The notes below the pieces were generated by a model that did no database searches, was not told the DNA's origin, and saw only the letters and a program-made list of their open reading frames with translations. Positions 1 to 64,000 of a DNA stretch of 64,000 bases are shown here, piece by piece (position 1 is the first letter of the stretch; each line of letters begins with the position of its first letter). Source of the stretch: Cladosporium halotolerans (taxonomy: Eukaryota). The DNA lies in assembly GCF_011745625.1 (NCBI RefSeq), contig NW_027191477.1:248001-312000 (forward strand), read 5' to 3'. Made by a program: the position numbers and the translations under genes.

Positions 1-197
1 GTAGTACCTTAGCACAATAAAAGCAGCTATCCTTCATCACAATCATGTCTTACGCCCCTCATATATGCTTTTATCTTCTCGCACCAAGTTTCACGCTCCT
101 TCTACGTGCCGTCGTCTTGTCGCGCGCGGTTCTAAAGGCCTTGCTCATACACCCCGTCGCGCTCTCGTGTGCGACATCGCGTTTTCGTCGCACAGCG

Positions 198-342
198 GAT
201 GGTAGCACTCCGTGTCCACGCTTCAGGCGCGAGATGCTTGGAATAGCATCTCGCGCTCCCGGATCCAAATTCGCTTCCTCACGCTACAGAGGCGATGGTA
301 GCACTCCATGTCCACGCATCGCGCGCGAGATGCTTGGAGCTA
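198..342. repeat. Imperfect direct repeat, two ~45-bp copies 96 bp apart
   Basis: gatggtagcactccgtgtccacgc..gcgcgagatgcttgga at 198 and gatggtagcactccatgtccacgc..gcgcgagatgcttgga at 294. Confidence 0.85.
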
Positions 343-1767
343 GGTGTGCCTCCGTCAACCGCAGCAGCGCGCCGCCCTTTCCCACCAACGTTGTTGGTTC
401 CTCCCCTGCCACAGACTGTTGCATGAATGGCGGCCCCAATTTTCCTGCATCACGCTTGACACCCGAACTGTCACATCGCCGCTGGGCACAAATCTTGCGG
501 CGTGCAGTTGGGCCTACGCGGCAGCCTGCCATTCAGAAGAGCACCGCAACAGCCTCAACTCTACATGCCCTCTTGACCTGCGATCCGCACTTTGCCGCCT
601 CCTCACCGGCCGCGCAAGCGACTTCCTTTCCATTGCTGCTGTCTTGCCATGAAGATGCCGGTGGAAAGGATATCACCACCTTCGGGGCCGTCGTACAAGA
701 GCAACACATGCCAGCGGCGAGACGGACGCTGGAACCTTTCGCCGCGGCGGCGGCGGCACTTTCGCGTCGGCCGTGGATACTGTGAGGACGACAAGGGCCC
801 TTGGGGCTGCGCGACTGTTCGAGAAGTACTGGTGGCAGTGATGCGCACGGCAAGCATGCTCTTGGTTGCACGGCGTCTCTAATCACATCGCTGAAACATA
901 ATAATAGCCAAACGAAACTCACCCATCAGTAGGATTGCGACACACGCTCAGCCAGACCGAGAAGGCGCGGGCGCCTCAGAGAAATCCGTGGTGGTAGTGC
1001 TGGCTTTGCCACATCCTCACCGTCGCCACCTCCCTTGCCAAAACCCCGCAGACCATCCTTCCCAGAGCCTGGCGCCTGAGTGACAGCTCGGACTTGGGAG
1101 GAGGTGTTGTGCTCGCAGCGGTGACAGGCCCCAAGGAAAGCGACACGGACGGATAGGTGAGGGAGAGGTCGGACGCGAGCAAGCTCCATCTCACTATTAG
1201 CAGAGTCTCATCAAGCAGGACGGGCCTACTGAGGGCATTCTGCCATTGTACGAAGCGTAGGAGTCCGCGGACTCTTGTAACTTGCAGCGTCGGTGGTTTC
1301 TGAACTTTGCAGGCAAACGACCAACCATGAAACCCTATACCCTAACCCTTATGCGCGTATCTAAAGGAGCCGAATACGAACTTCTAAATTCGATATCCGC
1401 TGCCCCGGCTCCCCGGCCACGCCTTGCATGGGTTTGTTCAGCATGAAAACCCGGCTATATTAAAGTCAGCATATACCGCATCGTCAAGCCCCGACGAGTC
1501 CGCTGGAAAACGCTTCCGCGGCTCGGACTGCTACGACCGCTGTTGCTGTGATTGCCGCGAGGGCGGCGATCATTGCTGTTGCGGCTGTCGTTGGCGGCTG
1601 TCGATGGCGGCTGTCGCGCGGAGTGGCGCGGAGCAAGTGCCAACTTGCTTCCAAGGTTGTGTTGGCAGCGCCAGCATTGCACGTACGTGCACTCGTGACC
1701 ACGCGCGCAAACACAGCATCGCTTCAACGTATTCATGTCGCGGCAGCGGAGACGGTGATGCAGGTTC

Positions 1768-3450
1768 ATGGACGATATGGATATGGCTGAGCGTGACGAT
1801 GACTCCTTTCATGGGGACAATCCGGCCCTGCGCTTATCCGATGCCCCTCAATGGCGCCATCAAAACACATCGCGCGGCTCTGCCGAGACAAGAAGACGGG
1901 GCTTCGGCCATATGACCGCAACGCGGAATCAACAACATCCACCACACTTCAAGGCTTCACTCGCATACCGCGACCGGTCGGGAGTTTGCCACAATGTCGA
2001 TGGGCCGAGCACGGCTTCGTCCAACACGGCGAGTCCGGACGGTATGGACGTCGACGGTCAACGACCCGGCGACACCACCAGCGACGATGCAGACGGCGAA
2101 GAATCTGTTGAAGAAATTCCGCGCGACTCTCATACTTCCGACGAGGAAATCGCAATTCGTGCACCCTTACGTGGCCTTGCCCTCACGACTGATGACCAGT
2201 TCACCCACGACATTGGCCAGTGGTACTTTCTCACTCAGATGCCCGAAAATGATCTCCAGTTCTTTGAATCTGCTCAGGATCACTGGGTGAAAGGGATCTG
2301 GGAGATGGCGCGTATTAGCCAGCCCATGTACGCCGCAATGGGGTCCTTTGCTTTACACAAGAAAGCAGCTCTGTCAGGACCTCAGGCTAGGCCTCAGTAT
2401 TACGAGCAGAAGGGTCGCATGATCCAAGAAATTGTGGCGAATCTCCAAACCAGCCAGGGGGGCCCAGATCCTTACACGCTCGTGGCTATCGCCATCCTTG
2501 GATACCTTGACATTCGCGACGGAGAGTTCCAGTCCGCAGAGACTCATCTCCAGGCAGTATGCAAATTCATCGATATGGCTTCTTTAAGCCCACATGCCTG
2601 GCTTTACTGCGTCTGGATCGATCTACGCTATGCGCTTTTCACTGGTAAAGAGCCGATGTTACCTTTTTATATTCCAGCGGCATACCGCGAGCTTCCGGGA
2701 TCTGTACTTTCCTGCCAACAGGAAGCCTCACGACTTGGCTCTATAAACGCGTCAGAATGTCCACGGTCGCCATTATTCACACTAGACATGGCATGCGACC
2801 TATTCCGCAAGTTACACGCTCTCTGCTTCTGCTCAGACGTGCTTTTACCCTCAGAAGATCCACCATTCGGACAAGTCTACGCCCTCGAATACGGGCTCCG
2901 AGTAGTGCAAGCTCGAGCCCAACGCAGCCACGGCGAAATATTCAACTCCTCCATAGTCCTACTCGTCACATGTTCCATCCAACTCCACGTCTGGATGGCC
3001 TCCCGCTTCTGGACGCCGCAACGGCGAGAATCACACCTCTCCCTCATCACCCGAGCCAGCAAACTCATCCATTCCTTCGACGACCTCGTCACAGAATGGT
3101 ACATCTTTGCCGGCCTCGAATCCCTCCTCTGGGTCCTATTCACCATCGTCGCGACGCTGCGAGCGCACGAACACCCCGAAACCCAAGAAATCCTCGACCT
3201 CCTCCACAAAGCCTTCCAGAAGGCCAGAATCACGCAACGCTCGGACTTCGAATCTAGACTACAGCGGTGGCCCTGGCTTAGGAATTGGCATCCGGTCCAG
3301 ATCAGCGAGATCTGGGCGACGCTCTCGGCCCGCTTTTCGGACCTTGTGCCCGCTGAGGCGCCTCCGCAGGCATCGGACAGCACTGCGGTGTCGCCGAAGG
3401 CGAGGTATCGATGGTTCATAGGGGGTTTGGAGTTTTTCAATAGTTTATAG
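1768..3450 (+). CDS. Putative fungal-specific transcription factor domain protein (Fungal_trans_2-like; no Zn2Cys6 seen)
   Basis: 560-aa ORF; low-complexity N-terminus, then a helical domain with 'TLVAIAILGYLDIRDGEFQSAETHLQAV' and 'WIDL' typical of this family; in-frame stop just upstream of ATG 1768. Confidence 0.6.
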   Translation: MDDMDMAERDDDSFHGDNPALRLSDAPQWRHQNTSRGSAETRRRGFGHMTATRNQQHPPHFKASLAYRDRSGVCHNVDGPSTASSNTASPDGMDVDGQRPGDTTSDDADGEESVEEIPRDSHTSDEEIAIRAPLRGLALTTDDQFTHDIGQWYFLTQMPENDLQFFESAQDHWVKGIWEMARISQPMYAAMGSFALHKKAALSGPQARPQYYEQKGRMIQEIVANLQTSQGGPDPYTLVAIAILGYLDIRDGEFQSAETHLQAVCKFIDMASLSPHAWLYCVWIDLRYALFTGKEPMLPFYIPAAYRELPGSVLSCQQEASRLGSINASECPRSPLFTLDMACDLFRKLHALCFCSDVLLPSEDPPFGQVYALEYGLRVVQARAQRSHGEIFNSSIVLLVTCSIQLHVWMASRFWTPQRRESHLSLITRASKLIHSFDDLVTEWYIFAGLESLLWVLFTIVATLRAHEHPETQEILDLLHKAFQKARITQRSDFESRLQRWPWLRNWHPVQISEIWATLSARFSDLVPAEAPPQASDSTAVSPKARYRWFIGGLEFFNSL

Positions 3451-3794
3451 AGCTGCTGGTGTGGCTGCTCGATGATTTAATGAATGATAAAAGATTCTTT
3501 CTAGAATTGCTGGATGTGTCCACCGGGTGTGCGTATGATCATCATGATCTTCACGTGAAAACGCGAATGAAGCTGCAATTGATGGCACCCTTCATGGAAA
3601 ATACGGACAAGGGTGACAATTTGCGCTCCGACACGTGAGGTAGTCCCTATGCATGGTTGGCTATATTGTAACGTCCATCAGCTTTGGGACCAGATTGGTG
3701 CAAGTTCCAGGCCCGCAAGAACAAACAATGAATGGAGTTAGAATTGTGTTGGTTGATGAAACGCCGAACTCCTGCGTAACAACCGGTTAATGAT

Positions 3795-4748
3795 TCAGCG
3801 TCTACGCCAGAACCGCCGAAAACTCATGAAACCAAGGATAGCCCACCCCATGCCACGACCCACAACCAACGGCAGTCCATACTTGACCCACGACCACGGC
3901 GCACCAAGCCTAGGCTCCGGCACCAGCGACCTCATCTCTGCCCCTCCCAGACCGACCCCTTCCTCAGCCTTCAGCCCACTTACCTCCCTCACAGCCTCCA
4001 TCACAATCCTCACAACCTCCTGAGGCTTACTCAAGAACGGAGAGTGACTAGCAGCCAACTCCTCATGAACCACAACCCCACCCTGCCCCCTCGCCATCCC
4101 CACCTGCACCCTCTGCAAAACAACCGGCAGCGCCCTGTCCTCCGCCGTGCCCACATACCACGTCGGAACGTCCCTCCAGCCCGCGTACACGTGCTCGCCG
4201 CCCTCGAAGAGCGCCTTCAGGCTCTGCGGCGTCAGCTCGGCGACGCAGCGCGCCGCTTCGTCGGCGGCGAGGTCGTGGTAGAAGAGCTCGCGAGGGCTCG
4301 TGGCGAGCTCGGCGAAGCCGGTGGTGCGGTTCGCGCGCCAGGAGGGGGGCGGGATGCCGAGGAGGGGGTCCATGAAGGAGAGGCCTGTGATGGCGAAGCC
4401 GGAGGCTATGAGGATGAGGGTTTTGACATGGCCAGGGCTCGTGAGGCTTGATGGTGGGTTGGAGTGAGAGCGGCTGAAGCCTTCGATGGCGCTGGCGCCG
4501 ACCATACCGCCGTAGGAGTGGGCGATGACTACGACATCGCGGCCTTGCGTTGTTTCGGAGGAGATGACGGCTTTGGCGGCGTCGAGATCGTTCTTGAATG
4601 TTGCGTCGGGGTCGCCGGTTGTTGATGGGAGGGTGACGGTGAGGCATTTGATGTTATGGCCGCGTTGGAGCTGTTCTATGACTTTGTTGTAGCAGCTGGG
4701 TTTGTGCCAGGATCCTGGGACGAAGACGAGGGTTGGTAGCGATGCCAT
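3795..4748 (-). CDS. Alpha/beta-hydrolase (Abhydrolase_6 / methylesterase-like)
   Basis: Single-exon 317 aa; LVFVPGSWH oxyanion motif, AHSYGG nucleophile elbow, EDRAL acid, ASHSPFLS His motif; hydrophobic C-terminal tail. Confidence 0.9.
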   Translation of the reverse strand: MASLPTLVFVPGSWHKPSCYNKVIEQLQRGHNIKCLTVTLPSTTGDPDATFKNDLDAAKAVISSETTQGRDVVVIAHSYGGMVGASAIEGFSRSHSNPPSSLTSPGHVKTLILIASGFAITGLSFMDPLLGIPPPSWRANRTTGFAELATSPRELFYHDLAADEAARCVAELTPQSLKALFEGGEHVYAGWRDVPTWYVGTAEDRALPVVLQRVQVGMARGQGGVVVHEELAASHSPFLSKPQEVVRIVMEAVREVSGLKAEEGVGLGGAEMRSLVPEPRLGAPWSWVKYGLPLVVGRGMGWAILGFMSFRRFWRRR

Positions 4749-5259
4749 TTTGGCTGGATGACTATGCGGTACTGTCCTTGGAGCTCAATCGAGCGATTTG
4801 ATGAATAGAACGCCTTTCACCAACATCCCATCAGTTGACTGACCGGAAGAAAATGTAGGATACCAATGTCGGTGCGTGACGAAGACTGCGCGCGGCGAAA
4901 GCCGGCCGAACGACGGGAACCTGCATCTGTGGTTTTCGCAAACGCCGCGTTGCGGCACCTCTCCTCATGTGCTTCTTTTCAATGGACCATTCGAGTGTTG
5001 GTTCCCATTTCTGAGGTCCGTCGGACCTGGCAAGCAGGAGTCTGATCGCGCGAACCGTGAGTGGGTCCAGATCGTGGGATGCATGCCACCGGCGGCGAGC
5101 TGGACCTCTTCAGGGGCACATCGAAAGCACGCAGACAATGTGTAGTCGCTACAGGCCGTGTAAGATAAGTGATCCGAGCCGAATATGTTCATTTGAGCTG
5201 CGGTCATCAGCGCCCCCAACAGACCGCATATTCTACGCCATCTGCCCAGACCGAACGGC

Positions 5260-6048
5260 TTATTCACTGCCGCCCTTCTCCAGAGCACCTCCACCCAACA
5301 GCCCCCCGAGACTCTCCATTTCCTCCTCGATCATCCCCACAACCCCCGGCTTCCGCGTAAGATTGAAGTCGATGAGCGTAGCGCCATCGCCATTGACCAA
5401 AAAATGGCCCCTCTTGACATCCCCATGCACCAAACCCAGCGCGTGAAGCCGCCCCAACGCCCCCTCACAAGCCCGCAGATCCCCAACCCCAGCGCGCCGC
5501 GCATTCGCGACCTTCTCCAGCAGGAACCCGACCACCCTGCCCTCTTCGACGACGTGCCCAAGAAACCGGGGCCCGACGCCCGACCCCTCCAGCCACCCGT
5601 AGGCCTCGCACTCCTCGTCGACCTGGTCGACCTCCCACTCGAAGCGCGCGAGCTTCGCGACGACGGCGCCTTCGAAGAGCACCGACGTGGCCTCGTAGGC
5701 GTTGGCGCCGAGTTGCTTTCCCAGGCTGAGCGCGAGGTAGTCGACGCGCAGCGGGTGCCAGGCGTTCGTGACGCCGTGGAAGGCCTCTCGCTGGACCTTG
5801 TCGAAGTGGTGGCGCCCTGTGCGAGGGTCTTTGCTCACGGAGCCCGAGTTCCAGTCGCCGGGCGGCAGGGGCGGGAGGAGGGCTTTGATCCCGGGGCCGG
5901 AGAGCAGGTCGGCGGTGCGGTAGGCGCCTGCGGGGACGAAGATGTATTTGATCGAGGTGTTGTCGACCAGGAGGCGGAAGTAGTTGCCGATCGCGTCGTC
6001 GTTGTCGTTGTCGATGGACGCGTGGAGGAGCTGAATTGTGCGCGCCAT
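5260..6048 (-). CDS. Small protein-kinase-like fold protein (fungal family often labelled 'alpha-galactosidase A')
   Basis: ATG at 6048 (MARTIQLL); VVAKLARF, GPRFLGHV..GRVVGFLLE, HGDVKRGHFLV, LIDF kinase-like motifs. Confidence 0.75.
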   Translation of the reverse strand: MARTIQLLHASIDNDNDDAIGNYFRLLVDNTSIKYIFVPAGAYRTADLLSGPGIKALLPPLPPGDWNSGSVSKDPRTGRHHFDKVQREAFHGVTNAWHPLRVDYLALSLGKQLGANAYEATSVLFEGAVVAKLARFEWEVDQVDEECEAYGWLEGSGVGPRFLGHVVEEGRVVGFLLEKVANARRAGVGDLRACEGALGRLHALGLVHGDVKRGHFLVNGDGATLIDFNLTRKPGVVGMIEEEMESLGGLLGGGALEKGGSE

Positions 6049-6540
6049 GGTGATGGTTTCTGTGAGGAGAGGGTGGTTGTGGTGAGGTTGGAGAGTTAGG
6101 TCGATGCGCAAGAAGGAAGTTCTTGTAAGCCAGGTGGGTGGCGACTGATCACAAGGGCAGCTAATGAAGTACAGGGAATTTGAGGAAAGAGCGACCGCCC
6201 CCAAAGCAGGACTAGCGCGTCCACTTCCTGCACTGCCGCACGATTGTATCACGTGTTCGTCGACATGGCCGAACGTTACGCGATCTAAACGATCGGTAGT
6301 TTAAGTAACAGCCCATGAGTTCCCATTGGGACAACATCGAAAAGGGCGGAGAGGCTTGATGGTAGCACCTCACGCGCTTATTTCAAGCTCGAGAAACAAC
6401 TAGTATCTCAGCACACATCCAACAACTCACAAGAGCGCAACAAAGTCGTTCAGAAGAATACTTTCATTACCAGGACTACCTATATACATGTGCTCTGTCC
6501 CAGCCCCAGGCTTCCGTAACGCCGCGCTTGGTCGACGTGC

Positions 6541-6564
6541 TCGTTCGTTCGTTCGTTCGTTCGT
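6541..6564. repeat. (TCGT)6 microsatellite
   Basis: tcgttcgttcgttcgttcgttcgt directly visible. Confidence 0.9.
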
Positions 6565-6862
6565 GTATGCTAAGATAGGAAGCTAGGAAGCTGTAAAGTA
6601 GTGTGGCCGGCGGCGGTTGTGAGGAGCTGAGTGGCTCCATGCCTGGATGCTGTGCGAGAGAGAAGCCTCCGTGGAAAGTTCGTCGTGGGGGGCGTGAGAA
6701 TGCTTGGATGATGTAGACCAGTCTGCTCATACTTCATCACCTGCGGTGTATGGCAGGTAGGCCAAGTAGGTCGTGCGGATGGATTCGTTCGTAACTTCAT
6801 GCATGCGGGCATTCGTGATAATCCAATTCAGTCGCATCCAAACCGTCGCTCGTATCGCCCCC

Positions 6863-8922
6863 TCACTCGCTCTCCTCAGCCCCCTCGTCCGCCTCCTCCT
6901 TAACCCTCGAAGTCATATACGCCGCCACCAGCGCCGCAAGCCCACCAAACCTCAACACCCACGCCACGCTATCATCGCCCAGACTCCCCCTCGGCTTCTG
7001 CAGCACCTTGAAAATGACCGAGCTAACGAGCGTAGCGATGACCTGCGGCGCCGCGATGGAAACATTGTGAATGCCCAGCACGACGCCGGCCTGGTCCGCG
7101 CCCTCGGAGGGGTCCTCGCCGCGCGCGAGCATCTCGCCCTCGCGCGTGGGCGGGGGCGCGACGAGGCCGCGGCGGATGTTGTCGCGCTTGGAGATCTCGC
7201 CGGCGATGAGGGCGAAGGGGGCCCAGTTGGTCATGGCCCAGGGGACGCCGATGGCGCCGACGAGGACGATGGCGGCGGTGGCGTCGCGGACGGCGAAGGT
7301 CAGCCAGCACAGCAGGGCGAAGAGGATGTGGGAGAGCAGCCAGGCGCGGCGGAGGGTGAGCCAGCCGATGTCCATTTTGGGGGCGCGCTGGCGCAGGCGG
7401 TTGCCGCCGGTGGAGATGAAGGAGGCGTTGCGGTTCGCGGGCGTGTAGGCGAAGTAGTTGTCCTTCGTGGTGCCGCCGGGGGTTTTGGCGCCGGGCGTCA
7501 TAGGCCCGGGGGTTACGCGGCCGGGGGTCATGGGGCCTGGGGTCATGGCGCCGGTGGTTTGGGATTCGGGATCTTCGTAGGAGCTGGTGACGATGAAGGG
7601 GAGGATGATGCTGGAGGTGAAGGTGGTCAAGGCGAAAATGAGGAGGGCGAAGGTGCCGACGCGTGTGCCGGTCTGGTACACGAGGTCGATCTCGTGGTCA
7701 GTGAGGTTGGGATTCTCCGCGAGGATGGGACGGGCGTAGATTTCGCCGATGTAGGTGGTGATGTAGAAGAGGAACGGGAACCACCCAATCCAGGCAAAGA
7801 ATTGTACCCAGCAGATAGCCTTGATCTGCGTAGGCAGCTTGCGCATGGAGTGGTAAAGACCCTTGAAGAAGGCGAATACACCAGTCTCCTGTTCTGGTGG
7901 CGGGCCATCCTTGCGCGGGTCTCGCTCAGGGCATGTGATGCAAGTGATTGAAAGTGTGATTATCATGGCGGCACCCGCGATGACACACAGAATCTTAAAC
8001 TGTGTGTTTCCGAAGAACCATAGGTAGCGCGGTAAGTCGACGTAGCCGAAAAGGTATCCAACGATGTTGCCAACGCCAGTCATGCGAGACGCCCATGCAT
8101 TGGCAGTGTCCTGCTGGTGAGTCGGGGCCTGGTCGACGATGAAAGCGCGGATGGCAGCCTGGATGACATTGATGCTGAAGTCAAGGACATAGATCATCAG
8201 CACGGCAAAGACGGTCGTCGTGATGTTGGTTCCACGGCTGTCCTTCGGAACACCGAAGAGCTCCAGAATACCTCCAATGAGCTCTCTGGCCCAAGCGAGT
8301 GCCAGGAGTGAAAGGATGGTAAGCGCCGCACCTCCAATCATGAAAGGCCGACGCTTGCCAAAGCGCGAACGGCAGCGGTCAGACTTAGTACCAACATAGG
8401 GCTGGACCAATGTTCCAGAAAGAGGACCTGCGATCCAGACAAAAGCCAAGAAGGACTTGCTAATTCCCAGGCCAAGCAAGTAAGGTGATCCGTTCGAAAG
8501 CTCGACCGACCAGCCGATTTGGAGACTGCATGCTGTGTTAGCTATGTCCCGGTTCGTGGCCGCCCGCATGGACTATGCCGCAATCTTCCAACTTACCCTC
8601 CAATCGCCAGCGTCAACAGTATCATGTACCATGTGCTTTTGGACTCCTGCCAGTCATCTTCGTCACCGAAGTAGTCGTCAGGCTCATCCTGGTCCGTGCC
8701 ATGGCCCAATGGGTCTCCATGCTGCTCTCTCTGGCTAGCCAGCAGCGCAGTATGTTCGTCCGCACTCCTCTTTTTGAGCACGCCCTTGGGTGGCTCCTTG
8801 ATCGCCCGGTGAGCAGGGGAGTTCTGGCGGTCAGGCTGCTGGATGTTAAGCGAGGGTCTGTCGTGGGAGGTGTTCCTTGAGTGCGATGCCGACTTGCTGT
8901 CGACGGGCGGAGTGGACCCCAT
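6863..8922 (-). CDS. MFS sucrose/alpha-glucoside:H+ symporter (SUT1/SLC45-like); exons 8597-8922, 6863-8525
   Basis: LQIGWSVE, WIAGPLSGTLVQPYVG, SDRCRSRFGKRRPF, FFAWIGWFPFLFY motifs; intron 8526-8596 with GTAAGT donor, GCTAAC branch, CAG acceptor keeps frame. Confidence 0.92.
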
Positions 8923-9904
8923 GGCGCCGGAGAGATCTGGCGAAGAGAAAGGAGCTCGACTGGCAGAGGGAAGAGACGAGGACGAGAAAGTATTTCCAGG
9001 GAAGAGGCAAACAAGCACGGGCGGGCGAGGTGAAGAGGCTAGGCGTATCGAGGACGGGTGGGCGGCAGAGCCCGCAGCGACGATCAAGCGATGTCAGAAG
9101 GATCTGGGTGGCAGACACGCCAGAGCGGCGCCAGCGCGTCTACACTGCAGTAACGGTACCGCCCAAGGGCAGCGAGGGCAGCAGTCGATGGCGTCAAGGA
9201 TGCAGCAAGCGCGCGCTGGCTGAGGCCTGTGCGGGTGGCGAACAGCGTCTGGCGGCGGCGTGAGACAGGCGTCGGCGCCGCAGTATGACGGAGTGACGGT
9301 GCGTTGGGGGCGCGGTGAGATATAACACCAGCCGGCGTTGCAGTAGCAGATACACGGTGCGACAGGCGCATATGCAAGATGTGCCTAAGATGTGCCTTAG
9401 GGATGCTGGCAGCCAACACTTTTGCTGCCCTGCCGCCAGCCGCGCCCTCATCTGTGCTGCTGGATCTGGCGATGCCAATCGGACGCCCGGGCCCACCTGC
9501 TCCGTCACCACTACGCGCAGTGTGGAGGCGTCCCGTGCCGCCCGCGATGGCGCCTCCTGCCGCGGCTGCCTGAGCTTGTCTTCAACCCGTAGGGCAGACC
9601 AAGGCAGCCTCGCCCACGCTGGCTGGACGGGGCAGCACCACAGTCCAGACACCAGCCCACCAGCCCACCCATCCACCACAGCGACGCCGCAGTCAGTGTC
9701 TCCCGGCCTCATACACTTCTCCCACCTCAGCCGCAACGTCCTCGGCCTGCGACAGCTTGTGCGCCTCCTCCCCGCCAGCTGGTAGTACCCGACACCTGGC
9801 ATCGGTGCCTACCACCAGCCTGCCACACCCTGAATCACCTCGCCGAGCCGACCGCGTAGCCGACGGAGCATGCAGGTGCGATAACACTTTCATAACCTGC
9901 CAGC

Positions 9905-12073
9905 ATGGCTCTCGGAACTATACAGAGCGCCGCTTTCGAATTGCTCCGTCGCGATGCCTCCGACCCCGACGATACCGAAGACCCCGACGCAAGCCAGAAA
10001 GAGGTCTTCTCCTCTTGGGCGCTGCTCATCCTGATCGTCCTCCTCATAGTCGCCTTCTTCACCAGTTATGTCCTGCAGAGTAAAAAGATCCAGGCGGTGC
10101 ACGAGACGGTTGTGTCTATCTTTGCTGGAATGGTGGTTGGCTTGATACTGCGCTTGACGGTGGTCACTAGCGTGTTGGATGCTGTTAGTTTTGACTACCA
10201 GTTCTTCTTCAACTTGCTGCTGCCGCCTATCATCCTGGCCAGTGGATATGAATTACACCAGGTGGGTCTATTAGAAAGAGCAGGGCAAGGAACCATGACT
10301 GACTTATTGAAAGGCCAACTTCTTCCGCAACATCGGAACCATCTTGACCTTCGCTTTCGCTGGAACGTTTATATCTGCTTTGGTCCTTGGCGCAATTCTC
10401 TGGCTATGGACACGCATTCCGCTGGAAGGTCTGGACATCAGTTTTGTCGAAGCTATGAGCGTTGGCGCAACTTTGAGTGCTACGGACCCTGTGACGATCC
10501 TCGCCATCTTCACCACTTACAAGGTCGATCCGAAGCTCTACACCATCATCTTTGGTGAATCCATTCTGAACGATGCTATCGCCATTGTCTTGTTTGAGAC
10601 AGCGCAGAAATACAGACCTGGTGCTGATGCTGGAAAGCTCACGATCCTGAGCTTGTTCGAATCAATCGGCGTCTTCATGCTCGTTTTCTTTGGCAGTCTT
10701 GCCATTGGCATTGTCATCGGCGTTGCTACCAGTCTGCTGCTCAAGCTCACCCACGTGAGGAGAGATCCCAAGATCGAAAGCTGCCTCATCTTCTTAATTG
10801 CATACGCAAGTTATTTCTTCGCCAACGCTATTCACATGAGCGGTAAGCTGGTATTGTCTGAATCTAATCGGCGTAGATCATCGTACTAATCAATATCACA
10901 GGCATTGTATCTCTGCTGTTTTGCGGCATTTGCTTGAAGCACTACGCCTACCACAACATGTCAAGGCGCACCCAACTGACGACGAAATTCGTCTTCTCGC
11001 TCATGTCTCAACTCTCGGAGAACTTTATCTTCATCTACCTTGGATTGTCGCTCTTCACCTCCACAGGTCTGGAGTACAAGCCGCTGTTCATCCTCGTCAC
11101 GATAGTAGGAATCTGCGTGGCGCGCTGGTGTGCCGTCTTCCCACTCGCCGGACTCGTAAACTGGTTCATCCGCTACCGCGCACGGCGCCGGGGCCAAGAA
11201 GCCGCTGAAGAGATCCCCATCAACTGGAAGATCATGATCTTCTGGGCCGGCCTGCGCGGCGCCGTCGGCGTCGCCCTCGCCGAAGGCCTAGGCGGCTCCT
11301 CCAACGGCTACGCCCTGCGCGCCACCGTGCTCGTCGTCGTCGTCCTGACCGTCATCATCTTCGGCGGCACGACCAGCCGCATGCTCGAGATCCTCAAGAT
11401 CCGCACCGGCGTCGTCGAGGAGATCGACTCCGACGATGAATTCGACATCGAGCCCGTCCCCAACAGCACGGGCGCCTACTCACGCAAGAACGGCCGCGCT
11501 TTCGGGCACACGCCCAAACCCTCCACGTCCGGCATGAACGGCGCCTACACCCTCGACTACGTCGACAGCAGCACCCGCAACCGCTCCGACTCCCGCGCAG
11601 CAACGACCTACAGCTCCGGCAACGCGACCGGCAGCCCGCCCTTCCCCCCCGAATTCTCCCGCCGCGCCAGCTCGCGCGGCCGCAACAACGCCCACAGCGC
11701 CGCGGAGCAAGGCCTGCTCACGCGCCCCGAAGACGACGACTCCGCGCTCCCCTCCGACACCGACGAAGCGGACGACGACCTCGACCTCCCGCCCTCCGCG
11801 CGCAGCCGGCCCGCGGAAGCCGACACCAACAACCCGTACCCCGTCGCGGGCTCGCGCGCGAGCAGCTCCGCGGACCAGCAGGCGCAGGCGCACGCGCACA
11901 TGACGGCGCGCGGGGCGTTCAACTCGATTCTGAACGCGACGAGCGAGGACGCGGGGAACCTGTTCAATAGGCTGGACGAGGGGTTTTTGAAGCCGCATTT
12001 GCTGCTCGATCCGGGCAATGGGTCGGGGAGGCATCAGGGCGGTGGTGGTGGGGGAGGAGGTGGGGAGAGGTAG
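9905..12073 (+). CDS. NHX1: Endosomal/vacuolar Na+(K+)/H+ exchanger; exons 9905-10261, 10314-10842, 10902-12073
   Basis: FFNLLLPPII, SATDPV, FGESILNDA, WAGLRGAV CPA1 signatures; two canonical introns join three ORF fragments. Confidence 0.95.
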
Positions 12074-12551
12074 GTGGAGGGGTTGGGTTTGGTTTGGGGT
12101 GGTTTTGTCTAGATATATAAGCGCTTTTTTATGATGTTTTCTTTTAGACGTTCGCGATGCATGGATGTGTTGGTGTATCATAGCTGGTTTTCGAGCGTGG
12201 CTGGTTCTTGGAATGAGTTCACTCAGATACGCTTCTCTTCTTGGAAGATCACATTGTGTCGTGTTACTCGCCCAGCCGCGGCGCATTTGCCTCTTACAGC
12301 GCCCTTCGTGCGGCGCGGCTTGACAGCAGCCTCGCTTAAGCACGCTCGCTCGCTTGCATGCATGCGTGCAGACATGCAGAGCAGCGTTGAAGCCCCGTGA
12401 ACGTGAAGGCTCCAAACAGATCCGACAGAGCTGATGTGTAGAGTACACGCAGAAGCTCCGTCAGTGGCGGCCTAGGCACGACCTGATCAAGTCCTCCAAG
12501 GCCTCAGAGAGACCTCCAGATAAGCTTCGACATAAGCATCTCATCTGCATA

Positions 12552-12576
12552 CATCGCATCGCATCGCATCGCATCG
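12552..12576. repeat. (CATCG)5 microsatellite
   Basis: catcg repeated five times. Confidence 0.9.
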
Positions 12577-13016
12577 TGCGTTGGTGAGATCCGACCAGGG
12601 CGGGGTCAGGTCCGCCCCGCCCACCAGCGCCGCAACAGGCAAGGAACCGACGGTACCGAACGCCCTCTTTCTCCACTTCGGATGGTATGCAAGCTAGACA
12701 CGACTGTAAATGTAGGGTATAGCCGTGCAGTCAAGTACATATACACACAGTAGACTCTCCACCCACGCCTTTAGCCCAGCGAGTCGCAAGTCGACAGCTC
12801 ACTTCTCTCACTTCCCGCCCTCGCATGGCATCGCAGCACAGCGCAGGCGTCGAACCTGGCATCCCACATCCCTACTGTACTGCACATCTCTTAATAGCCT
12901 AGCCTGCACCTCGCCGCCCTGCGCCTCCAGCCCCGTCGCACAACCACCCGGCAGCGCGTAGGCGCCTCGTACGACGCACAAACCACAGGCTTCCCGAGCG
13001 ACCGGAACCAAACAGC

Positions 13017-14448
13017 ATGCTAAGCGACGACGCCGCAGAAGCGGTCGTTGAGGCGCCGCGGCCGGCGGAGGAGGGGTTGTTTGGGGACTTTGAGGTGGAT
13101 GTACGTGCTCTTGTCGTGTCGTGTTCTCTGTCTGTCTCGACTTGGGTTGAGTTGAGATGCGGTGGTGTTGAATGGCGCAAATGGCTGATTCTGACTTTGA
13201 GGAGCAGGAAGGCGATGGGGACGGCGAGAGGGATAGTTCTTATGGAGGCGAGGTTGAGTCGTGAGTTTCTCTTCTCTTTTTCGTTTGCTACCCCGGGTGC
13301 GAGGAAGCGAAAGTTGAAGCAAGTGATGCCTGAGCTCACATTCAAGGCTACAGAATCACGACTTCGATCTCAGACTCAGCAATAGACTACAAATTCGAGC
13401 ACGGCCGCCGCTACCACGCCTTCCAAGACGGAAAATACCACTTGCCCAACGACGACGAAGAGATCGTGCGCTTAGGTCCGTCCTTCCCTCCACCCATCAC
13501 CCATATCCCAAATCCGGCAAAGCGAGCTAACCCCTCTCGCAAGAACTCCAACACCTCATCTGGCGCCAATGCCTCTCCAACCGCCTGCACCTCTGCCCCA
13601 CGCCCAACCCCCTCCGCACCGTCCTCGACATCGGCTGCGGCACCGGCGCCTGGGCCATCGACTTCGCCGAAGTGCACCCCGCCACGCGCGTGATCGGCGT
13701 CGACCTCTCGCCCATCCAGCCGACCGCCGTGCCGCCGAACGTCGAGTTCCTCGTCGACGACATCACCGCGCCCTGGATCTTCGACCAGCCCTTCGACTAC
13801 ATCCACTCGCGCGCGATAACGATCGGGGTGCGGGACTGGGGCGCGCTGGTGGCGGAGGTCTGGCGCAATCTGGCGCCCGGCGGCTGGGTCGAGTTCCAGG
13901 AGTACCATGCGCCGTTTGTGAGCGATGATGGGACGATAGCGCGGTGCGCGGCGTTCGAGCGGTGGAATGGGCTGCTGCTGGAAGCGGCGGGGAAGGCGGG
14001 CGTGCGGCTCGATGCGATCGTGGGGGTGCCGGGCGTGTTGGCGGAGCGGGGATTTGTGAATGTGGGGAGGGCGGCGACGAAGTGGCCGGTGGGGCCGTGG
14101 GCGAAGGGACAGAGGGAAAAGAGGTTGGGTGAGATGGTGTTGGATGTGAGTGGATTGCTGGCTTCTGAGGCTAGAGGTACTTGAGTGGTGAGCTGACTTT
14201 TGGGTGGTAGGACGTTGCTGGAGGGCTGGAGGGCTTCAGCATGAGGATGTTCACCAAAGTGCTTGGATGGAGTCGCGAAGAGGTAATGGAGCTGCTAGAG
14301 CAGGTGTCTCTCGACATGCGCAGTGGGAAGATGCACGCATACTTGCCGATGTAAGTCCTCGTTATACTTCAAGTCGAGGACACGGCTGACCCGAGCATGT
14401 AGCGACTTTCTGTGGGCCCAGAAGCCGCTGGATGCCACTGAAGAGTAA
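13017..14448 (+). CDS. LaeA-like SAM-dependent methyltransferase; exons approx. 13017-13100, 13208-13260, 13354-13475, 13544-14145, 14211-14350, 14403-14448
   Basis: Spliced product has YKFEHGRRYH..YHLPNDDEE, VLDIGCGTGAWAIDFA, GVDLSPIQP, FDYIHSR, LAPGGWVE, WPVGPW and terminal WAQKP; five GT-AG introns keep frame. Confidence 0.88.
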
Positions 14449-14533
14449 CCGGCGGGAGAGCGCAGGTTTGCGCTGGCGCCTGAATAATTTCACGATGTAA
14501 CGAGAAATGATGGGATACCCAGCAAGGCGTCAC

Positions 14534-15652
14534 TCATGATAGACCAACGGCTCGTTTCACCTTTTTCAGAGTAGCGGCTCCGCTCTTGGTAGCCTTCTCA
14601 GCTCCCTCAGCAGCAGCAGCTTCCATGATTGCGCGGTTTTCGACGATCTCAGAGTATCGCTCACGGATCGGCCTCACCTGCATGTCTACAGCCTCTGCGG
14701 TCTTTTCTTTCAAAGCTCGCAGACTGACGCCTTCCAAGTCCTTTGCGAGCGCTTCCTGACTTTCATAGCCGTCTTCTGCGCTCGAGTGATAGAGCAAGTC
14801 AATCAAGTTGCTGACTCCCGGCCTCATCTCCGGGTCGTAAGAGATGCCGTCTAATGAGTCGGTCACTGCGCCCTTCAGCTTACTCTTGATGATGTCTTCG
14901 CTGTCCGTGAGCAGGATCCTGCTCTTCGGATTCGGGTGACTCTTCGACATCTTCGCCGTCGGATCAGTGAGAGACATGACCCTCCTCGCGGGGCTAATCA
15001 GCGTCTCCGGTGCAACAAGCACCTCCTTGCCCTGCCCAAAAACGTGATTGAAGCCGTTGGCGACCTCCCTCGCGAACTCCAAATGCTGCGCCTGATCGTG
15101 CCCGACCGGAACATGTGTAGTCTTGTGCACCAGAATGTCCGCCGCCTGCAGCACCGGGTAGGAGAACAGGCCCAGCTTCAATTTCTCGCTGCCGTCCTTC
15201 TCGTTCGACGTCTTGTCTTTCCACTGCGTCATGCGCCCGAGGTAGCCGGTGCTCGCCTGGCAGCTGAGGATCCACATGAGCTCGGCGTGGGCGGGCACGT
15301 CGCTTTGGTGGAAGATCGTGCTGCGCTTCGGGTCCAGCCCAATGGCCAAGAGCATCGCGAGCGACTCCTTCTTCCATTGCCGCAGCTGGTTGGGATCTTG
15401 TCGGATGGTGATCGCATGGAGGTCAACGAGCGAGTAAATGAGTGTCGTGTCGTCTGCCGCCTCGTCTTGGAGTCGCGTCCATTGGCGCAGCGCTCCCAGG
15501 TAGTTGCCGAGGTGTGGGACGCCGGTAGGCTGGATTCCGGAGAAGATGACCTTCGGACGAGCTGTCGTTGCAGTGCTCGAGGCGCATTTCTGCTGTAATG
15601 CAATATTCACAGGCTGCAGTACACGCCTTGCGGCGCGACTGCGAGGCAGCAT
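14534..15652 (-). CDS. MSW1: Mitochondrial tryptophanyl-tRNA synthetase
   Basis: FSGIQPTG..HLGNY (HIGH), YPVLQAADIL, VPVGHDQ and KMSKS motifs; Arg-rich presequence MLPRSRAARR from ATG 15652. Confidence 0.93.
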   Translation of the reverse strand: MLPRSRAARRVLQPVNIALQQKCASSTATTARPKVIFSGIQPTGVPHLGNYLGALRQWTRLQDEAADDTTLIYSLVDLHAITIRQDPNQLRQWKKESLAMLLAIGLDPKRSTIFHQSDVPAHAELMWILSCQASTGYLGRMTQWKDKTSNEKDGSEKLKLGLFSYPVLQAADILVHKTTHVPVGHDQAQHLEFAREVANGFNHVFGQGKEVLVAPETLISPARRVMSLTDPTAKMSKSHPNPKSRILLTDSEDIIKSKLKGAVTDSLDGISYDPEMRPGVSNLIDLLYHSSAEDGYESQEALAKDLEGVSLRALKEKTAEAVDMQVRPIRERYSEIVENRAIMEAAAAEGAEKATKSGAATLKKVKRAVGLS

Positions 15653-16299
15653 TAGGGCGTGGTTTCGTAAATGATTGAATGCTCGAGGAGGTATTTGGAA
15701 CCTGCAATGCTCGGCGCATGTGAAGCACCGGGAGTCTACACCGCCCGCCGCACGTGCAGGCTGCAGGCCGGGCCAGCCTAGGGTGCCTGGCTCCCTGGGT
15801 AGCCTGATGGGCACAGCTGGGCTGCTCTCTATCTGGCCGCAAGTCGCTCGAACTGCCCGTGCTGAGGCGCATGCGGGAGGTCGCGCTAGTGTGAGCTTAT
15901 GTGAACTTCATCTGTGGCTGTAGGCAAAGCTGTTGTGAGAGCAACAGCGGAGAGGGCTGCATCTCCACCAACAATGGTCGCATGAATATATTTGATAGTG
16001 GAGATTGTTGGTCTGATTCCGGGCATGCACCTTGTATAAGGGACAGGGCAATAAATGCTGTCGTTATGTTGTGGTAGAGGTGGAGCGCTGGTGTCGACCG
16101 TCGGAAGTCAGTCTTGGCGGCTTCGCGGACTTTGGGATTCTGGCTTTCGCAGGCCGGCGTCCCGTCCAGCCCTCAGCACTTGGTTCCACCATTCACAACT
16201 GCCGCAGTGCAGCAAGTCAGCAAAAGCTACCACAATCAAAAGATCCAGATCAATCCAATGATGCTCTTTTGCCGTGCACAGGCACAATCCTGATCAAGC

Positions 16300-18650
16300 G
16301 GGCGCGCAGGGTCTCGCTCTACGCCAGGCGACCCTCCGTTCCCGTGATGCAGGGCACAGTGCCATCAGCCGCAAATCATAGACGGCGATGATTACAGAGC
16401 TGCGGATGTATTGAGAAGACAGTAAGAGAGTCCGGTTCCTTACGCAAGCCAATGGTCCAATGCATCCAGAAAGGAGGGAGAGGACCGCATGACGGTAGTC
16501 AGAGGACCACAGTCGCCGGCTCGCACAGGTAGGCGAAGTAAGGCTCTCGAATGAGCGTGGATGGAGCGTGTGCGAGTATGCTGATCTAGTAGGCCTCGCC
16601 GATCTTCGGTACCTCTGCATTCGAGACCAGCTGTTGGACGAACGATTATGGAGCCTTGTCCGTAAGAAATTCACGCCGAACACAAGGATCCAGCGGTATT
16701 TGTACGCAGAGACGATCTGGGCTGATAACTCTCACGTCTCGTTTCCTTCGAGTCATATCAGGATTCGAAACGCTCATTTCGCTTGGAGTGAACCTACAAA
16801 CGAGGCAATTCATTGCAAACAACGACCGCCGTGGCTCGCGAGTGGGTTTTGCTGGAGCGTCTCAATCTGTGTACCAACGGCTTCTGTTGCATGTCTATTG
16901 CCAACTGGAGGGAGTCTACGGTCCGTCCGGGAGTCGATTCTGAATCGGTTGTTCTGTTTCTGTGCTTGCAGGTCCTTGACTCCGGCTGCAAACAAGGGCG
17001 CCTCAGGATACATGATGGTGCCGTCAGGAAAATGCATGAGTCTCGCTTAGGCAGCCTCGCTTCATGATACCCTCCGAAGCAATGCTTCTCACACGCCGAT
17101 TCTCAACCTTGCGCTGGCCAAGCGATCGGTCTCGCCAAATTCACTATGAGCCTGGTTTCCCTCTGATCTTGAAGTCGAACAGGTAGAGTACAGCTCTGAC
17201 CTCAACACAGCGCGTTCGCCCTTGACTCTACTACAGCCGGCTTGGCTCCGCACAGCGGTAAGGACTGCAGTCTTCTCAAGGTTCATTACGGCGCCATAGC
17301 TTCGACTTTTCAAGACCGCAGTGTCGCCTTGCTGCAGTTGCTTTTGCAGGAGGTCTCTCTGCAGATCTCTTCATCAAGCTCGTCAAAGCCAAAGTCACCG
17401 GCTTCCAGAATGTCTTGTTATTCTGTCGCCGTCCCCGACGCCCATTACTGATGTGTGCCAACGGCCATCTCTTGGATTATAATGTGTTGCCGATGCGTCA
17501 GTTGTTGAGACTTCAAAGCAACGTGAACTCGACAAATGTGGTGATCCGTTCCTTTGCCGAAGATGCCCTACTGGTCCAAAGAATCTTTGCAACATTGAGG
17601 GCTTAATCATGCTGGCCCCGGGATGAAAGCTGAAACTCAAGCTTCAAAGTGACTGCTTTTCGGAAGGTGTTGTGCTGTGGCGTCGTTCCCTGTTGCTCGA
17701 TCTTTGCATCTATGCAGACCCCTCACACAGCACCTTATCTCCCCTTGGAAGATACGGTCGGAAGAATTGCTTAGGCAAAGGTGCCCAGCAAATGGCGGTG
17801 CAGTTGTTGACATCGTCCTTCCTGTGCTGATATTCTGTCGTCCTACCATGACAGTAACCTATTGCGGCAAAGATCCAGCGCCTTTTGAGGAGAGTTCAAT
17901 GTCATTCAGAGCGAGACAGCGCGTTCGTGCGCTCCATTGATCGCTGTATGTGCGCGGATTCGTCATTTCCACCATCGCGTCTTCCTGCAACCTTCACATA
18001 CCCATTTGATAGGTATACGTGCGCGGATTGCTTTTACTGTGGTCGTATCTGCTTGCAACCTTCGCATGATCCAGTGGCCGGTGTATCCTCGCAGATTTAC
18101 CGTTTCTGTCTGGTGGTAGCTGCCTGCAACCGTCGCATGCCCCAGTGGCCACGGAGTGGGTATTCACGCGCAGATTCGTAACACACCGCGAGCGGTTACT
18201 TCCAAGGCATATTCTGTTATCTTGGAGACTGCATTGCTTCCTTTACTTCAAGAATTGCTGATGGTTTCGCCGCCGGGTATTTGTGTATCCACGCCGTTGC
18301 CGCGGCGTCGCGATCATGGCTCTCCATTGCGGCGATCTAGCTATCGAAGATGTCGCATTTGCTGTTTCGGAAGATGTACTAACAACGATACCGAATCGCA
18401 GATATCGCAATTGGCTCCGGCGCGTGGGGAATCAGGCGTTGTCCGGATGCTTTTCATACGAGGCGGCCTGTCGCAGCGATTGCTCGCATCGCGACATACC
18501 CGTTTGCACTCTCATTGCAGATTACATTGTCCTATCGCCGGAAATGTCGGCTACATCGTCGTCGAAACGTGTCGCCTGGGCGTCTGAGCCTTGGATGTCA
18601 ACATCACAGGACGCCCCCCCTTCCTGCTGGTGACCGATAAGAGCTGGTTT
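16300..18650 (-). pseudogene. Possible degraded coding relic (unidentified)
   Basis: Lower GC than the flanks, no ORF >~160 aa; protein-like minus-strand fragments (DILEAGDFGFDELDEEICRE, DLLQKQLQQGDTAVLKSRSYG, DIQGSDAQATRFDDDVADIS) separated by stops and frameshifts; limits approximate. Confidence 0.3.
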
Positions 18651-19350
18651 CAGGTCTTGAAGCGAAGAAGGCTAGGGCGGAGAGTTTTCAGGCGGTTTCC
18701 ACAACATCTTCGGTGGCATCGAAGATTTTGTGGTTGAAGCAATTGTGTGGATCAATTCTATTCCGGTTTGTGCGTGTTGTGGATGCAGCAAGCAGCAAGC
18801 AGCAAGCAACAACAGAAGGAGCTCAAGCAGCGCAACGCCAAGACCTCAAACCATCTACCCTCTGTCAAGGATACAAGCCAAAGACTCTGGCCTAGTCCAT
18901 TGTGTTGCTGTTGCGGTCAATGCGAACCCTCCGAAGATAGCGCTCACGGAGCGTTTTATCGTCTTTGCCCTACCGCCCGTCGCTCAATCGAGGGAAACGC
19001 AGACGCCTAGCCACGGTACCGCTATGTACAAATGGTTTGCCCACCAACGGACCAAATGCCCATGAAGAAAGAAGGTAGACAGGGGGCTCGCGGTACATCT
19101 CCTCTCGTTGGCCCCATCATATCAACAAGGTACTACCTGATACGCCATGGCCAAGAAACCCCTTGCGAGCCAGTCTAAGCACCCATCACTGTGACCTCAG
19201 TTACCTCACTTGCTCTAGTGCGGTCTTGGCGATGTGGGCCGTATTTTTAACGCCGCTTCACGGCAACCAAGTGAACACGCACACAAACACCACCGCCGTG
19301 CAGAAACAACAACAATATCGCCCCTTTTCATCATTCCTCGATCAGCAACG

Positions 19351-20076
19351 ATGGCAGAACGCTACGAAGCAGGATGGGTCATTTATAAGCATCTGGACGA
19401 AGTTCCCGGCGAGAACCCAACGCAAGGCGAGTTAACTCTCTCCGGGCTGCTGGAAATCAACTTGGCCGAATCCGACATCAGGCTGTGCGCTACCAAATGG
19501 CTCGACCGCAATGGTGACGCTGCAGTCAAGAAAGCCAAGCGCATCTATCTCATTCTGGAGCCCGCCGACATGCTGGTACTATTTGATTGCCCGGTTACGG
19601 TTCTCTTGATCTCACTCGATGGTCCTTATGGCCACGGACGCCTCAGCCAGCCGTATCATCGTGCAATTACCCGCCAGGTCGAAGTCTCGTGCGGTACTGA
19701 GCCGGAAGGTGAGGAGCCACTTCGCGAAACCATCGACACGATGGCGCGCTCAATTCAGAAGATGCTCGATTCACGTCCTGGGGACGCCCAGCCTTATATC
19801 ACCCTCAAGGAATTGAAGCAGCTGATCGCTGCCTTCCACGAAGACTACATGATCGGAGGTGCCGGTCTTGGTGGCGAGTGTTGGTCAACCGACAAGGTTG
19901 ATCTGGACGTGGTGGCTGACTTCTGGAACATGGTGGAGTCAGAGCTTCACTCCAACGAATTCGCCGCGGCCAATAGCGGTATGGCTCCTGGTAGCAGCAC
20001 TGCTAGGCTCTCGGCCTTGTTCCTTGCTCTGCTGTTTGCTTGGGTTGCTTGGATTGCTCTGCCGTCTTGGACTTAA
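19351..20076 (+). CDS. Hypothetical protein (~241 aa) with hydrophobic C-terminal segment
   Basis: ATG 19351 (MAERYEAGW) in an uninterrupted ORF with protein-like composition; ends LSALFLALLFAWVAWIALPSWT; no family recognised. Confidence 0.6.
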   Translation: MAERYEAGWVIYKHLDEVPGENPTQGELTLSGLLEINLAESDIRLCATKWLDRNGDAAVKKAKRIYLILEPADMLVLFDCPVTVLLISLDGPYGHGRLSQPYHRAITRQVEVSCGTEPEGEEPLRETIDTMARSIQKMLDSRPGDAQPYITLKELKQLIAAFHEDYMIGGAGLGGECWSTDKVDLDVVADFWNMVESELHSNEFAAANSGMAPGSSTARLSALFLALLFAWVAWIALPSWT

Positions 20077-20705
20077 AGCGATATCCACAGCACGCGACTG
20101 ACGGTCTTTCACTGGGCGATCAGTACGTTGTCGCAATCTTGCGGAGGATAGCAGCACTAAGGCAACGGAATGGTACAGCAACTTCTGTGTGGAGGAATCG
20201 ACAAATGGCATCGAAAGGGAGGTCTGAACTGGGACGATCCAAGCAGCAAGTGAATAGCGGTCTCTCACTCTCTCTTTGGAGCATCAGCCCTGTATAGCTA
20301 TACCGCAGGGGACAGCAGCACCAAGGCGATAATCGGCACAACAGCATCACACAGAGCCTTCGCCGTGGTCAGACTGCAAAACTACCCATCAACGGCACAG
20401 CGGACACCAGTGGGCTTCATTTTGGGCAAACCGGCATAGCGGCATCACAAAGCATCCCGAAATTTGCATATTCAATGGCACGATTGGAGTTTCTCACTTA
20501 GATAGAATGGCACAGCAGGCCGAATTAATGAGAGCAATGATTCATTCCATGCATTGACGCAGTCTATGGCGGCGAACATCTTCAACCAAGAAGATCCGCA
20601 GTGAAACCAAGCAATTGATTTCTAGCTTGCCCAGAGGCCATTATTACAACAGTCTATTGATAGACATACGAAACCTTTCCTACAAACCTCCTTTCCCCCT
20701 TCGAA

Positions 20706-23700
20706 TCAGACAACACCACCACAGCCCCAAAGCGCCCACCCCAACCCAACACTAACAATCAAATGCCAGCCGACCGCCCAGGCCATAGCGTACAGATACT
20801 TCGGCGAGAAAACCGTCCAGATAAACAAGTGCGTCCGCAGCAGAGTGCAAGCCGCCATGACAGCGACCAAGCTCCCGGCGCTGAAAACCGTCGTGGCCGT
20901 TATGTGAATCATCCACGGAGAGCTGCCCTCTTCGCCATCTCCCCCGGCCTCAGGAGCAGAACCCGCAGCGTCGGTGCGCAGCTTCGCGCGCTCCTGCGCA
21001 ACCCACGCTCTGCTCCCAACTTTCGACTGCGCAGGACTCTCAGGTCTGGGCAGCAGCAGCGTCACAGCCGCGGAGCACCACCACACCGCCCCTGCCCAGT
21101 TGCCAGCGAAAAGCAGGATTCCGACGGCGACGATGTTGTAGTCCGCCACGCCGTTGTAGGCGTTGCTGAGGTCGATGCTGGAGATGGAGTTGGAGCCGCC
21201 GAAGGCGAAGTAGGTCGTTTGGCTGAGGAGGAGGGAGGTGAGGGCGATTGGGAGAGCTTGACTGTGGCTTTTACTGTTGGGATTGGGAGTCGGAGGGAGC
21301 AGCAGGCGGGCGAAACAGCTGCGTTGGAGCTCTAGGAGGAAGAACAGCGGAACGTTGGGGGCGCGCGTTTGTGTGACCAGGAAGAGAGTCAGGAGGGGGT
21401 GGAGTCGGTCGGCGAGAGTTATTTTTGCTTCTGCGTAGAATAGTCAGCAACATGGTCAAATTTGTTTGGTTGGGAGATCAAACACTCACCTTTCGCGCTT
21501 GTCTTCTCATTCTTCCAAGTGCTCCCAACGACCACAATCCCCGTAGCAAGCACAAGCATAACAAACACCACTCTCGCCTGCGCCACCAAATCCAGCCCAG
21601 CCGTGAACGCCCTCACCCTCTCGCCCAAACCCAGCACCAACTCTGGTGCATCCGCCTGCGTGAAATTCAGCTTGAACACCACCGCCGGCAGCACCATGAC
21701 AAACGCCGTGCTAACCGCCGCTTCAGCCGCAAGAACGCCCTTGAAAGACGACCTAGTCAGCTGCGCCCCGACGAGAAGATACGTGCCCAGCACAGCGAGC
21801 CACATCAAGATATGATGGTCAGGAAAGAAGGCATGCGCGACGTCCGGCGCGCCAGCGTGTTTCTGCCCCGTTTGGTTCCAGCGGAGCATGAGGCGGTGGG
21901 AAGCCAGGAGCGGGATGACGAGCAAGGCTCTTGGGACCGAGAGACCATTCGGCAAGGAGAGTCGACTGCCGCCTTGCTGCAGCGAGCGGACGGCTAAGAG
22001 AGCGAGCCAGGCGGGCGTCGTCCAGTACCAGAAATGCTGCTCTTCTTCGACGTAAGAGCTGGCAAACATCATGACACCATAGAGGCCAGTCACGGCCGTC
22101 AGCGCACATCCAGCAAGAGTCGGCGGCCACAGCACAGGAAACGCCAGAACAGCCAGCAGCAGACTCCCACCCGCAATGGCAATCCCAGCCCCCATCCTGG
22201 GCACATCGTACGAGCTCGCCGTACTGCTCAGCGCGTCCTGGGCCTTATAAAGAAACGCCAACAACGCCTCCGCCTCGCCCTCCAACCCCTTCAGCCCCAC
22301 CGCCCTAGCCCACAAACACGCCATCTCCTCCTCCTCGCCGTCAGCAACGCCCTCACAACCACCCTTCCTGACTCTCTCCTCAAACCCCTCCACCAACCCC
22401 CTCCACCTCTCCGCCCCCAACCCCGCCTCCACAACCCCCCTCACCTGCCTCGCATTCCTCCTCAACAACCTCCCCCACCCCTCCGCCCCAAGCAACCCCT
22501 CACAAACCTCCCCGAGCACAACGCCCAAACTATTCCTCGGAACCGGGAACCCCAACAACCCCGCCAGCGTCGGGACAACATCGCTCTGCTGCACCTTCCT
22601 GTAAAACTCGAACTCGGTCCCCTCCCTCGGCTCCGCCGGCGCCTCTCTGGGCGAAGCGAACTTCGGACTGGCGAACACCAGCGCGGGCTCCGTCTCGCCG
22701 GGCCCGGAGCCGCCGTGGTTGCCGCCGGCGTTCATGCCGTGGTCGCCGACCAGGACGATCAGCGTGTCGCGCAAGTGCGCCTGGGCCTCGACGGCTTCGT
22801 AGAGCAGCCTGAAAACGGCGTCCATCTCGCGCTGCTTGGGCAGCATGGCGGGGCCGGCGGGGCCGGTTTTGTGGCCGATGTGGTCGAGGCCGAGGTAGTG
22901 GGTGATGAGGGCGGTCCACTCCGGTTTGGTGGAGGATGGGGGGAGGAGCTCGGAGGGCAGGTGGCGGGTGACGTTTGTGTCGACTTGGGTGAAGTCCTGA
23001 AGAAGAGAGAAGAAGGGTACTTAGCTTTTGTTTTTCTACGAGGGCTGGAGGCCGGCGGCCGAGAGTTGCTCGCCGGCCTCAGCAACAGGATAGGGAGAGG
23101 GGGAGTGTGCGCCATGGGCGTGCAGCGTGGCAAGATCACCTACCGAAACGAAAAAGCTACTCGTGCCCTCCGCTCTGCCAAAGAACTCCCCCGGGAACAG
23201 TTTGAGCCACGTATCGTCTCCGTAGAACACCAACCCCCCATCTGTCCCCCCTTGTGTCTCCCCCTCTTCCCCTCCCAATCCCAATCCCAATCCCAACCCC
23301 TTCCTCCTCAACTGCGCCAACCAACTATCCACACCTCCCAACTCACCCCCCGCCCCTCCCTCCCCATCCCCCTCCGCAAAATTCAGAATCAGGTCCAAAA
23401 ACCCCGGCACGCCGCCCGTAGTGAGCGCCTTGACGCGGGGCATCGTGACGGTGGGCGGCGTAGCGTGGGCCGTGAAAGGGATCGCCGAGCCCTCTCTGAT
23501 CAAACTGCGTGACGCCCTCGTCAGCCTCGCACCGGAGTAGCAAGAATTGATGTACAATTACCTCTGAACAAACCCCATCCTCCCACCCTTTCCAAAGACG
23601 AAATCGCTCCGCAGGGCGTCGACGACCATGAAGACGAGCTTGTCGAAGGGCGCGTCTTCACCCATCTTTACCCCTGCACCCACGCCTACGCCTGCACCCG

Positions 23701-23854
23701 CAGCATCCGCCCAATCCTCCTCATCCCACCCCGCCAACCCCGGCAGCACAGGCTTATAGGGAAAGAACCCCGTCGCGAAGACGAGGAGGGCGAGCGGGAG
23801 GAGGAGGTTGGCGAGGGCGAGGGCGGCGGTTGTGCGGCGGCGGCGGGGAGCCAT
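20706..23854 (-). CDS. GPI7: GPI ethanolamine phosphate transferase 2 (PIG-G); exons 23562-23854, 23144-23504, 21490-22996, 20706-21430
   Basis: GFFPYK, FMVVDALRSDF, PTVTMPRVKALTTG, GDDTWLKLFP, HYLGLDHIGH, GDHGMN..GNHGGS, SSYVEEEQHFWY, LRTHLFIWTVFSPKYLY; three canonical introns. Confidence 0.93.
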
Positions 23855-24681
23855 TGGGGCTACTGGAGATCTGGCCGGGTGGGAAGGGCGAGAGTGAGAT
23901 AGAAAGAGAGGAGATTAGGGCCAGTGAGGCATTGTTTTCTCTTTTTTTGGCGGGAAAGAAAGAGTGTGTGCGAGGTGCTGGTGTTGGTGTGGTGGAATGG
24001 TCGTTTGTTTTAGGGTAGGTGGGAGGAAGGTATAGTATCAAGGTGTCGGCGATCGGGGAGCTGTGACGCCCGCGACGCGACGCCGAGCGTGCAAGTCCGC
24101 CAGCGCCAACGCCAACGCCGACCACTAACGGCAACACGTGCAAGCTGGCCGTTATGCCACAACACTCTTTAACCGCATTGGATTTGCACAAGTACAGATT
24201 GATCATCATCTCAAAAGTCATTTGTGGAAAGTGAATACACACTCAAGACGTTGTGGAAACCTTGTCATTTGCAGCTATGGAAAGAAAACACGTAAAACCC
24301 GATCCTGCCATTACCAAACGCCACCACTCAATCCGAAGTATTAGTAGCCAGTAGAGGCCATTGAAGCGAAGTCAAAGAAAGAAAAGCCATTTCGCATCGC
24401 AACAGAAAGAAGCAAGCCTATCGCGATGCTCTGTGAGAGCTATTATCGGCGCGCCGAAGCTGCTGCCGCGATAGACTGATGAACGCAAGAGCCAGAACAG
24501 AAGAGTCGTGTTATCCAGAGATTTTCGCAGCCTGTGAGTCGGCTGTTACTCGTCGAGCCTGGTGTTGAAAGCATGCTGGGTATGATGTTGTCGTCGGCGA
24601 GGATTGTTTCGGTGGCTCGCCTGCCACCGAAACTCCGAAAGCATTGTTGAGAAAGTTGAAGACCAAAAACGGCGGAAGATA

Positions 24682-24794
24682 AAGACTGCAACGAAGTCGG
24701 TTGCACCAAGGTCGGTTGCATCAAGGTCGACTGCACGGTCGACTGCACCAAGATCGACTGCAAGAAGGTCGATAACTCCAAGGTCGACCGCAAC
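24682..24794. repeat. Degenerate ~15-bp tandem repeat (about 7 units, AAGGTCGACTGCACC-like) just downstream of the Mei2-like stop codon
   Basis: Units aagtcggttgcacc / aaggtcggttgcatc / aaggtcgactgc / acggtcgactgcacc / aagatcgactgcaag / aaggtcgataactcc / aaggtcgaccgcaac. Confidence 0.85.
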
Positions 24795-24846
24795 CAGTCA
24801 CGTGCCGAGAGAGAGGGGAGATCATCTTACAGCCTCCAGACTGTCT

Positions 24847-27800
24847 TCAAGCGTCGAAGATAGACGGGCTATGCGGCATGAACTCGTACGGGAATCTGTT
24901 GGCCGCGCGGAAGTTGATGATCGGCTGGTTCTTGACGTGGTCCAGAAGGGGCACGAACTCATCCGCCTTCTGAGGGTAGGTGTTGTTGGGATCGTGCACC
25001 GGAGCAATCAGAGCTGGCATCACCATACCACGCTTGCCGATCTTCCCGTCCGTCTGGGTACGCAGCATGGAGGCTTCTGACTTGGCTTCGAACGGCGAGT
25101 AAATGAAGTAGCGGCTGCGGAGCTCGAACGCCGAAGGCAGACGCGGCTCGGGCAAAGGTCCAGCGTGTCCAGTGTACGGCTGGAATGCCGGGATCGGGTC
25201 GTTAGGGAAGCCACCCAAGCTACGTGGCTGCGATTGGCCGTAGCCGGGAAGGCCCGGCACATTGTTGTACTGGTAGTTCGAGCCGTAATTGCCAGAACCC
25301 ATCTGGTTCTCCTCACGCCTCTGCGCGGGAGTACCACGGTCAAACTTCGAGTGGGCAGTGGCACGGTTCTTGGCGTAGGTTGTATCGCGGTGGCGGCGAG
25401 CGTAAAGACCGACGATCTGAGCGTTCTCTGTGGAACGGTTCTTCTTAGCCTGGTTGTCGACCCCAGGCCAAGAGCGCTGCTGACCAATCATGTCCGGAGT
25501 GGGGGCAGTGTCATTGGACCAGTAGAGCTGGGGGCGGCAGCCAGGAGCCTCGTCGAGAATTGAGGAGTTGCGGAACTTGGCGACCAAACACTCGTATCCT
25601 TGGACATTGGCGTACGACACCGCGCAAGGCTTCTGGTGCCTGCGTAGGATGTTACGCGGCAGCAGCCTGCCGAGCCAGCGCTGAACAAACTTCAACAGCG
25701 CGGTCGTGGTGATGAAATTGACGAAGGCGTAGCCGACGGCCTGGTTCAGGCGAAAGTCGATGCGATTGTAGGCGAAGTCGAACTCGCCAGGGACGATGTC
25801 CATGAGCATCTTGTACAGGGTGTCGATGGTGAACTCCGGAGGGACGTTGCGGATCATCAGGGTGGTACGACAATCGAGGCCATTCTCGATCCTCTCGTAC
25901 GACACGTCTTGCGGCCTGTAGCCGTCTGGAGCGGTCATGCCGTCGATGATCGCGGGCGGGAGTTGAGCCACGGGATCGAAGCCCTGGTAGAAGCTGCTCC
26001 CGTTGTGGTAGTAGACGAAGGGGTCACACACGACACGGCGATGGGCAGCAGGGTGCGGGTGCTGAGGCTGAGATGGCGCGCTCGCACGGTCCAGAATCTT
26101 ATAGCCTTGGACGGTAGAAGTCTTGCCGTTCAGGCCCTCGCGGACGGCAGTACGTCCAGTCGGGCTGTACTTGAGATTGTCCTGGCGACGGTGAGTCGAC
26201 GAGTTGCTGGGGGCCGGCGAGTCCATGGGGTCGGCGGCGTTGTTGCTGTCCGGAGTGACCGGGGTGACCGGGGTGGTAGCCCTGGTGGAGACGGAATCCG
26301 GATCCATGCTCACGATCTCGATGTCCAAATGCTGCGGTGAGTTAGCTTCGTGTCGACGATCAGGGATGGAGTGGAGTGTTGGACTCACCGGGTGACGGCC
26401 ATAGTTCAGCTCAAGACCGGAGTCAGTGTTCAGCTTGGCGTCGATGGCATCGTTGATGCTGTCGTATTCAATCATGATCTCGTAGCCTGGCTGGCTCGTG
26501 GGGCCCACGACGTCGAAGCTGACGACCTTCCCGAACTTAGCAGCGACGGTCCTGCTCATCTCGGCTACGGCGTTCTGGCCGAAGCGATTGCGCAAGCTCG
26601 CCTTCTTGATGACGGCCGTTAGCTTGACGACGGCACAGAAGGTCGTCACATGATCCGGGATGTCGGGCACCTCGGCGAGAAACTCGGCCGCTGACAAGTA
26701 GGCGGCGTCAAGCTCACGCTTGAGGAAGCGATGCATGTCCTTGGACATCTGAAGGGAGTCGCAGAAGATGTATGCGTCGTAAGTGCTGGTCGTGGGGTCC
26801 GGACACTTGATCTGGAGGTGTCCAAGCTTGGTCACGGATTCGTGGAAGCGAGGCTGGAGTTGGGGTTAGCTGAGATTCAAGTCTGTTTGGATGGTACGAC
26901 TTACCATGTTCTTGAGGCCCGCTAGAAACTGCTCAGAGTCGAAGTGCTCGGCACGAATGCGGCGGATCACCAAAAACCTCGTCGGCTTGGGTGGCGGGGG
27001 AGAAGCAGGCGTGGCAGCCTGCTTGCCCTTGCCGCTGTGAGCCTTGTGAGCCTTGGGGTCCGGGGTTGACACGATGACCGGGCGAGAGCTGCAGTTACGA
27101 GACCCCTTGGGCGCATTGGATGGGGGGGAGTTGCCGTTGGACTTGTCAGACTTGCCGCCATTGGGGGCGGCACCACCAGGGCTCTGTTCAGCCGTGGGTG
27201 GGGCATCGTAGGGAGAGTCCGGGTCATGGGCTGGGATGAAGACCGGGGCCGAGCCGGCAAGGCGAGTGAGTGACGGCGGCGAAGAGGCAGAGACGAAGGG
27301 ATCGTCAGGGTGAGCCAGGTTGCCAGACTCAGTCGCCGGACCATTCCAGTTCGGTGCGCCTTGGAAGCGGATACTGGAGAGTTGTCAGTGACTGCGGTGG
27401 GACAGAATGCAAGACGGTCTGGGGATACTTACCGGCCGGACGAGGCAGAGTCGCGCGACGGGAGGATGACTTCGCGGGGCACGCGACGAGGGTTCGGAAG
27501 GGGCTTGTGGGATGGAGACGCCGGGACGTTGGGCACCCTGCCGTTGGAGTTGGTGCTGCGGAGGTGTCAGTCAGTGGCGAACATCAAGGCAGGGAGGGGG
27601 GCAAGCGACATACCGGCCAGCGTTGACGTGGTGAGGGGCACGCAAGGCGGCATCGACGTCCAGCTGGATGCCGTGGGTGGAAAGCGGGGGAGTGGAGGGC
27701 GTGGCAGACTCGCCGCCCTGAGCGGGCGGGGCCTGAGGGGCGGAGGTCTCGCTGGGGGGAGTGGCCAGGGTCTGGTGGTCCTGGATGGCTGGAGCTGGCG

Positions 27801-27858
27801 GGGCAGGGCCGGCGGGCGGGGGCGCCTGGGCCGTCTTCTTGCCGTGGCCGGGGGCCAT
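24847..27858 (-). CDS. Mei2-like RNA-binding protein (RRM_2 / Mei2 RRM3); exons 27614-27858, 27433-27555, 26905-27373, 26389-26853, 24847-26331
   Basis: RTTLMIRNVP..FDFAYNRIDF..AVGYAFVNF..SYANVQGYECLVAKFRNSSI is the Mei2 C-terminal RRM signature; divergent upstream RRM-like segments (KFGKVVSF..IMIEYDSINDA); four GT-AG introns keep frame from MAPGHGKK. Confidence 0.85.
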
Positions 27859-29649
27859 GGCGGGTGCGGTGGGTGATGGTAGGAGGTCGCCTGGTGCGAT
27901 GTGGGGTGGGAGAAGGGCGATTGCGCCGCGTCCAACGGGCGACGACCAACGCGGAGGGGCAGGGGTGCTGCCGGACAGCCCAAGAGGAGGAGCAGCGCGC
28001 CAACGGCTGTGCTATGCAGATGTTGTTATGCTGGCCGATAGCAGTTTGAGGGATGTCGGTGGAGGGGAGAGGGAAAATTTGCGACGAGGACGGCGAAGAA
28101 ATAGAGGCAGCGGCGGTCATGTGCGCCTTCCTCGACCTGACCAAATTGACTCACGCCAAGGGACTGGCGGTCTGGTCGTTGCCATGCGTCTGATTGGCCT
28201 GGAGGCCCAGCGAGAGGCTCTTGCGCGGGGGCTGGACTCTATACCACACGCTTGCAAGACGGCGTCGCCGACCACCCCGACATGGACGTGTTGCAGTCGT
28301 CCAAATGCCACCAAAATCGTGCGAGTGATCCGTCGTACCCACCGCATGAACCTCCAACTCAGCCGGTGTCGCTACCACCATCGTGGCCGTCGCAATGCCA
28401 TGGCGAGCACCACGCGTCGAGCAGGGCGGAGGTGTCGGCGTCGTCGATGTCGACGGCCCCCGTCCACCCAACCGCAGCCCTGCAAGACTGAATTTCTTTA
28501 CACAGGCGCAATCCAGGGGGCAAGCCCCAATCCCGGGCTGCATTTAGATAGGCGCAACAACCGTGCGATCGCATTGCGTCGCTGCACGCGGTGCGACGGC
28601 AGCAAGTGGTCATCATCTCCAGCCCGAATCGTCACCCCGTCTTTTGATAGAGCACCGCCACAGCCAGCGGATTAGAGTTTGGCGCTAGCCCAGAGGTGAC
28701 TGCCAAGAGATTCTGCACGCTTGCAGGGCTGCTAGTGAGCACCCAGCCCGTCCCAGCAGACCCCCTTGTGCCTCAGGCATGGAGCATGGTGAGCGTCCAA
28801 ATGTGCAGCGTGCCTGAGGCCATCAACGAGCGGCAGAATCGGGGGGCCTGCGCGTGCACTGTCCAGCGTTGGCTGCTGTGGGCTTCGTGGCGCGCGTGCG
28901 AGTCGGCTTGAGGTGAGGTGGTCCCGGTCCATATGCTACTGCTTTGCTTTGATATATCCAGTCCATTATTGGAGTGTCTTGAAAGCGGTCGAAGTAATTC
29001 CCAAACCTGGCTGCCTCCCAGCAAGGCCTGAAGGTGCGTCCAACAATGCCACAGTGTCGACGCGAACTCCAGTATCTGATGCCGCTATAGCTCATTCAGT
29101 TGCCTTTATCATCCTTGGAAAGACTGTGGGCCTTGATCGATTCGAGAGACGTTCTGCGGTTGCAAGAAGAAGATTCCGAGCATTGCCTTCTGCACGCGCC
29201 GGTGCGATAGACCAGCCTTTCTGCAGCATTTCCGCGTGGCCACAGCGGAACGATCGATCACCAGTGTCTTGCAGGCCTCCCTCAGTGTCAAGGTTTATAG
29301 GGTCTCCAGGAGCCACAGTATCTTTTCTGGTCTGAATCGCGACCAAGCAGTCCTTGAGGCTCTCACCAAGCAGCCCTGGCTTCCAGAGACTCCGAGCGAC
29401 TCATCGTCTAGGCTGTTGTTGTCAGAGCAGAGCTGGAGATCCTGCGAGGCATCAGTGCTACAGGACTCTCATTGTTCTGCACTGTTAGTTTGTTGTAGTG
29501 GAAGTGTCAGGCAAACGAGGGCAATCAGAAGTCAGGGGCAGGGGCATTCTCTGACGTGGCATTGGGCAACAAGGGCGGATCGCACGTGAAAGCCTTCCAC
29601 CTCTCACAAGGCATTCTTCACTCCACAAGCCTCACTTCAAAACGCAGTC

Positions 29650-32404
29650 ATGCCTGGCTTGATCGAGCCTTACGATGATCTCACCGGGGCGGTGCAGCAG
29701 GTAAGAACACTCGGTCTCATTGTCCCTTCCTTCGAGCAGGATCATCTTTTCACGGACTTCGTTTCTCTCACTTTGCACGGCACGTTTCATATCCAATGGA
29801 CCGAGAGGGAGTTCACGCCAGGAGCCAGGATGAAGCTGAAAAAGTTGGTGGGAAAGGCATATATTGTCTGCTACTGCTGCTGCTACTGCTTTGTTGCCAC
29901 TGCTTTGCTTTATTGCTGCTCTGCTGTTCTGCTTCTTCCTGCGATGTCATTGTCAATACCATGAAAACACCAGACTAACACACTCAATCCAGATCATCCT
30001 CTCCTCGTCAGACTCCGACTACCTCGACCAGCTGATCCCGCTGCTCAAGACCGCGCAGACGCAGACGCAAGTGCAGCCGCTGATCCAGGCGCTGAACCAA
30101 GTCTCCGGCGAGCGCGAGGGCGAAATCGAGCGCATCTGCAACACCAATCACCAAGAGTTCATCACGAGCGTCAACCAGCTGCAGAACGTGCGCGAGGGCA
30201 CCGTCGGGCTCACCGGGGAGATCATGGCGCTGAGCCAGTCGATCGAGGCGACGACGGAGAAGCTGGCGGAGCAGAAGAAGGCGCTGGTCGAGAGCCGCGG
30301 CGTGCGGCAGAACATCGACGACGCGACGCAGGCGCTGAAGGACTGCCTCGAAGTGCTGCGCCTGGCGAACCAGGTGCACGACCTGCTGGGCAAGAAGTCG
30401 CATTACGCGGCGCTGCGGGCGCTGGACGAGCTGCAGAATGTGCACCTGCGGGAAGTCACGCGCTACAAGATCGCGGAGATGATCGAGCGCTCCGTGCCTG
30501 CCACGCAGCGCCTTATCGCCGAGGCGGTTAAGGCCGACCTCAACACTTGGCTGTATCGCATCAGGGAGACGTCGCAGTTTCTGGGAGAAGTCGCGTTTTA
30601 CCACACGGAGATGCGCAGGACGAGGTCGAAGGAGCGCTGGGGTGAGGAGGATTCTTACCTTGGAAGCTTCAAGCTTAACTCCGCTGTGGAGCTCGTCGCC
30701 GACGAAGAAGAGGAGTTCGACGTGCTGAACAACGAGGAGGTGCAGGTGGACTTCAGCCCTCTGTTTGAATGTTTGCACATCCACGAGGCGCTCGGGCAGA
30801 CAGATAAGTTCCGCACTGAGTATGCAGCCACTCGCCGTCAACAGAAGGACCTCCTTCTGCCGACCACGCTTCGGCTCGACGACGAAGAGAACGCCGGCCT
30901 CAGCTCGCTGCTCGAAGGCATCACTGGCTTCGCGATCGTCGAGCGTGCGACCATGATGAAGACTCCCGACAACTTCCGCTCGCAATCCGACGTGGACGAG
31001 CTATGGGACAACATGTGCCAGTCCGCAATCAAGCTCATCAGCTCCGCGCTCCCCACAGTCGAGAACGACGAGAAGCTCCTCAAGATCAAAGGCGTCATCG
31101 CCCTCTTCATCCAAACAATGGACAGCTGGGGCTACTCCGTTTCCGCGCTCGACAGCCTCCTCCTAACCCTCTTCGACAAATACAGCTCCCTCCTCAAAAA
31201 GCGCTTCAGCGACGACTTCCAAGAAATCGTCTCCACCGACGACTACATGCCCATGCCCGTCAACAACCCCGACGAGTTCACCCGCGTCATGTCCGTCTCC
31301 TGGTACAATCCCCCCGAAGGCCAAGACGACCCGGAAACCCTCACGTACCCGTGCATCCTGCCCTTCTCCCAAATGTACCCACTGGTCTGCATCGACATCC
31401 GCAACTTCATCAACCAAATCTACCTCTTCAGCGACGACCACTTCAGCGCAGCGCACAACATCGACGCAGCCCTCCACACCGCCCTCGACGACCTCCTCGT
31501 CCACCGCGTCGCCCGCTCCCTCGTCGACCGCCTCTCCTCTCAATACCCCGGCCAGATCGTCCAAATCCTCACCAACCTCGACCACTTCGAGCACGCCTGC
31601 GCCGAGCTCGAAACCCTCCTCGTCTCCGCCCGCAGCTCCTCCTCCGCCGCCGGCCCCATCACCCTCTCGTCGACCTCCGAATTCGCCTCCGCGAAGCAGA
31701 AGGCCGAAACCCGCATCTTCGCCCTCGTCAACAGCAAAATCGACGACCTCATCGACACCGCCGAGTACGACTGGCTGTCGCCCGCCGTCCCCGCCACCGC
31801 ATCCCCCTACATGCAAGAGCTCACGCGCTACCTCAGCAACATCATGTCGAGCGTGCTCATCGGCCTGCCGCCCAAGATCAAAGCGCAGATCTACCACGAG
31901 TCGCTCGCGCACATCTCCGCCGCGCTGCTGGCGCTGCCGCTCGACGCCGCGATCCGGCAGATCTCCGCGCAGGCGGCGACGGCGTACGGGCTGGACGTCG
32001 CGCACCTGGCGGGCTTCGTCGAGGGCCTGCAGGACGGCGCCGCGCTGCTGGGCGTGCTGGACGAGCTGCGGCAGACGGCGGAGCTGATGGCGCTGGCCGC
32101 CGAGGGCCAGGGGGAGGTGTTTTTCGACTCGAGCGTGAGCGGGCTGCGGTTCGGCCGGGTGGATAAGATCCGGGGCGCGGAGCTGCTGGAGAAGGTTTCT
32201 GTTGCGGCTGCGCCGGGAGGGGCGGCGGAGGAGGCGGTGGGCAGGCCGAGCACGTCGGCGCTGGGGAGGTTGAGCACGCAGGTTGCGGGGTTGGGGGTTG
32301 GTGGGGGGTCGGGGTCGGGGAGCCCGGTTGTTGAAGGGAGGAGGGGGTTTGCGGATGATTTGAGGGGGAGGTTTGGGAAGTTTGCGGGGAGGGATAGGAG
32401 TTGA
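29650..32404 (+). CDS. SEC15: Exocyst complex subunit Sec15; exons 29650-29700, 29993-32404
   Basis: IILSSSDSDYLDQLIP, EIERICNTNHQEFI, LPFSQMYP, QIVQILTNL, LVNSKIDDLIDTAEYDW; 292-nt intron GTAAGA..ACTAAC..CAG. Confidence 0.93.
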
Positions 32405-32667
32405 ATGTGTTTGAGGGCAGGAGAGGTGACAGAGATGATGGCTAGACAGACAGTAAGGATAAGCGCGCTTTCACGAGCGCTTTACAGACAGGAGATGTAT
32501 TTTCCCTCACAAAACAAGATCTCAACGAGCAGCCAGCCAGCCAGCCAGCTCCCTCTTCCAAAACGCCTTGCTTCCCAGAAGCTTCCCGCACCGCAACCGA
32601 GCGGCCGCGACCAAACACCTCCCCGTCCCACCCGAACAAAAGAAAACCCAAGAGCAAAGAGCATTTC

Positions 32668-33186
32668 TCAAGAAAACATAACCGCCTTCCTATCCATCGG
32701 CCTCCCATCCGCCCCAACCCCCTGCCTGCCAAAAACGCCCTCGACGTAAATCCTCCTCGCCTCATCAAACCCGACCCCCCGCCTCTTCATAATCACATAG
32801 ACGTCCCTCTTCGCGTTCTCGTCCAACCCCGCTCTCGAATCGCTGGCCTCGATATTCTCCGCCAGGTCGAAATTGCTGCTGTGCAAGCCGGCTTCGGCGT
32901 CGCCTTGCCAGGACGTCGGCAGGCGGGAGTAGCGGATGCGCGCGTAGGAGTCCGACAGCGAGTCGTGCAGGTTGTAGAGCCAGGCTGGGATGGGGCCCGG
33001 GGCGGTGAGGTAGGGGATTGGTGGGGCGTGGGGTTTCCAGAGGGCGCGGGTTAGGTAGAGGACTGGGAGGGGGAGGTGTCAGTTGGGAGGTTTAAAGACG
33101 GGTTGGGGGCTTGGAGAGAGGAGTGCAGACGGACCTGTTGCGACGATGAGGAAGAGAAAGGTTAGGGAGTAGAAGATGTATGCCAT
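32668..33186 (-). CDS. DUF2015 / UPF0357 (YCL012C-like) small membrane-anchored protein; exons 33135-33186, 32668-33062
   Basis: MAYIFYSLTFLFLIVATVLYLTR N-anchor; YSRLPTSWQGDAEAGLHSSNFDL..DSRAGLD..FDEARR..GADGRPMDRKAVMFS. Confidence 0.85.
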
Positions 33187-33722
33187 GGTGGGCGAGAGAA
33201 GAGGTGTGCTCCGCTAGGGAGGGTGTCGAAGGGAAGGCTGGTCTGGATATGGGTGCCTTGATGGCTGAGCTTGCGAAGGGGAAGGTGGTGAAGGAGCGTG
33301 GTGTATCGTAGCAACGATTAGGCCGGTGATAGTAGACTCTTCGACCTCCTCGAAGCCACAGTGTACTGCAGCATAAGCCTCAGGTGCAACTCCCAAGGCA
33401 GGTGTGACAATCTCGCCAGAGACACCAAGACACCAGGCGCGCGTTCATCCACCTTCACGAAGCCCGAGCGCGACGTCAAGCTTCCCTGCCGATCCGGCCG
33501 CGGCGAGCGAGCGAGCGCCCCATCCCGCAGAAGCCGACGCCGAAGCCAGTAGTAACGCCTCAGGCACCCCAACCGCCCTGCTGGCTTGGACGAGCCGGCT
33601 CACACCAAAGTCTTGGCGGGGCAGCGGGCGAAATTCGCAAGACGTCCAACATTGGATTGGAGAGACTCGACGACGACGACGGACTTTCGACCAGACGATT
33701 ATCGCCCGCACAATCCTTCACA

Positions 33723-34457
33723 ATGGCCGCCCAGTACGAGAACCTGAGCTCTGACCTCATCTGGCAAATTAGCCGTACGTTTTCCCTCGCGAGATGAAAC
33801 ACCCCGGAGGAGGATTCGATGTTGGAGGATGCATTGGTCAAGAGATGGGATGTTGGTTGAGAGGATCATGCTTTGGCGATTAAATGCACGGCGGGAATGA
33901 TTTTCTCTCCGAAAGGATGGCTGGTCTTCTTGAAGGAATCATGGCTAATTTGATCTTTCCTTCAATACAGGCAAGAACAACTCCTACCTCTGCAAGCGCA
34001 AGCAGTCCGGTGGTGTCCAGTTCTCCCGCGACCCGCTCAACCTGACCAACAAGCACTCCCGCAAGTACGCTGGTTTCGCCAACGCCCAGGTACGCCCCAC
34101 CGCCTCCCCAAACCTCCAACAACTTCCTTCGACGCCCATCTAACAAAACCCCCTCCCCAGGCCATCGGCATCAACGCCGACTCCCCCAACACCATCGGCC
34201 TGACCACCAAGCTGCCCGCGCGCGCCAACAAGCCCGCCAAGTCCCAGCAGACCGCCTCGTTCGCCGCCTCGACCCCGTCGCGCAAGCTCTACAAGAGCGT
34301 CGTCAACACGACCGCCAAGCGCGGCTACCGCGCCGACCTGCGCGCCGCCGCCGTCGCGCGCGCCTCGGCCGTCAAGCTGGCCCAGCAGCAGAAGAAGGAG
34401 CGCGCGGCGCCCAAGCCCCGCGGCGCTGCTGCCCGCAAGGCCGCTGAGAGCTCGTAG
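33723..34457 (+). CDS. RPL28: 60S ribosomal protein eL28 (L28e); exons 33723-33774, 33971-34089, 34161-34457
   Basis: SSDLIWQISRKNNSYL, FSRDPLNLTNKHSRKYAGF, GYRADLRAAAVARASA; strong codon bias; missed by the ORF track because of introns (symbol follows the eL28/mammalian naming). Confidence 0.93.
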
Positions 34458-35017
34458 AGTGTTTGACGTTGGAGAGGAGGGTTCTGGGTTTGGCGCATGA
34501 TTTGGGCCGGCTTTGCATGATGGAAGGATGATGTAGTATGCTGGAATTACAAAAAGAAAGAAAAGCTGCTGCACGCCAACAACAACAGTCGTGGTTTCAC
34601 GTTTCATTTTTCATGGAGGAGCTGTGATGTGAGTGTGCGTCGGGAGTTTGAGAAGGGAAATTGTTTTCATTGGGGTATCGTGAAGCTATGTACGCCAAAG
34701 ACGCCTGGTCTCGATCGTGAGAGGATGACCTGAGCTGACCAATATGCCCGACTCCCTGACGCCACGCTATGCAAGAGGAACCCGAAGTCAAAAGGAAAAG
34801 TGTCGTGAGGAATCGTGAAAGTGTTGGTGGAAGAGCCGATCAGTGTCGCTCGCGTCAGGGCGTGGGGGTTGGTTTCAGTCAAGTTTGAGGACCTGAAGCC
34901 CAGCGTGCGGCTGTCAGATCTACTGAGGTTGGTCCCTGTTATGCACTTTAGAAGCTTCCTGGAAGGAGCTGCTTTGTCGCGGCTATAGTGCTGAACGGTC
35001 TTCGCGCCAATTGGGTG

Positions 35018-35132
35018 TGCATGAAGGCACTAGCGTCAGGAAAGTGTTGCGACGCTCTGATTGTTGTTTACACCGCTCAGGTTTGCATGAAGGCACTGGC
35101 GTCGTGAAAACGTTAGAACGCACTGAGTGTTT
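35018..35132. repeat. Imperfect direct repeat, two ~49-bp copies 66 bp apart, in the SF3B4 3' region
   Basis: tgcatgaaggcactagcgtcaggaaagtgtt..acgctctgattgtt vs tgcatgaaggcactggcgtcgtgaaaacgtt..acgcactgagtgtt. Confidence 0.75.
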
Positions 35133-35168
35133 GATCCTGGGCCTGCAGATGCAGTTTCGCCTGTTCGC

Positions 35169-36401
35169 TCAGCGAGGGTGCTGCGGCGGCTGTGGCGGGA
35201 AGCCAGGCGGGAAGCCGGGTGGCGGGCCAGGCATACCAGAAGGCGGACCTCCAGGCGGAGGCATGCCAGGCATACCGCCCTGGTAGCCCATCATGGGTGG
35301 CTGGGGAGGACCTCCGTAGCCGGCGGCGCTGGGTGGCGGACGCGGGGGTAGTCCAGCCGCAGGTGGGGCGTGAAGCGGCGACTGGTTGAACTGACGATGC
35401 GGCATGTTCGGCGGCATGTTTGGCGGCATATTTGGCGGCATGCTGGGCGGCATGCCAGTGTGACCCATTGGCGGTGGGCCATACCCACCCATAGCCTGAG
35501 GACTAGGGCCAGGACGAGGGCCAGCAGGCGGGAAACCGTAGGGAGCCACAGGCGGCGGCTGGAAGCCTCCAGGAGGGAAGCCGCCGTAGGGAGTCGGCGG
35601 GGCACTCGGAGGGCCGCGGGGTGCACCCATGGCCGCGGGCGCGGTTGGCGCGTTGTTCGGCATGACAAGACTGGCAGGCATGGCCGGGATGGCGATCTCG
35701 ACGTTGTTCTTCTTCGCCTGCGCAGCGAGGGCGCGCTCCGCAGCGTCGCCGTGACGCTCGCCCTTGCCGTCCTTCTTGAAAGCGTACTGAACCGTGATCT
35801 CCTTGTTCATGAGGAACTGGCCGTGCATGTGCTCGATCGCATCGTCAGAGGCTTCGAAAGAGGCGTATGAGATGAACCCATAGCCCTTGCTGATGTTCGA
35901 GTCGTCGCGCGCGACCTTGGGCGGAGCGACCAACGCGCCGAAGCGCGAGAAGGTCTCGAAGAGCATCTTCTCCTCCACCATGGAGTCCAGGTTTCCAACG
36001 AACAGCTCAGCTCCAACTCCTGCGCCACCGCCCAGTCCAGATCCTTCAGTTCCTCCTCCACGCTTGTCTGCGCTCGCCTTGTTGACGCGAATCGGCTTGC
36101 CCCAGAGGCGAATTTGATTCATGATCTTGACGGCGTAGTCGGCATCTTCCTCGGACGCAAACTCCACGAAGCCATAGCCCTGGTGAGTTTGGGTGACGCG
36201 GTCTTTCGGAAGGTGAACGTTGACGACGGGTCCGGCCTGGATCATCAATTCCCAGATGATCGCGTCGGTTGTCTGCTCGGCGAGATTGCCGACGTAGACA
36301 GTGCTGTCCTTGTCCTGTTCCCTGCGGGAGGTCAGCGAATAACCTTTGGTCTTCATTTTGGAGTTGGATTCGTCACGGTACCAATGCTTTGCGCCTGACA
36401 T
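35169..36401 (-). CDS. HSH49: U2 snRNP SF3b subunit 4 (SAP49/Hsh49); exons 36382-36401, 35169-36321
   Basis: Two RRMs ([68 protein letters not shown]) plus Pro-rich tail. Confidence 0.95.
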
Positions 36402-36674
36402 CGTTGCGATCAGACTTGTATGCTGGGTGTGAGGATTGGAAAATTTGTTGTTGCGAACACGGCGAGGGAAAGCTAAGAAGCCGCGCTGCGTTTCAAAGTT
36501 AGGAAGTCGCGATGCGCTTCACATGCAGAGCTTCCCGATTCGGCTCGGCAGACCTCCCGAGCCCAAAAGTTCAAGCCTTGAGGCTCGACGGCCATCGCAT
36601 CCCCAAAGTGACAGCCTCATCACCACCTACATCGCCTTCCCCCCATCCACCAAATTCACCACACATCTCTCAAA
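36402..36674. promoter_or_regulatory. Short bidirectional promoter region shared by HSH49 and TOM7
   Basis: Divergent start codons only 273 bp apart. Confidence 0.6.
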
Positions 36675-36997
36675 ATGGCCTGGCTGCAATTTTCTGAGGA
36701 GACCAAGGTACGATCCCAGCCTCCGCCTACGGCCGAAGTCGAGCGGACTCCGCGCAGGCGCATACTTCAAGAAACGTCGTACTGATTATGACATCGCAAA
36801 CAGGAGCGCATCGCCCGCGTCATTGGTTTCGCCCAAGTCGGTGTCCACTACGGCTACCTTCCCCTCATCATCTACCTTGGCTACACCCGCAGCAACCCCA
36901 GGCCCAGCCTCATCAGGTACGCCTCCTCCGCCGGAACTTAGATGAGGAATATATCATTGACACCTGCGGCAGACTCTTCTCTCCTCTTGCGCAGTAG
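36675..36997 (+). CDS. TOM7: Mitochondrial import receptor subunit Tom7; exons 36675-36707, 36804-36916, 36973-36997
   Basis: Spliced: [56 protein letters not shown]. Confidence 0.95.
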
Positions 36998-37508
36998 ATG
37001 ACACAACACGGAGGTTGACAGTATGAAGAGCATGGCAGACAGGGGTGCAGAAGTGTACGATATGAGAGCCGGGCTCACAGCCCAGGAGGAGACGGACGGG
37101 TTTCAGGGTTTCACGAACAAGGACTGAACTTCGTCTACATGTATTTGGAATTGCATTGCATGGTGCTTGGGTTGGAAGATCTCTGCGTGTGAGATGCGCT
37201 TGAGCAGGATGTACAGATATCCCGTCGCCGACTAAATCGAAAGGCTTACTTTACTCTCGATCCCTTTTTCTCACCGTCAGAAGCTCGATGAGCGATTTAT
37301 ACTGACACTTTACGTCGGAGACCAGTACACGAAATTTGGAAGTTCATCCGGCCACTCGTTCTCTAATCCAAGCATCCAGCCGAGGGCAGCCCTCTATCAA
37401 ACCAAACGGAACTGCAAGACACCCGCACAAGCCGCGTCAAACAGCAAACCAGCCTCCAGAAAAAACAACAGCCCTCCCAATCGGCATACCCCAAGTCCTC
37501 CCACTCCG

Positions 37509-38043
37509 CTAGAACATATCCTCCTCGCTCGCCATCTCCGCCTTGATGTTCTCCTCATCCTCACCAACACCCTCCTCAACATCACCCTCCTCAACATCCG
37601 CCGCCTTCTTCCCCTTTCCCTTCCTCCCCTTCTTCTTCGGCGTCTCCTCAACCTCCTCGCCACCCTCACCAGCCTGCTTCCCCTTCCCCTTCCTCTTCCT
37701 CCCACCCTTCCCCTTAACCGGCGCAGCCTCCTTCGCAGGAGAAGCAGAAGCACTCGCACTCGTAGCGCTTACCCCATTCGCCTCAGCCTCCTTCAGCTTC
37801 TTGGCCGTGTTCTGCATCATCTTGCGGTAGCTCTGGACAGACTTAGAGCCATACTCGGCGGCGGCTTTGTCCCAATCGACCTGCGCGGGCGGTCAGAGAT
37901 GGGGAGGTGGTGGGGAGAGGAGGGAGGGAGGGGGTTCTCACGTTGGCGTTTGGGTCGGTTGTGTTGAGGTAGGTGCAGATGATGCGCTCTTTCTCGGCTT
38001 CGGTGAGGAGGGCTTTGGCGATGTTGTAGGAGAAGGTGGACAT
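37509..38043 (-). CDS. Cluster gene A: 157-aa small Myb/SANT-like protein with Lys-rich then acidic tail; exons 37942-38043, 37509-37880
   Basis: MSTFSYNIAKALLTEAEKERIICTYLNTTDPNAN|VDWDKAAAEYGSKSVQSYRKMMQNTAKKL..KGKGGRKRK..TPKKKGRK..IKAEMASEEDMF; phase-0 intron 37881-37941 GTGAGA..CTGAC..CAG. Confidence 0.85.
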
Positions 38044-38529
38044 TTTGGGCGGGTGTTTGTGGGTGTGATGGGTTTTGGCTCGAGGTTTGGCTGTTGGTTG
38101 GAGGGTAAGAGTTGAGGTGGAAAGGTTTGTGGTGTATTTGTGTCGAGTGGAAAAGATTGGGAAAGGTGATGCGCAGATGGAGAGCGAGACAGAAAGTTCT
38201 CGAGAGGTAATTGTTCGTTGCTAGGGATCCGGCATGTGAAAGTGACAGGTCTGAAATCTGCGTGCGGATAGGACGTGTGGCGCGCGGCATGTGACACAGA
38301 AGTTCATTCACTGACTACCTGGGCAGCAAAATCAAAGAAGTGAGACTTGAGATATGAAGCATTCATTGTCCGTTGGTGGTGAGGTCAGCTATTTCACAGC
38401 AAGGGTATGCGAACATGCTACCCAATCGAAGAGCTGACTGTAGTGGCTGCCAGAAAAGCTGTCCTGATCAATGCGCTTTGCCCTCGATCATTCGAAATTG
38501 TGAAAGAGAATGGCAATTGGTCATCAAGA

Positions 38530-39174
38530 TCAATCAGTAGTATTCCCCTCGCCGTCGGTGCTCTGCTCGCTCTTGACGGCGAACATCTCCTCCTCAGCAG
38601 CAGCTGTAGTGTGTTAGCAAGGTCAATGAGTTCATCAAAACCTAAATAACTCACAATCAGCAGCGTCAGAATCGGTGGCCTTAGCCTTTTTGGCCTTCTT
38701 GCTGCGGCCCTTCTTCTTCGGCGGAGCAGCGACCTCCTCCTCCTCGTCGGCAGCGGCCTTCGTGCGCTTGGTGCCTTTGGTCTTCTTCGGCGGCGGCGGG
38801 ACGGTGGCATGGTTCTCCTCCTCCTCCACCTCCTCTTCGTCGTCGTCATCGGCCGTGGCCTTCGCGCCCTTCTTGCCCTTGGCCTTCTTCGGGGAGGCAG
38901 AGCCGGCCGGAGTCTTACCACCAGCACTCACGATCTTCTTGAGGGCGGCGCGGGTCATGACCTTCATGCTGTCGACGGACTTGGCGCCGAACTCTTCGGT
39001 CGCCTTCTCCCAATCGACCTAGAACTTGTTAGCGGAAAAGCGTCAAATTGAGCCATTTGCATTGCTCACCGTGCTGTCAAGCTTCTCATCGACGCGGTTG
39101 AGATAGATGCAAACGAGGCGGTCCCTGTCATTGTTGCTAAGGACGTCCTTGGCGACGCGGAAATTGAAGGCCAT
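38530..39174 (-). CDS. Cluster gene B: 180-aa small Myb/SANT-like protein, paralog of A; exons 39070-39174, 38655-39018, 38530-38603
   Basis: MAFNFRVAKDVLSNNDRDRLVCIYLNRVDEKLDST|VDWEKATEEFGAKSVDSMKVMTRAALKKI..SPKK..KKKGRSKK..VKSEQSTDGEGNTTD; first intron at the same position as in A; both introns have CTAAC branch sites. Confidence 0.85.
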
Positions 39175-39679
39175 TGGAAGCGGGCTTTGGGTGGCTGTAG
39201 TGTTTGACGGTGTATGTCTGCAAATGTGTGTTTCCACTAGTACGACTGATGGTGGTCAGTCTGAAACGAAATGACAGTAGTGGCTGGGTCTGCAGTGGTC
39301 GTGTAGAAGGGAGATTAAAGGAGAAGATAGAGAGGGAAAAGTGAAAAGGAAAAGGAAAAGTTCGAGGCGGCGACGGCATTCAGGAGACAGCTGCGGAATA
39401 GCACGTACCAATGAGCGACTTTCTGCAAGGCAGAACTGGCAAACGGGCACATGAGTGAAGCAGAGACATTCACATGTCAGTGAATTGCTCACTTCGTGGC
39501 GGAGACTTCCGTGCTTTCCACCTTGGTTTCTTGAATGATCGTGAATGAGCCCAAGATCTTGCGTCGTCCTTGAACCCAACCTCTTGACACCAACTTCATC
39601 CTCCCCAGCTGTCAACGACGGACGACATCAAGTCTTAACATCTACCATTATTCCACCAACTCCGCAACAAGTCACCAAC
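39175..39679. promoter_or_regulatory. Bidirectional promoter region between cluster genes B and C
   Basis: Divergent ATGs 39174 and 39680; TCACATG box at 39470-39476. Confidence 0.55.
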
Positions 39680-40138
39680 ATGCCACCAAAAGTCACCGTC
39701 ACCCCAGACGAGGACGTCAAGTTCCTCCTCACCATCATCAAGCTGGCCGGCGTCGGCACAGTACGTCTCCCAGCCCTGACGCCAAATCCAAGCACTAATA
39801 TCAGCCCAGCCTGACTGGCAGAAGGTCGCCGATGAACTCGACCTTCCGTCCAAGGGTGCAGCGTAAGTACACTTCCAACCGCAGCGTTTGCCAAGCAAGA
39901 CTAACATCGAGGTCGCAGTTCCAAGCGCTTCTCCCGCCTGCCTAACAAGTATGGCATTGAGAAGTCCGAAGTGAAGGCTGCGAGCACGTCTCCAGGTGCC
40001 CCGGAGACTCCGAAGAAGGCCAAGAGCAAGAAGGCGACTGGCAGCGCGAAGAAGCGCAAGATCGCTGATGCTGAGGATGAGGTTGAGGTTGAGGCCGATG
40101 ACGGTGAGGCCGCGGTCAAGGCGGAGGAGGACGATTGA
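39680..40138 (+). CDS. Cluster gene C: 117-aa fungal Myb-like DNA-binding protein; exons 39680-39760, 39810-39862, 39919-40138
   Basis: MPPKVTVTPDEDVKFLLTIIKLAGVGT|PDWQKVADELDLPSKGAA|SKRFSRLPNKYG..TPKKAKSKK..KKRK..VKAEEDD; FLL..DW.KVA.EL...SKGAA.KRF.RL matches the small fungal Myb-like pattern; introns GTACGT/GTAAGT with CTAAT/CTAAC branch. Confidence 0.88.
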
Positions 40139-42092
40139 GACACCGGTTTGGGTGATCAGCGGCCTTTGCAGGGCTCAGTACGGCTCGTTGATTTGATACA
40201 CCTCGGTCCGGAGTGGGAAGCAGCAGGTAGCGTTCATTACGTGGCTAGTCGAAAGGTGTGAGAGAGCGTCGTCACATACCGTGACTATGGCTGAGTGGCT
40301 ATGATCATGATAGAGGTGGCCTTGTCGAGCTCTTTCGCTCGTACGTCAAGCAAATTCAAAACCAAGTCCTGCTCTCAATCCAGTTCTGCTTGTTGGCTTG
40401 CATGCCGCTAGTATTGTTGAAATGGAAGGCCACGGATCGCAAACATAATTATGAATCTGTGATTTCATGTTAATCGCAATCCTCCCCGGCGCGACATAGG
40501 CGTCAAGGTCGCAAGACGCGAGCACAAATACTCCATCGTAATCTTGACAGCTGGCAGTCCAGGAACCGTTGGAAGACTTGGGAGAGGAAAGACCATGGAC
40601 GATCAAAGACCATGGACGATGGAGAGATGAAGTTGACCGTGTCTAGGCAGCCAAGCTTTCCCCGATCCGTTTGCAAGTCCCACGAACGTCAGCTCTCCCC
40701 CCCTGTATTTGTGAGAGAAAACATCCAACATCCACGCGTTTGTTACGAGACGCGTGCCTTATGAAGTGCACAAAACGGCTTCTAGAACTATCATGATCTT
40801 TTGTCTTCGTCTGAGGGCAAGTGACACAACTGAAGGCACAAAAATGACGGCAGAATCAGCACGACCACCACGGCAAACATGCTCCGCGCTATACACAATG
40901 TCAAATTGCTACGTCCACGTTTGTTTCTTTCACGCTACTTCTGCTCAAGGGTTTCGCCTTCGTTCAACCTGTCATCGAGCAAGCTAGTCCTCAAGCCTCC
41001 GCCTACCCAGTCGCCCGAAGCCCCCTCAAGGTCTTATTGCGGAAACCCGTATGGAATCATGTTCCCCCTCAAGTCACGTACCAGACCGGTTGGCATGCCT
41101 TTATCAACATTTGATCCGTGATTTCGACCTAGGCATTTCACAGTCATCAGTGTTCAAAGTTGAAAAGCGGTCAGATGGGTTGAGCCACGCGTCCAGGTAC
41201 ACATTGATCATTTCGCAGGGGCAGCTGACTAGCCGTCGCTGTGTAACATCAGAAGCACGTGGTTTTGAGGCTTCCGATCTGCTTTCTCCAGTAAACCTCA
41301 TGTACTCCTTCTCTGGAGCCCATCAGGATCGCTCGAAACGCCGTTTTTGCTGTTTGAAGAGTTATGTTTGGCTACATCAATCACACTGAAATCGCTATCG
41401 CCTAGTTCAGTCCCTCAACCAAGCTCGGGGTCGCCATTGTCGCTGGCGCCTTGACGTGCCCGGACCTAGATTACACGAAATCGAGAGCGTTTCGAAGACC
41501 AAATCATCAGCAATGCCGTCCTTTTCAAACATCTGCGTCACCTCAACCTCCCCTCACGTACAGAGGGTGGGGGCCGGGTCTACTCACACCGGTCTCTTCA
41601 CACGTCACTTACAAGCCCCGCAATCCCGTGACAAGACCGTCGTTGAGCTGCATGTGACGCTCACGTGCCTCACATGCAATATTGGCAAACACCAACGTTC
41701 CAAAAGCGGCAACACCGGCGTCGATACTAGTACTTATCCTCAAAGCATCTAGATTTTCACGTGTCGTGCGAGTGAGCTGCAAATCGCCTAAGGTCCTCTT
41801 TGCTCTTCGCGCCAACCTTTCTCGCCATTCCTCCCACTACACCAACATCTACCCCGAACACGACCACCTCAATATCCTCCAGCTTCGCTAAGCCTCACAG
41901 GCACGGCAAGCGCACCCTAGGCGTATAAACTGCCTCTATCTTTGCTCCCATCAGGTATGGCTTCACCGAGATACTCCGTTTGCACCCAACCGCCCGTGTC
42001 GCACGACAAGGGGGAAAGCCCAACCACGTCTACCATGAGGCATTGTGTTCTCTCGAGCTGACCGATCGCCAGACGCTACGCTACACAGCAAA

Positions 42093-44402
42093 ATGGCGCA
42101 AAATCCCCGCGGCAACATGCCCCCTCCCACTTCGGCCAACGATGCTCCTTTTGCTGATAATGGCACCCCTGACGACGACTACGACGACGACGCCGGGGAT
42201 CACGACTATGTCGAAGACGAGACTCAAGCGCCTACTACGAAATCCTCTCGCAAGAGCACTAAGGGCCGTCAGTTGAAGCGCTGGGATCGTAAGTGCTTTT
42301 CCATCCGCGTAGACCAAGCATAATAGCTGACAAAAGCCGCAGCGGACGAGGATCAATTACTTTTGCTGTTTACGGACTACATCTGCACGAATCTCGGTAA
42401 GCCGATCCCGTGGGACGACGTTGCCGAAGCCATGGAGCCGCGCGACCCCTCTAAGGGAAAGCTCCCGATGACCGGCGAGGCTATCAAGCAGCACTTGGCG
42501 AAAATTCGCGACCACCGGATCGCAGAAGGACGGCGTGTGCCTCCAAAGTTGAGTCGCGGCGCCAGACGTTCGGCTGCCGCGCTCCAAGCGATCGCACATC
42601 CTCTCGCTGACGAAGCGAAGAGAATTTATGGCTCCGGCGCTGCGCAGTCACGCGCTAAGGGATCTCAAGCAAAGGCAGAGAATACTGCACAGCCCCGCAA
42701 ATCGACTCTCCTCGCAGAGACTAACGCCAGCCGGCGCAAGGCTCAGCAGCAGAAGGCAAAGGTCGAGCAGAAGAAGGTCGCCACCGAGCAGAAGGCCGCA
42801 GGCACTGGTATTGGGACCAAACGTGGCGCCACCAAGAGGACCCGCAAGCAGCAGTCTGCCGCTGAGTCAACTGGTGAGATTGAAGGTGGCAATAGTCCGA
42901 CAGGAACATGGCAACTCCGCCCAACCGAGCCGAAAAACTATGCGGAAACTCCTACTGATGGTCTTGAGCAAACCGGCATTAATAATGAGGACCCTTCAGA
43001 TGATGAACCCCTGGTGAAGAAGGCGAAGAGGGCTCACGGTTCCACAGTCAAGCCTAAGAGCGGGCTTCTGAACGATACGGTACATCGGTGGAACAACCGC
43101 GATCCGTTCTCCAGTTCTCGAAAGGATTACTCCCAACTCGGCAGTCACAGTCACTTGAAAGTCAGCAAAGGCCTGCCGTCGGCATTCATTGACACCAGTC
43201 TGGGCATCTCCCTCGGCAACAGTCTGGATACCTCTATCGGGCATGCGCAGGCCCCCTACCCCATTAAGCCGCCGAGCGCGGGCTATTCGGTCCAGCAGGG
43301 CTCTGAGTCGTACCAGTACCCTCGTCCACTGCCTATCGCTTTGACTCCAGGCTCCGAGCCGTCTAACTACTTTGGATCGCAGCCGTCGAGCATATCGTAC
43401 AACCCGATCATGCAGAATCTCGGTGGCGCTAATTCAAGCTTCATGAAATCTCCTACCTACGGAACAAGCCCCCAATCATACTCCGACCCCAGCTACAGCA
43501 GCAGCAGTAGCTTCGCGTTGTCGCAGACCAGCCTTCGCAACAACTCGACTTCGACTAGCTTTTCTAGCAGTCACGATGGTGGGGCAATGATGGGTTTCAA
43601 TGCCATACCTTGTAATTCGATTGGGAATCATATCGGCTCAGACCTGGGCTCTAACGTTGTTCCGCAAGCCAACAGCGGCCAAGGCGGTCGCTCTATTAAC
43701 TTGACCCCTAACATTGGGGGCTTTACCGGCGCATCCAGCAACTTGATTCCGAACACTGTTCCGCCGGTCAACAACGATCAAGGCGGTCTATCCATTAACT
43801 CGGCCCCGTACGATGGGGGCTTTGCCTGCGCATCCAGTAACTTGGGCCCAAGCGACGGGGATTTTGCCGGTCTTCCCAACTTTCTCCCCACGGCCAATGG
43901 CTATGCCATTCCATACAACCCCACTATAGTCAACGACGGTGGCTACAACGACCTACCTAGCAACGACAACTCTGCCAACCTTGGTGGTCTGCCCCTGCCG
44001 CTGTCGAACTCCGGCATCGCGCCCGTTCCGGCTTACAGCAATGGCATCCAGGATCAGGCTCAGCCTGCCACCTCGCCTGCTTTCTCGTCCGATGAGCCAG
44101 TCTTTGGCAAACTCGACACCTCCGTTTCCCAGGCCTACGACAATGGCATCGACACCGGCACCCAGGATCAGGCTCAGCCTGCCACCTTGCCTGCTTTTTC
44201 GTCCGATGAGCCAGTCTTTGGCAATTTCAACACCGCGGTGTCCCAGGCTTACACCGGCCCCGACAGCGTTCCGAGGAGCTTCAATGCCCCCGTCGACCCG
44301 CCGGAGGACGACTTTCACCAGTTCTTCAATGCTGCGCTCCTGGAGAGTGGAAACGACGTGTCTTTCACCCTTCCTGAGGAAGAGCATGTGGAAGACATCT
44401 AA
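42093..44402 (+). CDS. Cluster gene D: ~750-aa protein with N-terminal Myb/SANT-like domain and long low-complexity C-terminus; exons 42093-42288, 42343-44402
   Basis: KRWD|PDEDQLLLLFTDYICTNLGKPIPWDDVAEAM..TGEAIKQHLAKIR; intron GTAAGT..GCTGAC..CAG; TATAAA at 41924; basic segment, then S/N/G/P-rich and acidic region. Confidence 0.82.
44031..44253 (+). repeat. In-frame internal duplication (114-bp period) in gene D
   Basis: QDQAQPATSPAFSSDEPVFGKLDTSVSQAY vs QDQAQPATLPAFSSDEPVFGNFNTAVSQAY; caggatcaggctcagcctgccacc at 44049 and 44163. Confidence 0.9.
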
Positions 44403-45508
44403 CGAGCCCTCGCGCTCAATCACATCTCCATTGGCTAGTGCAATCGGAGCAACGAAGCCAGCAGCTGCGAGGTAACATGCGGAGCTCAGGACTGCCAGCG
44501 GAGATCACGAATTGTCCGAAATCACAACAAACCAACATACTTATCCAAACATCATTAGAAGAAAGACCAATTCACTGGAGATGAACGTCAGCACCAACCC
44601 CCGCATCGGCGGTACAGCAGTACGACTTGATTTCGGGGGTATCATTCGTCGAGGAGGTTGAAAGGTGACTGAGCTAGTAATCTCCCATAAGAACATGAAA
44701 TTAGACAATTGCTCATCAATCACAATTCCCTTCTCTCCAATTGTAACCAATAGTTAGCCCTTTGGTTTTCGCGATCAAGTGTATTCACTGCTTACTCTAC
44801 TGACACGGCTCTTTCTTCTCCTCTGGGAAAGAAAGAAAAGTATACTGAATTGAAAGACGAAAACAAAGGTCGGTTCACCAAAAGCGAACAGCTAGCTCCA
44901 GGTAGATGCGAGCTATGATCTTTGGGATATGAACTAGAAGGCAGTGAAGGCACGAGGTTGCTGTTTGCCCTTGTCTTCTCAACTTGCGTGACGGCCAGTC
45001 TCCCAAAAGTGCTCGAAAATCGAGTATTAAAAAGCCCGCAGCTAGTTCCGAAGCATGAGAGCCAATGACTAGCTGTTGTTGACCCCAAAAAAGAGCAGCA
45101 ACAACCTCTCGAGAATGCTACATACCCATATCATCATTTCAATGCATGTCGACTCGTCCTTGAACGCCAATCCGCAAAAAGACTGCATTCAGCTCCAATC
45201 GCAACTGAGTCAGTGAGATCTCGAACACGATCAATCATAAGCAATTTTGAAACAAGAATTGCTCGTTTCTACATCTCGCAATATCGATGCGTCTTTGCTG
45301 TGTGCATGAACGCGGTCAAGTCTGAAACGCCCGCACCTGAGGCATCCCATCCAATCGCTCGCTGCCCCACGTCCCCCACCAATTTGCGCCTGCAGTCACA
45401 TCTCGGAACTTTGGGTTTCCCTTGGCCCTAACCGTAAAACCAAACACCCAAAGAAAATCCACATATACCCAGCCAGCAGGCTTCCCACACGGACACAACA
45501 CCGCCAAA

Positions 45509-47036
45509 ATGCTGGACATCAACGACTTCATCAAGGAGCGCGGCGGCAACCCGGAGAAGATCAAGGAGTCGCAGCGCCGGCGCCATGCCAGCGAGGAGAT
45601 CGTCGACGAGATCATCGCCATGTTCGAGGACCACCGCAAGACGCAGTACACGGCCGCGACCGAGATGGGCGCCAAGATCAACAAGGTGCAGAAGGAGATG
45701 GGCCTGAACAAGAAGAACAAGGGCGACCCGGCGGAGTTCGAGAAGCTGCGCGCGGAGAAGGACGCGCTGGCGAAGGAGAAGCAGGAGCTCGAGGAGCTGG
45801 CGGCGGGCAAGTATGTGCTGCTGCTGAAGAAGGTCAAGTCGGTCGGCAACTACGTGCACGACTCGGTGGCGGTCAGCGACAACGAGGACAACAACACTCT
45901 GGAGCGCACGTGGGCGCCTGAGGGCGTGACGGTGGAGAAGAAGGACTGCCTGTCCCACCACGAGGTGCTGGCGAGATTGGACGGCTACGACCCGGAGCGC
46001 GGCGTGAAGATTGTCGGACACAGAGGATACTGCTTGACCGGCTACGGTCTCTTCCTCAACCTTGCGCTGATCAACTACGGTCTCGAATTCCTCTTCAACA
46101 AGGGCTACAAGCCCAACCAGCCGCCTTTCTTCATGCTCCGCGAAGCCATGGCCAAGACCGCGCAGCTCGAGCAGTTCGACGAGGAGCTCTACAAGGTGAC
46201 GGAGAAGGAGAACGACCCCGCGACAGACAAGTACCTGATCGCGACCTCCGAGCAGCCCATCTCCGCCATGCACGAGGCCGAGTGGCTGAACGACAAGGAC
46301 CTGCCGATCAAGTACGCTGGCTACTCTACCAACTTCCGCAAGGAGGCCGGCTCGCACGGCAAGGACGCTTGGGGCATCTTCCGCGTGCACCAGTTCGAGA
46401 AGATCGAGCAGTTCATCTTCTGCAAGCCCGAGGACTCGTGGAGCCACTTCGACCAGATGATTGACACCTCGGAGGAGTTCTACAAGTCGCTCGGCCTGCC
46501 GCACCGCATCGTCGGCATCGTCTCTGGTGCCCTCAACAACGCCGCCGCCAAGAAGTACGACCTCGAGGCCTGGTTCCCCTTCCAGGGCGAGTACAAGGAG
46601 CTCGTCTCCTGCTCCAACTGCACAGACTACCAGACCCGCGAGCTTGAGATCAGGTAAGAATCAGCCCTTCCCACAATCTAATGGCATCAACTAACAACAC
46701 CCCACCAGATACGGCCAAAAGAAGCAGACCGACGCCTCCTTCCAAAAGACCTACACGCACGCGCTCAACTCCACCCTCTGCGCGACGGAGCGCGCACTCT
46801 GCTGCGTGCTCGAGAACTACCAGACGCCCGACGGCCTCAACGTGCCCGAGGTCCTGCGCAAGTACATCCCCGGCCAGCCCGAGTTCCTGCCCTTCACCAA
46901 AGAGCTGCCCAAGGACTCGACGAGCCTGAAGGCCAAGGGCAAGGCGGAGATGAAGGGCGGCGCGGCACCCAAGGTGCCCGGCGAGGGCGAGGTGGTCGAG
47001 AGGCCGAAGGCGGTGGCGGAGGAGAAAAGGTCTTAG
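45509..47036 (+). CDS. SES1: Cytosolic seryl-tRNA synthetase; exons 45509-46653, 46709-47036
   Basis: MLDINDF, YLIATSEQPI, FRKEAGSHGKDAWGIFRVHQFEKIEQF, KKYDLEAWFP, ELVSCSNCTDYQ, HALNSTLCATER. Confidence 0.96.
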
Positions 47037-47227
47037 ATGGTCTTCTTGGTGACTAGATGAGCAACTCGAAAAGAAAAACTCTAGATGAGAATATGAGCGT
47101 TACTGCATGATCTGAAACGAGCCACGCTACTTTTCCCCAAGTTCGTCTTGAAAAACCGTTGTCCTGTGATATTGCCGCGTCTATGATCCCGCCGAAACGC
47201 CCTCGCTGGTCAACCCACCTCCACCGC

Positions 47228-48333
47228 TCACTCCGGCTTCTCAAACAAATAATGACAAACCCCCCACTCCTCCCCACCCCTCCAAGCAAACAACTCCGCG
47301 CAAGCCAGGTAAAAAACCTGCCACCTGTAAAACCACCTCGCCGCGTCCGCAACCCCATACGTCTCCTCCAAATCGCCCCACACCTCCGCCCTCGCAGCGC
47401 TGAACTTCGCAAACCAATCCTCGCACGTCTTCGCATAGTGCCGTCCGCTGACCCACCACTGCCGCTCGACCTTCAGGTGCTCCTGGAAGTACAGCAGCAG
47501 GTCCGCGGACGGCATCGTGCCGCCCGTGAAGAAGTGCTCCGTCATCCAGCCGGCGTCGAAATCGTAGGGCGTGCTGGCGTGCGCGAACAGGTGCGCGAAG
47601 AGCTTGCCGCGGGGTTTGAGCAGCGTGGAGACTTTCTGCAGCAGCGAGGCGTAGTTCTTCATGTGCTCGAAGAGCTCGATGGAGAGGACGCGGTCGTAGG
47701 CGGCCTCGTGGGGCGTGCGGGCGAAAGTCTCCGTGGCGATGTCGCCGGTGACGACGGTGAGGTTCGTGAAGCCCTGCTGCGCGGCCTGGGCGTCGATGTG
47801 GAGTTTCTGGGTCCGCGAGTTGGAAAAGGCGGTGATCTGGCTGTTGGGGAAGACCTCGGCGAGGTAGAGGGACAGGCTGCCCCAGCCGCAGCCGAGGTCG
47901 AAGATGCGCATGCCGTCCTTGAGCTGGGCGCGCTGGACGTAGAGCTCGAGCATGGCGATCTCGGCCTGCGCGAGGGTCTCGGAGCCCTTGGGGTAGAGGC
48001 AGCAGGAGTACTTCATGCGGGGCCCGAGGCAGGCGGAGAGGACGCCGGTGCCGACTTCGTAGTGCTGGGTGTTGGCGTCGGCGGTGTTGATGGCGATGGG
48101 CCGGGTGCGGAGGAGGTCGACGTAGGCCATTTTGGACTCGAGCGCGGCCTGCATGGAGGTGTTGGAGATGGTGTTGATGCGGTCTTGGAGCTGGGCGCGG
48201 ATGCCGCGGCGGAGCAGGAAGGTGGGCACATAGCCGCTGTCGACGAGGGTTTCGATTATGGAGTCTGAATGGCATTTGTTAGTGGGTGGTTTTGGTGAAG
48301 GTATTGTTAGGGAAATGGGGTACCGTAATTCAT
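47228..48333 (-). CDS. SAM-dependent methyltransferase, coclaurine N-methyltransferase / cyclopropane fatty-acyl synthase-like; exons 48324-48333, 47228-48264
   Basis: ANTQHYEV, LGPRMKYSCCLY, DLGCGWGSLSL, SNSRTQK, SIELFEHMKNY, FFTGGTMPS, WGVCHYLFEKP; 10-nt first exon ATG AAT TAC G. Confidence 0.9.
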
Positions 48334-49433
48334 GATGGCAGTGTTGGATGGATGGTAAGAGATGAACCTAGTAATAGCTCCCGAACGACTTCGACCTCCA
48401 AGAAATTGAGATGACTTCTATTATGACCAAAATGAATACCGTCTACGTTGCCAAAAAGCCACTGATTGATTCGGACTCGCGTCCACCATCGCGCCCGCCG
48501 TCCCAATGCAGTGATGCTAGCAACGCTAAGTCGTTCGCCCTGACGTCACCACTCGTTCTATTTCAACGACAGCTGATACCTACTGCGAGTGTTCTAAACG
48601 TACGGGTGCCGTCATGGGGTCAAGAATTCATGTTTCGGAGTTCAGGAATGCAAGAGCTCAGAAGTGAGGACACCCAAAAATGCTGTGTAACCTTCCTCAA
48701 AATCTGGCGGCTGATCACCGCAGATCGACGGGTACCTTACATTGACCAAAGTTCACAGCGGCACGACACCAAAAGCAAAGAGCGAGCGCGCGAGTCAACC
48801 CAATCCAAACTCAATCAATGGAGAAATGATAAGATGAAAGATGTGCACATTTCGATTCCCCGGGTATTATTACTGCCTGCCCACCTTCCCATTTTCCCGA
48901 GCTTCCCCAAAAAAAAGGACTAAATATACCAGAACAAGAATCGCAAGAAAGCACCTCCAGCTCAAAACAGTTCGTATCGTGGCAAGAAAAAACAAGAACC
49001 AGCCTCGCATAATAGTCAAAAACAAGAACGTTCCGCAAGCAGAAGCAATAGCCCAAAAATAATCGGGCAGTGTTCAAGACGTTACAGTACGAGACCCAAA
49101 AGCAAAAAACCAATTTCAAGCGCGAAAGCTCGTTGGCGCTTGTTCTTGCGCCAAAAAAGCTCGTCAGGCTGAGAGTAGCCGCGTGTTCCGCGTTCTTTTC
49201 GTGTCAAACAAAATTCGTTCAATGCGTAGCAGCATTCTGCTCTGAGATACCCCAGCGTCGGAGACAGCGGGAGTTGTTGTTGTCAGGGTCGTTGAGGGGT
49301 GGTGGGTATCAATTCTCGCCTCTCTCTTCTCGCGTAGTTCCTCTCGTCGTCGTCTCCCATAGGATAATCGTGGCCCAAAGAAAGTTCTTGATCTCGTGCG
49401 TCACGTGAAATTCGTTGCCGTGTCGTTCCTCAC

Positions 49434-51890
49434 TCACCACCGGCTCGTGTAGCTCCTCGCGAGCGCCGGTCTCGCGGGGGGAGGCATGGCGCGGCTGGCC
49501 TCGGACTTGCGCACGGGGCTGCCGGTAGACCTGTCGCTGGCGACGGGCATGGCGGGCATTCCGCCTCCGATCTTACCGAAGTCCTGGAACAGGTCGATGC
49601 CCTCCTCGGAGCCGTCGGACGGCAGCAGAGTCTCGAGGCCGAAGAGGGTGGCGGCGTCTTTCGTGTCGGCGTGAGTCTTGTTCGCATCGGTCTCGTTTGG
49701 GGCGGTGGTGTGGGGGCGGCTGATGGGCTCGTTATTGTCTACGCTGGGCCCGGCTTCGTCTGCGAAGGCGGACCAGAAGCGATTTTCTTCTGGCGTGCCA
49801 CCGTTGGAAGCTGTGTGTGACTGGCGGAGAGGTGAGCCGAGCATGTTGATCTTCCGCTTTGCGGGAGACGGGCCGAAGTTCGGTTTGTTGAGGAAGGGCG
49901 AGATGGTGTTGCTTGCCGATGCTGTGAGGCTGATGTTGTTGCTCTTGGCGCTGCCGGTGATGTCGGCGAGGACGCCGGAGCTGGTCGCAGCGCGCGCGAA
50001 TGAAGGGCGGTGTGCGGATCGTTTCTCAGGGGAGCCGCGGCTGGTGGCATCCTCCTCGGGTCCGTCAATGAATACATCGAAGAGCTGGGAAGTGGTGTTG
50101 ATGTAGCTGTCATCAGCAGTCGGGGTGTTGCCGAAGATGGGCTTCCAGGGCGTGCGCGCAGCCTTGAAAGGTGACACGAAGGGCGTGAAACCGGTAGAGC
50201 CGTCGTCTACGGTGAGGTTGAATGCAGGGCTCCAGTTGCTCGCCTCAGCCTGCGGAGAGAACGTCTTTGCAGGTGAGCCAAGGAGGGCGCGAATCTTGTT
50301 GCGGTGGTTGCGAAGGTTGGTGTTTGGAGACACGGACATCGGCGCCTTGACCGGACGCTTGAAGGCCACCGCAGGGGTGAGTGGATCCGCTTCAGGTCGG
50401 ATGGGCGATGAAGACAGGCGTGAGATGGTAGGCCTGACCTCGCGACGATCTTTCGTTGGGCTGTCAAAGGATGAGCTTCTGATGCGAGCAATCTCTGCTT
50501 CAGCGCGACCTTTGCGGATACGGGATCGGGAAACATCGGCCTCGGAGGTAGGCTGATGTTGTCCACCGCGGGCCACGGAAGACTCGATGGATGACCAGTA
50601 GCCGCTGTCGTTCATGCCAGAAGATTTCTGCCTACGGTTCGCAGAGCGAGTGCTAGGGTTGAAGCGAGGTGCAGGAGGCGGCGTTCCTCTGCGGCTTGAC
50701 TGTGAAGCCATGGGCGGCGGCGAGGAACCGAACTCCTGTGGAGGTGGCGAAGATCGCATGGGCGCAGGTGGCGGAGGCATAGCAGAGAGCTCGTGGTCGT
50801 CCTCAGCGAGAGCAGGATCGGACGCCGGGATGGTGCCATCGGATGACAGGATCTCAGACTCGTCGGGGAACTTCGCGGAGTCAATGGCTTTGCTTTCACT
50901 CTTCTTGACAGGGTTCGGAGCGAGCGTGAAGTGTCCAATGGCTGGCGCGGTTGAAGGCCTGTACACGGAGGAAGAGGAAAACTCTTGCGGCAATGCTTGC
51001 ATGTACTGAGAGCAGTCCGGGTTGGTAATGCGGCGAATGGGGTTCTTCTTGTCTTGAAGGAACGGACGCTCTTGTCCGGGCTTGATCGCCCAATAGTTGC
51101 CTTTGCCGGGGTCGTCCTTGGGTCGCTCGATCTTGATGAAGTTCTTGTTCAAGCTGAGATTGTGACGGATGCTGTTCTGCCAGCCGCTCTCGGCCAATCG
51201 GTAGAAGACGAAGTTGTCGGAGATCCACTTGTAAATTTGCGCAAGCGTCAGGCGGCGGTTGGGCGCTCTGAGAATGGCCATGCCGATGAGTGTCGCATAG
51301 CTGTAGGAGGGCTTCGCTCCGTCGTCGGTCACCGCGGGCATTTCCTTGGGATCCGGCAAGTCGAAAGGCTCCTCTTCTTCGTATTTCTGCTTCTGTTTCT
51401 TCGAGCTCGGGCGCTCGCTTGAAGGCGCCATCTCCGAGTTTGTCCTCTTCATAGGCGCCTTGTAGCCAAAGTCGGGTTCGGCGTACGGCATGGCGGTCAG
51501 GTCGCCGAATGAGCCTCCTTGGAAAGCGTTCTCCTTGCCGACAGGTTGCGCGTTGGGAAAGTGCTGGTAGAGAGCCTTTTGGGGCATCGGCGCATTCTGG
51601 TGGTAGGTGTGGTAGAAGCTGCCGTTTTTCTGCGGCGAGTCGGTGAAGACGGGCTGCTTTGGGGGAGAGATCTTCACGTTCGCGAGCCCGTTCGATTGCA
51701 TGGGCCTGAGCGGGGAGCTGTCGGACTTGGTGGGCGATGCGCCGTCCGAGGCGGCGGTGGTGGGGTTGAGGTTGATGTTGGCCTTGCTGGACGCGTCGCC
51801 GAGCGGGCGGAGGGCATTCAGCAATGCGGCCTCGACATCGTGCTCGGGCAGGGCGGGCAGAGACGCGTCGGTATCGTGGAAGACATCCAT
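49434..51890 (-). CDS. Forkhead transcription factor, Sep1/Hcm1-type
   Basis: [52 protein letters not shown] forkhead domain; many S/TP sites; first in-frame ATG at 51890, in-frame TTG at 51914. Confidence 0.92.
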
Positions 51891-54414
51891 CGAGTTGGGG
51901 CGACGCGTCGACAAAAGTCGATGTTCGGATGGGAAGCCCTCAGGCTGGTCGGGCGGCGGATTGCGGGCCTACTTGACGCGTCGGGATGGGATGTCGGGCT
52001 GTGCAAGCGGCTCGGGCGGGCTTGGAGTGGGTTGGCGGCGGGTGGGAGTGTCGTGTTGAGCGGGGCGTTTCGAGCAAGTCGATGGCGAGGAGTCGAGGCG
52101 GCGAGGTGGGAAGGCAGGCTGCGCAGATGGCATTAGAAGGACGATTCTGGTGCAGGACGGCCGTTGGGCGGCAAGGGCCTAGTTCCAACGACGTGAGCAC
52201 GCCCTTGCAGACGGGCCTGGCAGTCGGTGGGCGTGCGCAGGCGCACGGGCGTGCGGGTAATAGAAGTTGGAATTCGCCAGGCAGAGCGGGCGCGTGCTGG
52301 CGGGCGGTACTGACCTGTGGCGCGGCGATCGATCTCAGTCGCCAATTTCACCCTCAATTGCGCGCGAGACAGGACGGGCAACGGCGCGAGACTGAGGAGA
52401 GCGGTCTCAGGCTCGAGGGGAGGTGAGGCGAGGAGGTCGTTGACAGTAGTGGACAGTCGATGTTTGGGGAAGACGTGTCGTGGACGCGGCAAGCTGACGC
52501 TGGAGCTGCGGGTGAGAAGAGCTGACAGAGCGTACCTGGGTAGGCGTGCTGGGCGGGCAGGCGACTGGACGACTGGCTGACTGGCTGCTGATTATTCCCA
52601 GTTGCTGAAGAGGTACCCAAGGTCCCGCACCGGCTCACAGCAGGGCAAGCAGGGCAGACAAGGCACGCAGGCAGCCAGGCAGCCAGGCAGCGCGGTCCTT
52701 GGTCAGACTCGACCGGCGGCTCAGGCAGCTCAGCAGCTCATGCGGGGCACAGCGCGTCCGACGCAAGGCACGAACGAGCGTCGCCGGCCAATCGACGACG
52801 CCTCCTTGCGCCGCCGCCTACCGCCACACCCACCAAAGCAGTGCTAGGCCGAGTGGGACGAGCACTACCCGTGCTAGCATCGGACGTCGACGGCCTGCCC
52901 GCCAGAATGCCCACCGAGCCCACCGAGCCCACCCCCAGAAAAGGCCTGCAATGACCCGATGCGGGCGGCCTGCGAGCTTGTCTCGAAGCCTGTTTCGTGC
53001 GATCGGTGATCGCAGCATCGCACCTTATCCACACGCGTCAACACCTCTCCGCCATGTCTGCGCGCAACTGCCGGACACAATGATCAATGGCCACGAAGGC
53101 GTCCTCCACTACCGGCGCAGCCATCGTCTAGATTGCCAGGCACACGAGACGGGCGTGCGCGCGAGCCCTCGAGCGCCCTCAGCCAGCCAGGCACACACCT
53201 ATGCACAGTAGTACAACCATACGCGCCCGCGGCAGGGGTATCGTTGGAGGCGGACATCATCAACGGGCAGATCAGCTCGCATCCCGCTGGGCGCTAGCCG
53301 CGACTCTGAAACTCTACAGTACGTCAGCGGACGCCCCGGGCGCGCGTGAGCACGTGAGCCGGCGAGACTCGCGCGCTCCGGCGGGGGGGAGAGGGAGATT
53401 GGCTGGCTCTGCTGGAAATGCCCCCAGCGGGCCTATCGATGAAATTCCACGGTAAATTAGACAGGGCCAGGAACCGCGCGCGCTGCGGTGCGGATCGCGC
53501 TCTCGTGCGGGCGTCGAGGACGGAGTAGACACCGTTCGACCGATCACGCGGTCTCTTGGTGCGCGCGCGAGGCGAGAGGCGAGAAGACGAGACGTTGTGC
53601 CCTCCTGCATGCTCTTTCATTACCCCGGTCAGTCGAGCCAATGCAGTGCAGTAGTCCAGGGCGAAGCGACCTCCTGTTTGTCCGTCTGTCTGTATGTACG
53701 CTCTACCGACCGTCTCATCACTCCCAATCGCACCCCACCAGCACTCTCCTCGCAGCCTGCACTTCCCCTCCACCCAGTAGGCAGCCCTTATCTCACCACG
53801 ACCCATCCCATCCCATCCTACCTGCCAGCACCTCGAGTCAAGAGCCCACGCACCGTGACTCGCCCTTCCCTTCCAGAAGGAAAAGAAGAAAAAGCCCACC
53901 CACCGCACCCTCCACCCTGCTGTCTGAGCCACCCAGCGCCCCAGCGCCCGCGCGCCACGTCAGAGGCGCGCAAAACCTCACCTCACCACTCTTCGCGCGA
54001 GAAGGTTTGATTGATGTCGGGCTGCGAGGCTGGGGTGTTGCTTGTAGGCAACGTTAGTAGTACGAGGTGTGGTTGTTGGATCGGAGGAGATTATTCTGCG
54101 CAGAGACTTTTCGGGTCGTCGGCGTCTGTGAGGTTCGCGTGCGCGGTCTGGATCGTTGCGTGGGAGAGGTAGGTACAGGTAGGTAGGGATTATCGATGTG
54201 GTAGGCGCTTGTGACGGCGAGAATATGTAGACGTCCCCTGATGATCATGATTTGCCGACCGAGAATAAATCGCGACGTGAGAGCCGCCGAGGTCTATTTG
54301 TGATCTGACAATCCATCTCCATGATTCACGCGGCGTTCCAAAGCATGTAGTGATCGTTGATGTCCAGTCGCTACTTTACGCCCAACCCCAATGGCCTACA
54401 GTCAAGGATCCTCC

Positions 54415-54583
54415 CATTGGCTCGGCTACAGCCGGAGCTAGCTGCGGGCCTCCTGGCATCCCAAACCCTCGAAAATCGATGCTTTGGAAGATCGATCCTC
54501 TGGAATTCAGCATCTGTGAAATGGCACCCCGCGCTATCGAGCCGCTCATTGGCCCGCCTACTCCCGGCGCTAGCTGCGGGCCT
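54415..54583. repeat. Imperfect ~37-bp direct repeat, 132 bp apart, each copy beginning with ATTGG (CCAAT on minus)
   Basis: cattggctcggctacagccggagctagctgcgggcct vs cattggcccgcctactcccggcgctagctgcgggcct. Confidence 0.8.
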
Positions 54584-55612
54584 TTTTGCGGACTCGAGAT
54601 TTGTTTTATGTTCACTTGAACATCTTGCTTTCGCGGTATAATGAACTCATTGACAGTTGGGATTACAGTTAATACGAACGTAAACGCAAGAGCCGGTTTG
54701 ATCGGGAATTAGGGGAACTAGTTGGTTGTCGATTTTGTAGACTCGAGTTTGCAGTCATTCCAGTTTTTGATTGGTTTCGAGACTTGATACTTCTGGCCAG
54801 TGTCTAATGGTGAGGCAAACAATACGGCGGTGCGGTTGTCATTCGGTGGCGCCAACCGCAGCGAAGGTACTGATCGATGTTTATCTACAGGCAGGCCTCA
54901 AGTCCTTGCGGCAACACTGCATCTCTCTCCCAAGATCGAGAACCACCGCCTAGGGAAATGTTCGTTTGAATGTCGCAATCGTCCATCGCGCTCTTGGACG
55001 CAAGAACCATCAATCAACGGTCGCAAGGCACAGAAAAGAAACAATCGTAGAGGAGTGGATAAAGAAATGGGTCTTCTCGTCCCCACACCTTCTTCAATTC
55101 CAGAACCTATCTCACTATGGCGCAGCCATCCTCGTCGTCATCTCCACGACGCGATCAAATCCAATCCTTCCTTAATCCACTGCGACCTTCCAGTGCACGC
55201 ACGGCGACGTACCAATCCGATCGCCCTGTTCCAATATCCCAAACCCCGCAAGGAAACCAGGAGAAACCCGCTTCCTTGCCCTTTCCCTTTCCCGCCCCTT
55301 CTCCCTTGACCAACACAAGGGAAACAGACTCGCAATATTCACAGAGAAAGAAACACGCCAGCTTACTGTTCGCATGGGCGACCCACCTAGGGGCTTCAAC
55401 AAAGAAAAAGATCGAAAAAAAAACGAAATCGCTGAAGAACGCAGAACGGGAAAGCAACACAAAAGCAAAGCAGACCCCCAGCGTCAGACCGTCGTCTTCC
55501 GACGTCGACGAGGGGGGGGGGGGAAACGAAAAAGAAGATCCTTCAACAGAGATCGTGCTTTTCCGCCGCGAAAGCCCATCCGCTCACCGACAGGAGCCAA
55601 AAAGGCACCGCA

Positions 55613-58600
55613 TCACGGCCTCGCAGCAAAATATCCTCCCTTACCCGCGCCGGCCGTGGCCTGCCTCGGCGTCTCCGGCTCCTCGCCTTCGTCGTCGTCG
55701 TCGTCGTCGTAATCAAAACTCGAATCCAACGCACTCGCGTGCTCAAACGCGCCCAACCTCTTCAGATCGCCCGCGAGCTCGTCGTCCAGATCCGGGCTGG
55801 TGTCCAGGATAAACTGCTTGAACGAGCTCTGCGGCTGTCTGCCCAGCGGCCTCGCTCCCACGCCAGCGCCCTTCTCCTTCTCGCCCAGCGGCGAGTCGGC
55901 GATCGTGCGCTGGCTCTGCGCCTCCGACGACGCCGTGGGGCTGAGGGGCTCGAGGCGCGACGCCTCGTCGAAGTAGAGCTCGCGCTCGGCGCGCGGGGTG
56001 GTGTCGTACTTGACCTGGGCGAGGACCTTGCCGAGGGAGCCGACGGAGCCGGGCCGCTCGAAAGCCTCGTCCGGGACGGCGGAGGCGACGGGGACGCCGT
56101 GCAGCAGGCACCAGTTGCGGTCGAGGTACTGGGCGAGGCGGTAGCACTGGCGGTCCCACTGCTCGGTGAGCAGGCGGTGGGTGGTCTGGATGTCCTGGAC
56201 GGTGAAGGAGGAGGGCGCGGCGGCTATGGGGCCCGTGTGGGAGGCTTGGCGGGAGCGGGGTGGGGGAAGGTTAGAGGGGAGGTCGGGGCGGTGCAGTTTG
56301 GCGTTGCTTTGGGTGCGGGGGAGGGCGGGGAAGGAGGGCGAGTAGACGGATGATGCGCGTTGGGCGGTGCGGCGGACGCTGGCGAGGCCGCGTTTCATGG
56401 CGAAGGAGGAGCTGGCGAGAGGGGAAGCCTTGACGGGGGCGGGGGTGACGGGAGAGTCGTACTCTGACATTGCTTTCATCGTCACTTCGGCGGAGCGGAA
56501 AGCTGCAGCGCGCCCGTCGTCCATGGTCGGTAGCTGGATGATGTTGGTGTTGTCTACCAGGGAGTTGACGAGGTCGGTGAGGCCCTGAAGTGGGATCTCG
56601 TTGTTGCTGCAGTACACCTCGGTGAGGGTGTCGTTCTCCTTCAGCACTTCCGCGAGTGTACTTGCGCCTTGCAGACCAAGCTTCTGGTGCTCGATGTGCA
56701 ATATCCGCAGAGCATGGTTGTGCTTCAATCCTTCCAGAGCGTCATTGATACCAGAACCGAATCGAGACGTTGCAAGACGAGACTCCTCGCCCGACAAATT
56801 GAGCTCGACGATCGTATCGTTCTCAGCGAAAAGCTTCTTGAACGCTCGGCAAGTATCGTCTCCGGCAGCACCAGGCAACGCTGTTTGCGACATATCCAAG
56901 TATTGAATCGTCTTGTTCATCGTCAGAGCATTGAGGATCTTGCGGAAGGTTGACTCTTCTCGGTACTCGATAGATCGCATGCTAAGATGTGACGGTGCCA
57001 TACCGCTGGATATCGCGCGCGTGACGTACTCAAGGTCCTTTGTGATGTAGTTTTGGCTGATGTCCAGATGCAAGTGTCGGTGGTCGCCTTCCCCGTGCAT
57101 CATGCTGTACAGCAAAGTCGCGAGGTCCTTGCCGGCCAGGTAGCTGTTATCCAAGTACAGCTCATGCAAGCACTTCGACTGCGGGTGCGCAAGATACGTC
57201 GCAAGGGCGTCAATCGTCGCCGGGTTCAGCGCTGTACCGCTCAGTCGCAATTCGGAGAGACGCCATGCCAACAGGGTTTCAGGTTGCAACAATGGTTCGG
57301 ATCCCGATGTTCGCGAGACGTACGAGAGGTTGAGCTTGCGGATGAATCCGAAGACGCCAAGTTGATTATCGAAAGATGCTGGGTTGAGCCGTGCAGTATT
57401 GCCGGCAATTTCAAGCGCTTCTAGCGTGTTGTCCTGCGCGCGCAAAGCGTCCAGGATGAGTCCCAAGCTCCGATCAGTCAGACCACAGCGATTCAATTCG
57501 ATCGCGCGAAAATGACAAGCCTTTTCCACCGCAGCTCCAACCAGATAATCAAGATCCGTCTCGCTGAGGTAGATTCCGTTGAGGCAGATCCAGTCGACGT
57601 TGGTGTTCTGGTGACGGCAAAGAGGGAACAATGCTTCGACAATCCCACATCCAATGTCCTTCGCTCTGGCCAGCTCGATCTCCCGCTCGGTCTTGGGCTG
57701 AGGAGGCTTCGTTGTGATGCATCCAGAGAAATCCATTCGTCGAAGCTTCTTGCTGGTTGCTGCCATGGCTCGAACCTCTTGCACCAGCAGTGATGATCGC
57801 TCCAGGTCTTCCCAAGAGACCTTAATGGACGTTCCAGCCTTCGTCTTAGAGCAGACATATTCACATCCGTAGTTGTCGTGCAGTCCATTAAGTCCATCAA
57901 GTGGTACGTGAGCAAACGAGATACTGCCAAATGTCTCGTTGTACCGTAGTGTCCGCATAATCGCAAGCCACTCCAAAGGCGTGTAATGTGGCCGTCGCGT
58001 ATCGGCTGGAGGTAATAAGTCAAATCCAGGAGCATCCTCGCAATCGTAATTAATGAAGTATCGAACATTCGCAGGGTTCACATCATAAGCGACGCAGTAA
58101 GCTGTAAGTGTGCGATGTAAGCAACTGTGCTCCTCCTCGTCTGACGGTACGGGAGCTTCGAGCGCCTCTTCAACAGCTGATGGAACGCTGAACTTTAGCA
58201 GTCGAGAATGGTATTCCGGCCGTAGAAAGTTTTCGATATAATGCAATCGGGTAGCAATCTCGTGCGATGCTGATGATGCGAGATACAGACGTCTTGCGGC
58301 TTGCAAGGGTTGACGGAACGTCAGTTCAAACGTATCGTCAGAACTGCTCACCCTGACTCCAGTCAAGGTCAAGAGTCCAAACGAGGTTTGCGTCGCCATA
58401 CTGTTCACTGACGTACTCGATGCTCGTGCTAGTGCCTTCGAGTTCGGAATAATGTGCACCTTGTGTACTCCAATCGCAAGAAAGCAGACCGAGGAATTTT
58501 GCTTGGAGATATCATCTGAAGAGGATTGTTTGCCGGACTTCCCAGGGGACTGTCGCTGCACGACCTTGAAGATCGCACAATTCGAGGGGTCGTAGTCGTT

Positions 58601-59524
58601 GGCTCGCTCGATTAGCCGAGCGGTGCTTTCCAGATTGGAGGAAGATATATGCCGTTGGTCGTGCAAGCGGGCCTCCCGCACCGCATTGCGAATACTCCTC
58701 AGCCATACAGTACGCTCTTCGGGGTTTCCAAACTGTAAAATCATCGCAGAAGCATGGCTAGATTCTTCGTCGAAGTAGCAGACCTCGATCGCGAAATAGG
58801 GTTTACCGTCGTCCAGCCGGTGAACAGCCACCACCTGTCGGAGAGGTACGCGGCCATCCTTGTCGCCCGACGAATCTGACAGTGTCTGCAGGTCGCTCGC
58901 TGAGCCGAGGGAGGACATGTGCGCATGCTGCCTGGCAGTCGGACTTCGCCCTAAAGGGTTTTGTATGCTGCTGTGGAACTCGGACGCTTTTGCCTGGCTC
59001 TTGTACCTCGTCATGGAGTGTTCCGTCAACACCAAGTACTCCTTCTTCTTTCTGAACATTCCCGCGCTCGTCTGCACTTCTCCGTGCATGAGCACGCTTT
59101 TGGAAGGCGGCAGCGCATCCATGTTGGTCTCCACGCTGTGAACCGAGGGCGCTGAGGTCCTGGTGACAGTCGCACTCAAAGGTTCTCCCAAGTATTCCGC
59201 CGACAGATCAGTCCTACTCCGCGAGAGAGGCTTCAGCGAGCCAAAGACCGAGGGCGGGCGTTTCTTCGTGCTCAGTGAGGGCCGGCGGGACTTGGGCGAG
59301 CCATTTGCGGAGGCTTTGGTAGGGCTCTCGTGATTGCCGCGCGGCAGGTCGGGGTGGTCCAGAGCATTAGCGGTCGACAGCCTCTTCTTGTTTTTCTTGA
59401 GCGTGCGCGGAGTTTTGGGCGTCCCATCGTGGTCGGCGGACGACGTCAGCGTCGAGAGCGCAAACAAGCCACTCTTGCGGCGCCCCCACGACCCGTAGGC
59501 ACTATCGTTGCTGCTCCTCGACAT
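55613..59524 (-). CDS. PH-like + RNI-type leucine-rich-repeat protein (conserved fungal, CARMIL-like architecture)
   Basis: Intronless 1303 aa; GEVQTSAGMFRKKKEYLVLT..WLRSIR PH-like segment; repeats such as LEALEIAGN, LHELYLDNS, IQYLDMSQT, IVELNLSGE, LTEVYCSNNEI. Confidence 0.82.
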   Translation of the reverse strand: MSRSSNDSAYGSWGRRKSGLFALSTLTSSADHDGTPKTPRTLKKNKKRLSTANALDHPDLPRGNHESPTKASANGSPKSRRPSLSTKKRPPSVFGSLKPLSRSRTDLSAEYLGEPLSATVTRTSAPSVHSVETNMDALPPSKSVLMHGEVQTSAGMFRKKKEYLVLTEHSMTRYKSQAKASEFHSSIQNPLGRSPTARQHAHMSSLGSASDLQTLSDSSGDKDGRVPLRQVVAVHRLDDGKPYFAIEVCYFDEESSHASAMILQFGNPEERTVWLRSIRNAVREARLHDQRHISSSNLESTARLIERANDYDPSNCAIFKVVQRQSPGKSGKQSSSDDISKQNSSVCFLAIGVHKVHIIPNSKALARASSTSVNSMATQTSFGLLTLTGVRVSSSDDTFELTFRQPLQAARRLYLASSASHEIATRLHYIENFLRPEYHSRLLKFSVPSAVEEALEAPVPSDEEEHSCLHRTLTAYCVAYDVNPANVRYFINYDCEDAPGFDLLPPADTRRPHYTPLEWLAIMRTLRYNETFGSISFAHVPLDGLNGLHDNYGCEYVCSKTKAGTSIKVSWEDLERSSLLVQEVRAMAATSKKLRRMDFSGCITTKPPQPKTEREIELARAKDIGCGIVEALFPLCRHQNTNVDWICLNGIYLSETDLDYLVGAAVEKACHFRAIELNRCGLTDRSLGLILDALRAQDNTLEALEIAGNTARLNPASFDNQLGVFGFIRKLNLSYVSRTSGSEPLLQPETLLAWRLSELRLSGTALNPATIDALATYLAHPQSKCLHELYLDNSYLAGKDLATLLYSMMHGEGDHRHLHLDISQNYITKDLEYVTRAISSGMAPSHLSMRSIEYREESTFRKILNALTMNKTIQYLDMSQTALPGAAGDDTCRAFKKLFAENDTIVELNLSGEESRLATSRFGSGINDALEGLKHNHALRILHIEHQKLGLQGASTLAEVLKENDTLTEVYCSNNEIPLQGLTDLVNSLVDNTNIIQLPTMDDGRAAAFRSAEVTMKAMSEYDSPVTPAPVKASPLASSSFAMKRGLASVRRTAQRASSVYSPSFPALPRTQSNAKLHRPDLPSNLPPPRSRQASHTGPIAAAPSSFTVQDIQTTHRLLTEQWDRQCYRLAQYLDRNWCLLHGVPVASAVPDEAFERPGSVGSLGKVLAQVKYDTTPRAERELYFDEASRLEPLSPTASSEAQSQRTIADSPLGEKEKGAGVGARPLGRQPQSSFKQFILDTSPDLDDELAGDLKRLGAFEHASALDSSFDYDDDDDDEGEEPETPRQATAGAGKGGYFAARP

Positions 59525-61812
59525 GGCGCGGGTTCATGGAGCGGGCGAGCAGCGATGCTCACACCGCAACTGCGGAAGTATAGCAGGCAGGCAGGCGCTT
59601 GCCCACAGCGTGCAGGAGTAGCAATGCAAGGCAGGCGGACACGTGCTGGAGCACGGCGCACGGAATGGCGGCGTATATTCGCAGGGCGATAACGGCTATG
59701 ATGGCAGGGCGAGGACGGTTGCCGCAGGGAACATGTTCGACGGCGGCCTGCACCGGGTGGGAGAAGGGAAGCTGTAGAGGTGTCGCAGGGTTAGTATGCA
59801 CGACGAGACGGAGAGGACGAGCAAGCTACACCCGGCGCAATGGTCACATCCTACAGGGAAAAGGGCCAATCCGCCGGTGTTGCAGCATATCACCTCCGCC
59901 GCTTTAGGTTTGACCTAGCATGCAACTACAGCCCGCCGGCTCCCAGGGCTCGCCAAGCAGCCGCCGTGGGACGATCAGCAAGCAACGCGGGATTGATGAC
60001 GACGAAGGCGAGTGGCTTGCGGTTTCAGATGCGCTGCACGGGCGGAGGAGCTGTCGCGTGTGCGAGACTGCGACGTCTGCAAAGGGCCATGACGGACATG
60101 GGCCATGGCGGCAGGCTGTGGCATGAGGCGAAATAGCAGGACGACCACGGCTCCGCGGGGCGCCTGACACGAGTGCCGTGGGCGGCTTCAACACGGTGGC
60201 TGCCGCGCCGTATCCCACTCTGGGCGCAACCCACTCCCGAAGATCTCACCAGCACTGGCGCCAGCACGAGCGAGCGCTTATAATTGGGAGGTGGGGACGG
60301 CCGACGAGTGAGTGTCTGCACGGTGCTCGGCCGCCTTTCGCCCCGACTCACGCACCGTATATACCGTGCGGCCTATATGTACCTCATCTGTTGAAAGAGC
60401 TGTGCCGCATCTTGACAGATCTGCATCGCAGCTTCGAAGGTTTGCCGTTGGCGCATCCGGCCGTGCCGAAATGCTATCTCGTGTGAAGCTCTGTGAGGTG
60501 CTAGCAGCAGCGGCCGCAGCAAGAATAGCGTGACTGTGGCGAGAGCTCTCCCTGCACCCAGCTGAGCTGCATTGATCCGTGGCTTAGACTCTCCGGTGGT
60601 CTGCAGCATCTGAGATCCAATCTACACCACTTCCTATAGCGCCTGTGAAGAACGTGCTAACGGAAAATCGCCGTTCCTTGTCATCCACCATCAGAGCCCG
60701 TCTCTGTTCCGTTTCCGGGGACGGGAAGGCGCTTAACCCAATCAAATCTGCCACGATCCTGGATCGAAGATTTCCCAGCGCGAGATGATGCAGTCGCCTG
60801 CCGTTGCCGCCTGGGGAAGCCTTGAGGCTTGCGGCGATCTGCACGCTTCCGCTGTAGAATATTCACGTGATCTACTCCGAATTGTCTCGGAGCTGACTGC
60901 GGTAGAATGCACCTCCAAAAGTGGTGTCCTCATGTCCGCGTTGAAGTCGTCGTATGCTTGAACCTCAGAAGCATTCGGTCTGCGCTTTCGATGATACGTG
61001 AATACATCACTCGCTGAAAGTCCTCATTTCCCGGAGATTTTCGCAAGTGCCAGGGCCACTGCTAGCCCGATCCTACAATCAGCAATTGCGCACTTTCAGG
61101 AGACGCTCATTACACGAGGCCAATCTATCCGATACGCAATAAGTATCTCATCAAGAGTCGGATAGCTTGCCGTAAGCTGATCTTCACTCGCCCGTACATG
61201 ATCAACCGCTAATTTATGCTTGCTTGTAGGCCAGTCAAGACCTGAAAGTACCCTTGCTCCGGGTGATTGATGAGCCTAGGTAGTAAGGCTGGCAGGTGAA
61301 GCCTTCCACACAGCAGCATGCTGAGCAGTAGGTTCACAAAACATGTGAGGAATGCTCAAATCGCACATGATACGGTTGGTGTAGTCTCGCTGCCTCAAAG
61401 CCTCTCATTTTCCCCCTTTCTACTCCTCAAACATCTCTCATTACTGCGATCAATCTGCCAAAATTCCCGGCAGAAGGTTCAGCAACCACTCCGGCTCTAC
61501 GAGCATTACACAACTAGGTAATACCATTCTTCCTCAAAAAAGGCAAAACTGACTACTGCCTGGGTCAACAGCACCGCGCCTGCCTGCTGTCTCACGTGAG
61601 CGAGGCCGCCCATACCGCGCAGCGCATTGTTGACGGCTCGCTGACTGACGTCGGCCTTGGCGAGGGGCCCGGCTTGAACTTCGACGCGCCGCAGCATCCA
61701 CACCCACGCGCTGTCACGAACCTCCATCAACCCACGACAAAAATTCACGCGCCGGCAACCCGCAACTATCCATACTCACGCAACCGACACCGAATCCATC
61801 CGACAGCACGAA

Positions 61813-62535
61813 ATGGCAGGCGGCAAGGGTACGCTTCCACCCTCCCCGGCGCGCGCTCGCGCGCTCTGCCCGCGCAGCCTGGCGCGCAAAACACGAATGC
61901 GACGGCGCGTTGACATTTTTTTCTTCCTTTAGGCAAGACTGGCGGAAAGACCGGTGGCAAGGCCGGCGGCGACTCCACTGGAAAGACGCAAAAGTCGCAC
62001 TCGGCGAAGGCTGGTCTGCAGGTACGTGCCAACACGCGACTGGAGGGAAGATGGAGAAGGCGTGGTCGAGACGACAGGTCGCGCGTCGCAGCAGGCTGTC
62101 GCAGAGGCTTCAGCGCACAGCACCGCTCTCGCACCACGCCACGCGACACGCGTTCTCCCTCCCCGCCAACCCCCACAAGACCCGCGAGCTAAGCTAACAA
62201 TCCCTCCCTGCACACAGTTCCCCTGCGGCCGCGTCAAGCGCTTCCTGAAATCGCAGACGCAGAACAAGATGCGCGTCGGCGCCAAAGCAGCCGTCTACGT
62301 GACGGCCGTGCTCGAGTACCTCACTGCCGAAGTGCTGGAGCTGGCGGGCAACGCGGCCAAGGACCTGAAGGTGAAGCGCATCACGCCGCGCCACCTGCAG
62401 CTCGCGATCCGCGGCGACGAGGAGCTGGACACGCTGATCCACGCGACCATCGCGTTCGGTGGTGTGCTGCCGCACATCAACCGCGCGCTGCTGCTCAAGG
62501 TCGAGCAGAAGAAGAAGAACAAGGTCGACGCGTAG
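61813..62535 (+). CDS. HTZ1: Histone variant H2A.Z; exons 61813-61828, 61933-62021, 62218-62535
   Basis: [101 protein letters not shown]. Confidence 0.97.
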
Positions 62536-63220
62536 AGGCCGGGTTGCCGCGGGACTAGACACGGGCAGGGACGCGTCGTAAGCGCGCCTTGAGCCTCCGC
62601 GCTGTTTTCTCTTCTTCTGCTCGCCGGCTCTGACTCATCCCCGGAGACCGGCTCTTTCTTTCTCTGATCTTTTCGCAAGCAAGAACGTGCGTGGGTGGGG
62701 GGCTTATTGAGTGGAATACCAACGTCCACAAGGACCGGGCGAGCGGCGTACTACGGGAATCACTTGGGAGTGTGACGGCGATTATCTGGACTATTGGGGG
62801 CTTGCTTTTCTCCTTTTCTGACTGCTGAGATTTTTTTGGTTTTGCGAGACAGATGTAGTGTGTGTGTTGCTTTTGGTATACACATTTCGCGCGTTTCGCT
62901 ACCTTCCTTTGACCATGTGATGAAGTGTCTGGTACTTGGCCGCCATCCTCTCAGCTGCCAGAGCTGATCCTGAATGCCGTCTGGCCATGCTGTGCCATTC
63001 AACGTCGCGCCCTCTCGCGCTAAAAGCCTTCCATTGCCAAAGCCCCGAGTCCAAACCAGCTTACCCTCCCAAATGGAAGAGAAAAGCAAGAAGGGAGAAA
63101 AGAGAGAGAAAAAGCCGCCCCCGTTTCTCTCATCGACAACACTTCTCCCAACCCCACCGAAGCCCTCCCCAAGCAACTCGAAACTCAAACTCAGTCCTTT
63201 CCAGAAGACAAAAGACGACA

Positions 63221-64000
63221 TCACTTCGCCCCATCCTCCCAACTCCCCAAACACCTCCACCCCCTACTCACCCGCCCCAACTCCCCCAACGCCTCGTTAA
63301 CCACACCCCCCTGCCCCTCCGCCCTCTTGCGGCCCCTGAACTCCACGAAAAACACATACTCCCAGTTCCCCTCGCCGCTCGGCCGGCTGTTGATGCTCGT
63401 CAGGCTGATCCCGCGCTTCCCGAACACGCCCAGGCAGTCCGCGAGGGCGCCGGGCGACTCGTGCGAGGACACGGTGAAGGTGACGAGGGTCTTGTACGCG
63501 CGGGCCTCGACGGGGGACTCGACGAAGGTGCGGCGGTCGAGCGAGAGGGTGCTGGCCAGCGTGCGGAGGACGAGGAAGCGCGTCGTGTTGGTCTGCGAGT
63601 CTTGGATTGAGGGTGCGAGGATGGCGAGGTTGGATTGCTGCGCGGCGAGCGAGGAGGAGATTGCCGCTACGGTTGGGTCCTGGGGGTTGGCGGCGACGAG
63701 GGCGGCGCCGCGGGAGGTGGAGGAGACGTCTTGCTTCTCGGCGTGCTTGAGGTGGGCGGCGAGGAAGGCCTTGCACTGGCCCCAGGCCTGCGGGTGGGAG
63801 TAGACTTTGGTGATGCGGGAGAAGTCCGGGCCGTGGGGGTTGGAGGGGCGGGCGGCGGCGTGGCCGACGAGGCAGTGGTTGACGCGGACGTAGGCTTCGT
63901 TGACGACGACGAGGTCGGAGTAGCGGCCGGCGAGGTCGGCGAAGAGGTCGAGGGTGAAGACGACGGAGCCGTTGGAGGAGTTTTCGAACGGCACGACGCC
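63221..64000 (-). CDS. PHA2: Prephenate dehydratase (5' end beyond the window)
   Basis: VPFENSSNGSV, YSHPQAWGQC, SSTSRGA, IQD...NTTRF, ACT domain PGALADCL..SINSRP..YVFFVE, LGSW. Confidence 0.93.
   Translation of the reverse strand, partial: GVVPFENSSNGSVVFTLDLFADLAGRYSDLVVVNEAYVRVNHCLVGHAAARPSNPHGPDFSRITKVYSHPQAWGQCKAFLAAHLKHAEKQDVSSTSRGAALVAANPQDPTVAAISSSLAAQQSNLAILAPSIQDSQTNTTRFLVLRTLASTLSLDRRTFVESPVEARAYKTLVTFTVSSHESPGALADCLGVFGKRGISLTSINSRPSGEGNWEYVFFVEFRGRKRAEGQGGVVNEALGELGRVSRGWRCLGSWEDGAK

Follow-up and report, generated by a model that had tools for sequence, protein, structure and literature searches.

The window analysed here is a stretch of 64,000 nucleotides from the genome of Cladosporium halotolerans (contig NW_027191477.1). 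Between TOM7 and SES1 it carries four spliced genes, called A, B, C and D below, whose models were built by script from the window; they are listed with their introns and neighboring features in Table 1. An earlier note on this DNA had proposed four such genes at this place, and rebuilding the models, with both flanks confirmed by Pfam, bears it out. Every one of the core motifs that it quoted is present in A-D, and the range of 117-180 aa that it gave for the small proteins agrees with the rebuilt models of A, B and C. All six introns are of the GT..AG type, measure 49-61 nt and carry a CTRAC-type branch site. In A, B and C a phase-0 intron lies one residue ahead of the D-W of a V/P-D-W motif, at the place where the note had put it, and the intron of D lies elsewhere. 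The spacer between the divergent genes B and C is possibly a shared promoter. In the interval between C and D, relatives show indels that are not a multiple of 3.

Table 1. Genes, introns and flanking features of the locus, in positions of the window.
Feature	Position	Strand	Remarks
TOM7 last exon (left flank)	36792..36941	+	Pfam Tom7, E 4.2e-17
Gene A	38043..37942 + 37880..37509 (stop included)	-	157 aa; script-built model
Gene A intron	37881..37941 (61 nt)	-	phase 0, after aa 34
Gene B	39174..39070 + 39018..38655 + 38603..38530	-	180 aa; paralogue of A, judged by sequence
Gene B intron 1	39019..39069	-	phase 0, after aa 35
Gene B intron 2	38604..38654	-	phase 1
B-C spacer	39175..39679 (505 bp)		separates divergently transcribed B and C
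Gene C	39680..39760 + 39810..39862 + 39919..40138	+	117 aa
Gene C intron 1	39761..39809	+	phase 0, after aa 27
Gene C intron 2	39863..39918	+	phase 2
C-D interval	40139..42092 (1.95 kb)		no convincing ORF in the ORF list
Gene D	42093..42288 + 42343..44402	+	751 aa
Gene D intron	42289..42342	+	phase 1, after aa 65
SES1 (seryl-tRNA synthetase) large exon (right flank)	45509..46657	+	Pfam Seryl_tRNA_N, tRNA-synt_2b

The exon-intron structures were compared with run X4, a set of contigs from a relative that is 90-99% alike; these are probably RNA, a type assigned by an automatic guess. Joints in X4 fall exactly on the intron of A and on both introns of B, and a loose end at 42343 ends in the final 16 bases of D exon 1. 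The spliced form of C was not seen in X4, where the sole covering contig runs unspliced across 39068 to 40566, so that the predicted junctions are supported for A, B and D and not for C. Among the X4 indels listed, beyond which there are 22 more, those that are not a multiple of 3 fall only between genes or within intron 2 of C (39893), and both 3-base indels are exonic, at 37565 in A and 42181 in D. The 1-nt deletion that relatives show in C is located within intron 2, and the frame of C exon 3 is maintained in the relative P0002 (82% identity). The product of gene A is identical letter for letter to the database protein P0001, an entry that NCBI lists under Cladosporium halotolerans as hypothetical. 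For C and D, the length ranges searched yielded no entry named by NCBI as belonging to C. halotolerans, and no database entry with C in its spliced form came back.

A, B and C share a common build, in which a module of about 65 residues is followed by a Ser/Thr-Pro stretch, a KKRK-type patch, acidic runs and a second basic patch. The KKRK-type patch looks like a nuclear import signal. In A the N-terminal helix-turn-helix (HTH) module occupies aa 1-70 and the tail is rich in Lys, Gly and Glu; in C a divergent module spread over three exons (27, 18 and 72 aa) precedes a TP-KKAK-KKRK-acidic tail. Tails rich in Lys and Glu are known also from nucleolar proteins and chaperones. With their small size, their acidic-flanked basic patches and the R-G-R-P found in some family members, these proteins recall AT-hook proteins of the HMGA type and further small chromatin proteins with basic and acidic stretches. 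A carries PKKKGRKGKGKK and B carries PPKKKGRSKKAKK; unlike HMGA proteins, both stop at K-K-G-R-K/S and lack the G-R-P core and the full R-G-R-P of an AT-hook, and C has no such motif at all. HMGA proteins, for their part, are not known to carry a folded HTH. D is organized differently, with an acidic N-terminus, a three-helix module (aa 59-142), a basic region, a long tail rich in Ser, Gly, Asn and Pro that contains the repeated unit 'QDQAQPAT.PAFSSDEPVFG', and an acidic C-terminus. Many transcription regulators are laid out in this way, with a long disordered tail behind a module and a basic region.

A phmmer search with A aa 1-72 against 1.84 billion representatives returned 91 matches at E up to 1e-3, five of which are long repeat proteins by Pfam and were treated as false. 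The others, 44-341 aa long, combine module and tail as A does and amount to about 86 clusters at 50% identity, so the small proteins are not peculiar to this locus. Typically, a helical N-terminal module of 65 residues is joined to a tail rich in Lys and Glu. A number of ORFs in the database (P0004, P0007, P0009 and P0051) read through an insert exactly at the intron position. Among the 85 small members, a KRK-type patch occurs in 61, one of RGRP, KGRP, RGRK or RGRG in 16, and GRP in 11, with the R-G-R-P core in, for example, P0009 and P0051. We found no experiment on any member of the family in the literature searched. A and B are 38% identical over 65 aa (pairwise E 6e-18), and their DNA is 75% alike across 53 nt. 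Closer kin exist elsewhere for both, at 54% identity for A with P0006 and 59% for B with P0064, and the two fall into separate subgroups of the tree (SH-aLRT of the dividing branch, 94). Therefore the duplication appears to be old and A and B can be regarded, on sequence grounds, as old paralogues. The family HMM gives 108 bits for A, itself a row of the alignment A1 from which that HMM was built, and 92 bits (91.9) for B. We assign A and B to an un-named family of small ascomycete HTH proteins with K/E-rich tails, and regard C, which reaches an hhalign score of 19.2 against the family profile and shares the tail layout, as its probable divergent member.

The note had read the shared module as Myb/SANT. 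The AF2 model of A is a confident HTH, with pLDDT 87-98 over aa 1-70 and four helices (6-12, 15-26, 37-44 and 49-68), and HTH DNA-binding domains fill the top VIA rows nearly throughout. The best matches are to LuxR/FixJ effector domains and sigma-70 region 4 (4ldz, 1rp3, 3c3w, 1ku7) at Z 6.1-6.8, and SANT/Myb domains are lower at Z 5.1-5.7, all below 7 and therefore modest values that small helical domains commonly reach. The LuxR/FixJ and sigma-70 domains are four-helix HTHs and structurally the closest to A (rmsd 1.8-2.5 A over 50-62 residues); they differ in being bacterial or archaeal, with 9-24% identity and no sequence relation, and what they have in common with A is probably no more than the general HTH arrangement. 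Foldseek also placed LuxR/sigma-type HTHs in its top rows (E 0.4-1.1), and a structure search of the Atlas with A found HTH_10 and Sigma70_r4 at TM 0.63-0.75. The SANT domain of DMAP1 (4iej) and the Myb domains of Cdc5/CDC5L (6jui, 5mqf_L, 2din) share with A the layout of helix, turn and recognition helix over 47-62 aligned residues, and a conserved Trp that starts the second-to-last helix. Their scores are no higher than those of the bacterial HTHs, and A differs from them in an additional short N-terminal helix. In canonical Myb repeats the hydrophobic core is built on three aromatic residues (Trp) at regular spacing; the A/B module instead has a single conserved Trp (W37 in A) and fills the remaining core positions with Leu, Ile, Cys or Phe. 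In D two Trp residues, W63 and W87, are separated by 24 residues. The three-helix module of D was modeled at pLDDT 84.5, with no VIA match at Z of at least 5 (best 4.3) and Foldseek E of at least 2, and so the HTH fold that had been expected of the whole set is predicted for A and has no clear match for D.

In pointing toward Myb-like domains the note was right. The ESM-Atlas cluster closest to A is labeled 'Myb-like' (score 0.89, with 185 features in common). Of the proteins in that cluster, 17% contain PF22980 (Myb_DNA-bind_8), a 50-position 'Myb-like DNA-binding domain' model found largely on ascomycete proteins. Like the A/B family, PF22980 describes a short helical module in small fungal proteins, and the sub-threshold matches cover the corresponding stretch, with aa 18-62 of the protein on profile positions 5-49. 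At E up to 0.1 it matched 6 of 49 relatives of A (13.9-16.5 bits), and a two-module protein, P0058, reached 22.8 bits, while the curated cut-off is 27 bits for the whole protein and every member of A1 falls short of it. The A/B family thus sits just under the PF22980 threshold. A itself was not matched by PF22980 at E up to 10, the main exon of D (685 aa) was not matched by it at E up to 1, D has no Pfam match, and B and C, scanned as single exons only, have none either. PF22980 offers no known function, because no paper in the literature searched names it.

The relationship of C and D to the family was assessed by profile comparison. The score of C against the A/B-family profile, over 52 columns, was reached by none of 70 shuffles, and likewise none of 70 equaled B on the profile of the D family (20.8, 48 columns). 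Other pairings are weaker: 3 of 70 shuffles did as well for A against the D profile, 3 of 70 for D against the A/B profile, and 1 of 70 for C against the D profile, over 15 columns only. Compared directly, the A/B and D profiles align in the same register with P 0.0055. In a relaxed tblastn search of the fetched loci the best matches of the A and B modules are D modules, again in register (E 0.002-0.005), and D relatives are present in Cladosporium spp. and in Hortaea werneckii. It could be argued that only A and B are related, the similarity of C and D being a chance likeness of W-containing helices, in which case there would be no cluster of four. Such a reading finds room in the lack of any BLAST match between A/B and C/D, in HMM scores of just 3-7 bits for the hmmsearch links to D and 2.7 bits for C, in hhalign probabilities of 3-17% and in the missing fold match of D. 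We nevertheless consider it quite unlikely, given that the two comparisons over 48-52 columns beat all 70 shuffles in one register, that C and D are 41% identical over 39 aa (pairwise E 6e-4), and that the tail of C is laid out as in A and B, its DNA being 70% like that of the B tail over 64 nt, albeit in low-complexity sequence. The intron of C also matches those of A and B in place and phase, and this common position argues for common ancestry. Together with the A-B homology and the shuffle result for C, it supports the shared origin that the note had suggested for A, B and C.

Gene order in relatives was examined at nine loci with at least 2 kb read upstream of the D relative, and a small family-like gene lies near D in one of them (L010) and in none of the other eight. 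Six Cladosporium-like metagenome loci (L002, L003, L004, L005, L007 and L009), which share one arrangement and may represent a single lineage, retain the D-SES1 pair but have an Sld5-like gene upstream of D and no A/B/C-like gene within 3-10 kb; none was found either in L011 (2.1 kb upstream) or in L013 (5.9 kb; a doubtful D relative). Adjacency of D and SES1 is seen in L002, L004, L005 and L006, and SES1 is oppositely oriented in L003 and L010. Upstream of D no sequence from the relatives' loci matches the window, and synteny with the Cladosporium-like relatives stops there. In the Hortaea-like L010, with about 53% module identity in its D relative, a small family-like gene of 130 aa with a 60-nt GT-AG intron stands 1.1 kb upstream of D on the opposite strand, and the 5' end of the locus encodes a C-like tail (45% identity over 29 aa, pairwise E 1.6e-4). 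An early link between such small genes and D is therefore possible, yet among the loci read, linkage of A/B/C-type genes with D is not general.

These observations bear on the proposal that A-D form a co-regulated unit, a heteromeric DNA-packaging or developmental chromatin complex whose linkage is kept by selection. Divergent transcription of B and C from a 505-bp spacer and the arrangement in L010 are in its favor; however, the six Sld5-D-SES1 loci, together with L011 and L013, show no such small gene in the 2.1-10 kb read upstream, and adjacent paralogues are the usual trace of tandem duplication, for which no functional tie is necessary. We regard this proposal as distinctly improbable. 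Even less credence can be given to a further suggestion, that small HTH/K-E-tail genes were already linked to a D-type gene by SES1 in the ancestor of Cladosporium and Hortaea-like fungi, and that this linkage marks a functional partnership. If it were true, the small paralogues would be interchangeable chromatin-bound partners or antagonists of D, and the locus would represent an undescribed kind of fungal regulator-plus-accessory set. The module might alternatively be a SANT-like protein-binding domain for histone tails or remodelling partners, with the small proteins acting as adaptors or, through their acidic runs on histones, in a chaperone-like manner. SANT domains bind histone tails, A has the DMAP1 SANT domain (Z 5.7; Z 5.1 in the Tip60 complex) and a NuA4 TRA module chain (Z 5.5) among its structural neighbors, and long acidic runs lie beside basic ones in the tails. 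The higher scores of bacterial and archaeal DNA-binding HTHs speak against it, though the Z gaps are within noise, and we hold this alternative to be unlikely.

The reading that we favor, with moderate confidence, is that the locus holds four paralogous genes from old local duplications of one HTH gene and is not a demonstrated co-functional module. A single ancestral HTH gene would have given rise to A, B, C and D, with C and D presumably arising by duplication as well. All four proteins are most likely nuclear, and their HTH module, assisted by the basic tail, probably binds DNA or chromatin. A, B and C may be abundant architectural or accessory proteins, and D may be a regulator.

At present, then, the locus stands as an ordinary paralogue cluster from an uncharacterised fungal family. 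Checked models are now supplied for four genes that ORF-based calls had fragmented, and a family of considerable size, made up of small ascomycete proteins whose HTH module is modeled with confidence, is seen to escape the PF22980 threshold. Should the small proteins turn out to be abundant components of chromatin, they would be a fungal counterpart of the HMG-like architectural proteins.

The window is fungal, and gene models built from it by script contain all of the motifs that the earlier note had quoted for four spliced genes, A to D, located between TOM7 and SES1. The product of A is identical in every residue to a protein of Cladosporium halotolerans that NCBI lists as hypothetical. All six introns of the four genes are of the GT..AG type, are 49-61 nt long and have a CTRAC-type branch site. 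The models also bear out the phase-0 intron described just before the motif in A, B and C: it lies one residue ahead of the D-W pair, after amino acids 34, 35 and 27, respectively. The intron of D is located elsewhere, in phase 1 after amino acid 65.

Features of the A-D locus (window positions) and of the small gene in the metagenome locus L010 (locus positions)
Feature	Coordinates	Strand	Product	Remarks
TOM7				left flank of cluster; Pfam Tom7, E 4e-17
A	38043..37942 + 37880..37509	-	157 aa	model built by script from window
B	39174..39070 + 39018..38655 + 38603..38530	-	180 aa	model built by script from window
C	39680..39760 + 39810..39862 + 39919..40138	+	117 aa	model built by script from window
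D	42093..42288 + 42343..44402	+	751 aa	model built by script from window
SES1				seryl-tRNA synthetase; right flank of cluster; Pfam
L010 small gene	1541..1330 + 1269..1089	opposite to D	130 aa	1.1 kb upstream of D relative; 60-nt GT-AG intron

None of the sequencing runs matching the window is on record as RNA. Contigs of one run, X4, come from a relative that is 90-99% alike and carry joints exactly at the A intron (skipping 61 nt) and at both B introns (51 nt each), and a loose contig end at 42343 corresponds to the final 16 nt of the first exon of D. Because X4 carries spliced joints it behaves as RNA, and from the joints and the loose end we therefore conclude that splicing of A, B and D follows the models. 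No splicing of the C introns was seen in X4 contigs, which cannot show absence. A single 2,244-nt X4 contig has both B introns removed, yet it is unspliced at 39068-40566, which takes in the spacer between B and C and all of gene C; this stretch could reflect overlap of divergent transcripts, retention of the C introns, or an RNA that covers C by read-through or in antisense. Indirect support for the C model comes from sequence comparison: the frame of exon 3 is kept in a relative (P0002, 82% identity), runs X2 and X3 lack a single nucleotide within intron 2, both 3-nt deletions among the indels listed are exonic (one in A, one in D), and the four exon-2 substitutions listed for A (37839, 37845, 37848 and 37851) all occupy third codon positions, as counted from the model. 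Beyond those listed, the runs differ from the window by 22 indels and 393 substitutions.

The X4 contigs also differ in mean word depth, which is 300.7 for the spliced-A contig (37400-38198) versus 15.4 for the spliced-B contig (38368-40566); the A transcript may thus be abundant, although genes cannot be ranked by contig depth. On the 5' side of D a TATAAA occupies 41925-41930, and an X4 loose end at 42070 resembles 41933-41947; with GTATGG at 41955 and a CAG ending at 42072, this points to a putative intron of about 118 nt in the 5' UTR. We considered but rejected a concealed gene in the 1.95-kb spacer between C and D, as this sequence has no long ORF and carries frame-breaking indels in relatives. 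The spacer contains two adjacent 17-nt copies that are 76% alike (40579-40612); runs X1-X3 lack 17 nt at 40588, and therefore the copy number varies between strains. The tail of D (amino acids 600-720, 43900-44300) carries two copies of a unit of about 30 amino acids, QDQAQPAT.PAFSSDEPVFG...SQAY, which are absent from aligned relatives and look like a recent internal duplication.

We searched 1.84 billion representative proteins with amino acids 1-72 of A using phmmer and obtained 91 proteins at E <=1e-3, 13 of them at E <=1e-10. Five of these (P0029, P0077, P0079, P0088 and P0092) were rejected as family members because Pfam identifies them as long repeat proteins (PKD, SpaA, CBM_14 etc.); the remainder are 44-341 amino acids long. 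Such false matches to the 72-residue module reached E-values of 9e-9 to 7e-4 and involved multiple stretches, a warning for short queries. An alignment of 49 of the 91 matches, from which two-stretch rows, fragments, long proteins and ORFs with an N-terminal extension were omitted, has the module consensus xYxYxxAKxVLxxxDKxRxxCxYLNxxxxxxVDWxKAAxxFGSASxxSFKxxxxxxLKK, after which come TP, GxKRK, runs of acidic residues and then PxKKxRGxxxK. The tails carry a KRK-type patch in 61 of 85 small members and GRP, an AT-hook-like core, in 11 of 85. In several ORFs omitted from the alignment (P0004, P0007, P0009 and P0051) an insert is read through exactly at the intron site, and the intron is therefore old. 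P0005 and P0058 each have two tandem HTH modules that are not separated by a tail; therefore the module duplicates within genes as well as between genes. The closest relative of A is P0006 (54%), and those of B are P0064 (59%) and P0031 (56%). A and B are not mutual nearest relatives and fall in different subgroups of a 50-row tree (73 columns, many unresolved forks), the dividing branch having an SH-aLRT support of 94. The A-B duplication is therefore old. Word-indexed protein searches returned only A itself for amino acids 35-84 of A (residues 1-50 of the exon-2 translation), and only two ORF fragments of relatives for C exon 3. For D, 28 relatives were found at E <=0.01, in Cladosporium fusiforme, Cladosporium sp. 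NU13, Hortaea werneckii and further assemblies. None of the 28 has a Pfam domain on record, and what they conserve is the module, a 'VPPKLDRxARR' stretch, the basic motif 'TGKRGRR' and an acidic/hydrophobic C-terminus.

The earlier note had assigned the modules to the Myb/SANT fold. AlphaFold2 run on the family alignment predicted amino acids 1-70 of A with a pLDDT of 87-98 (helices 6-12, 15-26, 37-44 and 49-68) and a disordered tail. When compared with 48,161 chains by VIA-align, this model matched almost exclusively HTH DNA-binding domains. Z scores, which below 8 can mean a common arrangement, were 6.1-6.8 for the LuxR-type and sigma proteins (DesR, DosR, sigma-28, WhiG and ECF sigma region 4), as opposed to 5.7 for the SANT domain of DMAP1, 5.1 for the Tip60 complex, 5.5 for a chain of the NuA4 TRA module and 4.9-5.3 for the Myb domains of Cdc5/CDC5L. 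Foldseek against the PDB gave weak HTH rows for A (E >=0.4), and searching the PDB by sequence with the profiles of A and D returned nothing relevant. The safe statement is that the A module is predicted to adopt an HTH fold, with Myb/SANT possible but not singled out. The D module was modelled confidently, with a pLDDT of 84.5 (helices 2-16, 23-30 and 44-60, and two more); it had no VIA-align match at Z >=5 and none by Foldseek against the PDB, and gave weak Myb leads in the ESM Atlas (scores <=0.84).

The named family nearest to the A/B-family proteins is PF22980 (Myb_DNA-bind_8) of Pfam, but they miss it by score. A itself has no match to PF22980 at E up to 10. Six of the 49 aligned members touch it at E <=0.1, in the right stretch; they score 13.9-16.5 bits, where the cut-off is 27, and P0058 reaches 22.8 bits. 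The ESM-Atlas cluster nearest to A (score 0.89, a lead only) is ascomycete 'Myb-like', with PF22980 in 17% of its members. Pfam matches of single exons and of A to DTHCT and PBP1_TM were dismissed as low-complexity noise. Searches of one literature library found nothing for PF22980, Myb_DNA-bind_8 or IPR054505, and nothing that combined at least three of Myb-like, AT-hook, Pezizomycotina and small nuclear protein. The search listing for 'Myb-like DNA-binding domain-containing protein' showed plants and protists only, and that for the C. halotolerans genome showed nothing on the A-D genes.

A and B are clearly related by sequence (38% identity over 65 amino acids, pairwise E 6e-18; 53 nt of DNA at 75% identity). 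BLAST finds nothing between A/B and C/D, and in HMM comparisons C and D score only -0.5 to 7 bits with the A/B profile, as do A, B and C with the D profile. Comparison by hhalign says more: C aligns with the A/B-family profile in one register, with a score of 19.2 over 52 columns that was reached by none of 70 shuffles (9.3 +/- 1.9, maximum 15.7). C also has intron position, phase and tail layout in common with A and B, and we take the three to be homologous. B scores 20.8 over 48 columns against the D-family profile (0 of 70 shuffles), and a relaxed tblastn search of the A and B modules against 15 metagenome loci returned D-type modules as best matches, in register, at E 0.002-0.005. C and D are 41% identical over 39 amino acids (pairwise E 6e-4). 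Weaker profile tests were reached by 3 of 70 shuffles (A vs D, and D vs A/B) and by 1 of 70 on 15 columns only (C vs D), and the A/B profile against the D profile gave P 0.0055 over 29 columns. D is a probable distant relative of A, B and C.

We examined conservation of the neighborhood in these 15 loci, which had been obtained by scanning metagenome contigs once with the D alignment. Synteny on the downstream side, which takes in D, SES1 and the genes that follow, is found in L002 and L005, and in L004 and L006 as far as the contigs reach; SES1 is on the opposite strand in L003 and L010. Upstream of D no locus sequence matches the window. In six Cladosporium-like loci (L002, L003, L004, L005, L007 and L009) a Sld5 (GINS)-like gene (3539-4436 in L002) lies upstream of the D relative at a distance of about 1.5 kb, and none is present within the 64-kb window, which therefore points to a rearrangement breakpoint just upstream of D. 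Upstream of D, L002 also carries a putative Rieske-type oxygenase and a dienelactone-hydrolase-like gene, both named from ORF reading. The family HMM, regular expressions and relaxed tblastn found no A/B/C-like module in the 3-10 kb upstream of D in these six loci, which have one arrangement in common and may represent a single lineage. The D relative in L010 resembles that of Hortaea werneckii, and the small gene beside it matches the module weakly (E 0.006 among 6,424 six-frame pieces), encodes a tail of the family type (SPRKRK, acidic, KKQKGGK, ...DDDWLV) and has BLAST matches to A/B-family members (E 2e-4); the 5' end of the contig encodes a C-like tail. The linkage of D to small family genes thus recurs once outside C. 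halotolerans, and it is absent in another Cladosporium group.

The earlier note had proposed a co-regulated chromatin cluster. A co-functional complex of A-D is an unsupported possibility; complex prediction for the A and D modules gave no verdict (score 0.00 in both runs) and is evidence neither way. The cluster is best explained by old local duplications. The four proteins would be imported into the nucleus, where the module and basic patches would bind them to DNA or chromatin. The small A, B and C would have an architectural or accessory role, and D would be a regulator whose long disordered tail is possibly activating.

On present evidence this locus is not a new type of system; the predicted fold is the common HTH, and A-D are an additional, divergent branch of known fungal Myb-like/HTH proteins in a paralogue cluster. 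The gene models are useful for annotation, and the A/B proteins are moderately interesting as an unstudied family.
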